Sequence record: MT446416.1
Strand: one strand, 5' to 3'
Length of the DNA stretch: 64,000 nucleotides
From: Escherichia virus TH47
This document shows positions 1-64,000 of this stretch, piece after piece; the first letter of the stretch is position 1, and each line of letters opens with the position of its first letter. The position numbers were made by a program, and so were the translations under genes. A model generated the notes under the pieces. It ran no database searches and had not been told where the DNA came from. It saw only the letters and a program-made list of their open reading frames with translations.

Positions 1-277
1 CTCCATAATCAAGTTTAACCAACTTACCACACAGATACCCAAAGTTTTCAGGCTTCGCATCTGAATAGAAGAAGTCAGTACTTAACTCTGAATTCAATGC
101 TAAAGCACACAACTCCACCCAAAATAAACCCCTATGTTGTACTGGCTTACAACGTTTCTGTACAGTTACTAGTCCAGTACATGATGACCACAAAGTAGGA
201 CAGATACCAGTATCACTACGCTTGGAGTACTGCATCCATCAGTCGATTACGAGTACGTAGTTTCATATAAGTTATCC

Positions 278-832
278 TTATTTCAAAGAATCATAGTAAG
301 CAGTGTCAAAGATTGGAGTCATAATAACATAGTCAATACGGTCAATGTAAGTTGAACTCCACATTTCTGGTTTGTCATAAAATTGACGCTCGCGTTCATT
401 CATACGAGTCAGTACTTCTTCCAATTTACTACGTGAAGCCATCAATGTATTACGCGATCCATAAGTGAAGTACTCAGTCCATTGATATTCATATTCAGTA
501 CTGATAGATTGAATAGTACCATCTTTGAAATGAGCTAAGGCATATCCTTTCTCTACAAAGTTATCAGGTGGAAGAACACCATCTGGATTAGTTTTCAATG
601 CTTTGGTTAACTTTTCTTTAATTTCAGTTAACGTGCATACTGAACGAATGTTCTTCAGGTTTGATACTTGAAAATCACTGTACTTTCCAAAGAAAAATAC
701 ACGCCAATCTTTAGGTTCATTATCAGATACGGTAATATTCGGATGATGGGCGAGTAAACGAAGAAGGCCAGCTTTGTGACCGTTAATGTAGATCTCATGG
801 ATGTGGTTAGCAGTTTTCTTAAAAGTAATCAT
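278..832 (-). CDS. hypothetical protein (184 aa)
   Basis: Long minus-strand ORF; GAGGAA Shine-Dalgarno about 6 nt upstream of ATG at 832; no recognised motif. Confidence 0.55.
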   Translation of the reverse strand: MITFKKTANHIHEIYINGHKAGLLRLLAHHPNITVSDNEPKDWRVFFFGKYSDFQVSNLKNIRSVCTLTEIKEKLTKALKTNPDGVLPPDNFVEKGYALAHFKDGTIQSISTEYEYQWTEYFTYGSRNTLMASRSKLEEVLTRMNERERQFYDKPEMWSSTYIDRIDYVIMTPIFDTAYYDSLK

Positions 833-879
833 GACAATTCCTCGATTGTGGGGATGAGAAGTTCATCCCCTTGATAAAC

Positions 880-907
880 ATTATACAGTACTGAATGAGT
901 TTGTCAA
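880..907 (-). promoter_or_regulatory. sigma70-type promoter (TTGACA-N16-TATAAT) with TTCAGTACTG in spacer
   Basis: Minus-strand reading gttgacaaactcattcagtactgtataat; -35 at 902-907, -10 at 880-885; upstream of gene 278..832. Confidence 0.55.
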
Positions 908-908
908 C

Positions 909-1289
909 TCAAAATAAATTCATTTCATGTGCGTATTGTGGTTCAAGATGCGATAAGTTTTTGAAGCTTTCTTTCAACTCAGCATCATCTACATACACCG
1001 TGCCTGGTACATTCCCCATAGTGAAACCTACCCACACAGTCATGTCACCAGTCCCTAAGCGTGGCATTGATAGCGAACCATCAGGTGAAACATCAAACGC
1101 TACACTGAAGTCATCAGTAACAACGTCATAACCATTTTCGAGAATAATACATCCACTATCTTTAAGCTTCTGAATGTGGATAGCAGCCTCTACAGCACGT
1201 TTGAAGTTATAGTAAGACTCTTTATCCTCAAACATTGATTGTTTAATCAGACGCTTGTTTAGCTCGGTTACTTTGTGCATTTGACGCAT
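909..1289 (-). CDS. hypothetical protein (126 aa)
   Basis: ORF tiles with neighbours on minus strand; start abuts stop of upstream gene. Confidence 0.5.
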   Translation of the reverse strand: MRQMHKVTELNKRLIKQSMFEDKESYYNFKRAVEAAIHIQKLKDSGCIILENGYDVVTDDFSVAFDVSPDGSLSMPRLGTGDMTVWVGFTMGNVPGTVYVDDAELKESFKNLSHLEPQYAHEMNLF

Positions 1290-1546
1290 TACTTATCCAT
1301 CTCCAACAGTTGTAGAATTTCATAAGAGCCTGGTGGTGCTGGATTCCTGATCTCAGGGAATTGAGTACTTTTAGGATTACCACCAGCATTAAATTCATCA
1401 AGTAATGATTCGAGTTCATTCCTATCATGAACAACAAACACGCAATATCCAGTACCTTCTTCAAGAACAGTAGTTGAACCCGCACAATCCCATACTGTAT
1501 CAATACATAATAATTCTTTAGTGTTTTTGTTACGCAATGCAAACAT
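1289..1546 (-). CDS. hypothetical protein (85 aa)
   Basis: Protein-like composition; preferred over overlapping 1243..1701 which is Cys/Trp/His-rich and junk-like. Confidence 0.45.
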   Translation of the reverse strand: MFALRNKNTKELLCIDTVWDCAGSTTVLEEGTGYCVFVVHDRNELESLLDEFNAGGNPKSTQFPEIRNPAPPGSYEILQLLEMDK

Positions 1547-1555
1547 ATATGTCTC

Positions 1556-1924
1556 CTATCGATTCGGCATATTCTTTCGTAGTCGCAAGAGAAATTCAAC
1601 CACTGACCATGTTGAAATGAAGGTAATATAAGTTGCCAAGAATCCGGTAAGAATAAATGCAACCAGCGTACTACCATTTGGTCCATCTGCTTTAATACCA
1701 ATTATACCATCAACTACAGTGAAACATGTAGCCATTAGCGTGTAGCAGACGTACAACACAAAGAAGAACTCATTCTCCATTGAAGGGTAGAAACGGTTAA
1801 ACACTTTATAAAATTTAAAGTACAGTAGGATTATACCAACAAAGACATAAAATGTAAACAGGGTTGTTATAATATATGAGATTAGGTTCAAATTATACAT
1901 ATTAACGCTCCGGTAAATTATCAC
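1556..1924 (-). CDS. small multi-pass membrane protein, tandem paralog 1 of 3
   Basis: Hydrophobic segments; C-terminus ...RLRKNMPNR resembles the ends of the next two ORFs; true start may be the internal Met at about 1900. Confidence 0.5.
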   Translation of the reverse strand: MIIYRSVNMYNLNLISYIITTLFTFYVFVGIILLYFKFYKVFNRFYPSMENEFFFVLYVCYTLMATCFTVVDGIIGIKADGPNGSTLVAFILTGFLATYITFISTWSVVEFLLRLRKNMPNR

Positions 1925-2249
1925 GTAAGGTTTTAATTCGATTATACAATTTCACTGAAACATTACCAAATATACCATATCCAAGTACTAAAATGTATGC
2001 AATAAGCATAGTAATAATTACTATAGTGCCAAAACTATAATGTACACTACTGATACCCAATGTAGTTTCAACGATTATTTGGGAAAGAGAAAGAATCAAA
2101 AGTACAACTACAATAGGATGATTTGGATACATCCTATTAAATAGTGTTTTGTACTTGAAGAAGCAAAGCACTCCACCAAATAAGAAGTAAACAATGTAAA
2201 TGCAAGCAACAGCATAGGCAAACACGTTAGTGTAATAAATCATTATCAA
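1902..2249 (-). CDS. small multi-pass membrane protein, tandem paralog 2 of 3
   Basis: Same size and topology as neighbours; C-terminus ...KTLRDNLPER. Confidence 0.5.
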   Translation of the reverse strand: MIMIYYTNVFAYAVACIYIVYFLFGGVLCFFKYKTLFNRMYPNHPIVVVLLILSLSQIIVETTLGISSVHYSFGTIVIITMLIAYILVLGYGIFGNVSVKLYNRIKTLRDNLPER

Positions 2250-2252
2250 TCC

Positions 2253-2591
2253 TTATTTTTCAGGGATATTAGAACGCCATACATCAAGGCGATGGATCAG
2301 CTCAAAAAACAACCATACTGGAAAGAAAGATATCATAACACCAAGTGATAACCCGGTCAATACCGATACCAGATTTAATTCATCAGTACTATATCCACAT
2401 ATCAGTACTTCTAATATTCCCCACGTACACGCACAGAATACCAAGAATGAAATCGGTGCATCATAATAGATACGTTCATATAAAGTAGTGTATCGGAAGA
2501 ATGCAATAATGTAGCAAAACATGAAATATACCCACATCAATGACACTACATAGAATGACACTTTATTAATTAATTCAAAATTTTGTTCCAT
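2253..2591 (-). CDS. small multi-pass membrane protein, tandem paralog 3 of 3
   Basis: Same size and topology; C-terminus ...DVWRSNIPEK. Confidence 0.5.
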   Translation of the reverse strand: MEQNFELINKVSFYVVSLMWVYFMFCYIIAFFRYTTLYERIYYDAPISFLVFCACTWGILEVLICGYSTDELNLVSVLTGLSLGVMISFFPVWLFFELIHRLDVWRSNIPEK

Positions 2592-2592
2592 T

Positions 2593-2901
2593 TTATACCT
2601 TCAAATATTCAGAAAATAATGCATGAGCTTCTTCTATATTCTTGAGATAATACATATGATATAGATTTGGTTGACCATTTTTATAACTTAAATCGAAGTA
2701 CTTTAAACTATGCACCTTCATGACAAAAACAAATAATGACTTAAAACCAATCTCACCGTACTTAATAAACAGTTCATCTAAATGAATGTAACTCTTAGTT
2801 TCAGATAATTCCTTCACATCAGCTTCAATTTCTTGTAAGCGAAGTTTACCGATTAAGTTTTCAAATGAACGCATGATGTTGTTCCTTATGCTGGTACACA
2901 A
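2593..2901 (-). CDS. hypothetical protein (102 aa)
   Basis: ORF in minus-strand gene series. Confidence 0.45.
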   Translation of the reverse strand: MCTSIRNNIMRSFENLIGKLRLQEIEADVKELSETKSYIHLDELFIKYGEIGFKSLFVFVMKVHSLKYFDLSYKNGQPNLYHMYYLKNIEEAHALFSEYLKV

Positions 2902-3299
2902 TTTTTTATAATGAATACACGTTTCATGAATGAACTTTCATATACGTACTTCAGTTTACCATTTTCACGCATACGATGAAACACATCTTTACCACTAGTA
3001 CTCCAGGTTGAACCAGTCTCTGTATCAACATTGTTCATAACACCAGATGTTACGTTCACCCCGTACTTGAAGCTAAAGGTACTACCTTCTTCTACCAGAG
3101 GGATTGGTGTACTACGTTCATGTTCCAGTACAAGTTTACTGCCGATGATGTTGTACGAAGTTAGATTGCATTTTAAAACACCCATCTCTTGTGCAGTTGG
3201 GTAATTCTTCTCAAACAAATCAGATACTTCATTTGCATAACAAACTGAACTAATCATCAGAAGTAATGAACTGATAGAACGGAAAATAACTTTTAACAT
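2886..3299 (-). CDS. secreted protein with N-terminal signal peptide (137 aa)
   Basis: N-terminus MLKVIFRSISSLLLMISSVCYANE is signal-peptide-like. Confidence 0.5.
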   Translation of the reverse strand: MLKVIFRSISSLLLMISSVCYANEVSDLFEKNYPTAQEMGVLKCNLTSYNIIGSKLVLEHERSTPIPLVEEGSTFSFKYGVNVTSGVMNNVDTETGSTWSTSGKDVFHRMRENGKLKYVYESSFMKRVFIIKNCVPA

Positions 3300-3333
3300 G
3301 TTTGCCTCCAGTAGTTGATGAAATGATTATAGC

Positions 3334-3366
3334 AAAAAGGGCCGACCGAAGTCAACCCTTTTTTTA
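3334..3366 (-). terminator. rho-independent terminator, conserved GGGUUGAC-UUCG-GUCGGCCC hairpin plus U-run
   Basis: Plus strand aaaaagggccgaccgaagtcaacccttttttt; on the minus transcript a stem with UUCG tetraloop followed by a U tract; lies just past the stop of 3364..3747. Confidence 0.55.
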
Positions 3367-3747
3367 TATTTTACATATTATGTCTGGTTTTGGCTTTTCA
3401 TTCTTTGGCTTTTCAAATGGATTTGGCTTAGGGGACTTTTTATCTTTGTCATCTTTAGCTTTCTTTTTGTTTTCTTTTTTATCCGATTTGTCAGCTTTGT
3501 CTTTCTTATCCTTGGAATCTTTGTCAGCTTTAGATTGTGGTTCCTCACATACAGCAGCTTTTGGCTCCGGCATATCACATGAGTTATCCACAGGTTTAAT
3601 GAACTCTTTACAGTTGTAGAAGTATAAACTTTCATTGGTAGTAAGATTGTGGAATCTAAAGGTATTTTCACCATTAGTATATACTTTCTTAGTACTCTCA
3701 ATATCATTACACATTGCAACCGTGTCACCGGAATTCATGCTCGACAC
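3364..3747 (-). CDS. hypothetical protein with Lys/Asp-rich C-terminal tail (127 aa)
   Basis: ORF; preferred over the overlapping 3378..3728 frame which is poly-Lys junk. Confidence 0.4.
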   Translation of the reverse strand: MSSMNSGDTVAMCNDIESTKKVYTNGENTFRFHNLTTNESLYFYNCKEFIKPVDNSCDMPEPKAAVCEEPQSKADKDSKDKKDKADKSDKKENKKKAKDDKDKKSPKPNPFEKPKNEKPKPDIICKI

Positions 3748-3976
3748 CTAGTACATCAGATTTACGTTCAGATAGTATTCCAGACGTATATCGATCTTTG
3801 TTATCAAATGCATTGAACCCTATAGTTTTATTATTGTCATGTACTAATCCTCTAGTGTAAGACTTAGTATAGAACTCACCGTTTCTAAACTCCTGTCTAG
3901 CAATGGAGCACTGGTATTCAGTACTATAAGCTATATCAGTAAACAATACAAGTGAAAATAAAACATATTTAAACAT
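3725..3976 (-). CDS. small secreted protein (83 aa)
   Basis: Hydrophobic N-terminus MFKYVLFSLVLFTDIAYS. Confidence 0.45.
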   Translation of the reverse strand: MFKYVLFSLVLFTDIAYSTEYQCSIARQEFRNGEFYTKSYTRGLVHDNNKTIGFNAFDNKDRYTSGILSERKSDVLGVEHEFR

Positions 3977-4013
3977 TGCATTACCTCTTATAAAAACCCT
4001 CTACAATATTTAC

Positions 4014-4046
4014 AAAAAAAAAGGTTGACCGAAGTCAACCTTTTAA
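4014..4046. terminator. rho-independent terminator, conserved GGUUGAC-UUCG-GUCAACC hairpin (A/T runs on both sides)
   Basis: aaaaaaaaggttgaccgaagtcaacctttt immediately past the stop of 4051..5580. Confidence 0.6.
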
Positions 4047-4050
4047 ATGT

Positions 4051-5580
4051 TTATTTTTGATACTTGCTCATGATATCTTTTTCCCAAGAAGTTACGTTAC
4101 CATTGTCGTAATCCTTGAATGAGTTATCAAGTGTAGTTAGTGCATACTCATATGCTTCTGGTGATTCGATGTCAACATCATCTGCACCATTGACTAAATC
4201 AGACCAAGCCTTTTGAAGTTTACGAGCATTATTACCAACATTATTTTTAATCCAACTAATGTTTCTGTTGATACTTTTACTATCAGCCCCGGCTTTTTTA
4301 CCAATCTCTGATATCCACATCATTAGCTTTTGAAGTTCATGAATTGAGTTATCGTTCATTTCACGATCTTTAGAAAGTTCTGCTTCCATACCATCGGAAC
4401 CAGTACTGTCAGATGAACCAACGTCAATTCCATTTTTAGCTAATAGTTTACCAAGTTCAAAGAATGCAGCTTCAGCAGGGAAGTCATAACCTTTCTCTTT
4501 GTAGTTATTCCATGCACTATCAAACTCGTCAACAAAACGGTTAGCATAATCTGGATTTTTAACTAATGCTTTATATACTGCCATTGCATGTTCAAAACCT
4601 TCTTTATCTGACCCAAACTCTTCCATCTCAGGACGATGAATGTATCCATCCATATCAACGGTATCAGGTAGTTCTTCTTGCTCAGGCTCAACATCTTTCT
4701 GTTCAACTGCACCTTCTTCATCTTTACGTAGTAGATATCCATCAGGTGTCACTTTCTCACCATGTTCTGCTTCATACTTTTTCATGGTATTGAATGCAGC
4801 ATCCATAGCTGTTACGAAGCGACTTTTCTCACCTTGTACATAAGATTTAAGTGCACTATTAACAGCGTCAGATACGAGCTTAACCTTATCGTCTTTACCT
4901 TCTAAACGGTTTTCAAGTTTAGCCAGTACATTCTTGACTTGCTGGGCATTAGCACGGTCTGCTTTACCAATACTATCAAAAGTTTTAAGAATACCATCAA
5001 GACTTGCTTCACCCTGTTCAGGTTCTTTGGAATCTTCTTTGTGTGTACCTTCAAGTGCACGCATGATAGTACTGAATACTTCAGTAGGTTCAGTGCTCTT
5101 ATTACCTTTCATTGCATCAAGTACAGCTTGTGCTTTACCTTTGAGTTCTTCTTTAGGAACTGCCTGTAGTGCTTTGACAATACCCTGAATCAACTGTGGT
5201 TTGTTAGCAAATATCTTACCTAAGTTATCAGAAAGTTCTTTGACAGGGTTAGATGCTTTTGATTGTGCAGGTGCTTCTGGTTCTACTTCTGGACGTTCTT
5301 GTGCATTATCCATTGCAGCTAGTTGTTCTTTTTGATGAGCATTAAGTAATCCCAAAGCATTCATGTATTTTAATTTTTCATGTGGATTCATTTTGGAAGT
5401 ATCTGTTACTTCACCTGGCTTTGCATTTTCTACACCTTGTGCACCAGTGCTTTGGTTACGACTCATTTTTCTACCACTATGATAGTTTCCAGCAGGGCGG
5501 TACTCCGACTTGCGTTTTGAATGTTGAACAATTGCACCATTTCTGTGCTTCATATCACCATTATTATAATCACTAGGCAT
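4051..5580 (-). CDS. hypothetical protein (509 aa), largely hydrophilic and helical-looking
   Basis: Long ORF; strong SD aaggaggg about 6 nt upstream of ATG at 5580. Confidence 0.65.
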   Translation of the reverse strand: MPSDYNNGDMKHRNGAIVQHSKRKSEYRPAGNYHSGRKMSRNQSTGAQGVENAKPGEVTDTSKMNPHEKLKYMNALGLLNAHQKEQLAAMDNAQERPEVEPEAPAQSKASNPVKELSDNLGKIFANKPQLIQGIVKALQAVPKEELKGKAQAVLDAMKGNKSTEPTEVFSTIMRALEGTHKEDSKEPEQGEASLDGILKTFDSIGKADRANAQQVKNVLAKLENRLEGKDDKVKLVSDAVNSALKSYVQGEKSRFVTAMDAAFNTMKKYEAEHGEKVTPDGYLLRKDEEGAVEQKDVEPEQEELPDTVDMDGYIHRPEMEEFGSDKEGFEHAMAVYKALVKNPDYANRFVDEFDSAWNNYKEKGYDFPAEAAFFELGKLLAKNGIDVGSSDSTGSDGMEAELSKDREMNDNSIHELQKLMMWISEIGKKAGADSKSINRNISWIKNNVGNNARKLQKAWSDLVNGADDVDIESPEAYEYALTTLDNSFKDYDNGNVTSWEKDIMSKYQK

Positions 5581-5623
5581 CGTGTGCCCTCCTTTAACAT
5601 AAAATATATTATTATTTATTATA

Positions 5624-6808
5624 CTACTTAATACTGTTCACATCAAGTTCTTGTACATTATATGATTCAATTATTTTTATTAATTTTTCATATTCCGATT
5701 CATTGATTGTTTCAGTATACCCGTCCAAATAATTTATTTTATCAATAACTTTTCTTTTTATGCCACTCATATGTTTAATAAAATATTCAAGTTCTTTGAT
5801 TAAAATACCATCAGCACTGTAATATGTTTTATATTTTTCAGTTCTAAATAAGTTTTTATTATATTGTTCAAATCTGTATATATAGTTGTTTGTTATACCA
5901 AATTTATAATATAACCTACCATTACCTAGTACTCGATGTATATAAAAATACCCAGGTTTACTTGGGTCATATCCACCTCGACTACAACTTGGACAACCTC
6001 TTTTCTTTTGAACAATATTTTGATATCGAGTTGTCCATTCAGGATGTTCACATTCTGAACATTTTAATGTAATTAATGTATGTACATTTTTATATATAAA
6101 TGGTTTATAAGTATATCCGTTAGATGTGCAAATTTCATTAAGTCTTTTAATTGATTCATCTTGTGAAAGACAAAGTTTTCTAGCTGTGGATTGATTTCCA
6201 CATTTTGCACATCCATTACCTTGATATACAAATTTATCATAACTTAAACTAAATTCATCATGGTCGGGATTGCAACATTTTAATGTAATTTTAGTTCTAT
6301 TATTTTTATATTCAAAAGGTTTATAAGTATATCCAGTAGTATTACATATGTTATTTACATTTAATTCTGCTTGTTGTTGGGTTAATTTTAACTTTCCACC
6401 ACATTCAATACATCCATTTTTCTTATTAACTAAAGAATTATAATTAGTTTCATGTGGTTTATGGGAGGCAACTCCACAATGAATTATTATTTTTGTTCCT
6501 ATAGCACCTTTAAAATCAAAGGGTTCATAAGTATATCCTTTTAATTCACATATTTCATGAACTTTAGTTCTTGCTGTTTTTTCTTTTAAAGAATTTCTTC
6601 CTTTACATTCTGGACACCCAGTTCTTTTATAAATGAATTTACTAAATTTACATTTCCATTCTTCATGTTTAAAGTTATCACATTTAAGTTCTAATATTGT
6701 TTTAGTGTTAATATAAGTGAAAGGTTTATATGTATAATTTTGTTCTAAACATCTGTTCGCTACTATTTTTTCAGCTTCTTCTTGTGTTAATCGTATCCCA
6801 CTAGCCAT
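5624..6808 (-). CDS. repeat-containing protein with putative C-terminal GIY-YIG nuclease domain (394 aa)
   Basis: Four tandem modules of about 65 aa each with GYTY[KE]PF...LKC...GC.[EK]C; C-terminal GYFYIHRVLGNGRLYYKFGIT resembles the GIY-x10-YIG motif. Confidence 0.45.
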   Translation of the reverse strand: MASGIRLTQEEAEKIVANRCLEQNYTYKPFTYINTKTILELKCDNFKHEEWKCKFSKFIYKRTGCPECKGRNSLKEKTARTKVHEICELKGYTYEPFDFKGAIGTKIIIHCGVASHKPHETNYNSLVNKKNGCIECGGKLKLTQQQAELNVNNICNTTGYTYKPFEYKNNRTKITLKCCNPDHDEFSLSYDKFVYQGNGCAKCGNQSTARKLCLSQDESIKRLNEICTSNGYTYKPFIYKNVHTLITLKCSECEHPEWTTRYQNIVQKKRGCPSCSRGGYDPSKPGYFYIHRVLGNGRLYYKFGITNNYIYRFEQYNKNLFRTEKYKTYYSADGILIKELEYFIKHMSGIKRKVIDKINYLDGYTETINESEYEKLIKIIESYNVQELDVNSIK

Positions 6809-6853
6809 GAAATATAATCCTTGAATCTTTGTTATTTCATATATTTACTATAT

Positions 6854-6886
6854 AAAAAAAAGGCTGACCGAAGTCAACCCCTTTTA
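6854..6886 (-). terminator. rho-independent terminator, conserved hairpin
   Basis: aaaaaaaaggctgaccgaagtcaacccctttt past the stop of 6888..7094. Confidence 0.55.
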
Positions 6887-6887
6887 A

Positions 6888-7094
6888 TTATTTTTTAAAC
6901 TTATGTTTTTCGCCGTCAATAGAGTTCACGATGACATCATGAATCTTGCGAAGGTTATGAGTTTTCTTTAGTGCTTCATGTAGTGCACGGAATGCTGCGT
7001 GTACTGTTGCCTTGAAGTGCTCTTTAGGAGTCACTTTAAGTTTCTCAATGATATCACGTACATAAATTGGATGATCTTCAAATACACGATTCAA
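6888..7094 (-). CDS. hypothetical protein (68 aa)
   Basis: Small ORF in gene series. Confidence 0.4.
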   Translation of the reverse strand: MNRVFEDHPIYVRDIIEKLKVTPKEHFKATVHAAFRALHEALKKTHNLRKIHDVIVNSIDGEKHKFKK

Positions 7095-7109
7095 TTCATG
7101 GCCTAGTGA

Positions 7110-7271
7110 TTATAAACTGAAAGCTTTTTCGCGTGAAGGACGATCATGTGCAAGACTTTGGTCAGGCTTTAGTAGACCTAGTGAATCAAGATACTTATGC
7201 TTATGTGCATTATCAATTCCAGAAATATCCACATCATGCGATGGATCTTTCTTATTCCATTTATCAACCAT
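7110..7271 (-). CDS. small hypothetical protein (53 aa), not in the supplied track
   Basis: Hand translation MVDKWNKKDPSHDVDISGIDNAHKHKYLDSLGLLKPDQSLAHDRPSRRKSFSL; aaggag SD 6 nt upstream; fills an otherwise empty gap. Confidence 0.4.
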   Translation of the reverse strand: MVDKWNKKDPSHDVDISGIDNAHKHKYLDSLGLLKPDQSLAHDRPSREKAFSL

Positions 7272-7382
7272 TTCACACTCCTTAAAGAGATAAATTACTT
7301 TAATATTTATACTTCATGTGCTGTTTATTTCCACAGACACTTAAGATTATATCACATATGAAATGGTTGTTCCAAAGTCAAA

Positions 7383-7859
7383 TCAGTACTGTTTAAGTTC
7401 TGAACTGAAGATAAAGGAATCCATATCTTCTAGTGTTAACTTCAAGTCCGGTGTGTACTTTAATATCACACATTCAGGTTTCTTAATGGCAGCTTGATAG
7501 GCAGCAATTGCCAACTGTTGAAGCTGCTCTGGTGTGTAGTTCATGCGTTCTGCATTGAATACGATGTTGTTAATATCACCACCTGGCAGCTTCTCAAACT
7601 CACGCATAACAGCAGCCATCACATCATCAGATGTATTCTTATAAGCCCAATGAGGTAGTTGCATAACATCATAAATCTCGCCATTGTCGTTCATAAGAGA
7701 GATCCATTTTTTACCGTCCGATGAACTAAACAGACGACCTTTAATAGCAATGTTCTCTACCAAATTAACAAAGGCAAATATGTCTTGCTCATTTAGTTCA
7801 ATGCTATTAACGTTAATCCAACCCATACTACATCTCCAGTTATAAATCACGAACGACAT
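7383..7859 (-). CDS. hypothetical protein (158 aa)
   Basis: ORF in gene series. Confidence 0.5.
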   Translation of the reverse strand: MSFVIYNWRCSMGWINVNSIELNEQDIFAFVNLVENIAIKGRLFSSSDGKKWISLMNDNGEIYDVMQLPHWAYKNTSDDVMAAVMREFEKLPGGDINNIVFNAERMNYTPEQLQQLAIAAYQAAIKKPECVILKYTPDLKLTLEDMDSFIFSSELKQY

Positions 7860-8412
7860 TCATTAAACACAATTTGGGCTTTATCGCATTCAAAACCCAT
7901 ATGCATTCTTTGTAAGTTGCTATTATAGCATCTAAATGCTCAGTTACAATGCTTTCTTGAAAATATTCTTCTTCATTGAGTTTTGCTAAATTAGTCACAT
8001 CACATGTAGGTACTATAGGTCTGGATTGTACACCCATTCCATTATTGATATTGGTAAAATGTAAAAAATTGTACTTCACCACACCGTTATCTACACTTAT
8101 GATGCATGTCAAATGTTCCAACTCAGTTAGTTCGGTATTACAAGTGACATGAATGAATCCAGCATTATAGGCTCTATAATCATCTACTAATATCTCAAAA
8201 TCATTACGTTCAAATATAAGTGAAATGAGTTTGTCTTGTGGTTTAACCTTCTGAAATTTTACCGAATTTACGTATGATACTTTAATCTTAGATGAAATTA
8301 TCTTTTTACTAAGTGCAGTTAATTCTTCTTTAGCCTTAAAAGTTAAAGTTATAGGTCTAAATCTAGAACTTTTGTTCTTCTTTGATACTTTGAACTTACC
8401 TTTTCTATTCAT
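7840..8412 (-). CDS. FQxS-motif paralog family member (190 aa)
   Basis: C-terminal EEEYFQESIVTEHL matches the family motif. Confidence 0.5.
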   Translation of the reverse strand: MNRKGKFKVSKKNKSSRFRPITLTFKAKEELTALSKKIISSKIKVSYVNSVKFQKVKPQDKLISLIFERNDFEILVDDYRAYNAGFIHVTCNTELTELEHLTCIISVDNGVVKYNFLHFTNINNGMGVQSRPIVPTCDVTNLAKLNEEEYFQESIVTEHLDAIIATYKECIWVLNAIKPKLCLMNVVRDL

Positions 8413-8466
8413 TAATTAAACCCCACATAAAGTAAAAGGGATGGCATATTACCAACCCTATATCTT

Positions 8467-8718
8467 TTATTTTTTAATAGATTCATAAAGCAGAAACAAC
8501 CAAATAAACATTGATGAACAAACTACTACTGGGATTAATGTAAATTCAGTAAAGAATAAAAGTATTCCATAAGTTAGTATGCAACATAAGTTTACGTACA
8601 TAATTGCTTCTGCATTTTTATTTTTCATTTTATATGCAATGAATGTTGGTGACCACATTACCAAAAATGCAAACAACGCACATATGATGATTACAGTTTC
8701 CATATTACACCTCCGCAA
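8467..8718 (-). CDS. small membrane protein (83 aa)
   Basis: Two hydrophobic segments; likely start at METVII. Confidence 0.45.
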   Translation of the reverse strand: MRRCNMETVIIICALFAFLVMWSPTFIAYKMKNKNAEAIMYVNLCCILTYGILLFFTEFTLIPVVVCSSMFIWLFLLYESIKK

Positions 8719-8774
8719 AATAATGTTCTGTACTGCTATTATTTACAGAGAATATCTAAAAAAATTGATCTAGA

Positions 8775-8999
8775 TCAATTTTTAGTCACTTTACAATTTG
8801 AATCTTTTTTGTACTGAACAATCACATTGTTCTTAAGGAAGATGATGGTCCCATAGGAACCTTGGGCTGCAACTTCAACAATATGGTTCTTATATGTTTC
8901 AGTATACCCTTCCATCTCGTTGATACACACTACATGATACTTTGGTTTAGCACATACAACAGTACTCAAGAATAGCAGTACTAGTACTAGATATTTCAT
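8775..8999 (-). CDS. small secreted protein (74 aa)
   Basis: Signal-like N-terminus MKYLVLVLLFLSTVVCA. Confidence 0.5.
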   Translation of the reverse strand: MKYLVLVLLFLSTVVCAKPKYHVVCINEMEGYTETYKNHIVEVAAQGSYGTIIFLKNNVIVQYKKDSNCKVTKN

Positions 9000-9015
9000 T
9001 TTATTACCTTATAAA

Positions 9016-9047
9016 CAAGAACAGGAATCCTTTTACGGATTCCTATA
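9016..9047 (-). terminator. putative terminator hairpin
   Basis: aggaatcc-ttttac-ggattcct inverted repeat just past the stop of 9050..9343. Confidence 0.35.
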
Positions 9048-9049
9048 AT

Positions 9050-9343
9050 TTAGTCCTTTAATGTACCATTGTGTAAACGATTATACACATCATTGCGACG
9101 CAACGCAACAATATCTTCAGCGTACTTCATTGTAAACGCCCATGCTTTTGGATGCACATTAAGCTTCATACGAATGCGATTCTTCATCAATTCACCGCTT
9201 AGGCGAACAAACTCATGAACACCACGACTTCCGTACTCTGAAATCAAATCATTGATGTACATGTTGCGAAGGGTTTCGTCTGTACATTCTTTAACCATTT
9301 CTACGTCTGCCACGATGCTTGCATTTACTGAAGTACTGATCAT
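9050..9343 (-). CDS. hypothetical protein (97 aa)
   Basis: ORF in gene series. Confidence 0.5.
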   Translation of the reverse strand: MISTSVNASIVADVEMVKECTDETLRNMYINDLISEYGSRGVHEFVRLSGELMKNRIRMKLNVHPKAWAFTMKYAEDIVALRRNDVYNRLHNGTLKD

Positions 9344-9355
9344 TTTTAAGTTACC

Positions 9356-9622
9356 TTATTTGAATTGGACTGTAATTTTATCACCTTCAACTACGAACTT
9401 ACAGTCGTAGCGACGGGCCATATCCATATACATATGCTCAGAATACCACGGAACATCAATATCAGGATGCTCTGCGTATTGTAGCACTTCACGGTCACCA
9501 ACAGTAGTGATGACGAAAGGAATGTTCATCTCTCGCAAAAACAACTCAGCACCTGGTGAACGATTGACAAACTCAGTGTCGTTACGCAAAGTAAAACCAT
9601 TGTATTGTAATTTAAGCTTCAT
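9356..9622 (-). CDS. hypothetical protein (88 aa)
   Basis: ORF in gene series. Confidence 0.5.
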   Translation of the reverse strand: MKLKLQYNGFTLRNDTEFVNRSPGAELFLREMNIPFVITTVGDREVLQYAEHPDIDVPWYSEHMYMDMARRYDCKFVVEGDKITVQFK

Positions 9623-9636
9623 GATTATCCTCTAAG

Positions 9637-9993
9637 TTAATACCATTCTTTTAAACCATCAAGTTCGGCTATGTGAGTAATTATAACACAGATCACACTG
9701 AGGTCAAGCATTATTTGCTCATAATTTAATTTTATTCTATCATCATTGTATGCTCTAAAAACAACATCAAAGTCGAAGTAGTTATCGTTTTCATCATTCA
9801 TTGGAATGATTCTATATCTACGCCTACCATCATCATTGAATACAGTTAAACACTGTTTAAATTTCTTCATTATCTGTGTATTCAATGCATTGTAATATGC
9901 AACATCATATTGTGTACAACGTGGGTCATTGGGTAGATAAAACGATACAAATTTTTTTAATTCTATTTGAGTCTTATCCATATACAGCCTCAT
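9637..9993 (-). CDS. hypothetical protein (118 aa)
   Basis: ORF in gene series. Confidence 0.5.
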   Translation of the reverse strand: MRLYMDKTQIELKKFVSFYLPNDPRCTQYDVAYYNALNTQIMKKFKQCLTVFNDDGRRRYRIIPMNDENDNYFDFDVVFRAYNDDRIKLNYEQIMLDLSVICVIITHIAELDGLKEWY

Positions 9994-10414
9994 GTATTAC
10001 TCTTTTACTTTGGCGGTACTCATCCTTTGCTTCTTTCACTGACATGATACGAACCAGTTTAGCACTACCACAATAGTACTGAACCTGACTACGACCAATG
10101 TCAACATGATTATCAGGAACTTCATATACTGATACAGCAAACCCTGCACGATGTAATTTACCCAAGTCCATAGTAAAGAACTTAAACAAATCATTCAAAC
10201 TCTGACAGCCAAATGCCCAGCCACGTTTGATTGAATAGATTCCATCTTCAGTTGGTTCTGGTTGGAATTGCGAAGGCGTGGTCATGCACAAACGGTCAAA
10301 TCCATTTTTAGTACTGTATCGTGAAGAGTACCGTGCGAACGGACCTACTGTTTTTGCTGGATCTAAGTTAGGTTCAATATAACTGAATTTAAGTTCAAAA
10401 CGATATACGTACAT
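9974..10414 (-). CDS. hypothetical protein (146 aa)
   Basis: ORF in gene series. Confidence 0.5.
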   Translation of the reverse strand: MYVYRFELKFSYIEPNLDPAKTVGPFARYSSRYSTKNGFDRLCMTTPSQFQPEPTEDGIYSIKRGWAFGCQSLNDLFKFFTMDLGKLHRAGFAVSVYEVPDNHVDIGRSQVQYYCGSAKLVRIMSVKEAKDEYRQSKRVIHEAVYG

Positions 10415-10451
10415 AATTAAAATCCCCAGTATTTGATGAAATAATTATAAC

Positions 10452-10484
10452 AAAAAAGGCTGACCGAAGTCAACCTTTATTTTG
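10452..10484 (-). terminator. rho-independent terminator, conserved hairpin overlapping the stop codon of 10470..10691
   Basis: caaaaaaggctgaccgaagtcaacctttatttt; the TGA stop of the upstream gene lies in the stem. Confidence 0.5.
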
Positions 10485-10691
10485 AAGTTCTTGAACTAAT
10501 TGTCGTACTTCTTTGATGTTATGACACTGCTTTACAGTGAAGTAATCATACTTACGACCATAGGTTCTTGGGTCATCACCTTCCATATACTGCTGCACAT
10601 CAAAGATTTGTAAGTAGGGATGCTGCATAACACGAATGTTATCACATTGATAAATCAACATATGTTTAGTCCTCATATTTACACAAGCCAC
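10470..10691 (-). CDS. hypothetical protein (73 aa)
   Basis: ORF ending ...LQNKG; stop inside terminator stem. Confidence 0.45.
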   Translation of the reverse strand: MACVNMRTKHMLIYQCDNIRVMQHPYLQIFDVQQYMEGDDPRTYGRKYDYFTVKQCHNIKEVRQLVQELQNKG

Positions 10692-11016
10692 CGAATGTTG
10701 CCTGTTTTGCTGCCTTACGCATCATCACAAGTTTAACATACTGTTCGCCATTACTTTCTTCATATACATCAACTTGAAGAAATGCAAGCATATTGGGATC
10801 AGTATCATTCGAGTACTGCGTAAAACTAATGTCACCTACAGTATGTTCTTTAACAAAATTATACACTTCACCGTCGATATAAACGATAGTATGGTCATCG
10901 CTATCACCTTGGTAAATGTGTTTAATATCACCTTCAGTACAGACTAGTCCAGGTAATGGTTCTGCATAAGACATACCACACACAATCATACAAACAAAAA
11001 ACAAAATTACTTTCAT
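10666..11016 (-). CDS. secreted protein (116 aa)
   Basis: Signal-like N-terminus MKVILFFVCMIVCGMSYAEP. Confidence 0.5.
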   Translation of the reverse strand: MKVILFFVCMIVCGMSYAEPLPGLVCTEGDIKHIYQGDSDDHTIVYIDGEVYNFVKEHTVGDISFTQYSNDTDPNMLAFLQVDVYEESNGEQYVKLVMMRKAAKQATFGGLCKYED

Positions 11017-11396
11017 GATTTGTTTCCTTTGGATAAAATTGATTTCTTCACTTTGTACTGCTTGTAGTTATTATACCAAACATCGGTTACATAAATCAAG
11101 TACCAAAGTGATGGATATAATGCTAGACCAATAAAAACTGAAAAAATACTTGTATTAATAAAATCAATACAGTACAGTGTAAATGCAAAGATTAGAATAC
11201 CAATGGTAATCATACTAGCTGTATATGGTACACTATCAGATGCAAACCATGAATCAATCTTACTAATTAAAGTATACTTTCCAGTACTAACAGCATAAAC
11301 AATTGCTACTATACCAAATAATGCCATTGAAATAGTTATTACTGAGTTAATAAGAATCGGAGTAATTAATACATAAAGCATTACATCGTTTATCAT
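11013..11396 (-). CDS. multi-pass membrane protein (127 aa)
   Basis: Several hydrophobic segments. Confidence 0.5.
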   Translation of the reverse strand: MINDVMLYVLITPILINSVITISMALFGIVAIVYAVSTGKYTLISKIDSWFASDSVPYTASMITIGILIFAFTLYCIDFINTSIFSVFIGLALYPSLWYLIYVTDVWYNNYKQYKVKKSILSKGNKS

Positions 11397-11406
11397 TTGT
11401 TATACC

Positions 11407-11772
11407 TTAAAGTTCACAATGAATATTCAATTTATCAATATCCTGATCGCGTTTGTTCGACGAATCTTGATAAATGTCTATGTAAATATCCCCATCCTTT
11501 GTCTTGGGGTCCACTATCAATATTACATTTGCTATTATACCAGCATCTGATTTATATGTCGATACCTTTTTATTCCCAATCAAACTCTCGGCCCTGAAAC
11601 GGTAAACCTCATTATCTACGACAATATTGTTTCCATTTTGTGGGTCATTAGAAAGTACATGCCATGTTCCATCGTTTCCCATACAATCAAGGGAAGCAGG
11701 TACGGCTGTACTGAACCTTGAATAAAGCATGAATACTACAAACACCATTATCATTCTTATATATTTTTTCAT
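11407..11772 (-). CDS. secreted protein (121 aa)
   Basis: Signal-like N-terminus MKKYIRMIMVFVVFMLYSRFSTA. Confidence 0.5.
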   Translation of the reverse strand: MKKYIRMIMVFVVFMLYSRFSTAVPASLDCMGNDGTWHVLSNDPQNGNNIVVDNEVYRFRAESLIGNKKVSTYKSDAGIIANVILIVDPKTKDGDIYIDIYQDSSNKRDQDIDKLNIHCEL

Positions 11773-11850
11773 TATAACCTCTAACGAGTAATACTTCTAT
11801 ACAAATAATATGTACAGAAGTATTTAATACTATTAGAGAATTTTTGAACG

Positions 11851-12177
11851 TTACTTCTTGCTAGTTAGTTTTTCTTTCAGGATATCAATCCAAATGGAAA
11901 CTTTACCAGCAAACAATGCATTAGCAAACCATACAATTCCAACAATGTTCTCAACTAAATTCATAATTGAAACAAAAGGTCCAATTGGGAATACAAAACT
12001 TACTAACCATGACAGTACTGAAATAAGTACTACAACAAAGAAGATTCGTGCAATAGGTGAGTCTAGCATAAACAACTCACGAAACTCATCACGCTCGGTT
12101 TCGTCTTTAATGAAGAATTCGAAAACCATAACCAATAACAGAATTAGAGCAGGAATTGAAATTAGAACTGATAACAT
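11851..12177 (-). CDS. membrane protein (108 aa)
   Basis: Hydrophobic segments; preferred over the overlapping plus-strand ORF. Confidence 0.5.
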   Translation of the reverse strand: MLSVLISIPALILLLVMVFEFFIKDETERDEFRELFMLDSPIARIFFVVVLISVLSWLVSFVFPIGPFVSIMNLVENIVGIVWFANALFAGKVSIWIDILKEKLTSKK

Positions 12178-12235
12178 GTTTTATATCCTCAAGTTTAAGT
12201 GTTAAGTTTCAGACTACAAGAACCATTATACAGTA

Positions 12236-12478
12236 CTACGAACGTTTGTCAACATTTGTTTCTTCAATAAGCATAAGATAACTTAACACGAAGAGTAATA
12301 CAGATACAATGTCAATAACGGTGAAGCTTACTGGAATGATAATAGACACTAGAACGAGTGCCACGTTTAGCAAGAATACAGTAGTGATATCTACCAGCTT
12401 TCGTTTAGTGGCTACTGCTACTAGTGTAGGGTAGAACATAAACAATAATGCAACTACAAAACTCAATACTAGATACAT
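12236..12478 (-). CDS. small membrane protein (80 aa)
   Basis: Two hydrophobic segments. Confidence 0.45.
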   Translation of the reverse strand: MYLVLSFVVALLFMFYPTLVAVATKRKLVDITTVFLLNVALVLVSIIIPVSFTVIDIVSVLLFVLSYLMLIEETNVDKRS

Positions 12479-13131
12479 TTCTTTTTCACCTTAAGAAAAT
12501 TATAACATAAAACAACCTCAACATCTGGCTCATCATACAAGTACTCAAAGCGTTCTTTACTACGCTTAGTACCGATGTACTCACCATTCTTATGCCAACG
12601 CCACCCACCACTCTCTGGTTGGTCAGACTTCAGTACTGGATGATAGCACATGACAATTTCTTCTGGACCTTCAATAAGGTTCTTGTACTTCGTCAAAATC
12701 TGTTCAAGCGTATCTGCTACACCATAAGATGGGTGCATAAGATAAGACTCAGGACGTGGACGACCACTTGGCAGAATGTCATCAGTACTATTAAAGATAG
12801 CACGGAAGTCTTCTGACGTGTATAAACTTCCATCTTCATGGATCATTGGATATTCATCCACTACATCATAATCAGTGAAGTGCTCGATGGCATGTTCAGG
12901 TCTGTAACCTGCGAGAATACCTGTATGTTTCGTCTGTACAATAGTCATAACAGATGTACTATTGTTTACATTAGGATCATGAATCTCAGCCCAAAAAGGA
13001 TGATGAGGATCAAATGTAGCATTAACTAAAGTACAATCACCAATGTAGTCGAAATTAGTTTCTTTAAAGTTCAAAGAAACACCACGCAATGCCCAATCAG
13101 GAGAAGTGATGAAATTAAGATTTACTAACAT
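12469..13131 (-). CDS. hypothetical protein (220 aa)
   Basis: Long ORF with globular composition. Confidence 0.55.
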   Translation of the reverse strand: MLVNLNFITSPDWALRGVSLNFKETNFDYIGDCTLVNATFDPHHPFWAEIHDPNVNNSTSVMTIVQTKHTGILAGYRPEHAIEHFTDYDVVDEYPMIHEDGSLYTSEDFRAIFNSTDDILPSGRPRPESYLMHPSYGVADTLEQILTKYKNLIEGPEEIVMCYHPVLKSDQPESGGWRWHKNGEYIGTKRSKERFEYLYDEPDVEVVLCYNFLKVKKKCI

Positions 13132-13164
13132 AGTATCCTCAGTTGCAGTTGTTTTTTGATGTAG

Positions 13165-13377
13165 TTATTGTATCAGAGACGTGTCAATTTGTACAACATT
13201 TATTGTAACTATTTCGTACATATATTCAATTGCATTGAACTCTGCATACCACTCTACAATCTCACAAGCAGCATCAACTTGGTTTTTCGCATTAACACGT
13301 CTGGCATAGGTGCTGCTCATTTTGAATCTACCATATTCATAGACATTGTAGACACCATGACACCACCACATCTTAGT
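13165..13377 (-). CDS. hypothetical protein (about 70 aa; start trimmed to internal Met)
   Basis: The ORF 13165..13488 overlaps 13373..13591 by 116 nt; internal ATG at 13377 gives a typical 1-nt stop/start overlap. Confidence 0.35.
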   Translation of the reverse strand, partial: TKMWWCHGVYNVYEYGRFKMSSTYARRVNAKNQVDAACEIVEWYAEFNAIEYMYEIVTINVVQIDTSLIQ

Positions 13378-13591
13378 CATTAATGCTAGGCCATACAGTG
13401 AATTGTAAGTCTTGGTATTCAAATTTACCAATATCATTCTTCTTACGGAATGATTCTTCAACCTGAATTTCTGCGTCGTACTGACCATCGGCCTTTACTA
13501 CGTACTTAAAATTTTCTACATGTGAAAAACGATACCCTTCTCCGTCTTGCTTGGATACTTGTACTGACCCTTCAACTAGATATAAATTCAT
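13373..13591 (-). CDS. hypothetical protein (72 aa)
   Basis: ORF in gene series. Confidence 0.45.
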   Translation of the reverse strand: MNLYLVEGSVQVSKQDGEGYRFSHVENFKYVVKADGQYDAEIQVEESFRKKNDIGKFEYQDLQFTVWPSIND

Positions 13592-13594
13592 TTG

Positions 13595-13816
13595 TCATTC
13601 TCCATCATATTCTGTGAGTATTACACTATGTACTGTTTCAACATAGCGTTGTGTTTTTGGTGTGTTGTACTTAGTTACTTCATCAAACAATTTAAATAGA
13701 GCATGTGTGGGGCTTAATGCACGAACAAATACATCAATCTTCTGAACTTCTTTCTTATAACCACGTACATTATTAAACTCAGATACATGCTCATAAACAA
13801 TGTAGTAACGATTCAT
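13595..13816 (-). CDS. hypothetical protein (73 aa)
   Basis: ORF in gene series. Confidence 0.45.
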   Translation of the reverse strand: MNRYYIVYEHVSEFNNVRGYKKEVQKIDVFVRALSPTHALFKLFDEVTKYNTPKTQRYVETVHSVILTEYDGE

Positions 13817-14328
13817 ATATTAAGTAGTTCCATAAATTCATCGATCAAGGAAGTTCTAATGCACATAACAAATTCAAAATCAACATCGATAGTATCGAGT
13901 AGTTTGAACAACTTTGGTACATTTGGATCATTCAACTGGAAGTTATGAATCAAGCTCTGTTGAAACACACTTTCTTCAGTACTGTAATCAATAACAAAAT
14001 ATTCAGCTACACCTGGTGGTGAATAAACATCATATAATATCTGACGTTTATTGTGTGTTTCTGAACCAGGACAATATATAAGTTCTATTTCATACGAACC
14101 TGCCGAGGATCTATCATAAAACACAATTTCAGTACTGATTATTTCACTACCATCACTACGTTCATAAAAACATACATCGGCATATCGTTTACCATTGGGC
14201 TTCAAAATCTCATGAGTTGTTTTACCATAACATTTATCAGTTTCAATGTGAATTTTGTCTTGATATTCAGAACGTCTTACATCATTTCCACGATTAAACA
14301 ATAAGATTAACAACTCATTAATATCCAT
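13813..14328 (-). CDS. FQxS-motif paralog family member (171 aa)
   Basis: Contains STEESVFQQSLIHNF near the C-terminus. Confidence 0.5.
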   Translation of the reverse strand: MDINELLILLFNRGNDVRRSEYQDKIHIETDKCYGKTTHEILKPNGKRYADVCFYERSDGSEIISTEIVFYDRSSAGSYEIELIYCPGSETHNKRQILYDVYSPPGVAEYFVIDYSTEESVFQQSLIHNFQLNDPNVPKLFKLLDTIDVDFEFVMCIRTSLIDEFMELLNI

Positions 14329-14582
14329 TATTTCGCCTCAATGACTTTAAGGTTAACGAAATCACCTTTTACTTTCATGCATTTGAATTCAGTGCGAGTT
14401 TCATCCCCACTATCGCGAGGCCAATGAGTAGCAGAGTAGCACTGGTCTGGTGTTTTATATACACCTTCACCAATAGTACGAGTGATTTCACCATTGGTGA
14501 GAACTACTGCGAGATATAAAGTAAACATGATATTCGCCTTAGAATAATTTATTAATAATAGCACCCACCGCAAGAACTGCAA
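14328..14582 (-). CDS. hypothetical protein with hydrophobic N-terminus (84 aa)
   Basis: ORF in gene series. Confidence 0.45.
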   Translation of the reverse strand: MQFLRWVLLLINYSKANIMFTLYLAVVLTNGEITRTIGEGVYKTPDQCYSATHWPRDSGDETRTEFKCMKVKGDFVNLKVIEAK

Positions 14583-14678
14583 TAATTACAGATACCCACA
14601 TTACTGCATTCACTGTACCAGTTAGTTCTTTATCAAACTCCCTGCACTTCTTACGGTACTCTTCCCACTCTTTGTTAT

Positions 14679-14894
14679 TCACACTGCCGCTCCTAATAGG
14701 TCGGTAGCTTTCTTCAGTACTACGTCAATGGTTTCCAGTACTGCACCTTTGTGTTCAATTGATACAATATTATTATAAGTATCAAGGTCCAAGTACTCCA
14801 TATATTCAGTTTTGAATACACGAACATCAGTACTGGTGATTTTAAGATCGCAACCTTTATCCCAGATGACCTGCATCATTTCATTGGTAGTCAT
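14679..14894 (-). CDS. hypothetical protein (71 aa)
   Basis: ORF in gene series. Confidence 0.45.
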   Translation of the reverse strand: MTTNEMMQVIWDKGCDLKITSTDVRVFKTEYMEYLDLDTYNNIVSIEHKGAVLETIDVVLKKATDLLGAAV

Positions 14895-15169
14895 TATTCA
14901 ACCTTATCATAAACAAGTTTGTGTGTACTTATTACTTTGTTGAGGTGTCCTGGACAATCATATACATACAGACGCTCCTGACGTTTTTCCCAACTCCCAC
15001 AAATACGTCCTGCTTGTGTACATATTTCATATTCGTTAATAAAAGACTTACCTGTGAATGTACAATCCTGACGAACTAAGTCTTTTGCACTAAACCTGCC
15101 GTCATCATTACATGCTGTAAGAAACATTGTACAGAATACAAAGACAACAGTCAATAGTTTTTTAATCAT
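14894..15169 (-). CDS. putative lipoprotein (91 aa)
   Basis: Lipobox-like LTAC followed by N-D (Asp at +3). Confidence 0.5.
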   Translation of the reverse strand: MIKKLLTVVFVFCTMFLTACNDDGRFSAKDLVRQDCTFTGKSFINEYEICTQAGRICGSWEKRQERLYVYDCPGHLNKVISTHKLVYDKVE

Positions 15170-15534
15170 TGAACATCACCCCAACGGAAGCCATTCATAT
15201 AATTTAAATTCACCTCAACGAGTTCATGTGTTTTTGTACACCAAATTGACAGAGTTTTTGTAAAATCACCTGGTGAACTTTCATATTTCACACAATATCC
15301 TTCGATACGGAGAACCGAATGAGTCCATAATTCCCACTCAATCCAAATTTCATTTGGGTGATATACAATATCTTCGTTTAACTTGTGATATTCATCCAGT
15401 GGAAGCTGTGTAGTGATATCAATATATTTTACATTTCGACTGAGTTTTTCAAGCTGATATCGTGTATTAGCTAGATATTCTTCGTCATTCAGACGAGTTA
15501 ATAAACCTGCTGCACGGGTTGTATCAAGACTCAT
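15166..15534 (-). CDS. hypothetical protein (122 aa)
   Basis: ORF in gene series. Confidence 0.5.
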   Translation of the reverse strand: MSLDTTRAAGLLTRLNDEEYLANTRYQLEKLSRNVKYIDITTQLPLDEYHKLNEDIVYHPNEIWIEWELWTHSVLRIEGYCVKYESSPGDFTKTLSIWCTKTHELVEVNLNYMNGFRWGDVQ

Positions 15535-15536
15535 TG

Positions 15537-15782
15537 TTATTCTCCATGAACCACAGATGTATCCACGCGAACTGTACCACTCATATAAGACGTAGTAGTG
15601 TTTGCATTAGGGCAATAAACTGTATACAAGGTTACGCCAGAACCATCCTTTTGCATACGATAAATCTTACATCCTGCTTCTTGTAATTCAATAGGGAGAA
15701 TAAAATCACTTGTGCGTTCTTTGGTTGAAGCGTCACATGCAGTGAGTAAAAATGCAACGAGTACTGCTACGATATATTTCAT
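15537..15782 (-). CDS. putative lipoprotein (81 aa)
   Basis: Lipobox-like LTAC followed by Asp at +2. Confidence 0.5.
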   Translation of the reverse strand: MKYIVAVLVAFLLTACDASTKERTSDFILPIELQEAGCKIYRMQKDGSGVTLYTVYCPNANTTTSYMSGTVRVDTSVVHGE

Positions 15783-16090
15783 TAACGAACCTCCACTTCT
15801 TGAGAAAGAGCATGAGTCAGTGCATTTGAATTCGAACCATTCATTTCATGCTGACATACAAACATAATGGCATCTTGTACTGAACCTGCGATTTCATACT
15901 CACGACCTTCAGGATCAGTTACCAGGTGTTCAACGATGCAACCACCACTAAGTACAGAAGCACCAGTACTTACACTAATTCTGTAACCTAAAAAATCAAA
16001 CTGCATACATGCGTCAGTAGGTTTCATCCAATAACCGCTGTTTTGATTCAAATCGATGATTACAAAACCTTGAGTGTTAGTTTGAAACAT
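15782..16090 (-). CDS. hypothetical protein (102 aa)
   Basis: Strong SD ggagg upstream of ATG at 16090. Confidence 0.5.
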   Translation of the reverse strand: MFQTNTQGFVIIDLNQNSGYWMKPTDACMQFDFLGYRISVSTGASVLSGGCIVEHLVTDPEGREYEIAGSVQDAIMFVCQHEMNGSNSNALTHALSQEVEVR

Positions 16091-16183
16091 AGTTAATTCC
16101 TCATTTAATTTAAAAGGGCGGGAACGCAGTGACGAGTACGATTATGCTGTCTTTCCTTTCACTGCATTCCCTTTGATATAAAC

Positions 16184-16211
16184 ATTATACAGTACTGATA
16201 TCTTATGTCAA
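16184..16211 (-). promoter_or_regulatory. sigma70-type promoter (TTGACA-N16-TATAAT) with CAGTACTG in spacer
   Basis: Minus-strand reading ttgacataagatatcagtactgtataat; followed by a long imperfect hairpin (16120..16171) in the leader. Confidence 0.5.
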
Positions 16212-16214
16212 GTA

Positions 16215-16298
16215 TTAATCACCAAAAATCATCAGATACCCAAACCAACCCACACAGACGACTAAGCTAACAATACCAAAGACAATCTCTAAAGTCAT
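16215..16298 (-). CDS. hydrophobic micro-ORF (27 aa), not in the supplied track
   Basis: Hand translation MTLEIVFGIVSLVVCVGWFGYLMIFGD; aaggatg SD-like sequence 5 nt upstream. Confidence 0.3.
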   Translation of the reverse strand: MTLEIVFGIVSLVVCVGWFGYLMIFGD

Positions 16299-16307
16299 GT
16301 TGCATCC

Positions 16308-16508
16308 TTAATCAAGGATTTTATATTCAATATGACCAAAGTATCCAGCCTCAAGGATGCGATTACCATCAGCATCTTCCAAATCCCACCCACGGGATGT
16401 TTCGGCAATAATAGTCATGATGTGACCTTTAGTGAAGGTTCCACTCATAGTGGATACATCCTCAAGTAATTGAACCTTCTTACCAACATTTGTATTTGAT
16501 TTAAACAT
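16308..16508 (-). CDS. hypothetical protein (66 aa)
   Basis: ORF in gene series. Confidence 0.45.
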   Translation of the reverse strand: MFKSNTNVGKKVQLLEDVSTMSGTFTKGHIMTIIAETSRGWDLEDADGNRILEAGYFGHIEYKILD

Positions 16509-16517
16509 ACTTTACCC

Positions 16518-16700
16518 TTATTCGTTGATTACGTCAAGTACTTTGTCCAGTTTCTTACCAATACTATCCTTTGGTTTCTCACCATTCTGGAATACATTAG
16601 TACTGCAATACTCAGGACGGGTATTAGGGAACTTCTCGTTCATCCAGGAGTGACCATATACACCAAGAATGATACCTACGATAAGAATGATGATTTGCAT
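16518..16700 (-). CDS. small membrane protein (60 aa)
   Basis: Hydrophobic N-terminus. Confidence 0.4.
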   Translation of the reverse strand: MQIIILIVGIILGVYGHSWMNEKFPNTRPEYCSTNVFQNGEKPKDSIGKKLDKVLDVINE

Positions 16701-16714
16701 GATATATCCTCTAA

Positions 16715-17509
16715 TTAAATTACATACGGTTTATAGTAATGAATCTCGTTTGCGATTGCAGTGAAGACTTTATTATTAAATCTTTCACCATAATCACGAA
16801 GTGATTCACCTTCTTCGCTTTCAATGAAGTAATTATATACTGGTAGACGTGCGTTGTCAACACCTATAAATGATTTCATGTAAATTTGTACTAAACGATT
16901 CATTCCTTCATTTAAGCATTGCACCTCAAAGTGCTTGATACCTTTGTCTAAATGTTTGAATGCATTAATGATACCACGTTTAAAATCACGCTGCATAGTA
17001 CTGAATAAATTCTCAGGGAACACGGTAATAGGTGACATTGATTTAAGAATGTATGTATCTTTGGCATTCTTAATGTACTCAATAAAGCAGTAGTTAACGT
17101 CCGGCTCAATTGAACGATCCGCGTTATGATACCAGTGTTTAAACTCACTGTACTCAGCAAACTTATGCTGGCGTAATGCGTTACAATCCTCACACAGTGC
17201 AGTTATGTTCTCTTTATCATTACCGCCCTGGAGACAGTCCAGTACATTATGGTCTAACGTCATGCGTACAAGGCGTTTACCTTTAAGTACATAAGGTCTG
17301 AATTTATAACGGTCTTTAGTACTGTGCTTATGTAAAGTGAATACCACATTGGATTCACCACAACAATCACATTTAAAGCCATCACGTGACATTACATGAA
17401 TGAGTTTTCGAGTATTTGGGCCGAACTCAGATTTAGTAATGTTGCCGACAATTTCTGATGGGTCGTAGTATTTTGAATTCCGGCGAATCAATTCATCTAT
17501 AGTGCTCAT
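16715..17509 (-). CDS. HNH endonuclease (264 aa)
   Basis: Cys cluster CDCCGE and HNH-like block DHNVLDCLQGGNDKENITALCEDCN. Confidence 0.6.
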   Translation of the reverse strand: MSTIDELIRRNSKYYDPSEIVGNITKSEFGPNTRKLIHVMSRDGFKCDCCGESNVVFTLHKHSTKDRYKFRPYVLKGKRLVRMTLDHNVLDCLQGGNDKENITALCEDCNALRQHKFAEYSEFKHWYHNADRSIEPDVNYCFIEYIKNAKDTYILKSMSPITVFPENLFSTMQRDFKRGIINAFKHLDKGIKHFEVQCLNEGMNRLVQIYMKSFIGVDNARLPVYNYFIESEEGESLRDYGERFNNKVFTAIANEIHYYKPYVI

Positions 17510-17510
17510 T

Positions 17511-17741
17511 TTACATTAATCCTTCTATGCTACAACCAATAAGTACTTTTTTCACTTCAATAACTCGTACCAAATAGAATCCATTTGAAAAGTTAAAACT
17601 ATACATTTGTACTAAGGCATCTGCTTCAGATTTCGCACGGATACATGATAGATATAGTTCTCGTATATCGCCATCCAACGATGCTTGTTTCTCGTCATTG
17701 ATAACAATAGAACGAATCTCAAAACGAACACCATAACTCAT
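17511..17741 (-). CDS. hypothetical protein (76 aa)
   Basis: ORF in gene series. Confidence 0.4.
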   Translation of the reverse strand: MSYGVRFEIRSIVINDEKQASLDGDIRELYLSCIRAKSEADALVQMYSFNFSNGFYLVRVIEVKKVLIGCSIEGLM

Positions 17742-17947
17742 TCTGTTTGTCCAACAATTAGTTTTTCTTTAGTATTACTATTGTAACACCACATTAATTC
17801 TTCACCAACTGTTCTAAGTGAAACGCTGTTTACTTGTTCATACGTACTGTCACGTACTGCAATGCATTGATTCATTGAATTCATTGGGGTGATTTGTACA
17901 CCAGATTGTGGTGAAAGAGCAATAATTAAAAAGATTACTGAATTCAT
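17738..17947 (-). CDS. hypothetical protein (69 aa)
   Basis: gaggaa SD upstream; preceded by promoter 18012..18040. Confidence 0.45.
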   Translation of the reverse strand: MNSVIFLIIALSPQSGVQITPMNSMNQCIAVRDSTYEQVNSVSLRTVGEELMWCYNSNTKEKLIVGQTE

Positions 17948-18011
17948 TAGATATTCCTCAATGGTTAATCATCCATCTCTTCGAGATGTCTGTTCGCTTC
18001 TAATACTACGT

Positions 18012-18040
18012 ATTCTACGCGAATGAATCATAACTGTCAA
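18012..18040 (-). promoter_or_regulatory. sigma70-type promoter (TTGACA-N17-TAGAAT)
   Basis: Minus-strand reading ttgacagttatgattcattcgcgtagaat upstream of gene 17738..17947. Confidence 0.45.
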
Positions 18041-18552
18041 GGACTTTTAATATTGACGGGATTTGTTGAGGACTTTTTCATCCCCCGCAGGGGAATGATG
18101 GTAAGAAAAAAGAGACAATTAAGTCTCTTCTTGACGCTGATGGCATCGGATTTTATTGTATCGTGAATTTAGGACGGATCTATATTGTAATAAATCAATC
18201 GCAAACGGAAGCGGGTTGCTCTGTTTCTCCCTATCACGGTCATATGCAACGGTCACTGGTCTTTTCATCCCAGCACTCACTTAAAACTCCATACAATCGA
18301 AGTTCAAGCTGTCTTATAATAAGACTCCCTTAGCAAATCTGGTAAGGTGCGATCCTTATATGTCTATCGAGGAACTCTCGGTATGCTTATCGGAGTTCTT
18401 TATACAGCCGCATTGCCGTGAGGGGTTCAAACTATGCCCACATCTAACGGGTTTCTTTTGCTGTTCGTTCTGTAGCACAACTCATCTGCCCTCTACATTT
18501 TCGAGTGGTTCAGGATTATTTTATTCTAAATGAGCTACAGGTTTTTTTTATT

Positions 18553-19197
18553 CTAAATTTTACTTAATGACAAAGTAATACGTCCATTAAGTAAATCATC
18601 GTTTAAAACATCAATTCTACGTTGTAAACCTTTTATTACACCATCTGACACACTATTATTATATTTTTTAATAATATCAGAAAGATGTTCTTTTTTGGCT
18701 AATTGCCATTTTGCATGAGCTTCTTCAGGTGTGGGAAATGCACCCAAATGATATTTTTTCTTATTTTTGTAAATTTGTGCATAATATGGATTTTTGTATT
18801 CAAAACTCATATTTTTTTTAGGTATATGATAACAAACACCAAGTGGTTGATTTTTATTATTTTTGTCAATGATACACATGTTTATTTCATTTGGTACAAA
18901 TGAACACGTTTCAGGAGAATACATTTTTTTATTACCGTCGATTAAATCTTTATCTAATTCATAACCATCTTTGTAATTTGATATATACCATTCTTTAAAT
19001 TTAGAGTATGTTTTCCATTCATCACATATAATAACTCCTATATATGTTTTATGAGTTTCTTGATACTTTTCAGAATAACATCGTTTTATCATATCTTTCC
19101 ATGTATAATAAACTTTACTATAAACACTTTTTTTTGTGGAATCACCTTTAACATCATTGATTCCAAAACCATATACCAATTTCATATTAAATTCCAA
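18553..19197 (-). CDS. free-standing homing-endonuclease-like protein (214 aa), degenerate HNH/AP2-like
   Basis: ELDKDLIDGNKKMYSPETCSFVP resembles an HNH core with the first His replaced; YHLGAFPTPEEAHAKWQLAK resembles an AP2-type DNA-binding segment. Confidence 0.4.
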   Translation of the reverse strand: MEFNMKLVYGFGINDVKGDSTKKSVYSKVYYTWKDMIKRCYSEKYQETHKTYIGVIICDEWKTYSKFKEWYISNYKDGYELDKDLIDGNKKMYSPETCSFVPNEINMCIIDKNNKNQPLGVCYHIPKKNMSFEYKNPYYAQIYKNKKKYHLGAFPTPEEAHAKWQLAKKEHLSDIIKKYNNSVSDGVIKGLQRRIDVLNDDLLNGRITLSLSKI

Positions 19198-19246
19198 TTA
19201 TGGTTATCATACTAACATTGTATCACACTTTCTAAATTTGTCCCAT

Positions 19247-19277
19247 AAAAAAAGGGCTGACAGAAGTCAACCCTTTA
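19247..19277 (-). terminator. rho-independent terminator, conserved hairpin variant
   Basis: aaaaaaagggctgacagaagtcaaccctttaat just past the sigma-factor gene stop. Confidence 0.55.
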
Positions 19278-19280
19278 ATC

Positions 19281-20246
19281 TTAAAAATCTTCGAACTCAT
19301 AACCTTTTGTCTTAACCATCTTACGCAGTCGTTCCATTGCTTCAGAGTACTTACGGTGCAATGAAGAACGAGCAGTCATGACCTTACCCTTCTCATCTTC
19401 AAAACCACTCTCAATGATTTCTCGTAGCGTTTCTGGTTCAGAATAAGAACCAATACCATGTACACGTTCAATCAATTCACGGTCTTTGGCAGATAGGTTA
19501 CTCATCATTTCTGCAATACTTTGTACCAGTGGGGTACTGACAGTTTCTACGCCTAAGTTGTAATCAGGTTCAACTGAAGTAACAATGTCAGATAATGTAC
19601 TTTCTGAATCATTACTCATTTTCATATTCAATGCTACATAAGTGTTATTGTAAGTTAGACAATTCTTAACGTGTTGAATCTCAATACCAGTCTCTTTTGA
19701 CACCATCTCAGGAGTTGGGTATTTACCATGTTTCCTTTGATACTCTTCAACACAACGTTTCACATAAATGTTATTAACACTCATATAACGTGGGAAATGC
19801 ACTAGATAATTAGCATCTGCACTTTCGTTATAGATTGTCATGTACACAGTTGTTGTTGCATATGTAATGAACTTAACATTTTTGGTAGTGTCGAACGTAT
19901 GAATTGCTCGCATTAAACCTTCAACACCATAAGAAATCTTATCTTCAAATGGGATAAAACATGTACATTTACGTGCAACACTTACTACCATTGGATAGTT
20001 GTAGCGAACCAAAAGGTCAATGTTCTTTTCAACGTCAATACCATCACGCACTGCTTGGATGAGCATTTCATTCGTTATACCTTTAGGGCGAGTTAAACTG
20101 ATACCTGTTTTTGGTTTCTCAAACTTGTGACCGTCATGTTCTTCTTCATCAACCGAATCTAGAGCCTCTAAGACGTTGACTTCTTCACTAGCAAAACACT
20201 CATCCAGTACTTCTTCAAAAATTGCATTTAAATCAAGCTTTTTCAC
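19281..20246 (-). CDS. sigma70-family RNA polymerase sigma factor (321 aa)
   Basis: Region 2-like LVRYNYPMVVSVARK...FITYATTTVYMTIYNE and region 4 HTH-like LSAKDRELIERVHGIGSYSEPETLREI...ERLRKM. Confidence 0.7.
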   Translation of the reverse strand: MKKLDLNAIFEEVLDECFASEEVNVLEALDSVDEEEHDGHKFEKPKTGISLTRPKGITNEMLIQAVRDGIDVEKNIDLLVRYNYPMVVSVARKCTCFIPFEDKISYGVEGLMRAIHTFDTTKNVKFITYATTTVYMTIYNESADANYLVHFPRYMSVNNIYVKRCVEEYQRKHGKYPTPEMVSKETGIEIQHVKNCLTYNNTYVALNMKMSNDSESTLSDIVTSVEPDYNLGVETVSTPLVQSIAEMMSNLSAKDRELIERVHGIGSYSEPETLREIIESGFEDEKGKVMTARSSLHRKYSEAMERLRKMVKTKGYEFEDF

Positions 20247-20268
20247 TTACTTCTCCTAATGAATGAAA

Positions 20269-20766
20269 TCAAAAACGGTATACATTAATATTATCATCGG
20301 TATAGATATCATGGTTATGAACATCCATGAAGGTATCAAATACCTTATCAAGAAGAGTATTATACTCTTCATGTAATGCTGCATCAAGCATGTATTCACC
20401 ACCACTACCCATAAAGAATGTATAATCATTATGGAGATAATCAATCTTCTTGGTAAACTTACCCTTATTAATGATTAAGTGAATGATGTAATCTTTTGAC
20501 ACAAGAACACAGTGACAACTCGCCTTGCGGTCTGGTATCACAGTCTCTTGTGAAATCAAGTATCTCAGTACTTTGTTAATTTCACTAACCTCACCGCAAG
20601 CACTAAACAGTCGGTCGTGTACATACAATGTTTTTTGTGAAACTACACCATAACTAAGTTTTGGCTTCAACGGGAATAGGTTCAAAAATGAACGCTGCTC
20701 AGTTGATGTCACTTTTGAATCAGTAAGTAATACTCCCAAGCGTTTATCAATATAAACAGTTGTCAT
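20269..20766 (-). CDS. hypothetical protein (165 aa)
   Basis: ORF; preferred over the overlapping 20256..20444 frame. Confidence 0.5.
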   Translation of the reverse strand: MTTVYIDKRLGVLLTDSKVTSTEQRSFLNLFPLKPKLSYGVVSQKTLYVHDRLFSACGEVSEINKVLRYLISQETVIPDRKASCHCVLVSKDYIIHLIINKGKFTKKIDYLHNDYTFFMGSGGEYMLDAALHEEYNTLLDKVFDTFMDVHNHDIYTDDNINVYRF

Positions 20767-20767
20767 A

Positions 20768-21187
20768 TTAAACCTTATCTAAAAATTTAGCATAGATATA
20801 AAATTCTTTATCGTTGAATACATTAATTCTAATATCGAAGCGTTGAAGTGTATTCATGTATAATGAACTTTTTAAATAAAAATACAATGCAACAAATTCA
20901 GATATATGCATATTCTTTTTATTATTACATAAATTCTTTAGCATTTTAATGCTATCAAAATCATCTTTATCATATCTGTACTGGAAAAAATTGTATCTAT
21001 TTGAACGGCACTCATAGATGAGAAGGGCCATTATATCAATACATGCTTGAGATTTACAGTACTTATTCAATACAGGGTAATCACCAGTACATAATGCTAC
21101 GAAGATTTTATGTGCAAGTGTTGCTTTGCCTTCAATCGTATAATAGCCAAAAAATTTAATGATTAAGTAATGTATAAATCTAAGCAT
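20768..21187 (-). CDS. hypothetical protein (139 aa)
   Basis: ORF in gene series. Confidence 0.5.
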   Translation of the reverse strand: MLRFIHYLIIKFFGYYTIEGKATLAHKIFVALCTGDYPVLNKYCKSQACIDIMALLIYECRSNRYNFFQYRYDKDDFDSIKMLKNLCNNKKNMHISEFVALYFYLKSSLYMNTLQRFDIRINVFNDKEFYIYAKFLDKV

Positions 21188-21192
21188 TGGAT

Positions 21193-21453
21193 TTAGAATT
21201 TCTCCGAAATTACAAGTGTATCATCATAGTCATCAGCAACGGAGTTCAGTACTTCCAAATTACTTTCACCAGAAATACTTTGTACTTCGTTCAAAAGATA
21301 GTTTAGATCAACAGTTGTTACTTTTTCTGAATCAAACACACAGAAAGTCAATTCAGCGTTTGGACAGATCTTCTTCAGATTATCAGCAACAACTTGTTTG
21401 AAGTTAAAAGATGGGGAAGCAACCAGGTTAACTGCAACGAGAATAGATTTCAT
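21193..21453 (-). CDS. hypothetical protein (86 aa)
   Basis: ORF in gene series. Confidence 0.45.
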   Translation of the reverse strand: MKSILVAVNLVASPSFNFKQVVADNLKKICPNAELTFCVFDSEKVTTVDLNYLLNEVQSISGESNLEVLNSVADDYDDTLVISEKF

Positions 21454-21527
21454 AATGTTTTCCTTTTTAGCTGATAATTAAATTAGGAGCACATTGTACT
21501 CCATGTTATTGGTTAAGTCAAATACTT

Positions 21528-21779
21528 TTAGATACCGAGTACTGAATTCAATTCTTTACGCTTGTTATATGAATCAGATTCAAACTTGCTTTTCTTATTG
21601 AAAAGGGATTCGATATCCTTATAGATAGCTTCGATGGATTTAGTTACAACCCATTCGGATTCCTGAAGCATAGCTTGAAGACGTGCGTACTCAACTTTGA
21701 TAGTACTGCGAAGTTCTTCACAAGCTTCTTCGTTCTTAATTAGTGCTTCACTAAGTTCTTTGACCTTATCGATGTTCAT
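21528..21779 (-). CDS. hypothetical coiled-coil-like protein (83 aa)
   Basis: ORF in gene series. Confidence 0.45.
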   Translation of the reverse strand: MNIDKVKELSEALIKNEEACEELRSTIKVEYARLQAMLQESEWVVTKSIEAIYKDIESLFNKKSKFESDSYNKRKELNSVLGI

Positions 21780-21838
21780 AAGTTCCTTACCATTTCCTAG
21801 TTTTGATGTAATAATTATATATCTCTCAATAACTCACG

Positions 21839-22270
21839 TCAACTGTTTTCCGTACCTTTCTCTGCCATTTTGGTGATGTGCCATTTGAGTACTGATTTGT
21901 GTACCATAAAAAATGTGAATGCAAAGACTGTAATGGCTGCTGAAGTAACACTATTAGATAAAGACCCAAGTTGGATGTTAGTACCTAAAATAACAATAAA
22001 TGGATACAACACAATAAATCTACTGTAAGGTTCGTCTCCAGTATCACGGATAAATACAAGCCTTTCATGATCAGTATCCATTGTGACAATTACAATTGGA
22101 AAGAACATAAGTGCAGACATAAGAGCAATACCAATTTGTGCTACATTGGAAATTGTAAACCACAAAGGATTTAAACCATATGAAATGTTATTTTCAGTAC
22201 AGTAATATCCGAATGTATTGAATGTACAAACTAAAAATACAAAAATGCAAATCTTATTGTATGCCCTCAT
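21839..22270 (-). CDS. multi-pass membrane protein (143 aa)
   Basis: Several hydrophobic segments. Confidence 0.5.
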   Translation of the reverse strand: MRAYNKICIFVFLVCTFNTFGYYCTENNISYGLNPLWFTISNVAQIGIALMSALMFFPIVIVTMDTDHERLVFIRDTGDEPYSRFIVLYPFIVILGTNIQLGSLSNSVTSAAITVFAFTFFMVHKSVLKWHITKMAEKGTENS

Positions 22271-22704
22271 TTGTTTAGCTCCGTTAATTTTCGTTTAACT
22301 TCAAGATCATAATACTCATCAGCATATGAGTTTTGAACAGTTCTTGTATATTCCAACATTACAAACATAGAACCACACACCCACAGATAAGTATAGTAAT
22401 CAAATACAAAAGCATAGATAATACATGGTATTAAAATAAATGTAAACACAAAACTATATCTCTTAGTACCGAATACTTTAACAAAAAGCAGACGGCGGTA
22501 ATCACGTGCAAATGTATGAATACATATAGAAAATATAATCAATGAATACCATGAAATGCCCTGGATTACACCTGAAACATTTACAAGTTTATGTCCGTCT
22601 GGAAACCCCAGTGCATTAAGCACTGGAGCCATAACCCAACCAATAATAGCAATAAGAAATAGATACTTTGCATTGCTAAGTGTGAACATTATTTCAGTCC
22701 CCAT
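22267..22704 (-). CDS. multi-pass membrane protein (145 aa)
   Basis: Several hydrophobic segments; 4-nt overlap with downstream gene. Confidence 0.5.
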   Translation of the reverse strand: MGTEIMFTLSNAKYLFLIAIIGWVMAPVLNALGFPDGHKLVNVSGVIQGISWYSLIIFSICIHTFARDYRRLLFVKVFGTKRYSFVFTFILIPCIIYAFVFDYYTYLWVCGSMFVMLEYTRTVQNSYADEYYDLEVKRKLTELNK

Positions 22705-23147
22705 GCCTTTTTAATAGCATCCACTGCGTTCTGGTCTACGACTTCCTGTTTAGTAGCACTGGCTTGTAGTTTATCAACTACATAGTTCTTAGCATCTTTT
22801 TCAATCATAAACTTACCATCAACTAAACACCCAAATACTTTAGAGTTACGTGCTGGGTATGTCCCGATTTCATCAAGAGTACGAACTTTCTTATCAACTA
22901 CAATTGCTTTGATGTAACCAGTTTCCAGTACTGTAGTAATGACAGTCATTTCGATTGCAATTGGTGACTCTTCCCAGAATGCAATCCACTTTGTGAAGCT
23001 GCGATCCGGTGAATCTTTTGTTGGCTTCAGTTTAATTGCACTGTTGAAAATGTACTGCTTGAATCCATCTTCAACCACTTCACTGATACTTAGGTAACCT
23101 TCACGTTCTTCTGCGTTGCGTTTGAATTGAGTAGCTAATACGTCCAT
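22689..23147 (-). CDS. hypothetical protein (152 aa)
   Basis: ORF in gene series. Confidence 0.5.
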   Translation of the reverse strand: MDVLATQFKRNAEEREGYLSISEVVEDGFKQYIFNSAIKLKPTKDSPDRSFTKWIAFWEESPIAIEMTVITTVLETGYIKAIVVDKKVRTLDEIGTYPARNSKVFGCLVDGKFMIEKDAKNYVVDKLQASATKQEVVDQNAVDAIKKAWGLK

Positions 23148-23200
23148 CGTTAAATCCTCTTGTCAGTTATTGCGGTACGAAGCTATTATACTACCATTTA

Positions 23201-23644
23201 CTATTTGGAGTCAACACATTTCAACAAGTATTTTTCTATGTATCTTATATGTGATGGTGGTAACAGTAAGTTTTCGTATCTAACCCTGTACACACTACAA
23301 TCTCCTAGATGAAAATGACTGGTAGGATACAAGTCAGTTCTAATACTAACACGTTTACGATTATCAGTAAAGTTAATTAATGATTTTGGATTGTTATTAG
23401 CATGAGTTCTTACAAAGTATTCAATTTCATTGAGTGCTTTTTCGTCGTATACATACTTGTCAAACACACCTAGTGTAAAGTACCTTGGATGGTACATATA
23501 TGAGAATAACAATGCAGGAATATACTTCTTTATCCCTTCGTGTTTTGCAATAGCTGAAGCATATGCAAAATGTGATGCATCAGAGAAGATGTTAAGAAAA
23601 ATGAAATATGACACTAATAAACCTAGAATCAGCAAAAGTGTCAT
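23201..23644 (-). CDS. membrane-anchored hypothetical protein (147 aa)
   Basis: N-terminal hydrophobic helix. Confidence 0.5.
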   Translation of the reverse strand: MTLLLILGLLVSYFIFLNIFSDASHFAYASAIAKHEGIKKYIPALLFSYMYHPRYFTLGVFDKYVYDEKALNEIEYFVRTHANNNPKSLINFTDNRKRVSIRTDLYPTSHFHLGDCSVYRVRYENLLLPPSHIRYIEKYLLKCVDSK

Positions 23645-24105
23645 TCAAAACCTCTGTATTTTTCATATACTTCAACACATTCCATGATCTTGTCATCATC
23701 AGTCATGTCATAACCCTGAAGAAATTCTTCTTTATCAACATTAGCAGCCATCATGTCATCATCCGAAATCCTTGAATCATAGAATGTGTACATATCTTTA
23801 TAGTACTGCTTGTTGTGCTGTTCATCCTTAACCTTAGCATACCCAGCACAAAACGATGGTGATTTAACTACATTCCATTTATGCTTTTTGATAGGCTTAT
23901 CATTAGCATGTTTTTCACGGTATTGCTGGCGGTAACGTTCACGCATCTCAGGCATGTATTCTTCCGCAGTACGTTTTGGTTGGGCTTTCCCTGTTCCAAT
24001 CGTCTTGATTGTTTGACGCTGGTCTTCCGCATGTACTGGTGCAACAAAGCAGGAAGTACTGAATACAACAGCAGTGATTACTAGAAAGTGTTTAAACATA
24101 ATCAA
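23641..24105 (-). CDS. secreted protein (154 aa)
   Basis: Signal peptide MFKHFLVITAVVFSTSCFVAPVHA followed by ED. Confidence 0.55.
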   Translation of the reverse strand: MIMFKHFLVITAVVFSTSCFVAPVHAEDQRQTIKTIGTGKAQPKRTAEEYMPEMRERYRQQYREKHANDKPIKKHKWNVVKSPSFCAGYAKVKDEQHNKQYYKDMYTFYDSRISDDDMMAANVDKEEFLQGYDMTDDDKIMECVEVYEKYRGFE

Positions 24106-24329
24106 ACCTCTTTTACAATAATGTCGATTTGCACAGGAATAGCAATCTCACTATTGCATGAATAAACATCTGCACAGTACTCAATATCTAGTACTTCATA
24201 GTATTTTTCAAAGCCACAGATTGTAAGATTCAACGTAGCACCAATAGCTGGCAATACGGGAAAGGATAAAAATGCAATTTTAGAATTAAATTCTTCATTA
24301 ATATCTTGATATACAGTGGCAGTAATCAT
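24102..24329 (-). CDS. hypothetical protein (75 aa)
   Basis: ORF in gene series. Confidence 0.45.
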   Translation of the reverse strand: MITATVYQDINEEFNSKIAFLSFPVLPAIGATLNLTICGFEKYYEVLDIEYCADVYSCNSEIAIPVQIDIIVKEV

Positions 24330-24910
24330 AATGGTAACTCCTGAAGTGGTTTAATAATACTCAGTACTGGGTGATTTTCAATCATCGGTCGCCCTGGTAC
24401 ACCTGTTAGCACAACTGGAATCGAACTAATGTCTTTTACATAGTTGAATCCCTCAAATGTGAATTCTTGCTTTTTCTCATTATACAATACCCACAGAATA
24501 ACGTCAGCTTTTTTCTGTATATTTTTTAACTGTCGAGTACTAACACATGGTCCAAAGTCTGTCCACGATTTGTACTTGATACCTTTCACTTCAATTCTTA
24601 AGTTGTTTACTTTGATATCACATTCACCATCACGACCATCACTTTGGAACGCTGGATCAATGTTAAGTGCAATACCTGAATAGTTTTCAATTTCATTAAA
24701 AAGTACAAATGATGCATGTTCACATACCATCCCTACAAAATGACTGTGAGCGTGATTAAATCCATACGGCGATTTACTTGCAGGTGCAAGAATCTTATAT
24801 CGTTCAGATTTCTCAATTGCTTTAGCCATAAAAGAATCAGCTTCATCTTTGTATAGCTTAACAGTCATTTTGCCATTTTTCAGTACTAAACGTTTTTCTA
24901 CAACACTCAT
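24326..24910 (-). CDS. hypothetical protein (194 aa)
   Basis: ORF in gene series. Confidence 0.55.
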   Translation of the reverse strand: MSVVEKRLVLKNGKMTVKLYKDEADSFMAKAIEKSERYKILAPASKSPYGFNHAHSHFVGMVCEHASFVLFNEIENYSGIALNIDPAFQSDGRDGECDIKVNNLRIEVKGIKYKSWTDFGPCVSTRQLKNIQKKADVILWVLYNEKKQEFTFEGFNYVKDISSIPVVLTGVPGRPMIENHPVLSIIKPLQELPL

Positions 24911-24974
24911 AAAATCCCCTTATTGATATTCCATTTAAGTATACGTCAAAAACACAACTCAGTCAAGGTGCTTT

Positions 24975-25004
24975 TTTACCTATCCAGAATAAATACGTTA
25001 TAAT
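24975..25004 (+). promoter_or_regulatory. putative plus-strand promoter (TTTACC-N18-TATAAT)
   Basis: tataat at 24999-25004 with a weak -35; ggaggg SD at 25017-25022 before ATG 25027. Confidence 0.35.
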
Positions 25005-25026
25005 AATTATACCAATGGAGGGATGA

Positions 25027-26184
25027 ATGTCAAGATCGATTGCTGCTGCTGGACGATATAAGTTCGGTGAATGTGGATATGTAGTCGATGGTGCAATTCT
25101 CAACGATGGGACTAAACTCAAAAATGTTCGAATCTATCGTCATAGAAGCCATAGATTATATGATTTACTTGATCCTGTAAGTAATGTAATTTATCGTAAA
25201 GTACAAATTACAACAAAGGATATACAAGGATATCAATTAAACTACAACAAAACTAATGATCAAATCCTAAGTGAAATAAGAAAGAACTCTTTTTTCGTAA
25301 GAGGATACTCAGATGCTAAACTTGAATCAGATCCTACTGGGTTTGTTTATAAGTTTCTTTTGCACAAAACAATTCTAGGTAGTTCACAAACACTATATAA
25401 TATGTACACCCCTGAATGCGGGATTATAGATAGAGATATAGACAACATCCTTATGTTCCCAACGTTCGTAGGTGATGATTTGGTAGGTGGTCGCCTATTC
25501 AACGCAGGTTCAGCCATTGATACAACTGGAATGCGTATTACCGTTATACTTCCTGACGGAACCGAGTACTTCACAACTGAAATAATTGATGATGTTTTTA
25601 GTATTCCAGTTGATCCAATTACTCAATCCGGTAAAGGAACCATCATACTCACTTCTGACATATATAATACCAAAACTATTGAATTTGATATACTAGAAAG
25701 CGGCGAAGATATTGACTTCGTTACTTCAGTACTTCTATCTCAGTTTGAGTACACGTCCGATGGTATGTACATGGCAACTGTACCAGCTACTGTGCATGAG
25801 CGTGGTGAGTATCTTGCTCTACAAGCATACAGTGGTGATTTATTCCAAATTGGAGTAGACCTCATTGTAGATCCTAGCGGTAATATTACTGTGTACCAAA
25901 CTGATGATGCTCCAATCTCATTGAGTATTATTGGTAAAACCTTACACACCACTCCATATCACAACACGTATACTGATAGTGATTGGGTAGTTGATGGTGA
26001 TTCTATGTACACACTGTCCATTCCTGCCAGTGAACATGGTAAAATCCTCCCACAAGTTCAAGTCTATGCTGAAGACAATCACGTTGTACTAAGTGAAGTT
26101 GAACTAGATGCCGATGATAATGTTGTATTAAAAGTTGTTGAACCATTTGGCTGTACTGTAGTCATTGTTGGTTATAACGCATAA
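25027..26184 (+). CDS. hypothetical protein (385 aa), the only long plus-strand gene; beta-rich, possibly structural or surface-binding
   Basis: Long ORF with strong SD ggaggg; followed by a bidirectional hairpin terminator; rich in T/V/D/G/Y. Confidence 0.6.
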   Translation: MSRSIAAAGRYKFGECGYVVDGAILNDGTKLKNVRIYRHRSHRLYDLLDPVSNVIYRKVQITTKDIQGYQLNYNKTNDQILSEIRKNSFFVRGYSDAKLESDPTGFVYKFLLHKTILGSSQTLYNMYTPECGIIDRDIDNILMFPTFVGDDLVGGRLFNAGSAIDTTGMRITVILPDGTEYFTTEIIDDVFSIPVDPITQSGKGTIILTSDIYNTKTIEFDILESGEDIDFVTSVLLSQFEYTSDGMYMATVPATVHERGEYLALQAYSGDLFQIGVDLIVDPSGNITVYQTDDAPISLSIIGKTLHTTPYHNTYTDSDWVVDGDSMYTLSIPASEHGKILPQVQVYAEDNHVVLSEVELDADDNVVLKVVEPFGCTVVIVGYNA

Positions 26185-26220
26185 CAAAAAAGCCACTACA
26201 ATGTAGTGGCTTTTCTTTTA
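26185..26220. terminator. bidirectional rho-independent terminator between convergent genes
   Basis: aaaaaagccactacaatgtagtggcttttctttt hairpin flanked by A-run and T-run. Confidence 0.6.
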
Positions 26221-26228
26221 TCTATATC

Positions 26229-27053
26229 TTATTTGAAGTTTTTACGTAGAACTTCTTCCAGTGTTTGTTCTGGATTAGCAATTGCAACAGTGTAAATCAA
26301 ATCTTTGAATGCCTGTACTGCTTGCTCAGTTGCTTCTTTACCGAAGTTAGCTGAAATACTGCTAAACATATTTTCAGCACGTTCAGAACTAATTAGTTCA
26401 TTAACAAAGGTATCAATCTCTTTTTTGAGTTGTCCAGTTGTCATGTCACCAATTAGCATTTCATCAACTTCTGGCTTTTCATCAGTACTAACACGTACAT
26501 TTGTAAAGCCAAATACATCATCCAGTGAACCAAAACTATGTTTAACTTTAGAAACAATAGATGGCTTGGTGCGTTCTACTGGTTCTACTGGTTCTTCTTG
26601 TTTCTCTTCAGAATCAGTACTTGATTCGTATGGCTTGGTGAACATATGAGTGAGAACGTCATCAATGTTTTTAATCATACCTTCAACACGTTCTTCAGTT
26701 TTCTTAGTAACTTCTTTGAATGCTTGCTCAAGTAGACGATCTTGAACTGTAGTACGTACATCACCAACAACACCACGTAATTTTTCATTACACTGGTCTA
26801 GAATTGATAATAGTTCACCACTTTTAATTTTGTCAACCAATAAATCAAGGTCAGATTTAACTTCAGGTTTCTTCTCAATACCATTTAGTAAGCTGTTAAG
26901 CTCTTGAGCACCCTCAATCGCTTCTTGATGACTGGTAAATTGAACAGGCACATCAACACCATCTAGAACGATATTGAGTACTTTACCATCTACATAAGCG
27001 TAAGAGTAATATTCTTTTTTGAAGGAAATGGTTTTGAAGAAAATGTTGCTCAT
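26229..27053 (-). CDS. hypothetical protein (274 aa)
   Basis: Long ORF, acidic and helical-looking. Confidence 0.55.
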   Translation of the reverse strand: MSNIFFKTISFKKEYYSYAYVDGKVLNIVLDGVDVPVQFTSHQEAIEGAQELNSLLNGIEKKPEVKSDLDLLVDKIKSGELLSILDQCNEKLRGVVGDVRTTVQDRLLEQAFKEVTKKTEERVEGMIKNIDDVLTHMFTKPYESSTDSEEKQEEPVEPVERTKPSIVSKVKHSFGSLDDVFGFTNVRVSTDEKPEVDEMLIGDMTTGQLKKEIDTFVNELISSERAENMFSSISANFGKEATEQAVQAFKDLIYTVAIANPEQTLEEVLRKNFK

Positions 27054-27064
27054 ATTGTTACTCC

Positions 27065-27406
27065 TTATTTCCCAGATGCTGGGTATGTTTTAAACATATA
27101 GTGACATTGTACTAAATCATTGAATTTCAATCCAAAATCTTTAGTACCCATCAGTGTGTGATAAAAATAATGTGAAATCTCATTGGTTTCTGCATCTTTA
27201 ATATAGATACCGAACTCGGTACAGCAGAACTGAACGACTTCATTATAACCTACTAATTTCGAAACAACAAGTACTTGATCATAAGAATTTGCATCAAAAC
27301 GAATGATATACATATCTTCAGTTTCAGGATGCACAATCATACCACCACGTGAAATGATTTTGACAAAATTCTCGCTCAAGTACTGAATTGTTGAACTCAT
27401 GTCCAT
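27065..27406 (-). CDS. hypothetical protein (113 aa)
   Basis: ORF in gene series. Confidence 0.5.
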   Translation of the reverse strand: MDMSSTIQYLSENFVKIISRGGMIVHPETEDMYIIRFDANSYDQVLVVSKLVGYNEVVQFCCTEFGIYIKDAETNEISHYFYHTLMGTKDFGLKFNDLVQCHYMFKTYPASGK

Positions 27407-27616
27407 CTACGACTCCTTGCGTATAACACGTCCTGTTAAGTGCTCATCTGCACAGAACTTCATTATAAATGCCTTAAGATAGAAGTTGTCTAAGATGCGG
27501 TATGCTTGCTTCTTCATAACAACTTCCTTCTTTTCTACATCTACAATTATATCATGTTCTTCATGAAGTTCCTGGATCATTTTGTAAGTTTGGAAATTTA
27601 GTACGCTCATAACCAC
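27407..27616 (-). CDS. hypothetical protein (69 aa)
   Basis: Small ORF; start uncertain. Confidence 0.35.
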   Translation of the reverse strand: MVMSVLNFQTYKMIQELHEEHDIIVDVEKKEVVMKKQAYRILDNFYLKAFIMKFCADEHLTGRVIRKES

Positions 27617-27926
27617 CTATATCCTCCATTTCCCATAAAATTCCAATCGCAACTGAAAGATCATGGTGAATTTGAAAATAGCCATGTGCAGCAGTGTAGA
27701 TATAACCATGCTTGGTTATTGCATAACCCCACTTCTTACTCTCCGAATGCATCGCACGCTTCAATGCATATGGTGATCGGGGTAGCTTCTCTGGCTCTGG
27801 CTCACGGTTTTCGTTGTAAATCTCTTGTTCGATTCTCAACGCTTTATGATATGAGTATACATGAATTAGACGACAAAGTACAATAGTAATGCAACAAATA
27901 ATTGTAAAATATATCAGATTAATCAT
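27561..27926 (-). CDS. membrane-anchored hypothetical protein (121 aa)
   Basis: N-terminal hydrophobic helix. Confidence 0.45.
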   Translation of the reverse strand: MINLIYFTIICCITIVLCRLIHVYSYHKALRIEQEIYNENREPEPEKLPRSPYALKRAMHSESKKWGYAITKHGYIYTAAHGYFQIHHDLSVAIGILWEMEDIGGYERTKFPNLQNDPGTS

Positions 27927-28342
27927 TTCAACCTCTGCATAGAAACGTACTCGTTGATTGCATCAACTAAATCATATCCAGACATCACCGTATCATTGAT
28001 GGTCACATTGTACTTTTTACGAACTTGTGTACCATCTGTTTTACTGTATAGTGATCCATCTGGTTGAATTGTTAAAGTATTGTTTAGAATAAAATCAAAC
28101 ATTTCTTCTTTTGATAGATTTACAGTACGTGTGTCAATATGATCAGTACTTACCAATTCACGAGTATGTTTGACACCGTACTCGGTGTGTTCACCTACAC
28201 TACGATGCAATACCTTTAACTGCTCGGCTGCTGTCTCTTCATCATAGACATGAATAGTTTCAGTACTGTATACAATATCTTGAATATTACCAGTACTTAC
28301 TTCTGTCCATGTATCTTTGAAATGTGTTTTGATTGTTTTCAT
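27923..28342 (-). CDS. hypothetical protein (139 aa)
   Basis: ORF in gene series. Confidence 0.5.
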   Translation of the reverse strand: MKTIKTHFKDTWTEVSTGNIQDIVYSTETIHVYDEETAAEQLKVLHRSVGEHTEYGVKHTRELVSTDHIDTRTVNLSKEEMFDFILNNTLTIQPDGSLYSKTDGTQVRKKYNVTINDTVMSGYDLVDAINEYVSMQRLK

Positions 28343-28353
28343 AGTAGTTCGTA

Positions 28354-28803
28354 TTAGTTATATGAAGTGAATAAATCAATATTTGCATCATCTACACTGA
28401 TTAATTTACCAGTTGAACTAACAAACACAATATTACCACCAGGGGTGAGTTGAACACGCTGGTTTACTGAATATTGATCACTAAGGTTATAATTAGCCCA
28501 TTCAACTACATAACGCTGTTCAACACCATTAGTATCATAAAGATAAACGTGTGTAACATCACGCATTTTTAAACGTTCTAGTAGTGTTGAGTTATCCATG
28601 AAATCAGATGGTGTGTCACTACGTAATGCGATACCGAACTCACCAATACCAGTACGAATAGTTAGACCGTTGGAAAAACGACTACAAAGAGTTTTCTCGT
28701 CAGCAATATGCATCCATAAAACATTCTTTACTTCAATCTCAATGAACTCACAATTTTCAAAAACTAAACCTACTTTAGAAACCTTACCATTAAATTGCAT
28801 CAT
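28354..28803 (-). CDS. hypothetical protein (149 aa)
   Basis: ORF in gene series. Confidence 0.5.
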   Translation of the reverse strand: MMQFNGKVSKVGLVFENCEFIEIEVKNVLWMHIADEKTLCSRFSNGLTIRTGIGEFGIALRSDTPSDFMDNSTLLERLKMRDVTHVYLYDTNGVEQRYVVEWANYNLSDQYSVNQRVQLTPGGNIVFVSSTGKLISVDDANIDLFTSYN

Positions 28804-29260
28804 AAACTCCTGTTTTTTTGTATTTTAAAATAAAATCTCTTGCTGCTTTCATAAGTTTAAATGGAATAGCTAATTCTTTAACAGTACTATCCATGAAATG
28901 TTCTTCTTCTGTATCATAGAATGTTGACATGTAATGGTCACAATCGTCAATTCTATCCCAGAAATCGGATGTACTTGGCTTGTTAGCGATGACAGTTATT
29001 TGTTTATCAGTTTTAGTATAGGAGGCATGTATCGTTAATCCAACATCACCCTTTTCAACACGAATTATAAACGAATTATTAGATGTATAACTCAGCCAAC
29101 AATCTTCACCGAAGTATACAGTACTGTGTTTCTTCTCAAATGTATTACTGTTTTCAAGTACATCAATGACAATATCAACCGCATTGTCACTTAAAATTTT
29201 GACCATATCATCTTCCTCGTAGGTTTCTGGCAATTTCAAAGATACCATTAATGTTGTCAA
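28790..29260 (-). CDS. FQxS-motif paralog family member (156 aa; Met variant of the motif)
   Basis: C-terminal TEEEHFMDSTVKEL. Confidence 0.5.
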   Translation of the reverse strand: MTTLMVSLKLPETYEEDDMVKILSDNAVDIVIDVLENSNTFEKKHSTVYFGEDCWLSYTSNNSFIIRVEKGDVGLTIHASYTKTDKQITVIANKPSTSDFWDRIDDCDHYMSTFYDTEEEHFMDSTVKELAIPFKLMKAARDFILKYKKTGVYDAI

Positions 29261-29612
29261 CTGTCAATCCACACATATCGTATACAGTAGATAGCTGAAA
29301 GAACATATCTTCATCTATAGTAACATGTTCAATCTGCATTTGCAAGAGCACTTCACCAAGAAAATGATCGTATGTTTGTATCTTAAAAGAATCATAATAT
29401 ATATCAATGAAGAATTTTGGCACACCATAGAACGAAACGACAAGTACAATGTTGTCAGAAGCTTCACATGGAACACTCAATGTATTTTTAAATGAACGGT
29501 ATTCAAATGTGTACGGGTCCACGTCACATGTATAGAATGAACTACACCCTTCAGAAAATATTACACCATTTTCAATTAGCATAGATAGTGCATGTGGTGG
29601 AATTTTCAACAT
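29208..29612 (-). CDS. FQxS-motif paralog family member (134 aa)
   Basis: C-terminal DEDMFFQLSTVYDM. Confidence 0.5.
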   Translation of the reverse strand: MLKIPPHALSMLIENGVIFSEGCSSFYTCDVDPYTFEYRSFKNTLSVPCEASDNIVLVVSFYGVPKFFIDIYYDSFKIQTYDHFLGEVLLQMQIEHVTIDEDMFFQLSTVYDMCGLTVDNINGIFEIARNLRGR

Positions 29613-29620
29613 TTCAATGT

Positions 29621-30097
29621 TTATCCTTTATTTTGTTGTACGTTATTATGTAGTACACCACAAATATAAAATAATTTACTTAGATTAGAATAACTTATGT
29701 TAGTTAGATCGTATACGAAATTTAGTTGCATATACATATCTTCAGTTAAATCATACAATGATTCGTCCACATCAATTACAATTTTCTTTGTAGTGTCAAT
29801 CTCTACTTTATTAGGCCATACATCAATAACATAATCATCACCATGTTTTTCAGATATGGAAATGAAAACATTATCGCTTTGTTCTAAAAACTCCATGTAT
29901 CCGTTAAGAAATGATCCAGTTATTATCTCATATTCACCAGAATGATACGTTGTTCTGGACTCAAATTCATTTAAAAATATCAAACGATATGTTTGGTTGA
30001 TATACTCATCAATTAAACTAATAACTTCTTTATTCATTACATTAATCCCCACAAGAAAAAAGGCCGATTCATAATGAATCAGCCTTAAGTATAACAC
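29621..30097 (-). CDS. FQxS-motif paralog family member (158 aa; true start probably internal Met near 30039)
   Basis: C-terminal TEDMYMQLNFVYDL; a terminator-like hairpin at 30062..30084 lies inside the annotated 5' end. Confidence 0.45.
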   Translation of the reverse strand: MLYLRLIHYESAFFLVGINVMNKEVISLIDEYINQTYRLIFLNEFESRTTYHSGEYEIITGSFLNGYMEFLEQSDNVFISISEKHGDDYVIDVWPNKVEIDTTKKIVIDVDESLYDLTEDMYMQLNFVYDLTNISYSNLSKLFYICGVLHNNVQQNKG

Positions 30098-30277
30098 AGT
30101 AGAAGTAAAAATGTCAACTTCTAAAATACAGTATCAAAGAGGAATAAAAAAGATACTGTTAGAGGGTAACGAATATAATGAACCATGAGGGTGATATCAT
30201 TATACTTTAAAAGAGTGATAGCTTCTAGACAAAAGGAGGAATTCAGTACCGACTAGAAGCTATCCGGTTAAACGATT

Positions 30278-30562
30278 TCAGTACTGAATGTTTAGTTTAG
30301 GATGAGTATGTCCATCTTCGATTTGCTTTAGAATCGAGTCGCGGATCTCCACTGCACCCTGATAACTGTATTTATCGTTCGGAACTACCCATGTATATTC
30401 ACCATCAGTGGTTTTAAAATCAATACATGGATTGTCTCTGTATTCAGATGCAATGATTGATATAACATGCAATGAATTCAATGAATGATTTGTATAAGGA
30501 TAATTGTTATTGTCTCGGAACGTGAATGTTTTTAGTTCATCAGGTGCAACAATAAATTCCAT
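30278..30562 (-). CDS. hypothetical protein (94 aa)
   Basis: ORF in gene series. Confidence 0.5.
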   Translation of the reverse strand: MEFIVAPDELKTFTFRDNNNYPYTNHSLNSLHVISIIASEYRDNPCIDFKTTDGEYTWVVPNDKYSYQGAVEIRDSILKQIEDGHTHPKLNIQY

Positions 30563-30753
30563 TATTCATCCTCGTACTTCTTGAATGGTGGAACATCTAC
30601 CTTGAAGTCTTTGCACATCTTAGTTGCACGAACTTCAGTATTGTTGTGGTAATTTTTATTAAATTCATAAGAAACATAATTACGAATACCAGGTGTATGA
30701 ATAATAGCAAGAACCAATGTACGACCAAATAAGCATAACAAATTCAAAAACAT
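30562..30753 (-). CDS. hypothetical protein (63 aa)
   Basis: Small ORF. Confidence 0.4.
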   Translation of the reverse strand: MFLNLLCLFGRTLVLAIIHTPGIRNYVSYEFNKNYHNNTEVRATKMCKDFKVDVPPFKKYEDE

Positions 30754-30766
30754 ATTAAGCTCCGAG

Positions 30767-31126
30767 TTATGGATTAATCAAACGACACATACCAACTATA
30801 ACATTTATCTCTTCTAATGTCAAGTCACCAATGTCATTTATCATTGAGTACTGGAATAATGACTCTTCTGTGTACTCAAAATCACGTACTGCTATAAAAA
30901 TTGGCTCCTTAGAAACATCTAATGTTATCTTAGCCATTGTACTATATAAATCAAATTGATACAAAATATTAGGAGAAGTATATGCTATGTATATATTATT
31001 ACATTCTGATGGATGTACCAGTGTGAATCCATCATAACATAATATTTTTATGTTAGGATCATCAAAATTACCAGTATAAAGATTCTTACGAACATCTTGC
31101 ATTATACAAGTTATTAAACTAGTCAT
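30767..31126 (-). CDS. FQxS-motif paralog family member (119 aa)
   Basis: C-terminal TEESLFQYSMINDIGDL. Confidence 0.5.
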   Translation of the reverse strand: MTSLITCIMQDVRKNLYTGNFDDPNIKILCYDGFTLVHPSECNNIYIAYTSPNILYQFDLYSTMAKITLDVSKEPIFIAVRDFEYTEESLFQYSMINDIGDLTLEEINVIVGMCRLINP

Positions 31127-31535
31127 TAAACGGATTTAGAACCTCTTCTGGAATTAATCTTTGAACTTTAAGTATAGCATTAATGTCCTCAAATGTCAAT
31201 CCATTTAGATCGTTTACGAGACAGTACTGAAAGAATTTTTCTTCAGTATCTATATCGTCAAAATTCAATTCAATTCTAGTGTCAATATAATCACTATTTA
31301 CATTAGCAATTCTGATTTTAACTCGTTCAAAATACACATCAAATGAATAAAAATGATCATTGATTTCATAACCAAGAAAAATATTAAAACATTTACTCAA
31401 ATCAGTGGTTTCGTTCAAATCGCCATCATAGCAAAAAACTCTAACTTCACCAATATCTTCTAATTGTACATCATGCAGTGACCATGCGTTGTTTTTTAAT
31501 ACGTAGTTCACCATTTTAACAATGTTGTATTTCAT
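31119..31535 (-). CDS. FQxS-motif paralog family member (138 aa)
   Basis: C-terminal TEEKFFQYCLVNDLNGL. Confidence 0.5.
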   Translation of the reverse strand: MKYNIVKMVNYVLKNNAWSLHDVQLEDIGEVRVFCYDGDLNETTDLSKCFNIFLGYEINDHFYSFDVYFERVKIRIANVNSDYIDTRIELNFDDIDTEEKFFQYCLVNDLNGLTFEDINAILKVQRLIPEEVLNPFND

Positions 31536-31552
31536 AGTGTACCTTAAAAAAT

Positions 31553-31960
31553 TTATTTACGATTCCTTGCGGAGTTCTTGTTCCTCGCTCTGAATGTTGG
31601 TGTCATCGAATGACAATTAGGGCAAAGGATTTTTAAATTCGGTAGGTCATTATTTGTAGCATCACCATCAATGTGCTCAACTTCTGTCAGTACTGCACCA
31701 TCAACTGGGTGACGTTTATCCCATCCACATTCTTCACATGCAGTTCCGCGTGTTTCATGTAGATATCTTCTCACAAATGGGCATAACTGTATGGTAATAC
31801 CTTTATATCCAGGATGTTCACCGTTAAGCCATTTATCAACTTTCTGTTGATATTGTAGCTCTTGTTGACATGCAACACTACAATATTTTGTTTGGCCCTT
31901 TCGAACCAATTCAATTTTACAACATGTACAATAACGTTTTTCTTTCATATAGTTCTCCAT
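31553..31960 (-). CDS. HNH homing endonuclease (135 aa)
   Basis: Zn-ribbon CTCC...CSVAC and HNH core VEHIDGDATNNDLPNLKILCPNCHSM. Confidence 0.7.
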   Translation of the reverse strand: MENYMKEKRYCTCCKIELVRKGQTKYCSVACQQELQYQQKVDKWLNGEHPGYKGITIQLCPFVRRYLHETRGTACEECGWDKRHPVDGAVLTEVEHIDGDATNNDLPNLKILCPNCHSMTPTFRARNKNSARNRK

Positions 31961-32076
31961 ATATTATGGAGTATTTATATGTAAGAAAAATATCATTTTT
32001 GAGGTCAATATCAGAATTGCACTGATTATTCAGACTTACAAGGTCCGTGTTATACTCTTTTAACTAATCGACCTGA

Positions 32077-32169
<93 letters not shown>

Positions 32170-32170
32170 T

Positions 32171-32209
<39 letters not shown>

Positions 32210-32214
32210 AGCAC

Positions 32215-32583
<369 letters not shown>

Positions 32584-32627
32584 AATTGCTTTATAAGCTA
32601 CTGAATCGGGAATCACAACCTCCCCAT

Positions 32628-33145
<518 letters not shown>

Positions 33146-33154
33146 ATTTGTTTC

Positions 33155-33340
33155 CTATGAAATGAATGTAGCGTTAATTCCCATTATAAATGCAAATATA
33201 CCAAACAATATCAGACCGATTGGTACAAAGATCATAGATCTATTTCCATGTTTCGATAAAAATCGTTCAAGTATAATTAAACGTATTGATATAGGAACCA
33301 TTATAATAATATACAATATTGAAAGAATTAAAAGTTGCAT
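33155..33340 (-). CDS. small membrane protein (61 aa)
   Basis: Two hydrophobic segments. Confidence 0.45.
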   Translation of the reverse strand: MQLLILSILYIIIMVPISIRLIILERFLSKHGNRSMIFVPIGLILFGIFAFIMGINATFIS

Positions 33341-33366
33341 TTTAATTTCCTATTATCATTTCGTTT

Positions 33367-33439
33367 TGCGACTCTGGAGGAACTCGAATCCCCAACCAAT
33401 TAATTAACAGTTAATCGCACCACCAATTGTGCTACAGAG
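33367..33439 (-). tRNA. tRNA-Asn (anticodon GTT)
   Basis: Manual cloverleaf: acceptor GACTCTG/CAGAGTC, D-stem GCAC/GTGC, anticodon stem ATTAA/TTAAT with loop CTGTTAA, T-arm GGGGA-TTCGAGT-TCCTC, discriminator G. Confidence 0.7.
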
Positions 33440-33449
33440 TCATAATTAT

Positions 33450-34154
33450 TTACAAGCCATGTCTTTTCAAAAATCTAGCAAACACATTTTTGGAAGCACC
33501 ATAGCTTTCATATATACTAACTTTTTTCTCACCATTAGTCAAACGTTTTTTTATATCTTCTATGTTATCTTCTAAACGTTTTACGTTTGCAAATTTCTTA
33601 GATGGTATGTTATTTTTGGTTCTATAATTCAGTACTGAACCTGAACTGATATTCATTATTTTAGCAATTTCAGTATCTAACAAACCTTGGTTAATATATT
33701 CTTTTACCTTTTCATAATCAACTGATGTTTCACCACCCTTTGTATTTGACGGAGGCTTGACCATTTTTTGTGAACACTCAACACTACAATATTTTGTATA
33801 TGATTTCACTTTAGTATGTCTACGGGAAAATTCCGTATTACAACAAGCACATACAAATGAATCATATCGTGCTTGTACTCCATTCTTATGTGTTTTATAA
33901 CGATGTTCATCAACATGAAGTATTTGTAAATTAGACAAATCATCATTTGTGAAATCATTATCAATGTGGTCTGCTTCTTCAGACTCAGTTAAATATCTAC
34001 CTTCTTGTACTGCTAATAGATATCTGGCATATTGAGTACTGCTTCTATCAGTTGGAGAATTATAAAGTATTACAGTTCTTCTACCTTCAGGGTTTATCTG
34101 TATATACCCATTCTTCCAATCATTACTATATGGATATTCTAATTTTATTTTCAT
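33450..34154 (-). CDS. HNH homing endonuclease with C-terminal HTH-like domain (234 aa)
   Basis: HNH core EEADHIDNDFTNDDLSNLQILHVDEHRYKTH; Cys cluster CACCNTEF...CSVEC. Confidence 0.7.
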   Translation of the reverse strand: MKIKLEYPYSNDWKNGYIQINPEGRRTVILYNSPTDRSSTQYARYLLAVQEGRYLTESEEADHIDNDFTNDDLSNLQILHVDEHRYKTHKNGVQARYDSFVCACCNTEFSRRHTKVKSYTKYCSVECSQKMVKPPSNTKGGETSVDYEKVKEYINQGLLDTEIAKIMNISSGSVLNYRTKNNIPSKKFANVKRLEDNIEDIKKRLTNGEKKVSIYESYGASKNVFARFLKRHGL

Positions 34155-34507
34155 TATTTTATTTCAAAGTTTGTGAGCCATCTGTGAGTCGAACACAGTA
34201 CCTAACGATTCGTATAATCTATAGTTTTCACTATAGTACGGACTATATCATCATCCCATAGGGATGCCGGACGCTAATGATGTATTACACAGTAAGATCG
34301 TACTGTACCATCTAGTCTCTGCACCTTCCCAATACGCTTATTGGGCTTGGCTCAGGATTGTCATCACCATTACGTGTTAAGATTTCCCTGAATTCATCCA
34401 GTTTTTCAATCACCATTACTGATGAAAGTCACCATTGTCGATGAGTCGTTTGCTCTAACCACCGTGAGCTAATGGCCCGATTTGGGTGTTCCTAGTGTTT
34501 CATTATT

Positions 34508-34721
<214 letters not shown>

Positions 34722-34733
34722 AAATTAATTATA

Positions 34734-35126
<393 letters not shown>

Positions 35127-35219
35127 ATCACCAACTTTAATTAAAAAAATGGATGGTTACGCTTTTAAACGCCGCTGTTAATTCAGCTTTATAACCACCC
35201 GTTTTAACTTGCCTTTCGG

Positions 35220-35414
35220 CTACCTTGACGTGGGGGCGTACAGGCTACTAAAAGCAACTTCTGTAAACATATTTCCACACCTTACCCTTTTAAATAAAAG
35301 TCCATCCGGTTTTCCAGTTTGGTGAAGGACTGTCACCTCTAGTTTAAACCTGCTAGTCAAGTAATAATTGCCTATCGTCCAATTATCAAACCCGTCTAGG
35401 TTAACATTCACCAC
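35220..35414 (-). CDS. uncertain small ORF (64 aa) within a GC-richer ORF-poor stretch
   Basis: ggaag SD-like sequence upstream; could instead be part of a non-coding RNA. Confidence 0.3.
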   Translation of the reverse strand: MVNVNLDGFDNWTIGNYYLTSRFKLEVTVLHQTGKPDGLLFKRVRCGNMFTEVAFSSLYAPTSR

Positions 35415-35489
35415 TTCCTAGAGTGCCAGAGATCTTGTTCTGGATTTCATCGACGTAACTTACACCATATACGTCTGATTGTGGAATTC

Positions 35490-35514
35490 ATTATATCAGT
35501 ACTGAACTATTTAG

Positions 35515-35518
<4 letters not shown>
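35490..35518 (-). promoter_or_regulatory. sigma70-type promoter (TTGACT-N17-TATAAT) with TCAGTACTG in spacer
   Basis: Minus-strand reading ttgactaaatagttcagtactgatataat; near-identical to the promoter at 35903..35930. Confidence 0.5.
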
Positions 35519-35893
<375 letters not shown>

Positions 35894-35898
35894 TATAC

Positions 35899-36101
<203 letters not shown>

Positions 36102-36105
<4 letters not shown>

Positions 36106-36266
36106 ATTCGTACCAGTAGTTCAATTAAGTACATTTCATATGCTGGATCGTTGATAAGTTTATCATACAGATGTGACTCTGAAATGAATTCCCAATGATA
36201 TTTTCGCCATTTACCAAAACCTGCATATCTAAAATTAATGTCATTCATCCATTCTTCATGTGTCAT
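36102..36266 (-). CDS. small protein, MTHEEW tandem paralog 2 (54 aa), not in track
   Basis: Begins MTHEEWMNDINFRY...; 165-nt unit identical in length to its neighbours; ATGA overlaps. Confidence 0.4.
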
Positions 36267-36427
36267 AATCGTACCATTATTTCAATAAAGAACCACGGAT
36301 ATACTTCATGGTTTATAAGTTTATCGTATTCTGCTGGGTCTGATATAATTTCCCAATGATATTTTCGCCAACTACCTATACCCGAATATCTAACATTAAT
36401 GTCATCCATCCATTCTTCATGTGTCAT
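36263..36427 (-). CDS. small protein, MTHEEW tandem paralog 1 (54 aa), not in track
   Basis: Hand translation MTHEEWMDDINVRYSGIGSWRKYHWEIISDPAEYDKLINHEVYPWFFIEIMVRL. Confidence 0.4.
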   Translation of the reverse strand: MTHEEWMDDINVRYSGIGSWRKYHWEIISDPAEYDKLINHEVYPWFFIEIMVRL

Positions 36428-36465
36428 GGTTTTTAACCTTTAATTAAAATTGTCAAAAATGTATT

Positions 36466-37004
<539 letters not shown>

Positions 37005-37024
37005 ATCCTTAATATTATATTTTA

Positions 37025-37096
37025 TAAAGGGCCGGAGAATCGAACTCCGATTGGATTCTTAGAAGGAATCTGTTTTATCCATTAAACTAGCCCCTC
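37025..37096 (-). tRNA. tRNA-Arg (anticodon TCT)
   Basis: Manual fold: D-stem GTTT/AAAC, anticodon stem GATTC/GAATC with loop CTTCTAA, T-arm CGGAG-TTCGATT-CTCCG; acceptor GAGGGGC/GCCCTTT needs two G-U pairs including 1:72. Confidence 0.5.
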
Positions 37097-37156
37097 AGTA
37101 CTAATAATTATATCACATCTTTGTGGTCTGTCCCAGAAATTGTGATATAAAAGTTG

Positions 37157-37375
37157 TTATTCTTGTGGTTTAGTTACACCAACACCAATAATGCTTTTAA
37201 TATCAATATGGATATTAGCAAGTTCATTACTGTCAAACGGGTTAGTTTCAGTTACAACAACAGTGGCATCATTAACTAAAACTACTGAACCTTTTACGCG
37301 GTATCCCTGAAGGAGTACTTGAACATTGTCACCAGCGTTTAATGAGTTAATAACTTCTAATAGGGTAGATTCCAT
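37157..37375 (-). CDS. hypothetical protein (72 aa)
   Basis: ORF in gene series. Confidence 0.45.
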   Translation of the reverse strand: MESTLLEVINSLNAGDNVQVLLQGYRVKGSVVLVNDATVVVTETNPFDSNELANIHIDIKSIIGVGVTKPQE

Positions 37376-37391
37376 TTTATATTCCTTACGG

Positions 37392-37583
37392 TTAACTATT
37401 TTTACGTTTTTCTGATTCTGGTACAGTTTTCATTTCACCAATACATAGTTCCATGATGAGTACACCTTTATCATTATAACGTACTACATCTTCAATGTCA
37501 AAATGTCTCGCACTATGAACAACTTCAATACATGCATCATCGGGATATGATTCCAATAATGCTACAAGTTCTGCTTTTGTCAT
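37392..37583 (-). CDS. hypothetical protein (63 aa)
   Basis: Small ORF. Confidence 0.45.
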   Translation of the reverse strand: MTKAELVALLESYPDDACIEVVHSARHFDIEDVVRYNDKGVLIMELCIGEMKTVPESEKRKNS

Positions 37584-37712
37584 TTGCCATCTCTCTGTTA
37601 TTTATCTTTAGTAATTATAGCATAAAAACACATCATGTCAAATGTTTTATCTTTATTTTAAGTGATACACAGTACTGAAAATATAATAAAGAAAAATTTC
37701 CAGTACTGAGTT

Positions 37713-38687
37713 TTATTTAACGTGTTTCCATGATACACCTCTAATAGCTCTACTTATTTGCATTCTATGAACGCCAAACTTTTTTGCTAATGCGTCATAA
37801 CCAAATTCTTTATGTTTTGGTACAAATACTTTTCTACAGTATCTAACTATATCTTCAGTTAATTTGGAATTTGGTTGTTCATCACCTTTAAGATGATAAT
37901 CAGGGTTATTTATTTCTTTATATTCTGTACTTTCTTTTGCAGTCGCCCACATAAGATTGTCTAAATCATTATGTTCTTTATTACCATCTTTATGTATTAC
38001 GTATGGTTTGTTTTCGGGATTTGGTATAAAAGCCATTGCCATTACACGACTTATTTTAAATCCTATATGTTTGAATTCATCACCAACTTTTATTTTTGTT
38101 GCATGATATGGATTTCCATTACTTAGAGTCTGCTTTAATATTTTTCCAGTGCGTTTGCTGAATAAATTTCCATTATCACTAATAGAAAAATCATCCTCAA
38201 ATCCAATTACATCTTTAAATATTTCAGTTTCATTTTCTGGTGGTTCAAATGGTATTCGGTTTTTATAGTAATATGTATTTTTACAAGAAGTTCCGCAAAA
38301 TCCTTTTGACCTACTATCAGAAATTATTATTCTATTAGTACAGTTGATACATTTTGTTTCATATGGTACAAAGGGTTTATAATTTTCGTATTTTATATTA
38401 CTTCTTTCTAACATATGAATTCTAGCATGTTCAGATGCTGACAATATTTCAAGATTTTCTGGGGAATTATTTAATATATTTTCATCTATATGATGTACAT
38501 GTTCATCGGATGATAACCATCTACCTGCTGCAACTGCTGCAACATGTCTGTGATAATATACTCTCCCAGTTTTATGACACATGGGGTGTTCTTTATCCAT
38601 AAAATAAAGATAACCCTTATTAGTGCCGTGTAATTTTAATTGGTTTATTATACATACCAAAGTTCTCCGTAAGTTGTTGTTTCGCAT
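37713..38687 (-). CDS. two-module HNH homing endonuclease (324 aa)
   Basis: N-terminal HNH VHHIDENILNNSPENLEILSASEHARIH; second module FKDVIGFEDDFSISDNGNLFS plus VIHKDGNKEHNDLDNLMWAT. Confidence 0.7.
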   Translation of the reverse strand: MRNNNLRRTLVCIINQLKLHGTNKGYLYFMDKEHPMCHKTGRVYYHRHVAAVAAGRWLSSDEHVHHIDENILNNSPENLEILSASEHARIHMLERSNIKYENYKPFVPYETKCINCTNRIIISDSRSKGFCGTSCKNTYYYKNRIPFEPPENETEIFKDVIGFEDDFSISDNGNLFSKRTGKILKQTLSNGNPYHATKIKVGDEFKHIGFKISRVMAMAFIPNPENKPYVIHKDGNKEHNDLDNLMWATAKESTEYKEINNPDYHLKGDEQPNSKLTEDIVRYCRKVFVPKHKEFGYDALAKKFGVHRMQISRAIRGVSWKHVK

Positions 38688-38829
38688 AGAGATATCGGGG
38701 AGTCGAACCCCGCCTTAGAAAATCGGAAGTCTCCAGGAAAACCACTATATACCTCAATATGTGCATTTCATCTTTCAATAACTGCATTATATCACAGTTT
38801 TTTGATTTGTCTCAGGTTTATTTATCTTG

Positions 38830-39006
38830 TTATTTTTTATCTCTAATAGCAAGCTCGTAGATGAACCAGTGGTTAGAATCTTCGTCCAAAACCAATGATT
38901 CGAACGTTTTTTTATCGTTCAAAACATCATAATGGCCTTGGCGTATACCAAAACCAAAAGGATTATGTTTGAATTTTAGTTCATCTAACCATTCTTTGTG
39001 TGTCAT
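38830..39006 (-). CDS. small protein, fourth MTH[EK]EW paralog (58 aa), not in track
   Basis: Hand translation MTHKEWLDELKFKHNPFGFGIRQGHYDVLNDKKTFESLVLDEDSNHWFIYELAIRDKK; ATGA overlap with 39003..39188. Confidence 0.4.
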   Translation of the reverse strand: MTHKEWLDELKFKHNPFGFGIRQGHYDVLNDKKTFESLVLDEDSNHWFIYELAIRDKK

Positions 39007-39188
39007 CTTATTTTATCCATAACTGCTATACTAAAATATTTACCAAAATCATCACAATTGATAATGTTGTTATAGTACTCAATTGGGTTACGCAATGATA
39101 TATACAATTCAAGCTTAAAATAGTATATATCTGCTGCATTTATATTATAGTGTAGATTAAACCACTCATCAAATGTCTTAGGCTGCAT
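39003..39188 (-). CDS. hypothetical protein (61 aa)
   Basis: Small ORF. Confidence 0.4.
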   Translation of the reverse strand: MQPKTFDEWFNLHYNINAADIYYFKLELYISLRNPIEYYNNIINCDDFGKYFSIAVMDKIR

Positions 39189-39582
39189 TATATTTATCTT
39201 TATAAAAATCCATGATTTTAGTCAACAGTACTGCAATCGTATAATCTAAATCAGGATAAAGTAAATTGTACTGAAATTCTTCCTCTACACTATAGTTTGT
39301 GGTGCAGTACTGATAGTCTTTATAACCAATGGAAAAATGGTTAGGATACAATGTACAACGAAATCGATATGCTTCATCTGTCATATAATCATTGTATTCA
39401 ACACAGAAGTATAGTGATTTGGCATTTAATTCAATAAGCTCGACAAAACCATCAGGTAATGAATGGTTATAAATGACTGAATCTTCATTAAACCATTCAT
39501 AGTATTTTTCCAAAAAATCACTAATAGATACATCCAGACTTTGTATAGGTGGAGTAATGATAATTTGAACTTCGTTATTCAT
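39178..39582 (-). CDS. FQxS-motif paralog family member (134 aa)
   Basis: C-terminal SVEEEFQYNLLYPDL. Confidence 0.5.
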   Translation of the reverse strand: MNNEVQIIITPPIQSLDVSISDFLEKYYEWFNEDSVIYNHSLPDGFVELIELNAKSLYFCVEYNDYMTDEAYRFRCTLYPNHFSIGYKDYQYCTTNYSVEEEFQYNLLYPDLDYTIAVLLTKIMDFYKDKYNAA

Positions 39583-40127
39583 TTCGACCCCTTACTATAT
39601 TTCACGTATGGGCTATCATACAGATCATAACTTTTTTGTGCACGTTCTTTTCTACGTTCATACATGATTCTATCATACTCCTTGGCTTTCGCATTTGCTT
39701 CATTATACAATTTTAAAATTAGCAAAAATGTATCAAGGTCAGGATAGTTTGCTGGATTGATAGTACTCAGCATAAATCGTTCTTCTTCAGTTCTAGCTAA
39801 GTCAAACTCGTACTTAATAGTTTTATACCCACTCCATTTATATGTATGTGTTACTTTATTAGTAAGTACATTGTATCCAACGAAGTCAGTACTACCATCA
39901 AGTACACGAGTAATCATAATAGATGTACCAATGACAATCTGCACAGAACTCATTTCTGTAGTTTTAAAGTAATATATATTACCACGTCGCAGATTAACTT
40001 CTCGTGTCCCAACATGAACATGCTTAAGAACTTCACTTAATGGTTCTGGTACACCACGAATAGGCATATTAATGCTCCTTTTTAATTCTATACATTTTAA
40101 CAGCACTGGTTTCCCAAAAGTCACCAT
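39579..40127 (-). CDS. FQxS-like paralog with C-terminal extension (182 aa; Met variant)
   Basis: TEEERFMLSTINPANY. Confidence 0.45.
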   Translation of the reverse strand: MVTFGKPVLLKCIELKRSINMPIRGVPEPLSEVLKHVHVGTREVNLRRGNIYYFKTTEMSSVQIVIGTSIMITRVLDGSTDFVGYNVLTNKVTHTYKWSGYKTIKYEFDLARTEEERFMLSTINPANYPDLDTFLLILKLYNEANAKAKEYDRIMYERRKERAQKSYDLYDSPYVKYSKGSK

Positions 40128-40305
40128 CTAAGTTGCTGAATTTATATATAGTTTCGAGATTTTCACCATCAAACGAAAACAATACAACATCTTCTTGTAC
40201 AGTACCGTTATGTAACATGATATCATAAACTTCATTTCTTACAAATAATTCTTTGGCCTTAGAAATATCAAAATTAATAAATTTCATATATCCTCCTATT
40301 ATCAT
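40069..40305 (-). CDS. hypothetical protein (78 aa)
   Basis: Small ORF. Confidence 0.4.
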   Translation of the reverse strand: MIIGGYMKFINFDISKAKELFVRNEVYDIMLHNGTVQEDVVLFSFDGENLETIYKFSNLDGDFWETSAVKMYRIKKEH

Positions 40306-40335
40306 TATTTGTATTATATCAGAGTTTCATTGCAC

Positions 40336-40728
40336 TTACCAGCATGTTTTCATAACTTCTGTGATGTAAATCATTTTATCTTTTAGTTCATAAGGGATGC
40401 AAATTTCACCTGGGCTTAACGTTGTGTTCTTTTGAAACTCATCCTCTTCGGAATCAGCCAGGTAAAATGGGTGCGTCACAAAGTTATCATCAACTGGACG
40501 ATTATGTGGTTTCATTAATGCATCATGATTGACAAAATAATAAGCATCAATATCAGGACGGAAATACAAACAATCAACCTTAATGCACGGGTGTAACCAT
40601 AAGGACAAAGAATATGTTATTTGGTTACCAATTTGTCTTGGACCAGATGCAATTGTATTGATGTTATTTTTATCTTGTACCATTTCATAAATGAAATCTA
40701 TCATTTCACGTAGTTCAGATTCAGTCAT
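40336..40728 (-). CDS. FQxS-motif paralog family member (130 aa)
   Basis: C-terminal SEEDEFQKNTTLSPG. Confidence 0.5.
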   Translation of the reverse strand: MTESELREMIDFIYEMVQDKNNINTIASGPRQIGNQITYSLSLWLHPCIKVDCLYFRPDIDAYYFVNHDALMKPHNRPVDDNFVTHPFYLADSEEDEFQKNTTLSPGEICIPYELKDKMIYITEVMKTCW

Positions 40729-40779
40729 TTTATTTCCTTAAAAAAAATACCCAGTACTAGACTGGGTATAAAGTAATGT

Positions 40780-40929
40780 TCAATCAGATTTCTTTTCGTA
40801 ATCTGCAAAAACAGTCAGGATTGTTGCACCCAGTGAATCAACTGCTGCTGCACGTTTTTCATCAAGGGATTTCGCTAGTTCTTGAATCTCTTGAAGTTTT
40901 ACTACTAAGTCAATTTTTTGATTACTCAT
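40780..40929 (-). CDS. small hypothetical protein (about 49 aa; start trimmed to internal Met)
   Basis: Internal start MSNQKIDLVV... is preceded by aggagaag SD; avoids 71-nt overlap with upstream gene. Confidence 0.4.
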   Translation of the reverse strand: MSNQKIDLVVKLQEIQELAKSLDEKRAAAVDSLGATILTVFADYEKKSD

Positions 40930-40951
40930 TACTTCTCCTATTGAATGTATT

Positions 40952-41257
40952 TTAGATGTTAATTTTGATACCAGATAGATCCAGTACTTTACGTATAGTA
41001 GGTTCTGGTTCAGGCTGAACAACCTCTTCAGGCTCTTGTACTGGAATCTTTGTGTTAATATTTAGACCATCTTGAAGAATTTCAGGGATAATTCCATGCT
41101 GCACATCATTGTACATAGACACAACAGTTTCTGCACAAGATAACATTTCACGAACTTTAAACTGATATCCTTGTGGTAAATCTTTGATGATTTCCATAAC
41201 ATCTAATAACTTCGTTTGTACATCAATAAGAATACTGTTTGATTTATCTGCGTCCAT
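40952..41257 (-). CDS. hypothetical protein (101 aa)
   Basis: ORF in gene series. Confidence 0.5.
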   Translation of the reverse strand: MDADKSNSILIDVQTKLLDVMEIIKDLPQGYQFKVREMLSCAETVVSMYNDVQHGIIPEILQDGLNINTKIPVQEPEEVVQPEPEPTIRKVLDLSGIKINI

Positions 41258-41763
41258 TAATCCAACTCCACTACGTTATTTTTTTTCTTTGTATTTACTA
41301 CAGTGGGTGAATCATTTTTTGTCACATCACCTCGTAATTTCTTTTCTAGTGCGATGATACGCTTTAATGTCTTAATTGACGGTCGTTTCTTTGTTAGCTC
41401 GGCTTTTGCTTCAGTATAATACTTTCGGATATATCCATATGCATAATACTTAGAACCAATAAAAATTTCAGCAACGGCTGGCTGGTAACTCATTTCGGCC
41501 CCATCAAGATCCACTGGTGATGCATAAAATACAATATTTGTATTACACGAAGAAATTTTAGCAACCAGTAAGTTAGCTTCAAGTTTATTCAAAATCAACG
41601 TAGTGGTTTCTTCTGCCTCGTCACTGTACTGCATTGCTGACATTAGAAGTTGAAATGACTTGAAGTAATTACTACCACTGATTACCGTATTGAAGATTAA
41701 GCCCAATGTAATCAGTACTAGTGTACCAAGACATATAAACAAAAACCAATATTCAACACTCAT
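41257..41763 (-). CDS. membrane-anchored hypothetical protein (168 aa)
   Basis: N-terminal hydrophobic helix. Confidence 0.5.
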   Translation of the reverse strand: MSVEYWFLFICLGTLVLITLGLIFNTVISGSNYFKSFQLLMSAMQYSDEAEETTTLILNKLEANLLVAKISSCNTNIVFYASPVDLDGAEMSYQPAVAEIFIGSKYYAYGYIRKYYTEAKAELTKKRPSIKTLKRIIALEKKLRGDVTKNDSPTVVNTKKKNNVVELD

Positions 41764-41790
41764 TAATATATCCTCAGTTTGTATTTTATT

Positions 41791-41823
41791 AAAAAAGCCC
41801 CATCAACATTGATGAGGCGGGAA
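41791..41823 (-). terminator. rho-independent terminator
   Basis: aaaaaagccccatcaacattgatgaggcggg; stem plus U-run on the minus transcript. Confidence 0.45.
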
Positions 41824-41828
41824 ATCAA

Positions 41829-42038
41829 TTACTTACGGTTTGCTTTACGCAGTTCAGAAAGTTCTTCTTGTAGACTTTTCTTCCATGCAATTAGATGAGC
41901 AAAACGGATTGGCCTTGCACCAGTACCGTGGAATACTGCGAGAGCTTCTTCAGCTTGATGAATCTGGAACTGAATGTAGTTCACAGTGCGGTCGAAGTCG
42001 GTGATATCTAGTACTTGTGCCTTAGTTTCTTTAGCCAT
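41829..42038 (-). CDS. hypothetical protein (69 aa)
   Basis: ORF in gene series. Confidence 0.5.
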   Translation of the reverse strand: MAKETKAQVLDITDFDRTVNYIQFQIHQAEEALAVFHGTGARPIRFAHLIAWKKSLQEELSELRKANRK

Positions 42039-42155
42039 TTTAATACCCTTTTATTTCTTTTTTATGAAAAACCCTCATCATTGAGGAATGGTTTGCATTT
42101 TTACATCTGCCGATAATATACATTATATCATGCTTTTCAGCGTTGTCCCAAAAAA

Positions 42156-42515
42156 TTAATTATTTTTTAGAACAAATTTCACAACTGGTAACTCTGTTTC
42201 GTTTGATTCGGATTCATTATATCCGTTCTTCGTGAGAACGTCAATAACTTTTTTAGAATCGATTGTAAATTTATCAAGTTCAGTATAACGATAATAATCA
42301 ATGGTCTGACTGAACTCATACTCACCTGGACGCTGACGGCAACATGTTTGTGTTTCTGACATAATTGCATTGATTAGATAATAAGATTCAGTACTATCAT
42401 TGTTTGGTACATAAATCTTACCATCAAAATGAATCACTTCATGCTTATTCATACAGTGAGTTAATCTCCGATTGAAGAATTGAAATAATTTCCTTTTGAA
42501 GACCTGTAATTTCAC
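42156..42515 (-). CDS. hypothetical protein (119 aa; start possibly internal Met near 42452)
   Basis: ORF; preferred over the overlapping 42179..42370 frame. Confidence 0.45.
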   Translation of the reverse strand: MKLQVFKRKLFQFFNRRLTHCMNKHEVIHFDGKIYVPNNDSTESYYLINAIMSETQTCCRQRPGEYEFSQTIDYYRYTELDKFTIDSKKVIDVLTKNGYNESESNETELPVVKFVLKNN

Positions 42516-42714
42516 TGTTCAGTGAGGATAAACGTTTGGTCAATGCCATAAACTGTTTAGCGTCTTCTTTGGAACGGTCGTTACGAACTTTATCGGAACT
42601 CCAGTTAGCATATGATTGCTCATCTTTTTTGTTAAGAATGTCCCAGTCCAAACGGACTAGTTTTCGTTCTTTCTTAAGTTCGCTTAGGCGAGATTTCATT
42701 TCTTCTTTAGTCAT
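42445..42714 (-). CDS. hypothetical coiled-coil-like protein (89 aa)
   Basis: ORF in gene series. Confidence 0.5.
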   Translation of the reverse strand: MTKEEMKSRLSELKKERKLVRLDWDILNKKDEQSYANWSSDKVRNDRSKEDAKQFMALTKRLSSLNSEITGLQKEIISILQSEINSLYE

Positions 42715-43004
42715 TACAAGGTTCCTTTCATAAAGTCAGGGATAACGATTACGATAGAAGGATTATACTCCACATATCCATTCTTTGTCAATAGACTTTT
42801 GATATCAGAAATAACATTATCATGTTGTTCCATATCTTTATCGCAGTGAATTTCCAATTCTTTTAGGAAAGGTTGTTTAACTGAAATTGATTGGGTCAGT
42901 GTTTGAATACGCTGCATCATATCAATTGGATCAGGACTGAACTCATTACCAACATAAAGAGTGCCAGATGCATCCTTTTCAAGTAAGACTTCTAAAATTT
43001 TCAT
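42714..43004 (-). CDS. hypothetical protein (96 aa)
   Basis: ORF in gene series. Confidence 0.5.
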   Translation of the reverse strand: MKILEVLLEKDASGTLYVGNEFSPDPIDMMQRIQTLTQSISVKQPFLKELEIHCDKDMEQHDNVISDIKSLLTKNGYVEYNPSIVIVIPDFMKGTL

Positions 43005-43831
43005 TTTGTACCCTTTAATGTACCAAAATTACGTAGTGTAAATCCAGGAACTGGAAAATATACATCACAGTCAATGTCAGGATTCATTGTCACTACCTCA
43101 TTACACATTATATCACGAATTCCACTTCCGTCTACGATTTTTTGCATTAAATCGTTCCATTCTTTTCGTTCAATAACATATGTGTTAATCAAACACAAGT
43201 CATGACCACGTTTCGAAATATAACCAAGTACTACATCATTGTGGACAACACGCATAGTAACTTTTCCAATTCGAATTCCTCGTACTGCATTAGTACTAGT
43301 ATCGTCGTAAATCAGTTCTATTCTAAGTGAACCATTAGATATAAGAGTTGTGGTATATTTTGAAACCATATTCTCAATTTCTTGAGTTAAATCGTCTCGG
43401 TTAAGGTACTCAAACACCGAATATGTCAACTCATTTGCATCCAAACATTGGACTGTTGGAAGCTGGGCAACCATATCCAAAGATACAGGTTCTATGTATA
43501 TTTTTTCAATATCAGATGTTTTGACGAATAGATACCCTTCTAGCGTCATTGAACTAACAATTTCTGCATAATAAGAGTACAGATAAAAAACATTCGTCTC
43601 ATTCGAATCAGTTTCTACCCAAACCTCTGCCTGTTTCATCTCATATTGTTGTAGAATTCGTTGTGTAAACCCAATGTAAAATCCAAGATTAACATCGGAT
43701 TGAGTTTCAAACGGTTTAAACATCAAATATGGATATTTGTCAAGATACTCATTGAACTTACGCTGGGTATCTCTATCACAATCAATGATGTACTTTCGGA
43801 ATTCAGAAATGATTACTTTTTCCAATGACAT
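43001..43831 (-). CDS. hypothetical protein (276 aa)
   Basis: Long ORF. Confidence 0.55.
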   Translation of the reverse strand: MSLEKVIISEFRKYIIDCDRDTQRKFNEYLDKYPYLMFKPFETQSDVNLGFYIGFTQRILQQYEMKQAEVWVETDSNETNVFYLYSYYAEIVSSMTLEGYLFVKTSDIEKIYIEPVSLDMVAQLPTVQCLDANELTYSVFEYLNRDDLTQEIENMVSKYTTTLISNGSLRIELIYDDTSTNAVRGIRIGKVTMRVVHNDVVLGYISKRGHDLCLINTYVIERKEWNDLMQKIVDGSGIRDIMCNEVVTMNPDIDCDVYFPVPGFTLRNFGTLKGTK

Positions 43832-43833
43832 AA

Positions 43834-44031
43834 TTATTCCTCACGATGCATAAAGTACATAAACATCGCCAACCATATACAGAATCCAACGCAACGAAGA
43901 AACATATCAACTGTTGGATCAGTGCCACCAGTAACTTGGTAAACGATTACTGGAATTAAAGCAATAGCAATAGACACTGTACATAAGATGAATGCAACAA
44001 ACACCTCAAACATAAACTTAATCGTTTCCAT
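43834..44031 (-). CDS. small membrane protein (65 aa)
   Basis: Two hydrophobic segments. Confidence 0.45.
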   Translation of the reverse strand: METIKFMFEVFVAFILCTVSIAIALIPVIVYQVTGGTDPTVDMFLRCVGFCIWLAMFMYFMHREE

Positions 44032-44605
44032 TATTATCCTTCAATGTGTAGTGTAGTACATCTAAAAAGTTATACATTGATTCATTACGCATAACCTTGA
44101 TTGTTAAATTACCACAACCCAACATACGTTTGAGGCGACGCTTCACCGCAGTTAAATCATGAGAACTATTTGTGTACAGACCATTAACCTGACCCGGAAC
44201 AGTAGGAACATGAAGAATGTAATCATAATTCATTAGTAAGCGTTGATTATATTTCTTTAATGCTTGCTTGTATTCTGAAATATTTTCAAAGAATGTACAA
44301 TAACGGTCGTAACGATTCATTTTATTCAAAATTGAAATACGAAAAGCGTTACCACTATTCCAATCATCTTCAGTTGGGTTTGGGTTGATATGTGCCATGT
44401 TAGCTGTACTGTACCCACCACTTGTGAAAACTTCAGAATATCCATTCTCAAAAACATACAATGTTGCTTTGTGGCCTCGGAATTCTTTACGGTACTTTGA
44501 CAGTACTTGAATGTGATTACGCTTGGACTTGTACATCTCGTAACCTTCATAATCGCCACTGAATTCACAAATTTTATCAACACCAGCCATTTCGTATATC
44601 CTCAT
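44018..44605 (-). CDS. hypothetical protein (195 aa)
   Basis: ORF; preferred over the overlapping 44326..44583 frame. Confidence 0.55.
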   Translation of the reverse strand: MRIYEMAGVDKICEFSGDYEGYEMYKSKRNHIQVLSKYRKEFRGHKATLYVFENGYSEVFTSGGYSTANMAHINPNPTEDDWNSGNAFRISILNKMNRYDRYCTFFENISEYKQALKKYNQRLLMNYDYILHVPTVPGQVNGLYTNSSHDLTAVKRRLKRMLGCGNLTIKVMRNESMYNFLDVLHYTLKDNNGND

Positions 44606-44647
44606 TTGATTAATATAGGAGTATTATACATACTCCATTTTCATGTG

Positions 44648-44791
44648 TCAAGCTTTATAATACGGAAGACTTTTCACTAAAGATTCGGACGTATTATTTT
44701 TAACCCATGTACTACCGTTGTCATTGGATACATATCCAGTACCATTAACAAACTTACGCATAATACCAGTAAAAATGTTCGTATACACCAT
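44648..44791 (-). CDS. small hypothetical protein (47 aa), not in track
   Basis: Hand translation MVYTNIFTGIMRKFVNGTGYVSNDNGSTWVKNNTSESLVKSLPYYKA. Confidence 0.35.
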   Translation of the reverse strand: MVYTNIFTGIMRKFVNGTGYVSNDNGSTWVKNNTSESLVKSLPYYKA

Positions 44792-44961
44792 TATTCAGTA
44801 TCCTTCGGTTTAGAATGTAAACCATACTTTTCATCATAACGGTCATAAGTAGTACCATTCGTACTAGCTTTGATGCTTTCGGTACGATTGATTTGTTCAA
44901 TCTTCACACCACGATAACCAATCTCTTCTTTAAATTGTTCCCATGATTCACGTAGACTCAT
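44791..44961 (-). CDS. small hypothetical protein (56 aa), not in track
   Basis: Hand translation MSLRESWEQFKEEIGYRGVKIEQINRTESIKASTNGTTYDRYDEKYGLHSKPKDTE; aaagggga SD upstream. Confidence 0.4.
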   Translation of the reverse strand: MSLRESWEQFKEEIGYRGVKIEQINRTESIKASTNGTTYDRYDEKYGLHSKPKDTE

Positions 44962-44976
44962 TTTAGTCCCCTTTTG

Positions 44977-45120
44977 TTATTTCATACACTCACGTAGAAC
45001 AATCTTTTCAACTGAACCACCGAGTACTAGATAGTGAAAATTAGAATCTTTGTTTGCCATATTCAAAAGATCTGCTTTCTGTTGAAGCGTAAAGCGTGAA
45101 GTACTGTTACGTACTGGCAT
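44977..45120 (-). CDS. small hypothetical protein (47 aa), not in track
   Basis: Hand translation MPVRNSTSRFTLQQKADLLNMANKDSNFHYLVLGGSVEKIVLRECMK; aaggag SD upstream. Confidence 0.4.
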   Translation of the reverse strand: MPVRNSTSRFTLQQKADLLNMANKDSNFHYLVLGGSVEKIVLRECMK

Positions 45121-45122
45121 AG

Positions 45123-45566
45123 TTACTCCTTAAAGTAGATATCACGAATTTGCTTAATCATCTCTAACTCTTGAAGTCCTATCATACCGAAGTTTTCTTG
45201 CACTGTCAACTGTTGGAAGTACATTTCCTCTAAATTATTATAAGGAATATCCACTAATGATAAAGGAACACTTTCACCACGGTATAGCAGATCTTCAACG
45301 AAAAGTTTTAAAATCATGATAGAAAATGAATCTTTTTGGATATGAAATTTGTAAAATGTTTGGTTAGTGCTGAGCATTGTATTTGATGGATTGAACCCCA
45401 TTTCAACAAATACTGTATCTTTATCATTATGTTTGAAATATGTACATCTTGAATTCGCAAGAACTTTAGATTTTGGGAAATAAAAATCACCCATCATCTT
45501 CTGTCGTTTCCAGTCCTCATATACAACTGGATGCTTTACCTTCTTCAATTGGTGCAGTACTGTCAT
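45123..45566 (-). CDS. FQxS-motif paralog family member (147 aa)
   Basis: C-terminal NLEEMYFQQLTVQEN. Confidence 0.5.
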   Translation of the reverse strand: MTVLHQLKKVKHPVVYEDWKRQKMMGDFYFPKSKVLANSRCTYFKHNDKDTVFVEMGFNPSNTMLSTNQTFYKFHIQKDSFSIMILKLFVEDLLYRGESVPLSLVDIPYNNLEEMYFQQLTVQENFGMIGLQELEMIKQIRDIYFKE

Positions 45567-45946
45567 AGTTTTTTCCAGTCCAATGAATCGAAATCGATTT
45601 GTTCAGGATTATCAACAGCGACAACTCGTGCATTATGAAGAGTTTCAAAGTAGCCGTTCCACGGTGTTCGTAATGGAACAGTCACATCGCCAACTTTAAC
45701 CAAGAATGAATATTCTGGTGATATTGGGTCAAACCACTCTTTTTGTTTAGCATTTTCTATGATAGTTTCGTGTTCATTTGTATAGCAATTAGATTGCTTC
45801 ATATAAAACACCCAATGCTCTTTTAAGCACTGTAAAGCAGCCACTGCTTCCTCTTTAGAAGACCATTGAATATCAATTGTATTAAGAACGTCATAATAAT
45901 TTTCAGTATCACCTGTAGTGTAATGTACTTCAATGCAGTATTTCAT
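45563..45946 (-). CDS. hypothetical protein (127 aa)
   Basis: ORF in gene series. Confidence 0.5.
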   Translation of the reverse strand: MKYCIEVHYTTGDTENYYDVLNTIDIQWSSKEEAVAALQCLKEHWVFYMKQSNCYTNEHETIIENAKQKEWFDPISPEYSFLVKVGDVTVPLRTPWNGYFETLHNARVVAVDNPEQIDFDSLDWKKL

Positions 45947-46401
45947 TATTCATCACCTTTTAGTAATTTACAAATTTCAATCATATGATAATAACATGTA
46001 TTCCAAAATTGCCCATTAGTACTACCAACATCATGCACAGTACTTTGTTGGAAAACATATTCATCATTGAACAACTTTTTAATATCATCAATGTAAAATT
46101 CTGGTTTTGAATCATTATTGTATTCAATACTCGTTTCACCATCTGGATCAAGTGAAATTGATGATATATCGTGAATGCCTATCGGATTTGTTGGATAAAT
46201 TCTCAACGTAAGAGGATAGAAGTCTGGATCGGTTTCATATGTATATTCGATTATGTAATTACCATCTCCAGTAATTGATTGATATTTAAATGTAGTTTCA
46301 ATTGAATTTGAGATGTTAAATCCCAGTCTCTTTATCTCATGTAGATGTAATAATATTTTATGTAAAGTTCCTAAAACATGAATCAAATTATCAATTTTCA
46401 T
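45946..46401 (-). CDS. FQxS-motif paralog family member (151 aa)
   Basis: C-terminal NDEYVFQQSTVHDV. Confidence 0.5.
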   Translation of the reverse strand: MKIDNLIHVLGTLHKILLHLHEIKRLGFNISNSIETTFKYQSITGDGNYIIEYTYETDPDFYPLTLRIYPTNPIGIHDISSISLDPDGETSIEYNNDSKPEFYIDDIKKLFNDEYVFQQSTVHDVGSTNGQFWNTCYYHMIEICKLLKGDE

Positions 46402-46940
46402 TTACGGTCCTTTGAAAAGTTCAGTTTAAAAGTTTTACCAAATTCCATTGTAGCTTTACCCAGATTGTTAATATTTTCTTTCAACATTTCTTGCATCTTC
46501 CTAATACTTTCATTCCAGGCTTCTTCTTCTTTGCGGAGGATTGGTCGCAATCGTTCCTGAATATCGTTAAAACGTGTATTGAGTTCAACCAATGATTCAT
46601 ATGTGAAATCTTTCATATCGATGATAGTACTACGTTGAAAGAATTCTTCTTCGGATAAATTACTCAAAATGATTTTATCACTACCAATAGATAATGTCAA
46701 TTCATCATCTTGATTTTTTTTAATTACAATACGTACAGGTGATTTTATAGTAATGTGAACATCATGATTATTAAAAGTTTCAGTTTTGTTTGACGTTCTG
46801 AATTGTAGTCTTCCGGTTAGTGCGTGTACTGGCATTGGTTTCTTTTTACCAGTAATAACATCTTCCCACGAATCAAGGATATTATTAATAATTTTAACAT
46901 AAGGAACTGTCATATATGCACCTATGAAAAATCCACGCAT
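46398..46940 (-). CDS. FQxS-motif paralog with C-terminal extension (180 aa)
   Basis: SEEEFFQRSTIIDM. Confidence 0.5.
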   Translation of the reverse strand: MRGFFIGAYMTVPYVKIINNILDSWEDVITGKKKPMPVHALTGRLQFRTSNKTETFNNHDVHITIKSPVRIVIKKNQDDELTLSIGSDKIILSNLSEEEFFQRSTIIDMKDFTYESLVELNTRFNDIQERLRPILRKEEEAWNESIRKMQEMLKENINNLGKATMEFGKTFKLNFSKDRK

Positions 46941-46955
46941 AGCGTGGATCTGTAA

Positions 46956-47486
46956 TTAATCGAGTATAGTAACTTCAATCAAACGAATTTCGATGAATTC
47001 GTTTTCAGTTTCCCATGATGAACCTAATTTCTTATTAAGTTCAGTTTTAACATCACTTTTAAATTTTCCCATAGTATTAGGAATAATTTGTTTGGTTAGT
47101 TTGTCATAACCACAATAAAACATAGGTTTCTCCCTTCGAGATATTAGAACAACAAAATCCTTTGGATATGCAGGTATATTATGCATCACTTCATGAATGC
47201 ACTCAGTACTTGAATCTTGTACTTTGTACATTACATTAAGTTTACCTTTGAAAGTGCTAATCATATCAACAATAATACCTTTACCAGATTTAAGTAAAGT
47301 TCCATTCTTTGTATGAGAACAATAGAATACCTCATCACCAATATTAGGATAGTACAAATTAAATTCTAATTCTTCCTTTGATGACTGACGTTGAAATTTC
47401 ATTACACGTTCAGTATAGGTGGGGTAGTTCTTCATGTTCAAAAGAATATCTCTCGTAGTAAGTGTGATATAACTGGCATAGTCCAT
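46956..47486 (-). CDS. hypothetical protein (176 aa as listed; start probably internal Met near 47435)
   Basis: Annotated start overlaps the methyltransferase gene by 49 nt. Confidence 0.5.
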   Translation of the reverse strand: MDYASYITLTTRDILLNMKNYPTYTERVMKFQRQSSKEELEFNLYYPNIGDEVFYCSHTKNGTLLKSGKGIIVDMISTFKGKLNVMYKVQDSSTECIHEVMHNIPAYPKDFVVLISRREKPMFYCGYDKLTKQIIPNTMGKFKSDVKTELNKKLGSSWETENEFIEIRLIEVTILD

Positions 47487-49327
47487 CCATTCCCAAGCAT
47501 TTTATATGCTTGTGTCTTACTAGACACTTTAAAGAAATCTTCAGGAACGCCCTGTAATTTACAACATTCTACTACACTTAAGTGTCTATAGTCAATATTT
47601 CTTTTACCATTCTCTAATAGATATTGACGATTAATCATTGGGTCACGAAACACCAATTGTCGTCTTGATTTATTAAAGTACTGGTTGCAATCACCACCCT
47701 TAAAATAGTTAGCATCTATACAGTACGAAGCGGTCCTGTCAGTGTACCAACCATCTTCAATGATATCTTGAAGTTTAGGGGCATTTGATAATGCAGGTGG
47801 TATAAAAAGCTTATCAGTACTGCACCAGTAGTATCTCTGCCTGAAGTGAGGCGTATAATGCTGGGAATTTATCAGTACTGGTGTCATCTCAAGAACACTA
47901 TTAATATATTGCTTGAAATCTTCTTTCATTTTAACATTCTCGAACAGTACTTTCAAGTCTGGATTGAGACTTTTTATGTGCTCATAAATGTCAACCATTG
48001 TATGAAACAACATTCCACGCGGATCATTTATTCCACCCTGTTTACCTGCAACAGACCAAGATTGACAATTGTGCACAACTATGTTATTTGCGGTATATGT
48101 ATTGTCAACGGCAACTTCAAAATTATATACGGTTTTCCATTCACCTGTCGAAATACTTGTTTTTATACCTTTAACCCATGAATAATTTTCGTCATAAAAA
48201 GCTTCCTCTTTTTTGGGTTTGTCTTTTTTATATGATAAAACATAATACGGTTTTTGGTTTACAATTCGTCCCTCAATAACTTTAGTTTTTTCTGGTTCGG
48301 TAAGGCTTATGTTGGAATGTCTTCCGTAAACGTTCATTATTAATTGTTGGACACCTAATACACAGTCTATTGATGTTGTAGTGAATTTATAACAATTACT
48401 ATCAATATGACCATCTGCATCAAAATATCCATCAAGGAATGCTTTTTGGTTCTGTACACATTCATTGAATAAATCGGGATGAACTTTCTTATTAGATGCA
48501 CCTTTACCCATTTGTTCACAGAATTCAACGAGTTCTTTTGAACATATATAAAATTTATATGATGTTCTTTCTTTGACATAATTATATTTCATGTTCATAC
48601 CTTCAAAACACGAAATCAATTCATCAAATTCATCATGTGCACAACAGATGAAAACTCTATACTGGTAACTATTCTTTCTATTATTACGCTTTACTTTATA
48701 AGTCCATCCGTCACCCATAAAGCGTCCCATAAAATACCAGAATTTTTCATCTTTTGATGATTTACTAGATTCAATTGATTTAACATTACAAAGAAAATGT
48801 TCAGATGTTAATTCGTGTGCCTCAACCCATTCAGGTTCAGTGAAGGATCGTTCAGATTGTCTAATTCTGTTATTCCAGCTAGACGACATTTTTCTAGCAT
48901 AAAATGGATGATTATCAGTGCATTCAATTGGGATATGACCTTGACCAGTTATAATACGGGTTGGTGCTTTTTTAACACCTGTACTCAATACTGGATGATA
49001 TTGTCCAGTATGTGTTAGTACCATGTCACCAACTTGAATGTCTTTAATGTCTTTATGACCTTTATCGGTCATTATCATTGTTCCTTCCGTGAAGCACGGG
49101 AACCCTCCCATGAGAAGGTCAATTTTATCCCACTCAATATCCCATTCTCTCCATTTAGTTACATCACCCAATTGGGTGATATCAGGAAAGTTAGCTTGAG
49201 ATTCAGCTATTGCGTACTTGTCAATTTCGGATGAATAATATTTTTCAACAGGGATACCAGCATCTTTTAATGCCATGTATCCCACACTCATCCCATTAAA
49301 AAGAGATAGTACTCGGATAGGTTTCAT
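47438..49327 (-). CDS. C5-cytosine DNA methyltransferase precursor containing an intein (629 aa)
   Basis: MTase motifs LSLFNGMSVG (I), GGFP-[intein]-CQSWSVAGK (PCQ, IV), LFENV (VI), RQRYY, MLGNGW (X); the extein sequence is contiguous only after removing residues 78-420. Confidence 0.75.
   Translation of the reverse strand: MKPIRVLSLFNGMSVGYMALKDAGIPVEKYYSSEIDKYAIAESQANFPDITQLGDVTKWREWDIEWDKIDLLMGGFPCFTEGTMIMTDKGHKDIKDIQVGDMVLTHTGQYHPVLSTGVKKAPTRIITGQGHIPIECTDNHPFYARKMSSSWNNRIRQSERSFTEPEWVEAHELTSEHFLCNVKSIESSKSSKDEKFWYFMGRFMGDGWTYKVKRNNRKNSYQYRVFICCAHDEFDELISCFEGMNMKYNYVKERTSYKFYICSKELVEFCEQMGKGASNKKVHPDLFNECVQNQKAFLDGYFDADGHIDSNCYKFTTTSIDCVLGVQQLIMNVYGRHSNISLTEPEKTKVIEGRIVNQKPYYVLSYKKDKPKKEEAFYDENYSWVKGIKTSISTGEWKTVYNFEVAVDNTYTANNIVVHNCQSWSVAGKQGGINDPRGMLFHTMVDIYEHIKSLNPDLKVLFENVKMKEDFKQYINSVLEMTPVLINSQHYTPHFRQRYYWCSTDKLFIPPALSNAPKLQDIIEDGWYTDRTASYCIDANYFKGGDCNQYFNKSRRQLVFRDPMINRQYLLENGKRNIDYRHLSVVECCKLQGVPEDFFKVSSKTQAYKMLGNGWTMPVISHLLREIFF
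48068..49096 (-). mobile_element. LAGLIDADG homing-endonuclease intein (about 343 aa) inserted at the catalytic Cys of the methyltransferase
   Basis: Insert begins CFTEGTMIM, ends NIVVHN followed by Cys; LAGLIDADG-like blocks FMGRFMGDGW and FLDGYFDADGHI. Confidence 0.7.
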
Positions 49328-49379
49328 ATAAAATCCTTTTTATATTGTTAAGGTACTATAATATATTATAGCATCTTAT

Positions 49380-49670
49380 TTAGAAATCTCCCAAACTTTT
49401 TTCATCACACCATCGTGATGTGCAGATGATTGCAGATGCCAAAATTGAAGCACTTGCTCGGCCTCCACCGAGTAAGTACTGGCTAATGACACCAATCATA
49501 TTGAAGACTTTATCATACTCAGCAAGGAGTTCGAAATCCTTCTTCCAACATTGATATTCTTCTTCAGTAACATTAAACTCATCACCAAGTTCATTTAAAA
49601 TCTTTTTTAGTACTGCACGATGTTCACTCATCGGATTCCCCATATCGTTCGTCGTAAAAATCATCATCAC
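49380..49670 (-). CDS. hypothetical protein (96 aa)
   Basis: ORF in gene series. Confidence 0.5.
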   Translation of the reverse strand: MMMIFTTNDMGNPMSEHRAVLKKILNELGDEFNVTEEEYQCWKKDFELLAEYDKVFNMIGVISQYLLGGGRASASILASAIICTSRWCDEKSLGDF

Positions 49671-49709
49671 GGTCCAACGGTTCTTTTGGTTTTTCTGTCA
49701 TATATTTCC

Positions 49710-49970
49710 TCACATGGTAAATGTATTATCACCATCCATATCTTCATCTGTAGCTTCAGCTAAGGTCTTAATCGTCAATAATTCACGCTTCACGTACAAC
49801 ATGAAGACCTTTTCATAATTACCAAACATCATCTCAGGTGACATGTAATTCTCCGTTACAATGACGATTGGGCGGCCCTGTGACAGCATACGAAACATAG
49901 TACGGTATTTGTCAAAGGTGCGAAATTCATCCATGTTCATCATGTGGCGTTTACGAACTACTTTAGTCAT
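49710..49970 (-). CDS. hypothetical protein (86 aa)
   Basis: ORF in gene series. Confidence 0.45.
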   Translation of the reverse strand: MTKVVRKRHMMNMDEFRTFDKYRTMFRMLSQGRPIVIVTENYMSPEMMFGNYEKVFMLYVKRELLTIKTLAEATDEDMDGDNTFTM

Positions 49971-49984
49971 TTTGATACCTTTAG

Positions 49985-50440
49985 TTAATTGAACTCGATT
50001 TCTGGATAATGATTATAGAACATCTCACGTACTGCGTCAAGCTGTTCTTTAAATTTCTCAATGTCATCAAGAGTTAGTACAGTATCACTAACAGTACTCA
50101 ACTGAAAAAGTGTCTCTTCAGTACTGTTTTCTGATAAATCAAATGTACATGATGAATCATCTGATATAATATTATCACATATTTCAAATGTGTCAATATG
50201 AACATCATTGAGTAGATCACCACTATAATCATTATATATGAACACAAAAATGTATGATGGTTTTTTTATCTCAGTTTCTGACTCATAGGCTACCAAATCA
50301 TATGTAACGTAACATTTAAAGTCAGGTGAATCGTATTCCATAGATACAATTCCTATATCACGATATTGATTCGTTTCACTGATTAAATCCGGTATAGGTG
50401 TAATACCAAGTAAATGAAAAAACTGTCCTGGATTTAGCAT
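49985..50440 (-). CDS. FQxS-motif paralog family member (151 aa)
   Basis: C-terminal STEETLFQLSTVSDT. Confidence 0.5.
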   Translation of the reverse strand: MLNPGQFFHLLGITPIPDLISETNQYRDIGIVSMEYDSPDFKCYVTYDLVAYESETEIKKPSYIFVFIYNDYSGDLLNDVHIDTFEICDNIISDDSSCTFDLSENSTEETLFQLSTVSDTVLTLDDIEKFKEQLDAVREMFYNHYPEIEFN

Positions 50441-50889
50441 TTGATTACCTTCGGGTTTTGCTCTGTGATATCAAACATAGATAGAACGAAATCATTTAGC
50501 TTTTCAACACAATTGATTATAGTGCTTAAATCAGAATAACTAACTGTTAAATTTTTAACAAGAGATTCCTGAAAGTATCCTTCTTCAGTTGAGCAATAAC
50601 TCACATTTGAGATAGTCTCATAATGTATATCTTTGCTTGTTTTACATGTTATAATTTCTATTATATCCGATGTTGTGTTATATAATAATATAAATGTTGT
50701 TGTTCGTGAATTCTTATTGTAAAATGCGAGTTCTGTGCTGTCATATGTTTTCTCAATAAGAACATTGTACTCTTCCGAAAATGATGTGGAAATTCTAATT
50801 ATCTCTTCTGGATCAGGAACATAAGAGCCATCAAATTTACAAGACAATGCAATTTCAAAATGATTTTTTATTTCATCAATTTTCATCAT
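50434..50889 (-). CDS. FQxS-motif paralog family member (151 aa)
   Basis: C-terminal STEEGYFQESLVKNL. Confidence 0.5.
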   Translation of the reverse strand: MMKIDEIKNHFEIALSCKFDGSYVPDPEEIIRISTSFSEEYNVLIEKTYDSTELAFYNKNSRTTTFILLYNTTSDIIEIITCKTSKDIHYETISNVSYCSTEEGYFQESLVKNLTVSYSDLSTIINCVEKLNDFVLSMFDITEQNPKVIKC

Positions 50890-51281
50890 AGCTCACCATT
50901 TAATTTGCTATTTACATATTCTAATGCTTTTTTAGCAATGCCAATTTCGGTAACTCCTATTACATTTTTCTCGATTAACGACAATTGAAATAGTTCATCT
51001 TCATCAATATCAATACTATGGGTTCTTGACCAATAATAATTGAAGTCATATGCATATCGTATTGTATTTTCTTTAATATCAAGTACCAATATGACCATAC
51101 CATCGTGTAGGTATGTCAGTGTTTTTCCGTATATATTAAAAATTAACCTATCTGGTGTACCCAATGGAAGATGAATTATATTTTGTGTAGTTCCAACAAT
51201 AACAAAATCATTATCTATATTTTTATTCAAGTCACCTAGAATGTCATATATAGTAGTCATGTTAATCTTGACCCTCAGCAT
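50886..51281 (-). CDS. FQxS-motif paralog family member (131 aa)
   Basis: C-terminal DEDELFQLSLIEKN. Confidence 0.5.
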   Translation of the reverse strand: MLRVKINMTTIYDILGDLNKNIDNDFVIVGTTQNIIHLPLGTPDRLIFNIYGKTLTYLHDGMVILVLDIKENTIRYAYDFNYYWSRTHSIDIDEDELFQLSLIEKNVIGVTEIGIAKKALEYVNSKLNGEL

Positions 51282-51666
51282 TTCTGATGATTCGCATTAC
51301 TTCTCTGGATAGGTCGAATACTTTTTTATAGTACTCAAATGTAACTGAACCAAAATCATTAACAGTACTATCCATGAAGAACGATTCTTCGGTGCAATAC
51401 ACACCTGTAATTGAAACATGCTCTTGATGGAATTTAGCATCTTTCCAGTAACGGAATTCGAAAATAAATTGCCCGTCATGACCAACCCTACAACACTCGG
51501 CACGGTCACTGTCTACACAGCTAATCACAATATCCCTCTCGGAGTCATACCAGATATTTCCAATATTTGTTTCAATAACTGCATAATCAATTTTTGTAGA
51601 ATTGGGAATTAAACCTTTTTTTACCAGTACTAGACTGGTATTATCAATATCCAGAAAACTTACCAT
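51262..51666 (-). CDS. FQxS-motif paralog family member (134 aa; Met variant)
   Basis: C-terminal TEESFFMDSTVNDF. Confidence 0.5.
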   Translation of the reverse strand: MVSFLDIDNTSLVLVKKGLIPNSTKIDYAVIETNIGNIWYDSERDIVISCVDSDRAECCRVGHDGQFIFEFRYWKDAKFHQEHVSITGVYCTEESFFMDSTVNDFGSVTFEYYKKVFDLSREVMRIIRNAEGQD

Positions 51667-51667
51667 A

Positions 51668-52078
51668 TCAACTCCCCACTATTACTGTGTTTTTAATTTC
51701 TAACAATTCACTATACATCTTCTTCAATTGTACAATATCTTCATATAAAATACCACCCATATCATCAATCAAAGAACGTTGAAATAGTGATTCATCTGAC
51801 TGTATTGTGTCCAAATCAGAAATTTTCAAAACTGTATCTGGGTTTAGTGTGTTTACAATAAGTTTGTTTGTGTATGGTACGTATGTGATCTTGATATTCA
51901 TTTCTGAATCAAGGGCATACAACCTCAAAACTGACAAATCACCACAAAGTTGGATTTTTGGTTCATCAAACTCATCAGACCACCACATAGTACTAGTCAT
52001 ATAATTGACGTGTTGGTTCAAATGTGATATATCCAAATCGAAATAATATTTTAGTTCATTGTGTAAATCTAAACTCAT
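51668..52078 (-). CDS. FQxS-motif paralog family member (136 aa)
   Basis: C-terminal SDESLFQRSLIDDM. Confidence 0.5.
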   Translation of the reverse strand: MSLDLHNELKYYFDLDISHLNQHVNYMTSTMWWSDEFDEPKIQLCGDLSVLRLYALDSEMNIKITYVPYTNKLIVNTLNPDTVLKISDLDTIQSDESLFQRSLIDDMGGILYEDIVQLKKMYSELLEIKNTVIVGS

Positions 52079-52133
52079 AAATTTATCCTCTATGCATCAT
52101 TATCTTACATTGTAGGATAAACCCACGATAATG

Positions 52134-52529
52134 TCAAGATGTGAATTGCTTATACCAGTGATACAATTCTTTTAATTCTTCAGTACTGAATAGAACATCT
52201 TCAATCGTTGTTTGTTGGAAGTGGTAATCTTCGTTTAAGTACATTGAAATATTTTTATATACTTTTCGATTACATTTTCCAAGAAACGATGTTCTTTTGG
52301 ATGTGTATTCAATAAATGTTAACTTATCTAATTCTATATCCAATGACAATTTAGTACAGTATTCAGTATCATCTACGTACATAAGTTTATTTGAATAACA
52401 ATCAACTGTGATATATTCTTTATGTGAGAATTGATATATACCATTAAATTTTTTACCATTTGTACTTCTGAATTTTTCAAGGTAATAAGATAGTGGTTTA
52501 GATATTGTACTACCAATAGTATTATTCAT
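52134..52529 (-). CDS. FQxS-motif paralog family member (131 aa)
   Basis: C-terminal NEDYHFQQTTIEDV. Confidence 0.5.
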   Translation of the reverse strand: MNNTIGSTISKPLSYYLEKFRSTNGKKFNGIYQFSHKEYITVDCYSNKLMYVDDTEYCTKLSLDIELDKLTFIEYTSKRTSFLGKCNRKVYKNISMYLNEDYHFQQTTIEDVLFSTEELKELYHWYKQFTS

Positions 52530-52691
52530 AGAACCTCAAAATTTAGACAAGAAAAATGCCCCGAAGATCGGGGCAGTACGAAAAAGATTTTGTACAAAAA
52601 AGGGGAATAATACAATCAAATAAAATGATAACGTATCATTATTATGTAAGGGAGGAAAGTAACATGATAATGTTAACCATTGCTGGTATAA

Positions 52692-53243
52692 TTATTTATC
52701 ATTTAATTCTTTTAATTGAGCTTGTATATCACCAGAAAGTTTGCGGATTTTCTTGAAACAGTACACGCTATCATCAAGTTCAAGTTCTAGACCGTGAGTG
52801 ATTGCATAAAGCATTTCAGCAAGCACTAGATCCTGACGCATCCAGTTACCATTCTTATAGGTTGTCATTACACAATACGGACAGTGGCTGTTTCCGGTTT
52901 GTTTACCCAGGAATACAGATTGGATTGTATCATGCTTGAAACCTACAAAAGATTGGTTGATCTTATTGATTTCAGCTACAACGTCCATTTGTGCACCAGT
53001 GTTAATTGCAAACACTTCATCACCGTTCTCGGTTTTGTTGATGTTTAGTTCAATATCACTACCAAGTTTACGAACAGCCAATGTATAAAGTAGGATTTCA
53101 TACATATCATAATTAGTTGTTTCGCCATTTGGTGCAGTTACATCGAGACTAACACCATGCATTTTTACTTCAGTACTGAATCCATCTTTATCTGCTAGAA
53201 AATCAGTGATTTGTTCAGTTAGGATTTTAATTTGGTCAATCAT
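52692..53243 (-). CDS. hypothetical protein (183 aa)
   Basis: ORF in gene series; contains HCPYC. Confidence 0.55.
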   Translation of the reverse strand: MIDQIKILTEQITDFLADKDGFSTEVKMHGVSLDVTAPNGETTNYDMYEILLYTLAVRKLGSDIELNINKTENGDEVFAINTGAQMDVVAEINKINQSFVGFKHDTIQSVFLGKQTGNSHCPYCVMTTYKNGNWMRQDLVLAEMLYAITHGLELELDDSVYCFKKIRKLSGDIQAQLKELNDK

Positions 53244-53261
53244 TATTCATATCCTTATGTT

Positions 53262-53291
53262 GGAAAAGCCCCCATTACGGAGGCTTTTTAA
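53262..53291 (-). terminator. rho-independent terminator
   Basis: aaaagcccccattacggaggcttttta hairpin past the stop of 53297..53725. Confidence 0.45.
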
Positions 53292-53296
53292 TCTAA

Positions 53297-53725
53297 TTAT
53301 AGGGAAGCTTCGTATTCAGCTACAATGTCAACCATCTCATTGACAAAGTTGATGTGGTCATGAGTTACTGTGCGGAAATCATAAACCAGTGATTGTTGGA
53401 AGAATACGTCTTCAGCCAGATTACCTTCAAAGTTCAGGTCGATGTTTTCTTCATCGTTGGTCGGAGCAACTTTGATATTTAGTTGATTTTCATCAACAAC
53501 CAATTTCACAACACAACCCAATGCAATCGCCAGTACATAAGCAGGTTTCTTCGCCGCTTCAGAACGGAATGGAGCACGTAGAGCACAAATGGTGCTGCTA
53601 ATCTCATCATTCTGTTCTTTATATTTAACGTTAATCATCAGTTCTTCAATTTTGACGCTCTCGATTACACGACCAGTTTCAGCAGCGAAGAAAGAGTGGT
53701 TACGGATAGTTTGTTCGATATTCAT
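53297..53725 (-). CDS. FQxS-motif paralog family member (142 aa)
   Basis: C-terminal AEDVFFQQSLVYDF. Confidence 0.5.
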   Translation of the reverse strand: MNIEQTIRNHSFFAAETGRVIESVKIEELMINVKYKEQNDEISSTICALRAPFRSEAAKKPAYVLAIALGCVVKLVVDENQLNIKVAPTNDEENIDLNFEGNLAEDVFFQQSLVYDFRTVTHDHINFVNEMVDIVAEYEASL

Positions 53726-53728
53726 GTG

Positions 53729-53923
53729 TTATTCCTTATATAGATTGCTAAAGTTACGAAGATTACGGTTTGCTTTAAACTGTTTTAAATCACCAAATCT
53801 ATCATCAACGATAAAAGTGGCAGCCTGTTTTGATTGGCATATTGTACAAATCAACATACCCTGTATTGTATACTCGGTTGAACAATTTGTACAGTACTTT
53901 TTTTCATAAAGTTCAGTACTCAT
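53729..53923 (-). CDS. small zinc-ribbon protein (64 aa)
   Basis: CTNC...CTIC cysteine pairs. Confidence 0.45.
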   Translation of the reverse strand: MSTELYEKKYCTNCSTEYTIQGMLICTICQSKQAATFIVDDRFGDLKQFKANRNLRNFSNLYKE

Positions 53924-54255
53924 AAAACCTTCACATCACTACGTTTATCTCTTTCTTCTTTCTTTACCTCATCGGAGCGGGTATCTTCTAATTGTAACAC
54001 AACTTCTTTCAGAATGTCAACATCAATCATTGCTTCTTTGTATTGAAAGTCGTTTACGCCGAAAATATACTTCAATGCAACCCATACACGTTTGTACCAT
54101 TTTAAGAAAGGATTCAAACGCATACTCACCAGACATTGACCAAGTTTATCATCTCCATGTTCTTGTGTCAAGTCAAATTGTGAAATGTGAACACAATGTT
54201 CCGTATTATCGCCACAACTACAACGTACTATAAATTCTTTGCTGTCTTTGCTCAT
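53920..54255 (-). CDS. hypothetical Cys/His-containing protein (111 aa)
   Basis: RCSCGDNTEHCVH near the N-terminus. Confidence 0.5.
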   Translation of the reverse strand: MSKDSKEFIVRCSCGDNTEHCVHISQFDLTQEHGDDKLGQCLVSMRLNPFLKWYKRVWVALKYIFGVNDFQYKEAMIDVDILKEVVLQLEDTRSDEVKKEERDKRSDVKVL

Positions 54256-54674
54256 ACTGGATAAGCCTTCATAAATTGTTTTAGAACTCCAAACTTAGAA
54301 GCACTGTAATCATACTGATAACTTAGCTCACGTTTATCATTCATTCGATAAACCATATGATTGTTTGGATAACCAATTCTAACAGGTTTGATAGGATTTG
54401 CAAGCAAAATTGCCCATTCTTTTACAGGAAAAACGTTTTCAGATAACATCTTCACATCTTTACTGTAATACTTCATTGCTTGGGTACAGTGCTTGTAATC
54501 TTCTGCACTCAGTTCTTCACACACAACACTGTGCGTTTCAGTACTGGATACCCATGTCTCTTCTTCATAATATAAGTCAATTACATCTTCTACGGTATAG
54601 CTATCAGGTAGATCATAATATACCCAATTACTAAAACCAGAGCTTACACCAACTCGAATTCGATAGTACTTCAT
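54252..54674 (-). CDS. hypothetical protein (140 aa)
   Basis: ORF in gene series. Confidence 0.5.
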   Translation of the reverse strand: MKYYRIRVGVSSGFSNWVYYDLPDSYTVEDVIDLYYEEETWVSSTETHSVVCEELSAEDYKHCTQAMKYYSKDVKMLSENVFPVKEWAILLANPIKPVRIGYPNNHMVYRMNDKRELSYQYDYSASKFGVLKQFMKAYPV

Positions 54675-54838
54675 ATTTTTTTATCATCCGATTTTACGTA
54701 ATAGTAACATACAATGCAGTGAATTACAAGAAGAATAATTTCTAATACATTCAGTGCCACGACATGCCCTTGTGGGACCGTAAGTGCCAATAACAACATT
54801 ATAGTAGGTATTACGAATATTGTCCATGTTTTTTTCAT
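54671..54838 (-). CDS. small membrane protein (55 aa), not in track
   Basis: Hand translation MKKTWTIFVIPTIMLLLALTVPQGHVVALNVLEIILLVIHCIVCYYYVKSDDKKI; aaggaaa SD upstream; ATGA-type overlap with the next gene. Confidence 0.4.
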   Translation of the reverse strand: MKKTWTIFVIPTIMLLLALTVPQGHVVALNVLEIILLVIHCIVCYYYVKSDDKKI

Positions 54839-55071
54839 TTTATTTCCTTAATGTAGGCAAATGGTAAAAATACAACCTCTACACCAGGGAATGTTGTTGC
54901 AAGTGCATCAACTATAGACTTGTTTTTGTTACATTGCCAAACTTTTGTAACTTTGTGCTGAAATACTTTACCATCTTTTACTAGCCAATACATTTGCATC
55001 TTAACAGTACAGTTATCAGATGGTATTAGTAAATCCTCTATATCATATGAATTAAAGATTCTCTCGTTCAT
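54835..55071 (-). CDS. hypothetical protein (78 aa)
   Basis: Small ORF. Confidence 0.45.
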   Translation of the reverse strand: MNERIFNSYDIEDLLIPSDNCTVKMQMYWLVKDGKVFQHKVTKVWQCNKNKSIVDALATTFPGVEVVFLPFAYIKEIK

Positions 55072-55330
55072 ACAATCTCCTAGTGAAAAAAGCCAGATTC
55101 TTTCTTATATACTCGGCGACACAATCAGTAGTCTGTGTATTTGTGAATGCAACAACTTCATTCGATACACCATTCCCATTACACAATGGACAAATCCCCA
55201 TATACTTAGGTGTTGGAACTGTATCTAGTTTATATTTCCCTGAAGATATCATGTATTGTTGTGGTAATACATCCAAAGAAATAATATAATCATCATCGAA
55301 TTGCTTACAACATACCCAACATTTACTCAT
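55052..55330 (-). CDS. zinc-ribbon protein (92 aa)
   Basis: CWVCC...CPLC cysteine pairs. Confidence 0.45.
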   Translation of the reverse strand: MSKCWVCCKQFDDDYIISLDVLPQQYMISSGKYKLDTVPTPKYMGICPLCNGNGVSNEVVAFTNTQTTDCVAEYIRKNLAFFTRRLYERENL

Positions 55331-55814
55331 TGTGGTTCTCCTTCAAAACAATTCTTATATCTTCGAATGTTTGAACAAACCAGTCATGCTCATCAGATAC
55401 ATCAACCACCTTCCCACCATAAACATAGTAATGATAGAAGGGTAACTTACTTTTCCTCAATCGTTCAGCAAGTTCTGGGTTTTGAAATATCTTAGCACAT
55501 ATTGCATCCTGGATACAAGAAATGCATTCGGGTGTCATTTCAATACGGTCGTGCATATACTTGTTCGCCGCTGCTTTTGCAGCAGCACCCGACACTTTTC
55601 TAAGATCATCATGTTTCTGGCCTGTTAAAAACCAAAAATAAAAAGTTTCTACCGATGGGAACCAACCGTATGGTTCTAAGGTAAAACTATGTGACGAAAA
55701 GTTAGATAGATCCCTACCTAACTTAGTTTTAGCTTTACTATAGATATTAATGTGTCTGTATCCGTCATCAGTAGGGTCAATATAGTTAAATGACTCTTCA
55801 GGAAATTCAAACAT
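55323..55814 (-). CDS. NADAR (YbiA/DUF1768)-like protein, tentative (163 aa)
   Basis: LSNFSSHSFTLEPYGWFPSVETFYFWFLTGQK and AKIFQNPELAERLRKS resemble the NADAR core as recalled from memory; no alignment run. Confidence 0.35.
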   Translation of the reverse strand: MFEFPEESFNYIDPTDDGYRHINIYSKAKTKLGRDLSNFSSHSFTLEPYGWFPSVETFYFWFLTGQKHDDLRKVSGAAAKAAANKYMHDRIEMTPECISCIQDAICAKIFQNPELAERLRKSKLPFYHYYVYGGKVVDVSDEHDWFVQTFEDIRIVLKENHNE

Positions 55815-55816
55815 AA

Positions 55817-56170
55817 TTACTCTTCTTCACCAGATGGTGTACCACGCAGTTTATCAAAATCAACCCAAATACCATGCTGGTTTTTGAAGCGACATTTCTC
55901 ATAGTACCAGCTATAGTCGGTTTCAACACCCTGAGAAATTGAACGAACACTACAGTCATACATATTGTATAAATGTGTACGTACAATGAATGTTCCTATA
56001 AGAAGAACAAACACAACAATCCCAGTACAGATCTTTGGATGATCCATAATTAGGTCCAACACAGAACTGGTTTCAGTACTATCAATTTTACTACGACCGA
56101 TAGCAACAACTTTCAGTACTGCTAATGATACCAGTAATGAAATAACAAGAACACTCAAATAAATTAGCAT
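55817..56170 (-). CDS. membrane protein (117 aa)
   Basis: Two hydrophobic helices. Confidence 0.5.
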   Translation of the reverse strand: MLIYLSVLVISLLVSLAVLKVVAIGRSKIDSTETSSVLDLIMDHPKICTGIVVFVLLIGTFIVRTHLYNMYDCSVRSISQGVETDYSWYYEKCRFKNQHGIWVDFDKLRGTPSGEEE

Positions 56171-56172
56171 AT

Positions 56173-56757
56173 TTAGACTCCTACCCCAAAACGTAAAAGG
56201 ATGTTATTAACAAACACAAAATCAAATGGAGACTTTGGTTCAGATACCGAGTACTGAAAAGTTTCAGTGGCAAAATTTTCCCTATTATGCCATGTTGATG
56301 AATCGATTAGTAATTGTTTATCACCAATTGACGTTGAATGTAATGGGACGTGTGCTGATGAATTTATAGAATACGCATTTAGTTTTCCTTGTTCATCAAA
56401 TGTAACACAAAGGTAATATCTCTTCTTAACATCAGGATAACGCTCTTTAATATACGAATATATTGATTCATTCAAATCATCATCATCCCTTGTCTTAGCA
56501 CCGAGAACTTGAGCAAAAGACAAACTACGTTTCGGTTGGATCGTTCCTGGTCTTTTTAGAATGAATTCTTTTGTTAAGTAAAAGTTATTGTGTTTTACCT
56601 CAATATTAACAGTTTTAAAGTTTGTGATTTTATCATATACGTTCCTAAAAACTGTTATATCCCATGAACTAATTTCTTGCATCGTTACCGTAACTAGTTC
56701 TTCTAGTTCTTGGATAAATGGCAAATCGTCTTGATCAAATCTAATCACAGTTTTCAT
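56173..56757 (-). CDS. hypothetical protein (194 aa)
   Basis: ORF in gene series. Confidence 0.5.
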   Translation of the reverse strand: MKTVIRFDQDDLPFIQELEELVTVTMQEISSWDITVFRNVYDKITNFKTVNIEVKHNNFYLTKEFILKRPGTIQPKRSLSFAQVLGAKTRDDDDLNESIYSYIKERYPDVKKRYYLCVTFDEQGKLNAYSINSSAHVPLHSTSIGDKQLLIDSSTWHNRENFATETFQYSVSEPKSPFDFVFVNNILLRFGVGV

Positions 56758-57328
56758 ATACCTTTTTTAAATTCATAATTTCAAGAAGACTATATTCTTT
56801 TTCACTAATCAAATCTTCAGTGAGTGCTTCTGGTTCGGTGTTACAATACAACTTCCCATTAATGATAACATAACCATTGCTAAGATACAACGCACTCATT
56901 ATCTGTTGTCCTTCTTTTGCATTGACTGCTATACCAGCATTTGTTACAACAAGCCCATTGTTTGCAAATGCTGATGTTAGTTCTGACCATTCAACTGATA
57001 TTAAATCACGATAGTCTTTTGATACTTTTATATTAACAATACAAGCAACTCTTGTAATAGATGGAGTACTAATCGTATACATCTGTGGGTGTTGGTAGTT
57101 TGAGTTATATGTTTGTGGTGTATTAACAGCAGTTCCTGAATTCGGAGTTGTTGGCATAATTACTTGATCCATATTTGGAACAGCCGTTCTTAGTGATGCA
57201 ATACGCCCAGTTTCATCCAATTTCAAAACTAAACGATGAGTTTTATCCTCAGAGTGATACGGGAATAGACCACCGGAATTCATATTTTGAAGCATTTTAA
57301 TTAATTCATAAGTATTTTTTAAAAACAT
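56741..57328 (-). CDS. hypothetical protein (195 aa)
   Basis: ORF in gene series. Confidence 0.5.
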   Translation of the reverse strand: MFLKNTYELIKMLQNMNSGGLFPYHSEDKTHRLVLKLDETGRIASLRTAVPNMDQVIMPTTPNSGTAVNTPQTYNSNYQHPQMYTISTPSITRVACIVNIKVSKDYRDLISVEWSELTSAFANNGLVVTNAGIAVNAKEGQQIMSALYLSNGYVIINGKLYCNTEPEALTEDLISEKEYSLLEIMNLKKVYENCD

Positions 57329-57375
57329 AATAAATCCTATAGAAAATGAGAGTACAATGTACTCCCAGATTTAGA

Positions 57376-57930
57376 TTATAGTTTAATTACTTCTTGGATA
57401 CCAGTATCCATTGCTTTCTTAGTGCGTGTATCAGAAACTACTGTACATAAATGTTCAATATTTTCACTTGGGAATGTGTTAGTATCAAGAATTTTGGAGT
57501 TCCAGAAACCTTTACGGAACTTAGCATAATCAGTACACTGGTCAATTTTCATTTTCTGAAGATTGTTGAACTGTGTACGTCCTGACTCGATAGTTACCAT
57601 AAGTTCTTGATAAATCTTAGGATCGAGATTAGGAACCTGTTGTTGAATCTGTGACATCACAAACTTCTGGTCAACACCTTCACGACCTTTAAAGTATGTT
57701 TCGATGGTTTCTTTCAATGCATCCTTATACTTATCAGAAACTTGTACTTTTTCTTGAATGACAAGAGTGTATTTACTTAGTTGGCTTTCTGATGCATCAT
57801 AGTACTTTTTAATATTACCTTCAAATTCAACAGCACGGTCATGTGCATCTACATACATACTAACTGAACCAATTGCCATAAGACCGAATACAACAACAAC
57901 ACCAATCAATGCAATAATTTTACCATTCAT
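57376..57930 (-). CDS. LemA-family-like membrane-anchored protein, tentative (184 aa)
   Basis: N-terminal TM helix; C-terminal QELMVTIESGRTQFNNLQKMKIDQCTDYAKFRKGFWN resembles the LemA C-terminal consensus as recalled. Confidence 0.4.
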   Translation of the reverse strand: MNGKIIALIGVVVVFGLMAIGSVSMYVDAHDRAVEFEGNIKKYYDASESQLSKYTLVIQEKVQVSDKYKDALKETIETYFKGREGVDQKFVMSQIQQQVPNLDPKIYQELMVTIESGRTQFNNLQKMKIDQCTDYAKFRKGFWNSKILDTNTFPSENIEHLCTVVSDTRTKKAMDTGIQEVIKL

Positions 57931-59021
57931 AACTTGTTATCCCTCATATAAAGGCCAATGAAAATAGATACAATCAGTAACAAAATAGAAGCACCGATGA
58001 GAACATCTTTACGTGGTTCCATTTTTACAGACAAGTACTCGAACTCTTTGTTAGAGAGTCTTTCAAACTTTGTGTCAATATTATGCACTTCTTTGGTCAG
58101 TAAGTCAAGAGTTAATTTTTCATTTAATGCATCCATTCGCATCTTAGCATGTAGTTCTTCATTCTTCATACCTTGTGCAAATGATGTGCTATCAAATTTA
58201 ACGATCTTCCCATCAGCATCAATACCAAAGAACATGATAACATCATTCTTCTTACCACCACGCCACGATGCGAGTGTTGCTTCCACAAAATCTACGTTTT
58301 TATAATCATAAACCAAAACTTGGATGTTTACTTGTTTACGTGCACCCATAGTTTTTAGTTCTTCACGCAGATACTCATCATAACCATCTACATTATAATT
58401 AGTAGTGTTGATTACATGGTGTGTTTTATAATAGTCTACCACACTTGGGTATTCTGGTAAAGTACTAAGATATTTCTCATCATACATTTCATGTAATTCA
58501 CCAGGACTAAACAATGAGTTTTTATCAGCGAACAGATAGTTAATATAAGAACTTTCTGCGGCGGCATAATCCCCAATGTTAACCTGTTGCCAGCGGGGAG
58601 GGGTCATTGTACCCTGGCGGTTTACTCGCTCAATCTCAAACTTCCCTACAGTACTTTTTACATACCAGTCAACTTCGTATGAATAATCAAATACCTTATA
58701 GGACTCACATTCACGATGGGATTTCCCCTTACTATCATAACGAGTTCTGCATTTCTCGTGCCACGTGTAATGCTTACATGAGCTTGATTGTGTACAAAAC
58801 TCCTTGTGATTATATTTGGATGTTACCTGCCCATTTAGAATCTCTACATCGTACAATTGGCTGTAGTTGATTGCATATGAGATACCAAGCACAAGAGCAG
58901 CACCAACTATACAACAACCAATATGAATCAACAGTTCTTTAGTACTGATATGCTTATCATACATGTATTTCATAACAAATACAACGATAAGTGAAGGAAT
59001 CAACAGAATAATAAAATTCAT
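57927..59021 (-). CDS. membrane protein with N- and C-terminal TM helices (364 aa)
   Basis: Hydrophobic termini with a Cys-rich segment; 4-nt overlap with the LemA-like gene. Confidence 0.55.
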   Translation of the reverse strand: MNFIILLIPSLIVVFVMKYMYDKHISTKELLIHIGCCIVGAALVLGISYAINYSQLYDVEILNGQVTSKYNHKEFCTQSSSCKHYTWHEKCRTRYDSKGKSHRECESYKVFDYSYEVDWYVKSTVGKFEIERVNRQGTMTPPRWQQVNIGDYAAAESSYINYLFADKNSLFSPGELHEMYDEKYLSTLPEYPSVVDYYKTHHVINTTNYNVDGYDEYLREELKTMGARKQVNIQVLVYDYKNVDFVEATLASWRGGKKNDVIMFFGIDADGKIVKFDSTSFAQGMKNEELHAKMRMDALNEKLTLDLLTKEVHNIDTKFERLSNKEFEYLSVKMEPRKDVLIGASILLLIVSIFIGLYMRDNKL

Positions 59022-59024
59022 GTA

Positions 59025-59714
59025 TTAGTCCAGTTTAAGTTTATTGAGACAATAGGAGATTTGGATAGCTTCACGTGCTGCATCATACAGAGGGTGATGT
59101 AATTCCAAACCATTAATACCACATTTTTCTACATACTTCACGAATTTAGCTAACTGCACTGACACAATCTCATCCATTTCGGTGCGAGCTTCTTCATTCA
59201 ATAAACGCTTCAGGGTTCGTGCGTTTTCAGGAGCATCATATTTCCACAAATCACCAACATTCAATAGTTTTAAGTGATTAGCTTGTAAAATACTACAGTC
59301 GAAGTTGCAGCCATTTCCCCAAATTGAATGTTCAACCTCTTTACCATAACAATCAAAACGGATATCTTTCCAGAAATCGACAATAGCATTAGAAGTAAAG
59401 ATTTGTTTGGATTTACCATTAGGACCGTACAATTCTGGTGCAACAAGTGCCATAGTACTGGCAACTTCAGCATATGCATTAGGATATTCCTTCTGACATG
59501 TATTCATCCAGAAATCCATTGCACCTGCATCTGATTTCAGCCCAGCGTTGACTTGTGCTTGGTATGGTAACTTAACATATACAAATTGTCTGATATCATG
59601 TTCAGGTTTACTTGGAACAACTACTGCTGCATAATTTGGAATAATAATATCATAACCAGAGTTTTCAGGAGTACCGAGAGCTTCGATATCAACACTAACA
59701 TGACGGCGTTTCAT
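59025..59714 (-). CDS. DEDDh-type (DnaQ-like) 3'-5' exonuclease (229 aa)
   Basis: Exo I VSVDIEALGT, Exo II GNGCNFDCSIL, Exo III HHPLYDAAREA. Confidence 0.6.
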   Translation of the reverse strand: MKRRHVSVDIEALGTPENSGYDIIIPNYAAVVVPSKPEHDIRQFVYVKLPYQAQVNAGLKSDAGAMDFWMNTCQKEYPNAYAEVASTMALVAPELYGPNGKSKQIFTSNAIVDFWKDIRFDCYGKEVEHSIWGNGCNFDCSILQANHLKLLNVGDLWKYDAPENARTLKRLLNEEARTEMDEIVSVQLAKFVKYVEKCGINGLELHHPLYDAAREAIQISYCLNKLKLD

Positions 59715-59795
59715 ATTTCGTTCCTTATCTGTATATTAAAAAAGAGTGCGTTTCAATAAGAACATTATATTGAAAACGCACTCTTGTGTCAACTA

Positions 59796-61013
59796 TTACT
59801 TGTTAGCTTTTTCAGCAATTTCACGAAGAGTATCTTCGAGTTCATGAGAGAGTTTTGCGATTTCAATCTTAGCACGCTCACGCTCTTCTTTACCTTTCTT
59901 CTCTTCAATCAGTACTGCTTCGATACTATCGATCATTGTTTTATGTACATTACGCAATGTTTTAATATCCACGATACCACGATTATTTGCTTTAGCAGCA
60001 TCCAACATGTTAGTTGCTACCATTTTAGAGTTTACTTCGAGTAAACGGTTAGTTTCATTGTCAATCAGATTACCCAACTCATTGTCTTTACGTTGACGTT
60101 CGGAAATCAACTGTTCAGCCAATTGTGATTTCCATGCTGGAATAACAACTGATTTCAAATCCTCAAACTTAGAAACAGTGTTGAGGTTTACTTTCTTCAT
60201 ACTCATCAGGCGAGGACCACTCAGTTCACACATCATGATAAGACGACGAATCTTATCTTCCTGCTTAGAAAGAGCTTCACAAATCATCTTTTGCTCCTGG
60301 ATTGCAAAAGAATCAACGTCAGGGTTCGCTTGCATTGCTACCAATTCAGCATCTTGTGCTTTGGTAACTTCTTCCAACTCAACTAACGTATCACGCAGTT
60401 CAAAGAGATAGTTTTTGTTTTCGTTGTAAGCAGTGTCTAGCCATGCACATTCCCCATGCTGGCGGTTAATACCAACCTGAAGAGTGTTCATGATTTCATC
60501 AATTTGTTCTTTACTGTTTTTGTACTGATCGCCAACTTTCTGTTTAGCATTAACAAAGAGTTTTTTGACCCAGCCTACGATTGATTTATCATCCTGTAGA
60601 CTATCAATATCAACTGCACGTGTCAATGTCAAGATAGTAGTAATAGACTTACCGAATTCGGTATTATCATCAGTGACGTTAACTTTTGACATGATTTCAT
60701 CAGCCAAACGTCCTACACCTGCCCCAGCAGTGGTTCCGATGGTATTAATATTCTGCACAGTTAAAGCCATACTGTTACCTTTGGTATCTTTCAGTACTGG
60801 AAGTGACTTGGACTGTTGTTCGAAGATATCAGTTGCGTCAATTGTGTGTGCTGCTGTTTTGGTAGTACGTTTGGCAGTTTTGGTTGCTTTGGCTTGTTTA
60901 ACTGTTGCTTTTTTCGGATTGATTTCTTTCTCGGACATTGTGTATTCCTCAGTTAATTTAAGATAGTGTTGCTCAGTGATAAACATTCTACAGGCAACAC
61001 TCAGTACTGTCAA
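59796..61013 (-). CDS. TelA-like (toxic anion resistance family) protein, tentative (405 aa; start may be MSEKEI at about 60938)
   Basis: About 380-aa helical protein with Lys-rich N-terminus; family assignment from overall resemblance only. Confidence 0.35.
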   Translation of the reverse strand: MTVLSVACRMFITEQHYLKLTEEYTMSEKEINPKKATVKQAKATKTAKRTTKTAAHTIDATDIFEQQSKSLPVLKDTKGNSMALTVQNINTIGTTAGAGVGRLADEIMSKVNVTDDNTEFGKSITTILTLTRAVDIDSLQDDKSIVGWVKKLFVNAKQKVGDQYKNSKEQIDEIMNTLQVGINRQHGECAWLDTAYNENKNYLFELRDTLVELEEVTKAQDAELVAMQANPDVDSFAIQEQKMICEALSKQEDKIRRLIMMCELSGPRLMSMKKVNLNTVSKFEDLKSVVIPAWKSQLAEQLISERQRKDNELGNLIDNETNRLLEVNSKMVATNMLDAAKANNRGIVDIKTLRNVHKTMIDSIEAVLIEEKKGKEERERAKIEIAKLSHELEDTLREIAEKANK

Positions 61014-61020
61014 CTACTTT

Positions 61021-62148
61021 TTACTCTTTATTTCCATACGCCAGGTTACGAATGATATTGGCAGTATCTTCATCAACTGCTTTACCAGTTTGAGCTTGCA
61101 AACGGCCTATGATCAATGGGATAGTGATAGTTTGAATATCAATCATTCGGCTCATATCAATCTGATACTGCTTACTAACACCAACAATACTAGTTTCAGT
61201 CATTGCTGTTGAAATCCCCATTTTCATAATACGTTCAAGCGTCAGTTCATATTCAAATGGATCTTCCAAACGACGAATTGCATATTCACACCCAATCTTA
61301 CCATACTCAAGTTCATTTTTGATTTCACGAACTTCATCACGAATTTCAGTGAATAAAGTCGTAATACCACTAAACTTATTCGTATCGTACTTCACTGCTT
61401 CATTCAATGCTTTCATTACTTTTGGTAAATCAGTTGGCTGTACTTTGATATCAGCTTTCCCAAACAACTTCTGTGTAAATGTAGGCTTCAAAGGGAATAA
61501 CTTTTCCAGTGCTGTTGTAAGGTTACCCATTAATAAACGGATATAATCACTATGCTGCTGTAATGCTGCGTTTAAATCCAACTGACGCTCGGAGATCTTC
61601 TGAATCTTCACACCAACTTCTTGTGCACATACTGGTAGGTTTACATACCAATCCAGAACCTTCACCGGATCTTTTTTAATTGTATCTGGAAAATCCATCC
61701 AACGTTCAATGTCAGCAACCATATCACATTCAGGGTCGATAGGTTTCTTCTTAAGAACAATCGGAGCCGGAACTTCTGGTGAAGTAGCTACTGCTGCCAT
61801 GTTTGGACGAAGTTTACCTTCCTTCCAGTCTCGGTACTCCTTCTCTAACGGAGGAATTGGGAGATCTGGAACGATTCTCACATTTGAGAAATGAATTTTA
61901 TCTTTCATTAAATCCATTACCTTCAAACGGCGATTATCAAAATAGATCTCGTCAAGTGAAAGTGAACGTGTGTCGAAATGTGGATTTCCCAGTGAATCGT
62001 ATGTTCTGTCCACAACAATGGTATACATATATTTTCGATTCGATGAACGGTCATACTGTTTTAACAGTGAGTTAAGAACGTAGTTGAAGTTAAATTCTTT
62101 GATTTCGACTTCTTTACCGTTGTCAATGAAAAAATATTTTCCTTTCAT
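61021..62148 (-). CDS. hypothetical protein (375 aa)
   Basis: Long ORF adjacent to the TelA-like gene. Confidence 0.55.
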   Translation of the reverse strand: MKGKYFFIDNGKEVEIKEFNFNYVLNSLLKQYDRSSNRKYMYTIVVDRTYDSLGNPHFDTRSLSLDEIYFDNRRLKVMDLMKDKIHFSNVRIVPDLPIPPLEKEYRDWKEGKLRPNMAAVATSPEVPAPIVLKKKPIDPECDMVADIERWMDFPDTIKKDPVKVLDWYVNLPVCAQEVGVKIQKISERQLDLNAALQQHSDYIRLLMGNLTTALEKLFPLKPTFTQKLFGKADIKVQPTDLPKVMKALNEAVKYDTNKFSGITTLFTEIRDEVREIKNELEYGKIGCEYAIRRLEDPFEYELTLERIMKMGISTAMTETSIVGVSKQYQIDMSRMIDIQTITIPLIIGRLQAQTGKAVDEDTANIIRNLAYGNKE

Positions 62149-62231
62149 TACTGACCTCTTAATTAATTAAAATTGATACGATACGTACATTCTACATACA
62201 CACGATGTATTTGTCAAACCATTTTTTAAAA

Positions 62232-62264
62232 GAAAAAAGGACGCACCTTAGTGCATCCTTTTGT
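62232..62264. terminator. rho-independent terminator
   Basis: aaaaaaggacgcaccttagtgcatccttttg hairpin between 62248..63066 and 61021..62148. Confidence 0.45.
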
Positions 62265-63066
62265 TACTCTTGTCCTTGTACCACACAAATGTTTTTACTG
62301 GTGGGTACTTTTCATTCTTCGGTGGCTCCGGCATATCATACACAGTTGCATTTCTGAATTTCAAAATGTATGAATCCATTAAACGAATTATACAATAGTT
62401 CATGCACTTTTGTGCACGTTCTTTCCAAAAATGTTTATATGGTTCTGGACACCCAAGATAATCCAATTTGTACATACCCATAGCAGCTTGCATAAAGCGT
62501 TGGGCAGAGAACTTACGCTTGTCTACCTTACTAGCTCGATGCTGGTCACATGTCCAACTAGAGATACCAGGGAGATGACAGAATAAATCAAAACTCACCA
62601 TACTATCAAAGTACTTGTTATGACCGTTCAACTCTCCATAAAATACCGCTTCGGAAACAGTTTCATATAGTGAGTAATTTGTATGTATATGTTCATTGTC
62701 AAATATAGCTTTTAGATCTTTGTAAGTTTCTGGTACTGGTGGCTCTGGTAAAACTTCACCGAACGTCTCTAAGCACCAAATCTTCCACAAGCCTTTCGTA
62801 AATTTTACTTCAAGTTCTTTATCGCTGTCAATATAAAAAGTTTTCTCATTGATAAAAACTTTTCGTGCCATGTATGCTTTGAATACCGCATCAGGGTCGA
62901 TATCTTCACGTTTGATATCGTCCCATCCTTTACCGATTCGAGAAATTTCGAATCGTCTCATATACATCCTACATGCCAAATCTTTAGTTGTACTACGATG
63001 ATACTTGTCGTCTTGATGAAGTTTGGTAGTCTCATGGAGAGATTTAAGCATGTTTAAAATTCTCAT
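62248..63066 (-). CDS. hypothetical protein (272 aa)
   Basis: Long ORF. Confidence 0.55.
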   Translation of the reverse strand: MRILNMLKSLHETTKLHQDDKYHRSTTKDLACRMYMRRFEISRIGKGWDDIKREDIDPDAVFKAYMARKVFINEKTFYIDSDKELEVKFTKGLWKIWCLETFGEVLPEPPVPETYKDLKAIFDNEHIHTNYSLYETVSEAVFYGELNGHNKYFDSMVSFDLFCHLPGISSWTCDQHRASKVDKRKFSAQRFMQAAMGMYKLDYLGCPEPYKHFWKERAQKCMNYCIIRLMDSYILKFRNATVYDMPEPPKNEKYPPVKTFVWYKDKSNKRMH

Positions 63067-63743
63067 CGTAACACCAAATACTTCCCATCTTTACCTACTA
63101 CATACTGATTACCGCTACGTAGGACGCTATAACTTTCACCTAGTACCGAACTTAAGCGAGATGTATCTACCTGCGTATCGTTCGATAGAAGCTGTTTTAC
63201 GTATGCTTCTGACACAAATCCACTACCAGTACTGTAATGTAGTTTACCATATGCAGTGTTTAGTGCAAGCATGTGACCTTCTTTAACAACAGATACACCA
63301 GCAAAGTCTAAAAATTCACTGATGGATTTAGGAATACCCAAATCGATACGTTGTTGAATTTCATCAAAATCAACATCAATCGGATCATTCACACCATAAA
63401 GCTGAATCTTCCAGCCAGGATTTGGGCAAATGTTTTCAATAGTTTTGATAAGACGAAGTAGGTTTTCTGGAAATTCCGCATCACGTTCCATTTCAACGAA
63501 TACCTGATAACGACCATCCAGGTTAGGTGTTTCAGCAGCTTCAGTATCAACTGCATCAATTGGAGACTTCTCAATAAAAGATGACAGGTCATATGCAGCA
63601 TCAAAGTTGTTTAGTACTTGAAACATAACAACGATATTACTATCTTCAATCTTAGGAGTATATTCATCTACACTAATAATAGGATGAATCAAATCCTTTA
63701 GTACTTGTGGACGTAAACCTTGTTCATTTAGTTTCTTTTTCAT
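63063..63743 (-). CDS. hypothetical protein (226 aa)
   Basis: Long ORF; 4-nt overlap with the downstream gene. Confidence 0.55.
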   Translation of the reverse strand: MKKKLNEQGLRPQVLKDLIHPIISVDEYTPKIEDSNIVVMFQVLNNFDAAYDLSSFIEKSPIDAVDTEAAETPNLDGRYQVFVEMERDAEFPENLLRLIKTIENICPNPGWKIQLYGVNDPIDVDFDEIQQRIDLGIPKSISEFLDFAGVSVVKEGHMLALNTAYGKLHYSTGSGFVSEAYVKQLLSNDTQVDTSRLSSVLGESYSVLRSGNQYVVGKDGKYLVLR

Positions 63744-63994
63744 TGCATACCACCTTGTTGTACATCATCAGATACTTCTACATCTAAATCAACATCTTCA
63801 CCAGTAATTGGATCATCTGATGGTTCTTGTGCATTCATAGGATTACTATTGAATTCTGAAGCCATTAGTTTGTATTCATCAAAACTTTCAGGGTTAATTA
63901 AGTTTCTGGGAATTTGTACACGAACCAATAGAACTGGAATTCGTTCATTTTTTGGAATGCGAACAGAACCAGATTGCGTAGCCACACTCTTCAT
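63740..63994 (-). CDS. hypothetical acidic protein (84 aa as listed; start at the window edge is uncertain)
   Basis: ORF at the window end. Confidence 0.4.
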   Translation of the reverse strand: MKSVATQSGSVRIPKNERIPVLLVRVQIPRNLINPESFDEYKLMASEFNSNPMNAQEPSDDPITGEDVDLDVEVSDDVQQGGMQ

Positions 63995-64000
63995 ATCAGC

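Follow-up and report, generated by a model that had tools for sequence, protein, structure and literature searches.

A TelA gene and an exonuclease-LemA/TPM-like gene unit behind separate early-type promoters in Escherichia virus TH47

Analysis of positions 57376-62148 in a 64,000-nt stretch of Escherichia virus TH47 (MT446416.1; hereafter, the window) revealed five genes that, on balance, are best explained as three separate early transcription units inherited together in RaK2-like jumbo phages and not as one system. What is shown directly is the identity of the genes, their homology and predicted folds, which of them adjoin one another, how they are distributed, and the promoter motifs. All five open reading frames proposed in the initial annotation were found at the coordinates it gave, and all lie on the minus strand, which it had not mentioned. 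The genes and their regulatory elements are as follows:

57347..57367, minus strand: intrinsic-terminator-like hairpin and T-run, directly 3' of the LemA-like stop codon; end of a transcription unit
57376..57930, minus strand: 184-aa remote LemA homolog; N-terminal TM helix (5-23) and helical-bundle domain, predicted periplasmic
57927..59021, minus strand: 364-aa inner-membrane protein; TM helices 3-21, 30-48, and 340-358, with predicted domains
59025..59714, minus strand: DEDDh 3'-5' exonuclease, Rv2179c-like family (Pfam and catalytic residues)
59735..59792, minus strand: perfect sigma70-type promoter, TTGACA-17-TATAAT (12/12), heading the exonuclease/TPM-like/LemA-like unit
59796..60938, minus strand: TelA-family protein (toxic anion resistance, PF05816), 380 aa, without a TM helix (Pfam, PHROG)
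60985..61013, minus strand: sigma70-type promoter, TTGACA-17-TAGAAT (11/12), upstream of TelA
61021..62148, minus strand: 375-aa soluble protein, conserved upstream partner of TelA (homology, adjacency)
62189..62217, minus strand: sigma70-type promoter, TTGACA-17-TAGAAT (11/12), upstream of the 375-aa gene
62235-62262: terminator hairpin preceding the promoter of the 375-aa gene

The units in the window have separate near-consensus promoters, the only promoter class found to be enriched; sites recovered at a loose threshold were not above expectation (28 versus 28.9 by chance). The promoter at 59735..59792 overlaps a likely terminator of TelA transcription, a 17-bp hairpin with a U-run (dG -21.5 kcal/mol, z -5.4). 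In the arrangement we propose, the 375-aa partner would form the first unit and TelA the second, each with its own sigma70-type promoter and a soluble, helical product. The third would run from the perfect sigma70 promoter to the terminator and encode the DEDDh exonuclease, the three-TM TPM-fold protein, and the single-pass remote LemA homolog. Host RNA polymerase probably transcribes all of these genes early in infection.

Comparison of 15 RaK2-group loci disclosed the same five-gene order (partner, TelA, exonuclease, TPM-like, LemA-like) in every one, down to approximately 40-50% protein identity. This order, together with the up-regulation of lemA and a TPM gene in an sppA mutant and the link of both the LemA and TelA families with envelope stress in bacteria, would suit a single five-gene cluster for envelope stress or superinfection exclusion in which the LemA-like and TelA-like proteins work together, as the initial annotation had suggested. 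However, vertical descent by itself can keep an order within one lineage, and the whole block was conserved within RaK2-like phages but not outside them. In CBA120, ICP1, Aeh1, and two megaphage contigs, neither TelA nor the exonuclease accompanies the TPM-like/LemA-like pair, while TelA is found without LemA in FBKp34 and phAPEC8 (with Ter genes) and on plasmids (with KlaA and a gene of ~300 aa downstream). The phage records for the two families differ in number (283 for TelA-like genes, 482 for LemA-like genes) and in genus make-up, and a hairpin terminator and separate promoters lie between the units. The single-cluster proposal is thus unsupported and, in our estimation, distinctly unlikely. 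For the parts of the region, significant LemA or TelA profile matches and conserved synteny were obtained, and the gene calls and family guesses of the initial annotation were largely right, clearly for TelA and the exonuclease and remotely for LemA. Its view that these genes are notable in a phage was overstated because of the number of records that carry them and because TelA in these jumbo phages has already been discussed, where it was described as standalone (Iyer et al. 2021, PMC7824862).

The assignment of TelA was confirmed by a full-length match to PF05816 (E = 1.8e-37; 129.6 bits against a gathering score of 30 bits; profile positions 14-331 of 332). Its proposed start, a TTG at 61013 giving 405 aa, was wrong because this TTG opens the -35 hexamer of the TTGACA-17-TAGAAT promoter. 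The true start is the ATG at 60938, giving 380 aa. This codon is preceded by a GAGGAA ribosome-binding site and is equivalent to the TelA start annotated in phage Ecwhy_1, and the PHROG alignment, which begins at residue 30, is consistent with it.

The gene upstream of TelA, previously listed as a 375-aa unknown, encodes a conserved partner of TelA, one that the description of TelA as standalone had passed over. The N-terminal ~140 aa of the protein are specific to RaK2-like phages, and for residues 140-375 a homolog is encoded immediately ahead of TelA in Klebsiella phage FBKp34, where the succession of partner and TelA recurs within a Ter-type cluster. A scan of viral contigs with the partner alignment returned RaK2-like phages only. 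An SprT-like gene upstream of TelA in phAPEC8 was considered as the same partner and rejected. PADLOC, Pfam, and NCBIfam scans of the partner, as of the LemA-like and 364-aa proteins, gave nothing significant, and a BLASTP search for TelA paralogy in the partner was also negative. With hhalign, the partner was weakly matched to KlaA (probability 28%, E = 6e-4) and to KlaA and TelA combined (probability 41%, E = 2.8e-4), and to phage TelA alone with a probability of 2%. This weak alignment is co-linear with KlaA/TelA and includes the KPxF..LxG and V/I-x-IP motifs; plasmid KlaA proteins themselves match Pfam TelA at 30-40 bits. The partner is possibly, though unproven, a remote KlaA/TelA-like paralog.

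A similar arrangement is seen in the IncP kilA/tellurite operon, klaA-klaB(telA)-klaC(telB), and its IncHI2/Pseudomonas plasmid relatives, in which a TelA-family protein of ~370 aa directly follows a smaller soluble helical partner. In contrast to the plasmid operon, the phage partner carries the extra 140-aa N-terminal domain, partner and TelA have separate promoters, and the gene downstream of TelA encodes an exonuclease instead of a protein in the KlaC/TelB position; the relationship to KlaA (probability 28-41%) is also weak and unproven. TelA is likewise common to the Ter clusters (TerC, TerD, TerF-vWA, TelA, PRTase, and HAD; stress-response/anti-phage) carried by FBKp34, phAPEC8, phiPsa, and Caulobacter jumbo phages, and FBKp34 shares the upstream partner gene as well. 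No Ter genes were detected among the neighbours of TelA in the window, and in tblastn searches TerD was found in 46 phage records, 0 of them from Escherichia phages, and was undetectable in Escherichia RaK2-like phages.

At the other end of the region, the LemA-like start codon overlaps the stop codon of the TPM-like gene by 4 nt (ATGA at 57927-57930), as initially noted. The LemA assignment was not recovered by a direct Pfam scan, in which the window protein had no PF04011 match at E <= 1 and fell below the gathering score of 26.2 bits; the closest relatives tested reached 24.6 and 17.3 bits. It was recovered at the level of family profiles, as a remote homology. The best of 117 family members matched PF04011 with E = 2.9e-6, and the A2 profile matched the PDB entry 2etd, 'lemA protein' (E = 1.1e-7; query 29-159 versus chain 9-156), and annotated bacterial LemAs at 12.7-47 bits, mostly full-length. 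Searches with the single sequence and the narrow A1 profile found no LemA among PDB sequences. The protein has the size, single N-terminal TM helix, and helical bundle of LemA (~180-200 aa), with long helices at 3-62, 66-81, 88-98, and 104-139, while in its fold it resembles 2etd only weakly (Foldseek probability 0.75, E~1).

Both PHROG, in phrog_1383, and RefSeq label this family 'virion structural protein', and several records carry a structural label. In addition, the RaK2 ortholog gp175 was detected in virion MS/MS with 2 peptides (11.4% coverage), so the protein might be carried in the particle and perhaps inserted in the host membrane during DNA delivery. The peptides number only two, a membrane-anchored protein could co-purify with membrane debris, and most of the structural labels were probably copied from one PHROG name. 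The gene lies within small non-structural gene blocks in CBA120, ICP1, and Aeh1; in the window it belongs to a unit with a sigma70-type promoter and overlaps the gene for a polytopic membrane protein, and its homology is to a bacterial membrane protein family. We therefore give a virion component little credence and question the label; a host-membrane protein remains our preferred assignment.

The 364-aa protein was correctly described as having terminal TM helices, two hydrophobic helices being N-terminal and one C-terminal. Between them, structure prediction yielded a Cys-containing beta domain (57-160) and an alpha/beta domain of the TPM fold (~203-318). By charge bias, residues 49-339 lie outside the membrane, ahead of the TM helix at 340-358, with a predicted periplasmic location for both domains. 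In sequence, the protein is just 9-13% identical to TPM structures. There was no Pfam match to PF04536 (TLP18.3/Psb32/MOLO-1), the A3 profile found no TPM sequence in the PDB, and the phage TPM-like HMM scored <=3 bits against bacterial TPM proteins. The TPM-like gene lies beside the LemA-like gene in all phage loci examined, and a TPM gene adjoins lemA in 6 of 10 bacterial loci. The initial annotation, which called this a large membrane protein, had missed that it has the fold of the natural LemA partner. A 347-aa Providencia protein encoded between two lemA genes was evaluated as a homolog and rejected.

The TPM-like and LemA-like genes represent a very diverged phage counterpart of the bacterial lemA-TPM (ygcG) pair, in which PF04011 lies by PF04536. 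In both, two adjacent, co-oriented genes encode a single-pass helical-bundle protein of ~185 aa and a membrane protein with an extracytoplasmic TPM fold followed by a TM helix. The phage order, TPM then LemA, is also found in Bacteroides, although bacteria usually have LemA first, often with a second TPM gene. TPM-paired bacterial LemAs share the N-in/C-out charge bias of the phage LemA-like family; by this measure TPM-paired LemAs face out and other LemAs face in, a split that offers a testable rule for the bacterial family. Unlike their bacterial counterparts, both phage proteins fall below Pfam thresholds, the TPM-like protein adds two N-terminal TM helices and the extra ~100-aa beta domain before the TPM fold, and the genes lie behind phage early-type promoters. 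The pair occurs as an autonomous module in ~480 sequenced phages and ~730 metagenome protein clusters; phages that carry it include Ackermannviridae, ICP1, T4-like Aeromonas phages, many jumbo phages, and Lak megaphages. The TPM fold and the retention of the pair as a unit across these genomes and clusters suggest an ancient LemA-TPM partnership, strong enough that virulent phages maintain it. Literature searches on LemA with TelA and phage, LemA with TPM/YgcG, and the LemA family or TPM domain in phages returned no description of the phage pair; many matches were spurious, caused by author names or by 'transcripts per million'.

We infer that the TPM-like and LemA-like proteins work as a complex in the inner membrane, their domains exposed to the periplasm, while TelA and its partner would act at the cytoplasmic face. 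The inner membrane of the infected host may be conditioned by both modules, most likely so that it stays intact and/or competing phages are kept from entering. More specifically, and more speculatively, the pair could be an unrecognised, widespread accessory system that is expressed early, assembles on the periplasmic face of the inner membrane, and blocks competitor DNA entry or keeps the membrane energised through a long infection; as part of the same rather unlikely proposal, TelA would be an obligate two-protein unit (KlaA-like plus TelA) and not standalone.

Alternatively, the TPM-like/LemA-like pair, as small inner-membrane proteins with predicted periplasmic domains, could control lysis or its timing in the manner of holins, antiholins, or spanins; lysis regulators such as T4 RI have the same layout, and TelA of FBKp34 is followed by a cell-wall hydrolase gene. 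Neither an endolysin nor a holin gene neighbours the pair in the window or at the CBA120, ICP1, and Aeh1 loci, the predicted early promoters are unsuited to late lysis genes, and homology is to bacterial LemA and TPM and not to any lysis family, making this role very improbable. Also quite doubtful is a role of the TPM-like protein in scavenging phosphate or nucleotides for the phage, as a phosphatase or nucleotidase of the periplasm with the LemA-like protein as anchor or cofactor: at its low identity to TPM structures no catalytic residues could be mapped, and TPM proteins such as Psb32 and the mycobacterial supercomplex subunit have assembly or accessory roles and are not enzymes. ICP1, CBA120, and RaK2-like phages provide simple genetic systems to test the LemA-TPM partnership. 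The cellular roles of LemA, TPM-domain, and TelA proteins are vague despite their abundance in bacteria. If the accessory-system proposal is true, tractable phages such as ICP1 or CBA120 would offer a first genetic approach to the bacterial LemA-TPM module, which has long lacked an explanation.

The exonuclease is probably a co-transcribed passenger of the third unit. Its assignment held, with D9-x-E11, N137-F-D139, and H206-x4-D211 read in the sequence and a match to Pfam PF16473, Rv2179c-like (E = 3.4e-9; 37.1 bits, cutoff 27). It thus resembles the Rv2179c-like DEDDh 3'-5' exoribonucleases and the phage T5 gene T5.087 in its above-cutoff match and in 5/5 DEDDh residues, but it is a predicted enzyme, tied to membrane genes only in RaK2-like phages. 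Several public records mislabel this gene as 'metallopeptidase', which should be replaced by exonuclease.

The five open reading frames reported by the initial annotation between 57376 and 62148 were all present, and all of them lie on the minus strand. In transcription order, they are as follows:

62148 to 61021, minus strand: 375-aa gene (first)
ATG start at 60938, minus strand: TelA gene, 380 aa (second, 3' of the 375-aa gene)
59714 to 59025, minus strand: exonuclease gene (third)
59021 to 57927, minus strand: 364-aa membrane protein gene (fourth)
57930 to 57376, minus strand: 184-aa LemA-like gene (fifth and last)

The overlap noted between the last two genes was confirmed, its sequence being ATGA. 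Identity over the region is 98-99% with the jumbo Asteriusvirus phages Turkey3, Ecwhy_1, fEgEco12, and CMSTMSU and about 81% with PBECO4. Public records already use "LEMA protein", "TelA-like/tellurite resistance", and "exonuclease" as labels, though not consistently: for the exonuclease, "metallopeptidase", "peptidase", and "DNA polymerase III epsilon" also appear.

The proposed LemA identity of the 184-aa protein found no support in a direct Pfam scan (no PF04011 match at E ≤ 1) and was upheld at the profile level. PDB sequence searches with the single sequence and with a narrow profile returned nothing, and no Pfam domain was found in close relatives. An exhaustive profile search gathered a large family, with 730 representatives when clustered at 50%, almost all of them 180-200 aa long, and a profile of 117 diverse members produced a single significant PDB match, 2etd, the "lemA protein" of Thermotoga maritima (E = 1.1e-7; query 29-159 against chain 9-156). 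Individually, 21 of the 117 members matched PF04011 (best E 2.9e-6), and PGAP-named bacterial LemA proteins scored 12.7-47 bits against the phage profile, in most cases along their full length.

The 364-aa family is more diverse than the LemA-like one, with 93 matches reaching down to 25% identity. A confident AF2 model (pLDDT 91.5, pTM 0.81), based on 54 sequences, comprised the following elements:

2-20 and 27-54: helices
57-160: beta-rich domain with four cysteines
about 203-318: alpha/beta domain
338-361: C-terminal helix

As modeled, the 364-aa membrane protein carries a TPM fold.

The LemA-like gene lies directly 3' of the TPM-like gene in every phage locus examined, including 15 RaK2-group loci, a 339-kb and a 500-kb contig, CBA120 (Ackermannviridae), ICP1, and the T4-like Aeromonas phage Aeh1. 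By tblastn, 485 phage records have the TPM-like gene and 482 have the LemA-like gene, with matching counts by genus (Salmonella 166/166, Escherichia 62/62, Klebsiella 55/54, Erwinia 29/29, and so on). Among ten bacterial LemA loci sampled from annotated replicons (L011-L014 and L032-L037), a TPM or YgcG gene adjoins LemA in six (Bacteroides, Ralstonia, Leptospira, Halomonas, Polaromonas, and Enterococcus), and Bacteroides has the TPM-then-LemA order of the phages. In the remaining loci, LemA sits beside DUF2207, M48 peptidase, OmpA, or unknown proteins. The phage genes are a conserved pair that mirrors the bacterial one. One sampled locus, on Providencia alcalifaciens plasmid 2 (L037, 2126-4684), has two LemA genes in tandem, the first followed by a gene for a multi-TM hypothetical protein of 347 aa and the second by one for a hypothetical protein of 130 aa; the larger of these hypothetical proteins, considered as a relative of the phage TPM-like family, proved unrelated to it.

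Charge distribution was used to orient both proteins. In the TPM-like family, K+R was 2.29 in the TM1-TM2 loop, 2.94 in the C-terminal tail, and 0.08 at the N-terminus, so the beta and TPM domains are predicted to be periplasmic, a placement that suits their cysteines. The LemA-like family has a basic N-flank (1.36 K+R, 0.11 D+E) and an acidic C-flank (0.77 K+R, 1.24 D+E), from which an N-in topology with the domain outside is predicted. All six bacterial LemAs paired with TPM/YgcG showed this phage-like N-in/C-out bias around the TM helix, whereas the five paired with DUF2207, M48, OmpA, or unknown proteins all showed the opposite, N-out/C-in. This small sample suggests two topological classes of LemA divided by partner, and the split, within the same small sample, independently supports the TPM-LemA pairing.

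The TelA family call was unambiguous (PF05816, E = 1.8e-37, profile positions 14-331 of 332). Its start had been mis-set at TTG 61013; these three bases open the -35 hexamer in a promoter of the form TTGACA-17-TAGAAT, and the true start is the ATG at 60938, preceded by GAGGAA and also used in the Ecwhy_1 annotation. Directly upstream of TelA in all RaK2-like genomes is the 375-aa protein, which at ≥40% identity was found in RaK2-like phages only and showed no Pfam match or TM helix. Over its C-terminal 235 residues it shares homology with the gene that directly precedes TelA in Klebsiella phage FBKp34 (hhalign E = 1.3e-13; HMM 74.7 bits; reciprocal tblastn E down to 4e-9), where TelA belongs to a Ter-type cluster that also includes TerC, two TerD genes, and a vWA protein. 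The 375-aa protein is a conserved, putative TelA partner.

An analogous arrangement occurs in plasmid operons, in which KlaA is followed by TelA and then by a protein of about 300 aa. The KlaA proteins (plasmid loci L018 3624-4394, L019 3542-4351, and L020 3521-4294) are short TelA-family members (30-40 bits, Pfam TelA), so the plasmid operon is a TelA paralog pair followed by the ~300-aa protein. With KlaA and TelA, the phage partner gives a co-linear but weak alignment (28-41% probability), making it a candidate relative of both. TerD was not detectable by tblastn in Escherichia RaK2-like phages, in agreement with Iyer et al. 2021 (PMC7824862), in whose account the TelA of these jumbo phages is standalone and is proposed to act against superinfecting phages; neither LemA nor TPM is mentioned there. 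"Xanthomonas phage XaC1" (OR258281.1, 349 kb; 292985-295312), which matched the window region in the 60-80% identity band of a DNA search, has a pair of TerD genes that share 76% identity with the FBKp34 ones and a TelA-partner copy 55% identical to its FBKp34 counterpart; it appears to carry a Ter-type cluster, which is lacking in Escherichia RaK2-like phages.

The DEDDh exonuclease call was borne out by D9-x-E11, D139, and H206-x4-D211, and by a match to PF16473 (Rv2179c-like 3'-5' exoribonuclease; 37.1 bits, cutoff 27). The gene is "metallopeptidase" or "peptidase" in Ecwhy_1, RaK2, fEgEco12, BF17, and GenBank PBECO4, a label that appears to stem from similarity to T5 gene T5.087/T5p085 and to have propagated across records. 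In the 359,777-bp viral contig IMGVR_UViG_2029527005_000005 (L029, 5726-7558), the exonuclease and TPM-like genes share one stop-to-stop frame. Either read-through fusion or a sequencing error could explain this; the exonuclease frame of the near-identical L028 ends normally.

Near-perfect promoters of sigma70 type lie in the intergenic gaps before three of the genes:

coding strand, before the 375-aa gene: 11/12 matches
-35 TTG at 61013, minus strand, before TelA: 11/12 matches
59792-59764, minus strand, before the exonuclease: 12/12 matches

Terminator hairpins lie 3' of the upstream 272-aa gene and 3' of the LemA-like gene. A 17-bp hairpin with a U-run (59735-59792, minus strand; dG -21.5 kcal/mol, z -5.4) overlaps the perfect exonuclease promoter, the two making up one terminator/promoter cassette that recalls the promoter-early stem-loops of T4-type phages. 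Host RNA polymerase is inferred to transcribe these genes early, in three units: the partner; TelA; and the exonuclease with the TPM-like and LemA-like genes. In the examined loci from beyond the RaK2-like lineage, neither TelA nor the exonuclease was ever near the TPM/LemA pair, nor was the pair ever near TelA. The single LemA/TelA cluster of the initial annotation is not supported, given this separation, the separate promoters, and the terminator hairpin between units. Across the 64-kb window, all 37 near-consensus sites (≥11/12 matches to TTGACA/TATAAT) fell on the coding strand, against an expected 3.3 ± 1.8, and the opposite strand had none; minus-strand examples are 59792-59764, 44651-44623, 37641-37614, 37501-37473, 25033-25006, 16211-16184, 12252-12225, and 907-880. 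The whole window looks like a densely promoted early-gene block that host RNA polymerase would read.

We propose that the TPM-like and LemA-like proteins enter the inner membrane early after infection with their domains in the periplasm, and probably work as a complex, because their genes overlap at start and stop and strictly co-occur. TelA and its partner would work from the cytoplasmic side. Most likely, the purpose would be conditioning of the host inner membrane through a long infection, which could mean upkeep of membrane integrity and energisation or exclusion of competing phages. The chief observation against this is that RaK2 virions yielded the LemA-like ortholog, which is likely why this family is labelled "virion structural protein"; the protein could instead be a virion component, but the detection is thin (2 peptides, 11.4% coverage) and could reflect membrane contamination. 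The TelA and LemA labels were already public and the exonuclease is ordinary; in reachable records and papers, we found no earlier description of the TPM fold of the LemA-like protein's partner, of the phage module as equivalent to the bacterial pair, of the breadth of its distribution, or of the conserved TelA partner.

Beyond the five genes, a 163-aa protein at 55323-55814 (minus strand) is named "NADAR domain-containing protein" in the Turkey3 annotation; it matches phrog_652 (E = 8e-46) and had no Pfam match at the threshold used. The gene at 63063-63743 (minus strand) and the next one upstream carry virion structural labels (phrog_13138; RaK2 ORF168/169) despite their location in the early-type-promoter block.
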